Part shown: in pieces, positions 1 to 11,273 of the stretch
Position numbering within the stretch: the first letter of the stretch is position 1
Layout of the letters: each line of letters starts with the position of its first letter
From: an uncultured Clostridia bacterium
Lineage (GTDB): Bacteria; Acidobacteriota; Blastocatellia; UBA7656
DNA length: 11,273 bases
Assembly (NCBI GenBank): GCA_964588615.1
Contig: CAZPQE010000188.1
Coordinates: forward strand, 1-11,273
Direction: 5' to 3'
The notes under the pieces: model-generated
The model's database searches: none
What the model was told of the DNA's origin: nothing
Seen by the model: the letters and a program-made list of their open reading frames with translations, nothing else
Made by a program: the position numbers and the translations under genes

Positions 1-534
1 ACTCCTACCGGATTTCAGGGAGTGAACTTCTCTTATGCCCCCGGAAAGAACTGGACGCATGTGGTCAACGCGCAGGGCCACATTCTCTTCTACCGCCGGG
101 ACACCGGCAGCGTGCTCATCTGCACGGGAGCGCAAAGAAAGAGCGGGCATTTGAGTCCGTTCTGGTCGCACATCCTGGACTGCGGCCTGCGCTCTACGGG
201 CGAACAAATCGGCGTGCTGTTTTACAACGCAGTAACAGGTTTGTACGCCGTCGTCGATATGGATGCGACTGGAAACCCCATCACCAGAGTCTCTCCGCGC
301 TGGCAGTATTCTTTCATGCGCGCGGGCTGGACGCATGTAGTCAAAGCGCAGGAGGGATTGTTCTTCTATGACTCGTCATCTGGAGACGCAATGGCCGGCT
401 ACCTGTTGACCGCTCAGGAAGACGAGATACAGAGGCTTCAGCCGTTTCAGGTGTTGCCCGATTCCGTCGGATTCGTGTCATCCCTGCGCCCCTACAGGAA
501 GGTGTCTTCCGGCATGGCCTTCACAGGTTTCTAA
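1..534 (+). CDS. Hypothetical repeat-containing protein, 3' portion; the 5' end lies outside the window
   Basis: The reading frame is open from base 1, and the GTG at 22 is probably not the true start. It stops at TAA 532-534. It contains internal repeats: NWTHVVNAQGHILFYRRDTGS, GVLFYNAVTGLY and GWTHVVKAQEGLFFYDSSSGD. A strong hairpin follows the stop. Confidence 0.5.
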   Translation, partial: TPTGFQGVNFSYAPGKNWTHVVNAQGHILFYRRDTGSVLICTGAQRKSGHLSPFWSHILDCGLRSTGEQIGVLFYNAVTGLYAVVDMDATGNPITRVSPRWQYSFMRAGWTHVVKAQEGLFFYDSSSGDAMAGYLLTAQEDEIQRLQPFQVLPDSVGFVSSLRPYRKVSSGMAFTGF

Positions 535-557
535 ACTGATCCTTCCGCGCAAGCGCC

Positions 558-592
558 GAGGGCCGGAGCAGTCTCCGGCCCTCGTTTTTTTA
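558..592 (+). terminator. Rho-independent terminator downstream of the first CDS
   Basis: An 11-bp perfect stem, GAGGGCCGGAG (558-568) pairing with CTCCGGCCCTC (573-583), has loop CAGT and is followed by T7 in GTTTTTTTAT (585-592). It starts 24 nt after the stop codon. Confidence 0.65.
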
Positions 593-617
593 TGCCCGAT
601 CCCATCTCTGCGAATCG

Positions 618-1385
618 ATGATAAACTCTTTTCTGATGAACAGAGCGAGAGAAATCTTTTTCGAAATTCACACCGGCATTCCGAAAGAAGGGCCGGGCGA
701 CACCGCCTCGACTCGGAGAGCCTTTTCTGCAATCTCGAACCTTCCTCCTCGCCCGCGACTGCTCGACATAGGATGCGGGCCGGGAAGACAGACCTTCGAT
801 CTCGCTTCTCTGACCGACGGCGAAATCATCGCCCTGGACCTGCACTGGTCTTACCTCTCATCGCTTGAAGAAAAGGCAAAACGCGCCGGGTTTTCTGACC
901 GAATTCGAGCAGTGCAGGCGGATATGACAGCGATGGTTTTTCCTCTATCAAGTTTCGATGTTCTGTGGGCCGAAGGCTCGATCTACATCATCGGTTTTGA
1001 AAACGGTCTGACAAAGTGGAAGCCGCTGCTCAAAGACGGCGGATGGATTGCCGCAACCGAAGTGTCATGGCTGAGAGCCGATCCGCCCCGTGAAGTGAGA
1101 GATTTCTGGGCGGAGGCTTATCCGGCGATCCGCAGCGTTGAAGAAAATCTCAGGATGATCGCAAACTGCGGTTATGAGGTCATCGCTCACTTCGCGCTGC
1201 CTGAGTCGGCGTGGTGGGAAGACTACTACGATCCGATTGAACGAAAGCTCATCGCATTGAAAGAAAAATACAGAGACGACCACGAAGCTCTTTCAATCTT
1301 AGAAGGGGAGCAACAGGAGATCGATCTTTATCGAAAGCACTCCGATTTCTACGGATATGTTTTCTACGTGATGCGATCCGTCTGA
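618..1385 (+). CDS. Class I SAM-dependent methyltransferase
   Basis: The 255-aa ORF has Rossmann-fold methyltransferase motifs: motif I LDIGCGPG, post-I IIALDL, motif II FDVLWAEG and motif III LLKDGGWIA. There is no obvious SD, so the start could be ATG 618 or ATG 636. Confidence 0.7.
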   Translation: MINSFLMNRAREIFFEIHTGIPKEGPGDTASTRRAFSAISNLPPRPRLLDIGCGPGRQTFDLASLTDGEIIALDLHWSYLSSLEEKAKRAGFSDRIRAVQADMTAMVFPLSSFDVLWAEGSIYIIGFENGLTKWKPLLKDGGWIAATEVSWLRADPPREVRDFWAEAYPAIRSVEENLRMIANCGYEVIAHFALPESAWWEDYYDPIERKLIALKEKYRDDHEALSILEGEQQEIDLYRKHSDFYGYVFYVMRSV

Positions 1386-1840
1386 GAGATCATCCGAGTC
1401 ATCATGTATCGGTGGTGATCCTCGAAGCCTATCCGCCGGTAAAAGGACTGCGCGAGAGTGTTGGCCCGCTCGACTTCGAGGTGCAGAGCGCGGACTCCCG
1501 TCTCGCGGCAGGCATCTTCGACGAAGCGGACGGCCCGCTCTCCGATTCCCTGCCCGCGATGAGAAGCGCGAATGTAGATTTCATCGATGAACGCATCTTT
1601 CCCGTGATACTCAAGGCTGTAGCCGAGCGTCATCGCCACGTAACCGATCGCTTCCCTGCCCGCTCGAATCACCCACACGCGCCCCAGCGAGCGGTCAGTC
1701 ACCAGACATTCCATCGCCGACCGGGCCGCATCCGTTTCGAAAGACAAACCGTCGTGCGCGTAATACTCGCGCATCATTTCGAGCAGCAGATCGATATCTC
1801 GTCTTTCAGCGATTTCGAAAACCGGCTCCGTCATTTCCAT
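1364..1840 (-). CDS. GNAT-family N-acetyltransferase
   Basis: The ORF runs 1364..1948 on the minus strand. I prefer the ATG at 1840 ([15 protein letters not shown]...) because the longer form would overlap the start of the divergent neighbour. The acetyl-CoA binding motif [11 protein letters not shown] is present, followed by the GNAT beta-strand pattern [22 protein letters not shown]. The 3' end overlaps the convergent methyltransferase by 22 bp. Confidence 0.7.
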
Positions 1841-1919
1841 TTCAATATCTGATCGGGTAGATTTGACTCCTGCTGAGATTAACAACAAATCAAGGTCGAT
1901 GAAAGGAGATCCCGTCGCC

Positions 1920-3122
1920 ATGAAAATCGTTCGTCCGTTCATCTCCATCCCCGGTTTGATGGTCGCAACCCTGTTGTGCGTCAGCTTCGCCTATAACCAG
2001 ACTTCTGTCCCGGCGGGACAGGGGCGCGACACCAGCGCACAGGCTCTGGCCGAGCCTTTCAAGGGCCTCACCCGCGACGGCAATGTCATCGAGGGACTGT
2101 TCAAAATCCAGGCGACCGGCGTCTCGACTGAGCCGGTGCGCAAGGCCGCTGAAGCTTTCCTCGCCGCGTTGAGCCAGGAACAGCGGGCGAAAACGCTTTT
2201 CCCCGACGACGATCCCGAATGGCGCATGTGGGACAATCGCCACTTCCCCAAACGACAGGGCGTGGGCTTCAATGAAATGACGGAGGCGCAGCGCCGGCTG
2301 GCCTTCGAACTTTTACGCGCCAGCCTCAGCGCCAAAGGGTTGCAGAAGACCCGCGACATCATGCGGCTCAATGAGACGCTTGCCGAACTGACCAACAACT
2401 TCAAAGAGTATGGCGAGTGGCTCTACTGGATCACCATTATGGGCAAACCGTCGGCCACCGAACCCTGGGGCTGGCAACTCGACGGACACCACTCGATCAT
2501 CAACTACTTCGTGCTCGGCGATCAGGTAGTGATGACGCCGACCTTCGCCGGGTCGGAACCCATTCGAGCGGAGTCGGGCAAATACAAAGGCACGGTCGTG
2601 TTGCAGGACGAGCAGAACAAGGGCCTCGCATTGATGCGCGCGCTCGATGAGGCCCAGCAATCCAAAGCCGTGATTCGCGCTGAAAAAGGCTCGAACTACA
2701 ATCTGTCGGAAGCCTACCGCGACAATCTGGTTCTGGATTACGCAGGCATTCGCGCCGCCGAATTCAACTCTGAGCAGAAAAAACTGCTCCTGGCGGTCAT
2801 CGCCGAATACGTTGGCAACATGAAAGAAGGCCACGCGCGGGTGAAGATGTCGGAGGTCGAAAAACATCTCGATCAGACGTGGTTTGCCTGGATCGGAGGA
2901 GCGGAAGCGGACAGCGTTTTTTATTACCGCATTCAGAGCCCGGTGATTCTGATCGAGTTCGATCATCAGCGGCCCATAGCTCTGGGCCGGGGCGGCCCGA
3001 CGCGCAACCACATACACACAGTCGTCCGCACGCCTAACGGCAACGACTATGGTAAAGACCTGCTCCGACAGCATCACCTGCGCCATCCGCACGATCATTC
3101 CAGACAACCGGAGGAGAAATAG
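1920..3122 (+). CDS. Secreted protein, probably DUF3500 family
   Basis: Within ORF 1863..3122 the ATG at 1920 is preceded by AAGGAG (1903-1908). It is followed by a signal peptide [29 protein letters not shown]. Conserved-looking motifs are [13 protein letters not shown] and [29 protein letters not shown] assigned the DUF3500 family from memory of its motifs, not from a search. The antisense 278-aa ORF is considered spurious. Confidence 0.6.
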
Positions 3123-3130
3123 CGGCGCGC

Positions 3131-3223
3131 TCAACTCAAGCGATACCACAGCAGCGCCAGCAGGAGGAAGATGATGAGCAGCGCGCCGAGTTGTTGAGAA
3201 CGGGTGAAACTCATGCGCTTCAT
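3131..3223 (-). CDS. Putative 30-aa single-TM micro-protein (MKRMSFTRSQQLGALLIIFLLLALLWYRLS)
   Basis: It is not in the supplied ORF track because it is too short. The ATG at 3223 lies 8 nt downstream of the TGA stop (3232-3234) of the peroxiredoxin-like gene on the same strand. It has a basic N-terminus followed by an approximately 19-residue hydrophobic helix, and a TGA stop at 3131-3133. There is no strong SD. Confidence 0.2.
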   Translation of the reverse strand: MKRMSFTRSQQLGALLIIFLLLALLWYRLS

Positions 3224-3231
3224 CGTCGCGC

Positions 3232-3759
3232 TCACTTCACGGCTTTTTTCACTTCTTCGAGCAGAGTTTCATCCGGGGGCCGGTCGGTCGGGTTCCTGCC
3301 CACGTAAGCGTATTTTATGATACCGTCTTTGCCCACGATGAAGGCCGAAGGGTGAGCTATGCCGTCGCGCTCCTTGTCGTTGAGCACTCCGTAGGATTTG
3401 ATGACTCTGCGGTCGGCGTCCGAGAGTATCTGGAATGCGGCTCCGGTCGTCTGAGCCATCGACCAGGCGAAGTTCTGATCGTCGGCGCTGATGGTTATCA
3501 GATCGGCCCCGACCCCTTTTATCTTGTCGTAGTCCTCAGCCAGCCTGGTGAGTTGCACGGTGCAGCTTGCTCACCAGAAGCCGCGATAGAAAATGATCAC
3601 CACCGGCCCGCGCGCGGTGTGTTCAGAGAGTGTGATGAGTTTGCCATCGCCGTTGGGGATGGCGAAATCCGGCGCCTTGTCGCCCACGCGGAGCGGAGCC
3701 TGGGCTAGGGCGACAAAGGAGGCAGCCATCAACAGGAGAGCGATGAGCATCGTTTTCAT
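3232..3759 (-). CDS. Secreted peroxiredoxin-like (AhpC/TSA/redoxin family) thiol peroxidase / thiol:disulfide oxidoreductase, predicted selenoprotein with in-frame TGA (Sec) at 3571-3573
   Basis: Track ORFs 3571..3759 and 3232..3558 are in the same frame and are separated only by TGA plus 4 codons. The joined protein reads MKTMLIALLLMAASFVALA|QAPLRVGDKAPDFAIPNGDGKLITLSEHTARGPVVIIFYRGFW-[TGA]-ASCTVQLTRLAEDYDKIKGVGADLITISADDQNFAWS... It has a signal peptide and the peroxiredoxin N-terminal motif VGDKAPDF. FYRGFW-U-ASC aligns with the peroxidatic-Cys block F(Y/T)FVCPTE, so the TGA sits exactly at the catalytic Cys, giving UxxC. Peroxiredoxin-like ISADD and a C-terminal region follow. Confidence 0.6.
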
Positions 3760-3814
3760 CGTGGTCAGAACTCTAGTCGGCGCGGCCTGGTGTTGTCAAT
3801 TGATGAGAGATTGC

Positions 3815-3843
3815 AAAAAACCTGTTGAGTCGAAGCTCGAATC
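3815..3843 (+). promoter_or_regulatory. Candidate sigma70-type promoter for the PilZ gene
   Basis: The -35 TTGAGT (3815-3820) is separated by a 17-bp spacer from the -10 TATACT (3838-3843), within the AT-richer divergent intergenic region 3760-3962. An SD AAGGAG (3948-3953) lies 9 nt before ATG 3963. Confidence 0.25.
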
Positions 3844-3962
3844 CGAATATACTGAGCGCATCTTAGCTGGATGTTCATCCGGTTTGAATCAATTATGGTT
3901 TCACAAAAGGAAAACCTCTTCCGGCCTCGACGGGCCTTGCCAATCTGAAGGAGCTATCTTGT

Positions 3963-4439
3963 ATGTCGGGCTTCTGCGACCGATGTGACGAAAAGACGAG
4001 CCGAATAATCAATATCGCCAAGCTGCCTGAACTGGCTGCCATAGCCCATCTGGGCTATCGCCAGGTTTGCGATGCCTGTTACGAAGACCTGCTGGCGGAA
4101 GCGGGCGAGGTTGAAGACAGCGACGAGGATCGCAGGGTCGAGCAGCGAGCGAAAGTTTCCATCAGGGCGCGGGTCGAGGGGAACACCTCGCACCTGGAAA
4201 CTTTCTCCGAAGAGATGCTCATCGAGGAGATAAGCCCTTCGGGGCTGAGGCTGCACACCGGGCGCGACCTCGATCCCGGCGCGGTGCTCAAAATCACCGT
4301 TCCCGCTTATGGCTTCGAGACCACCGCCATCGTGCAGGTGGTCTGGCGCGACGGAGGCCAGCGCAGCGCGGGTCTCAAGCTCGTGGAACCGGGCGACGGC
4401 TGGGACAAACTCTGGCTCGAACATGGAACGGAAGAATAG
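3963..4439 (+). CDS. PilZ-domain protein with N-terminal Cys4 zinc ribbon (putative c-di-GMP receptor)
   Basis: It has a strong SD. The N-terminus carries CDRC...CDAC (C5, C8, C36, C39). The C-terminal half carries the PilZ signature RRVEQR (RxxxR) and EEISPSG (D/N-x-S-x-x-G with E in place of D/N), followed by a beta-barrel-like sequence. Confidence 0.6.
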   Translation: MSGFCDRCDEKTSRIINIAKLPELAAIAHLGYRQVCDACYEDLLAEAGEVEDSDEDRRVEQRAKVSIRARVEGNTSHLETFSEEMLIEEISPSGLRLHTGRDLDPGAVLKITVPAYGFETTAIVQVVWRDGGQRSAGLKLVEPGDGWDKLWLEHGTEE

Positions 4440-4606
4440 TTCTTTGCCCTTCGTCATTGGTCATTTGCTGGTAATCTCTGCTCAGAAATTTGCCCTTCAA
4501 GCACTTCGAACAAGGCGCAGGCAACTGACAAAGAACAAAGGACCAATGACAAAGGACGAATGACAAATAGTTGCTTTGCCGCAAAGACTCGACTAACCTA
4601 CCCCGG

Positions 4607-5926
4607 ATGACTGCGAATCACTCGATATCTTTTTTGCGCTGCATAGAAGAAGAATGCCGGGCGCAATATCCCACGAACGAGAAAATCTATTCCTGCACGG
4701 CGTGCGGCGGCCTGATCGATGTCGCGTATGATTTTCATCTATCGGCAGGCGGCGAAGAATTGAAAAGCGTCTTCAGACAACGGCGGGCCAGCGATGAGGC
4801 AATCGACAGGAGCGGCGTGTGGCGCTTTAGAGAACTGCTGCCGTTTCTCGCCGACCTTTCGCGCGTGGTCACGCTATATGAAGGCAACACTCCCGTCTAT
4901 GACGCGCCTCGCTCTGCTGCACGCGCCGGACTCGATGCGCTTGGCTTCAAGCATCAGGGGATGAACCCAACGGGTTCGTTCAAAGACAACGGGATGACGA
5001 CGGGCGCAAGTCAGGCTCGCGCGCTCGGCGCGCGAGCTGTCGCCTGCGCTTCGACCGGAAACACATCAGCTTCCGTTGCGGCCTACGCTGCCAGAGCCGA
5101 TATGCGCGCATTCGTCTTCATCCCTGCGGGGCAGGTGGCCTATGGCAAGCTCTCTCAATCGCTCGAATACGGCGCGATGGTCGTTGAGATCGAAGGCAAC
5201 TTCGACGATGCCATGCGACTCGTGCGCGAGATAGCTGAAGAAACTGACATCTATCTTTTGAACTCGGTCAATCCGTTTCGGCTCGAAGGACAGAAGGCGA
5301 TCATCATCGAGATGATGGAACAACTCTCGTGGCGCGCGCCCGACTGGATAGTCGTGCCGGGCGGCAACCTGGGCAATTCGTCTTCGTTCGGCAAGGCTCT
5401 GCGCGAGCTTTACGATTTGAAACTGATTGATCGCCTGCCGCGCCTTGCCGTCATTCAGGCCGAGGGAGCCGCGCCGTTTTACCATCTGATCGAGTCAGAC
5501 AGGAGCGCGCTTCGATCAATCGCTCATCCGGCTACGCTTGCGACTGCCATAAGGATCGGCAACCCGGTGTCGTGGAAGAAAGCTCTGCGCGCTCTTCGAT
5601 GGACTGACGGAATCGTCGAGCGGGTGAGCGAGCAGGAGATAGCCGACGCAAAAGCCGTCATCGGAAGCGACGGCATAGGATGCGAGCCTGCGTCTGCTGC
5701 CACGCTTGCGGGAATAAAACGACTCGTCGCGCGGGGAGTGATCGAAAAGGGCGCAAGCGTCGTAGGAGTGCTGACGGGCAACATGATGAAAGACCCGTCC
5801 TACACGATCGATTATCACACCGACTCGCTGAAGTTCGGTGAGCAACTGATCAAAGGCAATTTCGCAAACCGGCCTGTCCGCGTTCCGGCGGACAAAGACG
5901 CCATCAGGCGAATTCTGAATCTGTGA
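4607..5926 (+). CDS. thrC: Threonine synthase (PLP-dependent, fold type II) with N-terminal zinc-ribbon
   Basis: The PLP-lysine motif NPTGSFKDNGMT (cf. TGSFKDRG) is present, together with the glycine-rich GGNLGN loop and an N-terminal CIEEEC...CTACGG ribbon typical of one threonine synthase subfamily. I prefer the ATG at 4607 (MTANHSISFLRC...) to the TTG at 4571 given by the ORF track. Confidence 0.85.
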   Translation: MTANHSISFLRCIEEECRAQYPTNEKIYSCTACGGLIDVAYDFHLSAGGEELKSVFRQRRASDEAIDRSGVWRFRELLPFLADLSRVVTLYEGNTPVYDAPRSAARAGLDALGFKHQGMNPTGSFKDNGMTTGASQARALGARAVACASTGNTSASVAAYAARADMRAFVFIPAGQVAYGKLSQSLEYGAMVVEIEGNFDDAMRLVREIAEETDIYLLNSVNPFRLEGQKAIIIEMMEQLSWRAPDWIVVPGGNLGNSSSFGKALRELYDLKLIDRLPRLAVIQAEGAAPFYHLIESDRSALRSIAHPATLATAIRIGNPVSWKKALRALRWTDGIVERVSEQEIADAKAVIGSDGIGCEPASAATLAGIKRLVARGVIEKGASVVGVLTGNMMKDPSYTIDYHTDSLKFGEQLIKGNFANRPVRVPADKDAIRRILNL

Positions 5927-5967
5927 AAATCCGCAGGAATCTGCGCAATCTGCGGATCGGAGGAGAG

Positions 5968-6396
5968 ATGAAAACCAGAGCCATCATTTTAAGCGCGATC
6001 GTTCTGCTTGCCGCCGTCGGCGCGCAGTCGTCGCAGGATCAGCCTTACGTGGTCGAGTACTACTACAAAGCGAAGTGGGGCTATGCCGACGAGTTCATAC
6101 GATTGTTCAAGAAGAATCACTATCCGATTCTCAGGAAGCAGATCGAGAGTGGCCGCATGCGTGAAGTGCGAGCCGAGCGACCGCGTTATCACACGACTGA
6201 AGAGGGCCGCTGGGATTATCGCGTTACTATCGTTTTCAAAAACGCTGCTGTCGCGATGGATTCGAGCAGCGAAGACGCCATCATCCGCCAGCTTTATCCC
6301 GATCAGGAAACTTTCCGACGCGAAGAACAACGCCGCTTCGAAATACTTTTAGCGCACTGGGATGTGCCTGTCGTCAGCCTTCCGCTTGAGCCTTGA
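5968..6396 (+). CDS. Small secreted hypothetical protein (about 143 aa)
   Basis: The ATG at 5968 is preceded by GGAGG (5959-5963). A signal peptide MKTRAIILSAIVLLAAVGAQS is present. The mature part (YVVEYYYKAKWGYADEFIRLF...WDYRVTIVFKN) is compatible with a small alpha+beta fold, but I did not recognise a family. The alternative GTG at 5923 overlaps the thrC stop. Confidence 0.55.
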   Translation: MKTRAIILSAIVLLAAVGAQSSQDQPYVVEYYYKAKWGYADEFIRLFKKNHYPILRKQIESGRMREVRAERPRYHTTEEGRWDYRVTIVFKNAAVAMDSSSEDAIIRQLYPDQETFRREEQRRFEILLAHWDVPVVSLPLEP

Positions 6397-6420
6397 TAGA
6401 TCGAAGCATCAGGCTGATGT

Positions 6421-6453
6421 AGGGCAATGTGAGGCGATGCCTTACATTGCCCT
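6421..6453. terminator. Strong hairpin between convergent genes (possible bidirectional terminator or REP-like palindrome)
   Basis: AGGGCAATGTGAGGC (6421-6435) pairs with GCCTTACATTGCCCT (6439-6453). This gives a 15-bp stem with one G.T position and a 3-nt GAT loop. There is no U-tract on either side. It is flanked by a 9-bp direct repeat GCATCAGGC (6406-6414 and 6458-6466). Confidence 0.3.
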
Positions 6454-6460
6454 CACCGCA

Positions 6461-7279
6461 TCAGGCCCCGGCTGGTTTCTCTTTGACGTCCGCTTCCGAA
6501 CCCTTCTTTCCTCCAAGCGGAATAAGCATCGAGACCTGCTTTCTGTACTGCTCGTACTTCTCGCCGTGCGCGCGCACCAGATCGCGCTCTTCGAACTGTA
6601 TGGCCACAACCATGTAGGCCGTCGTCATCACCGCAAACAGAAGATGCCCGCCCGACATGCGCGGCGTGGCCCAGAAGGCGATGATGAATCCAAGCAGAAG
6701 AGGATGCCTCACCGCTTTGTAAAACAACGGCGTCCTGAAAGCCGGCGGAGGGCAGTCCGTGCCTTTCAGATAGCAGTAAGCCTGCTTCAAACCGAAGAGG
6801 TCGAAATGGTCTATGAGAAAAGTCGAAAGCAACACCACGCCCCACCCAAGCCAGAAGAGCAGTTGCAGCGCGATGCGCCCGGCGGGATTCTGCACATCCC
6901 ACGCGACGCGGCCAAGCCCGATGGGCCGCCATTGCCAGAACAACAGCAATAACAAAAGGCTCGAAATCAAAACGTAGGTGCTGCGCTCCAGAAGCGGCGG
7001 AACCGCTTTCGTCCACGCGCGCTTGAACCACTGGCGGGCCATCACGCTGTGCTGGATGGCGAAGAGCCCGAGCAGAAGGATATCGATTGTCAGCCTCAGC
7101 GCGAAGCTCTCTCCCTGCGTTCCCGCTGTGGTCACATCGATTGATCTTGGAACTATGATGTTTTCTCTCACGCGGTAGAGGTTGCCGCCCGCCACGAACA
7201 GAATGGCATAGAGAAACGTCCCGAAAAATATCAGGTAGCAAATCACCCCGTAGAGGAAACCTGCGATTCGAACCAGCAT
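6461..7279 (-). CDS. ICMT/PEMT-family integral membrane SAM-dependent methyltransferase (MddA/NnrU-like)
   Basis: Within ORF 6461..7348 I prefer the ATG at 7279, which is preceded by the strong SD AAGGAGGGGAGTGAA. There are multiple hydrophobic helices. The C-terminal family signature is VRHPLLLGFIIAFWATP...AIQFEERDLVRAHGEKYEQYRKQVSMLIP (RHPxY/LxG ... EE..L...G..Y..Y...V..IP). Confidence 0.7.
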   Translation of the reverse strand: MLVRIAGFLYGVICYLIFFGTFLYAILFVAGGNLYRVRENIIVPRSIDVTTAGTQGESFALRLTIDILLLGLFAIQHSVMARQWFKRAWTKAVPPLLERSTYVLISSLLLLLLFWQWRPIGLGRVAWDVQNPAGRIALQLLFWLGWGVVLLSTFLIDHFDLFGLKQAYCYLKGTDCPPPAFRTPLFYKAVRHPLLLGFIIAFWATPRMSGGHLLFAVMTTAYMVVAIQFEERDLVRAHGEKYEQYRKQVSMLIPLGGKKGSEADVKEKPAGA

Positions 7280-7504
7280 TTCACTCCCCTCCTTGGCCTG
7301 GCCGGTCGCTGGTGGTGAGTCAGCCTGGAATCCGGCCACGCCGATCAAAAGCTCACAGCATGCTCGGCGACAAACTGCGCCGAGCGATTTATAAGCGCCT
7401 GCAAGTATGAGGAAAGTATTTGCCCGTAGTTTACACCTGAAGATGCCAGCGTCAAACCCGGATTCAGATCGAGCGATGCGAAGACAACAGGCAAAGAAAC
7501 CTTC

Positions 7505-7533
7505 TTCTCACTTCGCGCTGCCGGTGATACAAT
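7505..7533 (+). promoter_or_regulatory. Candidate promoter with extended -10 for the NfeD-flotillin operon
   Basis: TGaTACAAT (7525-7533) is an extended -10. A weak -35 TTCTCA (7505-7510) lies 17 bp upstream. An SD AGGAG lies 7 nt before ATG 7619. Confidence 0.25.
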
Positions 7534-7618
7534 CTCGCCGCTTTCGGTTGCAGAGTCAGTTTGTCGGATAACGAACGTCTAACCCGCCGCAGACGACGGG
7601 CGGACAGGAGCAGGCGAT

Positions 7619-8194
7619 ATGTTTTCAAACATCAGTGCGCTTTCGATATTCCTCGGCATAGCGGCCATAGGATTTCTCTTTCTGCTCATCTCGCTCATCT
7701 TCGGAGGAATCTCCGACCACTTCGATGCAGGGCATGGTTTCGATCACGACCTCGGACACGGCGGGCCGGGGTTTTTCAGTTCGCGGGGCATAGCCGTTTT
7801 CATCACCACCTTCGGCGGATTCGGAGCCATAGGCATCTATCGCGGCGTCGGCATCCTTCCCAGTTCGTTCATAGGCTTCGGAGGCGGAATGGTGATGGCC
7901 ACGCTGGTCTATTTCTTCGCCCGCTTCCTCTACGGCCAGCAGGCCACAAGTACAGTCGCTTCTTCTGATCTCGTAGGCCGCTCCGCTCAGGTGTCTGTGG
8001 GCATACCCGCAGGCGGAGTGGGGCAGGTTCGCTGTCTGGTAGGCGAAAGCATCGTCGATAAGATCGCCCGCTCCAAAGACGGCAACGCCATCGCGCTCAA
8101 CTCGGTGGTGAAGATCGAAGAGATCGTAGGCGAATCGGTCATCGTCAGCACCGTAAACAGTCAGCTTCCCGCAGGCAACAGGCCCGAAGCGTGA
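7619..8194 (+). CDS. NfeD-like membrane protein (flotillin-associated, short NfeD/YuaF/YqiJ type)
   Basis: N-terminal hydrophobic helices are followed by a Gly-rich segment (FGGFGAIGIY, FIGFGGG) and a C-terminal OB-fold-like soluble domain (GRSAQVSVGIPAGGVGQVRCLVGESIVDKIARSKDGNAIALNSVVKIEEIVGESVIV). It lies immediately upstream of the flotillin gene, as in the yuaF-floT and yqiJ-yqiK gene pairs. Confidence 0.75.
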   Translation: MFSNISALSIFLGIAAIGFLFLLISLIFGGISDHFDAGHGFDHDLGHGGPGFFSSRGIAVFITTFGGFGAIGIYRGVGILPSSFIGFGGGMVMATLVYFFARFLYGQQATSTVASSDLVGRSAQVSVGIPAGGVGQVRCLVGESIVDKIARSKDGNAIALNSVVKIEEIVGESVIVSTVNSQLPAGNRPEA

Positions 8195-8222
8195 GCCTGC
8201 TTCAGGTAGGAGGACACTCGTC

Positions 8223-9797
8223 ATGAATATGGAAACCTTAGTGATTCCGATCACTGTCCTGGTGATCATTCTGGCGTTAGTGATCGCAATGGTGGTGATG
8301 GCAAAGAACTACATCAAGGTTCCGCCAAACGCCGCAGCCGTTTTTTCAGGACGCAAGCGCAAACTTGCCGACGGACGCACAGTAGGCTATCGCATAATCA
8401 AGGGCGGCGCAGCATTGCGCATCCCGCTGCTTGAAAAAGTCGATTACCTCTCGCTCAATGTCATCACCATCCCTCTGGAAATACGCCGCGCCTACACCCT
8501 CAAGGGCGTGCCTGTATCGGTCAAAGCAGTGGCCAACGTCAAGATCAAAAGCGACGACGTCTCGCTGCAAGCCGCTGCCGAGAGATTTCTCGGCATGTCG
8601 ATTCAGGAAGTGCAGCGGGTGATTTTTCAGACCCTCGAAGGCCACCTGCGCGCGATACTCGGCACGCTGACTGTCGAAGAGATCAACAACGACCGACAGA
8701 GCTTCGCTCAAAAACTCACCACAGAAGCTGCCTCGGACCTCGAACGCATGGGAATAGGCGTAGATGTTCTCACCATTCAGGAGATCAGCGATGAAGAGGG
8801 CTACCTCGACGCGCTCGGCAAACGCCGCACTGCCGAAGTCAAACGCGACGCCGACATCGGTCAGGCCGAGGCCACCCGCGATTCCAAGATCAAGTCCAGC
8901 CTCGCCATGCAGGAAGGCGAAAAGGTCAAGCTCGACACCGAAGCCAATATCTCTCTGGCCCAGCGCGACCTCGAAGTGAAAAAAGCTCAGTATCAGGCCG
9001 AGGTCGAAAAAGAGCGCGCCACAGCCGAGCAGTCCGGGCCGCTCTCTTCGGCCAAAGCGCGGCAGGCAGTCATCGCCGAAGAAGTGCGCATCGAGAGAGT
9101 GCGCACGCAGGAGCAGATTTCAGTTCAGGAACAGGAAATACTCAGAAAAGAAAAAGAGCTCGAAGCGACTGTCGTCAAACCCGCCGACGCCGCGCGCACG
9201 GCTGCCGTGCTCAAGGCCGAAGCCGCAAAGCAGTCGGTCATACTCGAAGCCGAAGGCCGAAAGGCATCGCTCATCGCCATAGCCGAAGCCGATCAGGAAC
9301 GCCTCAAAAAGGAAGGCCAGGGACGCGCCGCCGCCATCGAGGCCGAAGGCAAGGCCGAGGCTTCGAAGATAGAAGCCATCGGACTCGCTCAGGCCAAAGC
9401 CATCGAAGCGCAGGGAGTCGCTGAAGCAAACGCCATTTTGAAGAAAGCCGAAGCGTGGAAACAGTTCAACGAATCGGCAAGACTACAAACTATCCTTGAG
9501 AAACTGCCCGCGATACTTCAGGCGACGGCTCCGGTATTCGGCGCAGTGGCCGCGCCTCTTGGAAACATCGATAAAGTTGTGGTCATCGAGCAGGGCAACG
9601 GCAACGGACAGAGCGGCGTGAGCCGGTTCGCATCGACTGCGCCCTCGGTCATCTTCGGCCTCCTCCAGCAACTCGAAGCCCTGGGGATCAATGTGCCCAG
9701 TCTTCTGGCGCAACTCGGAGTCTCGAAAGACTCAATCGCTGAAACAGCGAAGACCACTATCGTCGAGCCGATAGATGAGAACATCGAGGGACATTAA
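8223..9797 (+). CDS. Flotillin-family SPFH/band-7 protein (FloT/YuaG/YqiK-like)
   Basis: The 524-aa protein has an N-terminal TM helix and an SPFH domain (VPPNAAAVFSGRKRK...TLTVEEINNDRQSFAQKL). This is followed by a long Ala/Glu-rich coiled-coil (EA repeats: AEAEGKAEASKIEAIGLAQAKAIEAQGVAEANAI) and a C-terminal tail, which is the typical flotillin architecture. Confidence 0.85.
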   Translation: MNMETLVIPITVLVIILALVIAMVVMAKNYIKVPPNAAAVFSGRKRKLADGRTVGYRIIKGGAALRIPLLEKVDYLSLNVITIPLEIRRAYTLKGVPVSVKAVANVKIKSDDVSLQAAAERFLGMSIQEVQRVIFQTLEGHLRAILGTLTVEEINNDRQSFAQKLTTEAASDLERMGIGVDVLTIQEISDEEGYLDALGKRRTAEVKRDADIGQAEATRDSKIKSSLAMQEGEKVKLDTEANISLAQRDLEVKKAQYQAEVEKERATAEQSGPLSSAKARQAVIAEEVRIERVRTQEQISVQEQEILRKEKELEATVVKPADAARTAAVLKAEAAKQSVILEAEGRKASLIAIAEADQERLKKEGQGRAAAIEAEGKAEASKIEAIGLAQAKAIEAQGVAEANAILKKAEAWKQFNESARLQTILEKLPAILQATAPVFGAVAAPLGNIDKVVVIEQGNGNGQSGVSRFASTAPSVIFGLLQQLEALGINVPSLLAQLGVSKDSIAETAKTTIVEPIDENIEGH

Positions 9798-9800
9798 AGC

Positions 9801-10022
9801 ATGCCGCTTGGAGAGGTAATCGGGTCTGTTCTGGAGCTTATCTTTGAGGTCGTCTTCAATGAGGCGCTACGCTTTCTGGTCAGAGGGCTTGGCTGGCTGA
9901 TAATCAAATGCGTGACTCTGGGCAGAGCCAAAAGCGGTTTCGATAGCCCCGCCGCTCTGGTCGTGGGACTGATGGGCTGGGCCTCGATACTTGTCGGCCT
10001 CTACTGGCTCTTTTTCATTTAG
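9801..10022 (+). CDS. Small hydrophobic membrane protein (73 aa), operon partner of flotillin
   Basis: Its ATG lies 3 nt after the flotillin stop codon. There are two predicted TM segments (LVRGLGWLIIKCVTLG and LVVGLMGWASILVGLYWLFFI). Confidence 0.45.
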   Translation: MPLGEVIGSVLELIFEVVFNEALRFLVRGLGWLIIKCVTLGRAKSGFDSPAALVVGLMGWASILVGLYWLFFI

Positions 10023-10042
10023 CGAAGGCTGGCTTCAAAATC

Positions 10043-10510
10043 ATGAGCATCCAACCGCCCTACATCGCCAGCAACCGTTGTGAGGACTCGCCGACCGACG
10101 CGGTGGCCATTCATTGCAGCGACCATCGCTTTCAAACCGGATTCAGAGAATTCCTCATCGATGGATTGAAGCTCGACTCTTACGCTTTGCTCTCCGTTCC
10201 GGGCGGCGGGCATTTCCTGTCACTCGAACTCTACATGCCAAAATTTACGAAAGCCAATCTGCAAAGTCTTTCGTTTCTCATCAAGCGAACCAGCGCGCGT
10301 CGGATCATACTCATCGGCCACAGCGATTGTCTCTTCTTCAGAGACCGCGCCGAGTTCCTGTTTGCCGAAAAGGAGTTCGATCAGAAGCAGACGGCCAGTC
10401 TGCGCGCGGCGCGAAACCGGCTCCTGGAGCGGTTTCCGCTCTCATCAGTCGAACTCTACTTCGCCCGCGCGGACGCGGACGGAGTGCTCGCTTTCATCAA
10501 GGCAGTGTAA
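10043..10510 (+). CDS. Beta-carbonic-anhydrase-like (cab-type fold) protein with Cys-Asp-Arg / His-x-x-Cys metal-site motifs
   Basis: The 155-aa protein carries AIHCSDHRF (C-x-D-x-R) and ILIGHSDC (H-x-x-C), about 68 residues apart. Between them, LLSVPGGG sits where beta-CA has the RNAGN region. By eye it aligns with the small archaeal-type beta-CA (Cab). Its start is 20 nt after the preceding gene. Confidence 0.45.
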   Translation: MSIQPPYIASNRCEDSPTDAVAIHCSDHRFQTGFREFLIDGLKLDSYALLSVPGGGHFLSLELYMPKFTKANLQSLSFLIKRTSARRIILIGHSDCLFFRDRAEFLFAEKEFDQKQTASLRAARNRLLERFPLSSVELYFARADADGVLAFIKAV

Positions 10511-10551
10511 ATGTCCTTTGTCATTCGCCCTTCGATTGCGACAAGGGACAT
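10511..10551. terminator. Hairpin between convergent genes (candidate bidirectional terminator)
   Basis: ATGTCCTTTGTC (10511-10522) pairs with GACAAGGGACAT (10540-10551). The 12-bp stem has one G.U-compatible mismatch and a 17-nt loop. It starts right at the stop of the beta-CA-like gene and lies 22 nt from the stop of the cytochrome gene. There is no clear U-tract. Confidence 0.3.
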
Positions 10552-10573
10552 AAGGCATAAGACGACGGGCGAA

Positions 10574-11215
10574 TCAGTGCTTGCCCGGAGAGAGTGCGAC
10601 GCCTTTTCGTTGAGCGGTTATGTAAGCCTCGACTGCCAGCATTCGCGGATCGTCGAGCGCGATGGGTTTTCCCTTCATAGGGTTTTCGATGCACCAGTTG
10701 ATCATATCGCGGAGGGCAGCGACTTTTTTCAACTGGGTCTGAAATTTGGGATAAGTTTCAGGGTGAGTGTTGGAGCCGTTCGGGTGGCACATATCACAGG
10801 ATATTCCTATCGTGCCGCCCAGCCCTTTCCAGTCGTGAAAGAGCTTGTTGCCTTCCTCGACTATGCGCTTCTGCTCTCTCTCCCAGGTCAGCCGGTCTCG
10901 TTCTGTCCACTTCGATGTCTGCTTCTGCCCGGCTGAGACCTGGGCCATCATTTTGGCCGCGACCTGACGGGCCATCTCAGGCGGCATCGCTTCGCCCTCG
11001 CGGATGCCCGCGACTTCCATAGTGGATTTGCCGTCGCAAAGCTGAACGACGAGGTTTCCGCTGTCGCTCTTCACTTCCGCATGTTTCGGCTGATTCTGCT
11101 GCGCGGCGGCGACTGCGCCGGGGCTGACGGATCGACCTGCGGTGTCGGAAAACAAAAATGCAAACGCCATCGATGCGAACGCAACGAGAGCCAGCAGCCT
11201 GGAAAGTTTTTTCAT
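10574..11215 (-). CDS. Secreted mono-haem c-type cytochrome
   Basis: SD GGAGGAA lies 6 nt upstream of ATG 11215. The signal peptide is MKKLSRLLALVAFASMAFA. There is a single CxxCH haem-binding site (GISCDMCHPNG). The downstream NPMKG provides a candidate axial Met. Confidence 0.75.
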   Translation of the reverse strand: MKKLSRLLALVAFASMAFAFLFSDTAGRSVSPGAVAAAQQNQPKHAEVKSDSGNLVVQLCDGKSTMEVAGIREGEAMPPEMARQVAAKMMAQVSAGQKQTSKWTERDRLTWEREQKRIVEEGNKLFHDWKGLGGTIGISCDMCHPNGSNTHPETYPKFQTQLKKVAALRDMINWCIENPMKGKPIALDDPRMLAVEAYITAQRKGVALSPGKH

Positions 11216-11273
11216 GATCGCTTCCTCCGAAACAAGATGTCAGATGTTGGAGGTCAGATGTTTGTCGATAGGC

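Follow-up and report, generated by a model that had tools for sequence, protein, structure and literature searches.

A probable exported selenoprotein with a thioredoxin/ResA-type UxxC site in soil Acidobacteria, divided at its UGA codon by gene callers

Described redoxin selenoproteins and the locus under study

True peroxiredoxin (Prx) selenoproteins have been tabulated as TxxU, and a separate "Prx-like" PF00578 family as UxxC (PMC2398784; PMC13188914). SelL has been called a Prx-like selenoprotein as well (PMC2398784). The Prx-like family was "predicted with high confidence" on comparative criteria that are also used here (PMC2398784 Table 2; PMC13188914; PMC1794560), and Sec-decoding Acidobacteria have been published (PMC1794560; PMC12013277). 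The locus studied here lies in a stretch of 11,273 nucleotides, hereafter the window. There can be little doubt that this locus is a single, genuine gene, divided by gene callers at a UGA codon, and that its product is an exported Sec redox enzyme of soil Acidobacteria. We consider it very likely that it encodes one exported selenoprotein of 175 residues, with hairpin-driven UGA recoding, a thioredoxin/ResA-type site and a function in thiol:disulfide exchange.

Like the Prx-like 1 selenoproteins of the Kryukov & Gladyshev and Zhang & Gladyshev catalogues, the predicted protein belongs to PF00578, has a UxxC motif with Sec first and has CxxC homologues. Unlike them, the redoxin clade occurs only in Acidobacteriota (Blastocatellia) and has a predicted signal peptide, and its Sec forms far exceed its Cys forms, whereas for Prx-like 1 the GOS survey counted 225 Sec against 2,740 Cys forms. 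With PrxU and the TxxU peroxiredoxins it shares the Pfam family, the overall fold and the putative UGA recoding; however, those proteins have Sec at the peroxidatic position and keep the Thr, whereas the window protein has Sec at the Thr position and Cys at the peroxidatic one, and the Pro and Arg are absent. The likeness to ResA/TlpA/CcmG consists in W-U-x-x-C falling on W-C-x-x-C, HPSAFIV falling on the ResA P-[ST]-x-F-[LI]-[IV] and a predicted extracytoplasmic location; in contrast to these proteins, its sequence and fold are nearer to BCP/PrxQ and it is predicted to contain Sec. The CDD family PRX_like2 has a Prx-like fold with CxxC, UxxC or UxxU; the second of these positions is equivalent to the peroxidatic Cys of Prx, and the other catalytic residues are absent. 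Judging by this description, SelL, or the "SelL-related redox protein" NF040769, resembles the window protein in its Prx-like fold with CxxC/UxxC/UxxU; the match to NF040769, however, scores 62.1, below the 120-bit cut-off, and covers residues 28-125 only.

The gene occupies one minus-strand frame that starts with ATG 3759..3757 and ends with TGA 3234..3232, with TGA 3573..3571 as its sole interruption in DNA and translation. The features of the coding region are as follows.

3232..3759, minus strand: complete predicted selenoprotein coding sequence, 175 codons including the Sec codon, followed by the terminal TGA at 3232..3234
3697..3759, minus strand: predicted Sec-type signal peptide MKTMLIALLLMAASFVALAQA with an AQA/P cleavage site, as read from the sequence
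3571..3573, minus strand: in-frame UGA, proposed Sec codon of residue 63, TGA in 44/47 acidobacterial loci and Cys in Cys-form homologues
3562..3573, minus strand: U-A-S-C redox motif from Sec63 to Cys66 in the translation, which with the preceding Trp62 forms a WUxxC centre and aligns with WCKPC of ResA

The initial annotation had taken two listed ORFs, 3571..3759 (62 aa) and 3232..3558 (108 aa), as one frame with only TGA 3571-3573 between them, and had read through to FYRGFW-[TGA]-ASC-TVQL with its U-x-x-C motif; the translation and the local sequence agree with it. Its description of the read-through product as a complete AhpC/TSA redoxin with a signal peptide also holds, the latter as a prediction. 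When the stop is replaced by Cys, Pfam AhpC-TSA matches the 175-aa product from end to end (E 7.4e-30, residues 25-150, profile positions 1-123 of 124), with a score of 103.9 against a cut-off of 26, and Redoxin matches it too (E 4.2e-24). All full-length homologues of the Blastocatellia type (group A) have hydrophobic N-termini, and the AlphaFold model of the Cys homologue P0001 shows its N-terminus as a helix of low confidence (pLDDT ~55) outside the fold.

Automatic annotation had been expected to split or truncate such a gene, and it does. In the JGI gene calls for three metagenome contigs the gene is divided into ORFs of 62 and 108 aa, and about 110 of the best 120 protein database matches are C-terminal fragments of 101-133 aa. 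The full-length close homologues among these best 120 matches are only six Cys forms and two with "W" at the Sec position; one of the two W forms, P0002, was checked and has TGA at this position in its DNA. The protein search returned no full-length Sec-containing record for the redoxin family. A systematic annotation error is corrected by reading the gene through: the active site is halved in every truncated entry, NCBI MAG annotations included.

Active site and protein class

The UGA had been placed in the initial annotation on the peroxidatic Cys of an FxFVCPTE block, and the alignments contradict this. In ungapped HMMER alignments with three BCP/PrxQ structures and one 2-Cys Prx, Sec63 lies opposite the Ser/Thr of the Prx motif PxxxT/SxxC and Cys66 opposite the peroxidatic Cys. 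In the same four structures Arg59 is opposite the conserved Prx Pro and Pro137 opposite the catalytic Arg, which is that of AKRAVF in BCP and of SLRGLF in the 2-Cys Prx. A Thermoplasma Prx aligns likewise, with Sec at Thr, three residues before the peroxidatic position. Against ResA (4nmu) two blocks correspond, wCasC with WCKPC and hPsafivgkdg with LPTSFLIDKDG, so that Sec matches the first Cys of WCxxC and Pro137 the Pro of PTSFLID. We take the latter to be the cis-Pro of ResA, and the residue is listed accordingly.

3349..3351, minus strand: codon of Pro137, invariant, a predicted cis-Pro at the position of the Prx catalytic Arg (alignments A1 and A5)

The protein is therefore better described as a "Prx-like" UxxC oxidoreductase than as one of the PrxU type, because Sec is at the Thr position and the Prx Pro and Arg are missing. 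The class first proposed stands in so far as it named a UxxC "Prx-like" selenoprotein, and falls where it named PrxU. By domain and motif, the protein fits the known selenoprotein category of "Prx-like" UxxC thiol:disulfide oxidoreductases. More generally, an AhpC/TSA domain with UxxC should not be equated with a peroxiredoxin whose peroxidatic residue is Sec.

The AlphaFold model of P0001, which is 69% identical to the window protein, has a pLDDT of 88.8; the equivalent Cys66 stands directly before helix 67-85, whose first turn contains the second Cys. The structures that match the model best are Bcp4, PrxQ and AhpE, and ResA is matched with a TM of 0.83-0.85 (target-normalised). The nearest solved structures are likewise BCP/PrxQ/AhpE, and together with the strong AhpC-TSA match this similarity could speak for a true PrxU-type peroxiredoxin, in which Sec would replace the peroxidatic Cys in standard Prx peroxide reduction. 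Such an enzyme is nevertheless very unlikely here, as Sec stands three residues before the peroxidatic site, the Prx Pro, Thr and Arg have become Arg59, Sec63 and Pro137, and the published Prx selenoproteins are TxxU and not UxxC (PMC2398784; PMC13188914). The NCBIfam PrxU model does give a weak match, but its 55.7 bits are far under the cut-off of 270, and BCP reaches only 62.8 against 140; the other Prx equivalogs score 47.3 against 272 (AhpC), 36 against 260 (PrxQ) and 20.9 against 123 (Tpx). ResA (59.8 against 170) and DsbE (26.5 against 123) are also below their cut-offs. No NCBIfam model reaches its cut-off for the 175-aa product, and its subfamily and function are therefore uncurated.

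We propose that the "Prx-like" protein works as follows. After export by its predicted signal peptide, the mature domain of ~155 residues would combine a BCP/PrxQ-like scaffold with a thioredoxin/ResA-type site, made up of Trp-Sec-x-x-Cys at a helix start and a cis-Pro loop; the residues characteristic of peroxiredoxin catalysis, Pro, Thr and Arg, are missing. Thiol:disulfide (selenol/selenenylsulfide) exchange in the periplasm is the most likely chemistry, given this thioredoxin/ResA-type site and the lack of the Prx Pro, Thr and Arg. Sec63 would then be the attacking nucleophile and Cys66 the resolving residue, and a reductant would recycle the enzyme. As a lesser possibility, the selenolate might attack peroxides in a GPx-like manner.

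The UGA codon and its downstream hairpins

In acidobacterial genome loci with the motif the same codon is TGA in 44 of 47 cases and TGC in the other three. Among species-representative genomes, TGA is present in 32 of 35 group A loci and in all 12 loci of a distant subfamily of 31-38% identity (group B), found in Terriglobia, Bryobacteraceae, Acidiferrales and Vulcanimicrobiaceae. Another 32 group A genomes have TGA-containing orthologues of the same architecture. On both sides of the TGA, codon tables reveal kept amino acids and synonymous drift; for example, the Pro at -33 is conserved in 33/33 and uses four codons. Thus the earlier view that the TGA is no random disruption is supported by its frequency and by coding conservation on either side of it.

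Alignment to Cys homologues, a check that had been suggested, places the TGA on their conserved Cys. The Cys-form homologues P0001 and P0003-P0007 read FYRGFW-C-GAC, with Cys at the TGA position, and five loci (L016, L024, L029, L057 and L058) have TGC at the exact Sec codon. In a neighbour-joining tree the Cys forms fall in at least four separate places within Sec clades. Reassignment of TGA to Trp or Gly in the genetic code was rejected, because TGA terminates the gene itself and many orthologues (12/32 in group A, 9/12 in group B). A search of the fetched loci for further in-frame TGAs with the same loop motif downstream gave only the redoxin gene and a few chance matches.

Two hairpins can be drawn around and downstream of the UGA.

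3535..3552, minus strand: proposed bSECIS H2, CUCACC-AGGCU-GG(c)UGAG, at +22..+39 from the U of UGA, proposed from synonymous freezing
3545..3577, minus strand: hairpin H1, CUGGUGAG...CUCACCAG, with the UGA in its 5' arm, mutually exclusive with H2, -13.7 kcal/mol

The gene-wide minimum of synonymous variation is found, in both subfamilies, just 3' of the UGA, at a hairpin with an AGG or AGU loop. The synonymous entropy of codons +7..+12 averages 0.20 bit, compared with 1.21 elsewhere, and none of the other windows in the gene, 113 in all, is as low; only two central loop positions of H2 vary freely. H2 is intact in 32/33 TGA forms but in 0/5 Cys forms (Fisher p = 1.2e-5); the Cys form L057 keeps a relic of it with a single change. 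A bSECIS within the coding sequence had been predicted, and what we find is a bSECIS-like element that is synonymously frozen and lost in the Cys forms.

The published bSECIS model asks for an apical loop of 3-9 nt with a G in its first two positions (PMC13188914), a loop pattern N1-G-[G/U]-N-N2, a spacing of 16-37 nt after the UGA and an MFE <= -7.5 kcal/mol (PMC13188914). The H2 apical loop of group A, AGGCU, begins 24 nt after the UGA; its size, its G-G and its spacing satisfy this model, but its MFE misses -7.5, being -4.5 alone and -6.1 with flanks. The group B hairpin, CCGCC-AGUU-GGCGG, which agrees with the model in loop size, loop pattern and spacing as well, has a spacing of 16 nt and -9.4 kcal/mol. 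As in the bSECIS of the E. coli fdhF type, H2 is a short hairpin within the coding sequence, ~20 nt past the UGA, with G and then G/U in a small apical loop; it also has one bulged base and follows the loop and spacing rules. Unlike the fdhF type, its sequence is unrelated, its bulge is on the 3' side and its energy is weaker than the model threshold.

A fold of 67 nt from the UGA had no extra stability over shuffles (z = 0.69), and Rfam at permissive thresholds returned nothing relevant, only chance snoRNA and CRISPR matches. Covariation counts neither support nor reject H1 and H2, because both hairpins are almost invariant. H1 is the more stable competitor of H2. Its lower helix, the 5' arm of which is fixed by coding, is paired in 98.8% of cells and its upper helix in only 76%, and its covariation is weak. 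H1 was rejected as the bSECIS because its loop is only 9-12 nt past the UGA, its apical part varies freely and the frozen GCU GAG codons would stay unexplained.

With H2 as the candidate signal, the 18-nt hairpin ~20 nt downstream of UGA-63 would recruit SelB with Sec-tRNA(Sec), and we propose that Sec insertion therefore replaces termination; the true terminator of the gene is also TGA and has no such hairpin. The two conserved, compact candidate SelB-binding hairpins, both from one phylum, could serve to train bSECIS predictors, which miss many bacterial elements.

It might be argued that the UGA is read as something other than Sec, the present sequence data not identifying the inserted residue: as Cys, by a SelC*-type tRNA(Cys) with a SelB paralogue, or as another residue, by an acidobacterial allo-tRNA acting as opal suppressor. 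Both kinds of tRNA have been described, in that selC* tRNA(Cys) may read UGA in a SECIS-like manner and the 8/4 and 9/3 allo-tRNAs of Acidobacteria may be nonsense suppressors (Mukai et al., PMC5389517). However, selC* was reported in Firmicutes, Thermodesulfobacteria, Nitrospirae and Proteobacteria and not in Acidobacteria (PMC5389517), while a general suppressor needs no conserved downstream hairpin and conflicts with the use of TGA as terminator of the same genes. As the position is moreover that of a redox-active Cys, the classical signature of a Sec/Cys pair, we give non-Sec decoding a very low probability. That the locus is a pseudogene, or that the TGA is a sequencing error or a true stop from which two peptides would arise by termination and re-initiation, is effectively refuted by the comparative data: gene callers see two genes and the downstream ORF of the window could start at a GTG, but three independent metagenome contigs carry the identical TGA-containing sequence, the same TGA recurs in 44 species-level genomes with conserved amino acids and synonymous drift on both sides, no restart codon is conserved (truncated database proteins begin MQLTRL or MAEDY), and two peptides would divide the catalytic motif.

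Beyond Sec insertion directed by H2, a wider scenario can be imagined, which we regard as improbable. The redoxin family would be ancestral and almost obligately Se-dependent in Acidobacteriota, wholly missed by annotation, periplasmic in its Blastocatellia branch and cytoplasmic in the branch of Terriglobia and relatives, and Sec insertion in Blastocatellia would additionally be under an H1/H2 two-state RNA switch. H1 could not exist while a ribosome occupies the UGA. In such a switch H1 would sequester the UGA and hold the 5' arm of H2, and the bSECIS would therefore form only after the ribosome melts H1. If true, this would be a way of timing or tuning SelB recruitment.

Genomic setting and wider occurrence

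The genes selA, selB and selD and tRNA-Sec were absent from the window, from 28 kb of the source contig and from ~330 kb of homologous loci, and a dedicated tRNA-Sec search found none in the window and 48 loci. In the searchable literature library, nothing relevant was found that combines Blastocatellia or Chloracidobacterium with selenocysteine. The present data indicate selenium dependence for Blastocatellia, an abundant class of soil Acidobacteria for which we did not find published Sec use; the understanding of Sec recoding, or of how these enzymes work, is left unchanged.

The neighbours of the gene are PilZ, ThrC and DUF3500. A conserved operon partner was rejected, since synteny extends only to the divergently transcribed PilZ and ThrC, and among the loci compared no conserved partner gene hints at the substrate. 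Cytochrome c maturation genes are not adjacent to the redoxin gene. A downstream ORF of 30 aa was rejected as a conserved partner, since the other loci do not have it. A further element lies upstream of the start codon.

3770..3799, minus strand: promoter-like TTGACA, 18-nt spacer and TAGAGT, a consensus match at 10/12 positions from which a promoter function may be supposed

Promoter-like sites numbered two, against 0.4 expected from shuffles. The one listed ends ~10 nt 5' of the ATG, so that the leader would be very short.

The interrupted redoxin frame and its homologues

In the DNA and its translation, the redoxin gene occupies one frame with exactly one internal stop codon:

3759 to 3232, minus strand: redoxin frame, from the ATG at 3759 to the terminal TGA at 3234..3232
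3573..3571, minus strand: internal TGA
3571..3759, minus strand: first half, 62 aa (mechanical ORF list)
3232..3558, minus strand: second half, 108 aa (mechanical ORF list)

The 175-residue product, read with Cys for the stop codon, matches the Pfam profile AhpC-TSA (E 7.4e-30) over profile positions 1-123 of 124, and the Redoxin profile is matched as well. On three independent metagenome contigs of identical sequence, JGI lists the gene as separate 62-aa and 108-aa genes. Given the single TGA, the Pfam match and the split calls, the initial annotation was correct in its coordinates and in describing two co-linear ORFs, parted only by TGA 3571-3573, that together form a complete AhpC/TSA redoxin which gene callers split or truncate.

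A search of 5.8 billion proteins gave 185 matches, the best 120 of which were sorted by type. Among these 120, 8 are full-length close homologues (56-69% identity), 2 are distant full-length CPFC proteins and about 110 are fragments of 101-133 residues starting right after the stop position, in agreement with the expected truncation. A Cys lies exactly at the position of the TGA (FYRGFW-C-GAC) in six of the eight close homologues, which answers the check proposed with the prediction, an alignment of the read-through product with Cys homologues. The other two (P0002 and P0008) carry Trp there. In the DNA of P0002 (L062:103-654) the codon is TGA, and the deposited protein is not reproduced by translating its record under table 11; thus, its gene caller used another genetic code to read through.

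Scanning GTDB with one genome per species yielded 53 loci, and the codon was then read at each. In group A, the secreted Blastocatellia-type redoxins (52-75% identity) that include the window gene, it is TGA at 32 loci and TGC at 3. In group B, a more distant subfamily (31-38% identity) found in Terriglobia, Acidobacteriaceae, Bryobacteraceae, Acidiferrales and one Vulcanimicrobiaceae MAG, it is TGA in 12 of 12 loci. Group B proteins have the motif FYRGWW-U-PFC-HRQLADY and a C-terminal extension of about 25 residues, without a signal peptide; their loci fall within L038-L051 (e.g. L039:3136, L047, L051).

Upstream of the TGA, codon tables show amino acids kept and codons drifting (the Pro at -33 is present in 33 of 33 sequences, with four codons in use), which argues that both halves are under purifying selection as protein. 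Moreover, TGA is the true terminator of the window gene, of 12 of the 32 group A orthologues and of 9 of the 12 in group B, so the codon has not been reassigned genome-wide. The claim that the TGA is no random disruption is borne out by its recurrence at 32 group A and 12 group B loci, and this comparative evidence effectively excludes a pseudogene, a sequencing error or simple termination. It is very probable that the window gene encodes a selenoprotein by Sec recoding. In a neighbour-joining (NJ) tree the Cys forms occur at no fewer than four separate places within Sec clades, which indicates that Sec is ancestral and was repeatedly replaced by Cys. The group A genes (57-65% identity) on three MAG contigs, L009, L026 and L032, nest among Blastocatellia sequences in the tree; the contigs bear the title 'uncultured Clostridia bacterium', and these taxonomic labels look wrong.

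Candidate hairpins at and after the UGA

Two hairpins can be drawn in this region:

3545..3577, minus strand: H1, in which CUGGUGAG (containing the UGA) pairs with CUCACCAG; stable, -13.7 kcal/mol
3535..3552, minus strand: H2, CUCACC-AGGCU-GG(c)UGAG, +22..+39 from the U of the UGA

Since CUCACC is both the 5' arm of H2 and the 3' arm of H1, the two are mutually exclusive, and the deciding evidence in favour of H2 is the synonymous-site variation computed across the 32 group A TGA-form genes. Codons +7..+12 (CTC ACC AGG YTG GCT GAG) have a mean entropy of 0.20 bit versus 1.21 in the other 112 usable columns, the lowest among 113 windows of the gene, and there is free variation in the intervening codons +1..+6, which form the upper H1. 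Of the 18 nt of the H2 element, only the two central loop bases vary freely, and the frozen GCU GAG codons are accounted for by H2, not by H1. H2 is probably the SelB-binding element. H1 may be a by-product of the resemblance of UGGUGA to GGCUGA or may act as a regulatory toggle.

In group B, codons +5..+8 (CGC CAG TTG GCG) are invariant (entropy 0.0, lowest among 123 windows, versus 1.08 elsewhere) and form the hairpin CCGCC-AGUU-GGCGG (-9.4 kcal/mol), which begins 11 nt after the UGA. Both this hairpin and H2 fit the published bacterial SECIS consensus (apical loop of 3-9 nt, loop N1-G-[G/U]-N-N2, UGA-to-loop distance of 16-37 nt; PMC13188914) in loop length, loop pattern and spacing, with distances of 24 nt for group A and 16 nt for group B. 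The folding energy of H2, -4.5 kcal/mol alone and -6.1 with flanks, falls short of the -7.5 kcal/mol criterion (PMC13188914). Covariation counts speak neither for nor against H1 and H2, whose helices are almost invariant, and an Rfam search gave no matching family for the hairpins.

The bSECIS predicted inside the coding sequence thus has a candidate that is synonymously frozen and missing from Cys forms: 32 of the 33 group A TGA forms have an intact H2, as against none of the five Cys forms with readable DNA (Fisher p = 1.2e-5, a value that overstates independence, as the five cluster in three lineages). The Cys form P0003 (L057:448) reads CTC ACG AGG CTG GCT GAG, the candidate bSECIS with a single synonymous difference, and by its sequence looks like the relic of a switch from Sec to Cys that happened recently; P0006 (L058:396) and the L016/L024/L029 clade are further diverged at these sites.

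Active site and protein class

Ungapped HMMER alignments with the BCP/PrxQ structures 2cx3, 2ywn and 3hjp and the 2-Cys Prx 6j13 agree with one another and with a direct comparison to a Thermoplasma Prx from the genome scan. FYRGFW-U-AS-C-TVQL aligns with FFPAAF-S-PV-C-TKEL and FYPLDF-T-FV-C-PTEI, giving these equivalences:

Redoxin residues and their peroxiredoxin equivalents
Sec63 (coded by the internal TGA): conserved Thr/Ser of the PxxxT/SxxC motif
Cys66: peroxidatic Cys
Arg59: conserved Pro
Pro137 (invariant): catalytic Arg

The TGA had been assigned to the peroxidatic-Cys position; instead, Sec63 aligns with the Thr/Ser and Cys66 with the peroxidatic Cys, and of the four defining residues of peroxiredoxin catalysis, three are absent. 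The proposed UxxC centre is present, and against ResA (4nmu) W-U-x-x-C falls over W-C-K-P-C, and H-P-S-A-F-I-V over L-P-T-S-F-L-I. Sec63 and Pro137 match, in the extracytoplasmic thiol-disulfide oxidoreductase ResA, the first Cys of the motif, which is the nucleophile, and the loop with the cis-Pro. An AlphaFold model of the Cys form P0001 (69% identical to the window protein; pLDDT 88.8) has a long helix that starts right after the Sec-equivalent Cys and holds the second Cys in its first turn. Foldseek with this model ranked Bcp4, PrxQ and AhpE on top (TM up to 0.89 normalised to target) and also found ResA (TM 0.83-0.85). No NCBIfam model reaches its cut-off for the window protein:

NCBIfam scores of the window protein
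BCP: 62.8 bits, cut-off 140
SelL-related: 62.1 bits, cut-off 120
ResA: 59.8 bits, cut-off 170
PrxU: 55.7 bits, cut-off 270

Together, the alignments, the model and the sub-cut-off scores argue that the redoxin is a peroxiredoxin-like scaffold with a thioredoxin-type active site of WUxxC and a predicted cis-Pro. The suggested PrxU-like peroxiredoxin does not hold, with the Prx Pro, Thr and Arg replaced and the PrxU score so low. Prx selenoproteins with TxxU have been distinguished from 'Prx-like' PF00578 selenoproteins with UxxC, which carry a thiol:disulfide oxidoreductase annotation and are rated 'predicted with high confidence' (PMC2398784 Table 2; PMC13188914; PMC1794560). The redoxin shares the motif type of the latter, unlike the TxxU proteins, and would be an Acidobacteriota-specific addition to them rather than a PrxU-type peroxiredoxin.

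Decoding, chemistry and genomic setting

The UGA could also be decoded by a SelC*-type tRNA(Cys) or by acidobacterial allo-tRNA suppressors (PMC5389517), but this is unlikely given the conserved downstream hairpin, the placement of the UGA at a redox-Cys position and the role of TGA as a terminator in these very genes. Neither tRNA-Sec nor sel genes were found within the window, along 28 kb of its source contig or at any of the fetched loci. Sec-decoding Acidobacteria are on record, PMC1794560 listing three selenoprotein families and PMC12013277 naming Occallatibacter riparius; our literature search found no paper joining selenocysteine with Blastocatellia.

Observed are the recoding signature, the constraint on the hairpin, the equivalences in the active site and, in group A only, a hydrophobic N-terminal segment ending in AQA|P. 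Under Sec recoding, H2 would recruit SelB carrying Sec-tRNA(Sec) to the ribosome at UGA-63, and the pre-protein would be exported, with cleavage of its signal peptide. Once in the periplasm, the protein may use its Sec63 selenolate to attack a substrate disulfide or sulfenate, with Cys66 resolving the intermediate to a selenenylsulfide and some reductant recycling the enzyme; a GPx-like chemistry, the selenolate acting directly on peroxides, is also possible. We are less confident of the precise chemistry than of the recoding. Specialists would find the result solid but unsurprising; of practical weight are the systematic truncation of database entries for this family, a sign that Blastocatellia use selenium, and two compact hairpins that are bSECIS candidates.

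The neighbouring genes are:

1863..3122, plus strand: DUF3500 gene, converging on the redoxin gene
3131..3223, minus strand: 30-codon ORF MKRMSFTRSQQLGALLIIFLLLALLWYRLS, beginning 8 nt past the redoxin stop codon
3963..4439, plus strand: PilZ-domain gene (weak Pfam match), divergent from the redoxin gene
4571..5926, plus strand: threonine synthase (PALP) gene, divergent from the redoxin gene

Synteny is limited to the divergent PilZ-domain and threonine synthase genes, whose arrangement persists in 13-14 loci of Blastocatellia, among them Cys forms; no conserved partner gene hinting at a substrate was found among the compared loci. The 30-codon ORF, called as a gene by JGI and encoding one hydrophobic helix, has no counterpart after the redoxin gene in the other 47 loci, and tblastn gave no match for DUF3500 synteny with the redoxin in other loci. 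The DUF3500 gene has 419 codons from TTG in the ORF list and 400 residues in the JGI call. An NfeD-like membrane protein and flotillin/Band_7 gene pair (7619..9797, plus) and a SoxA/TsdA-type cytochrome c (10574..11215, minus) lie near by, and a CCP/MauG di-haem cytochrome c peroxidase just beyond the window (L059 7564..8703); this neighbourhood includes periplasmic redox proteins, and none of its members shows conserved linkage to the redoxin. The PilZ-redoxin intergenic region holds back-to-back promoter-like sites, one at 3825..3853 (plus) and one at 3770..3799 (minus), the latter reading TTGACA-18-TAGAGT and lying about 10 nt upstream of the redoxin ATG.
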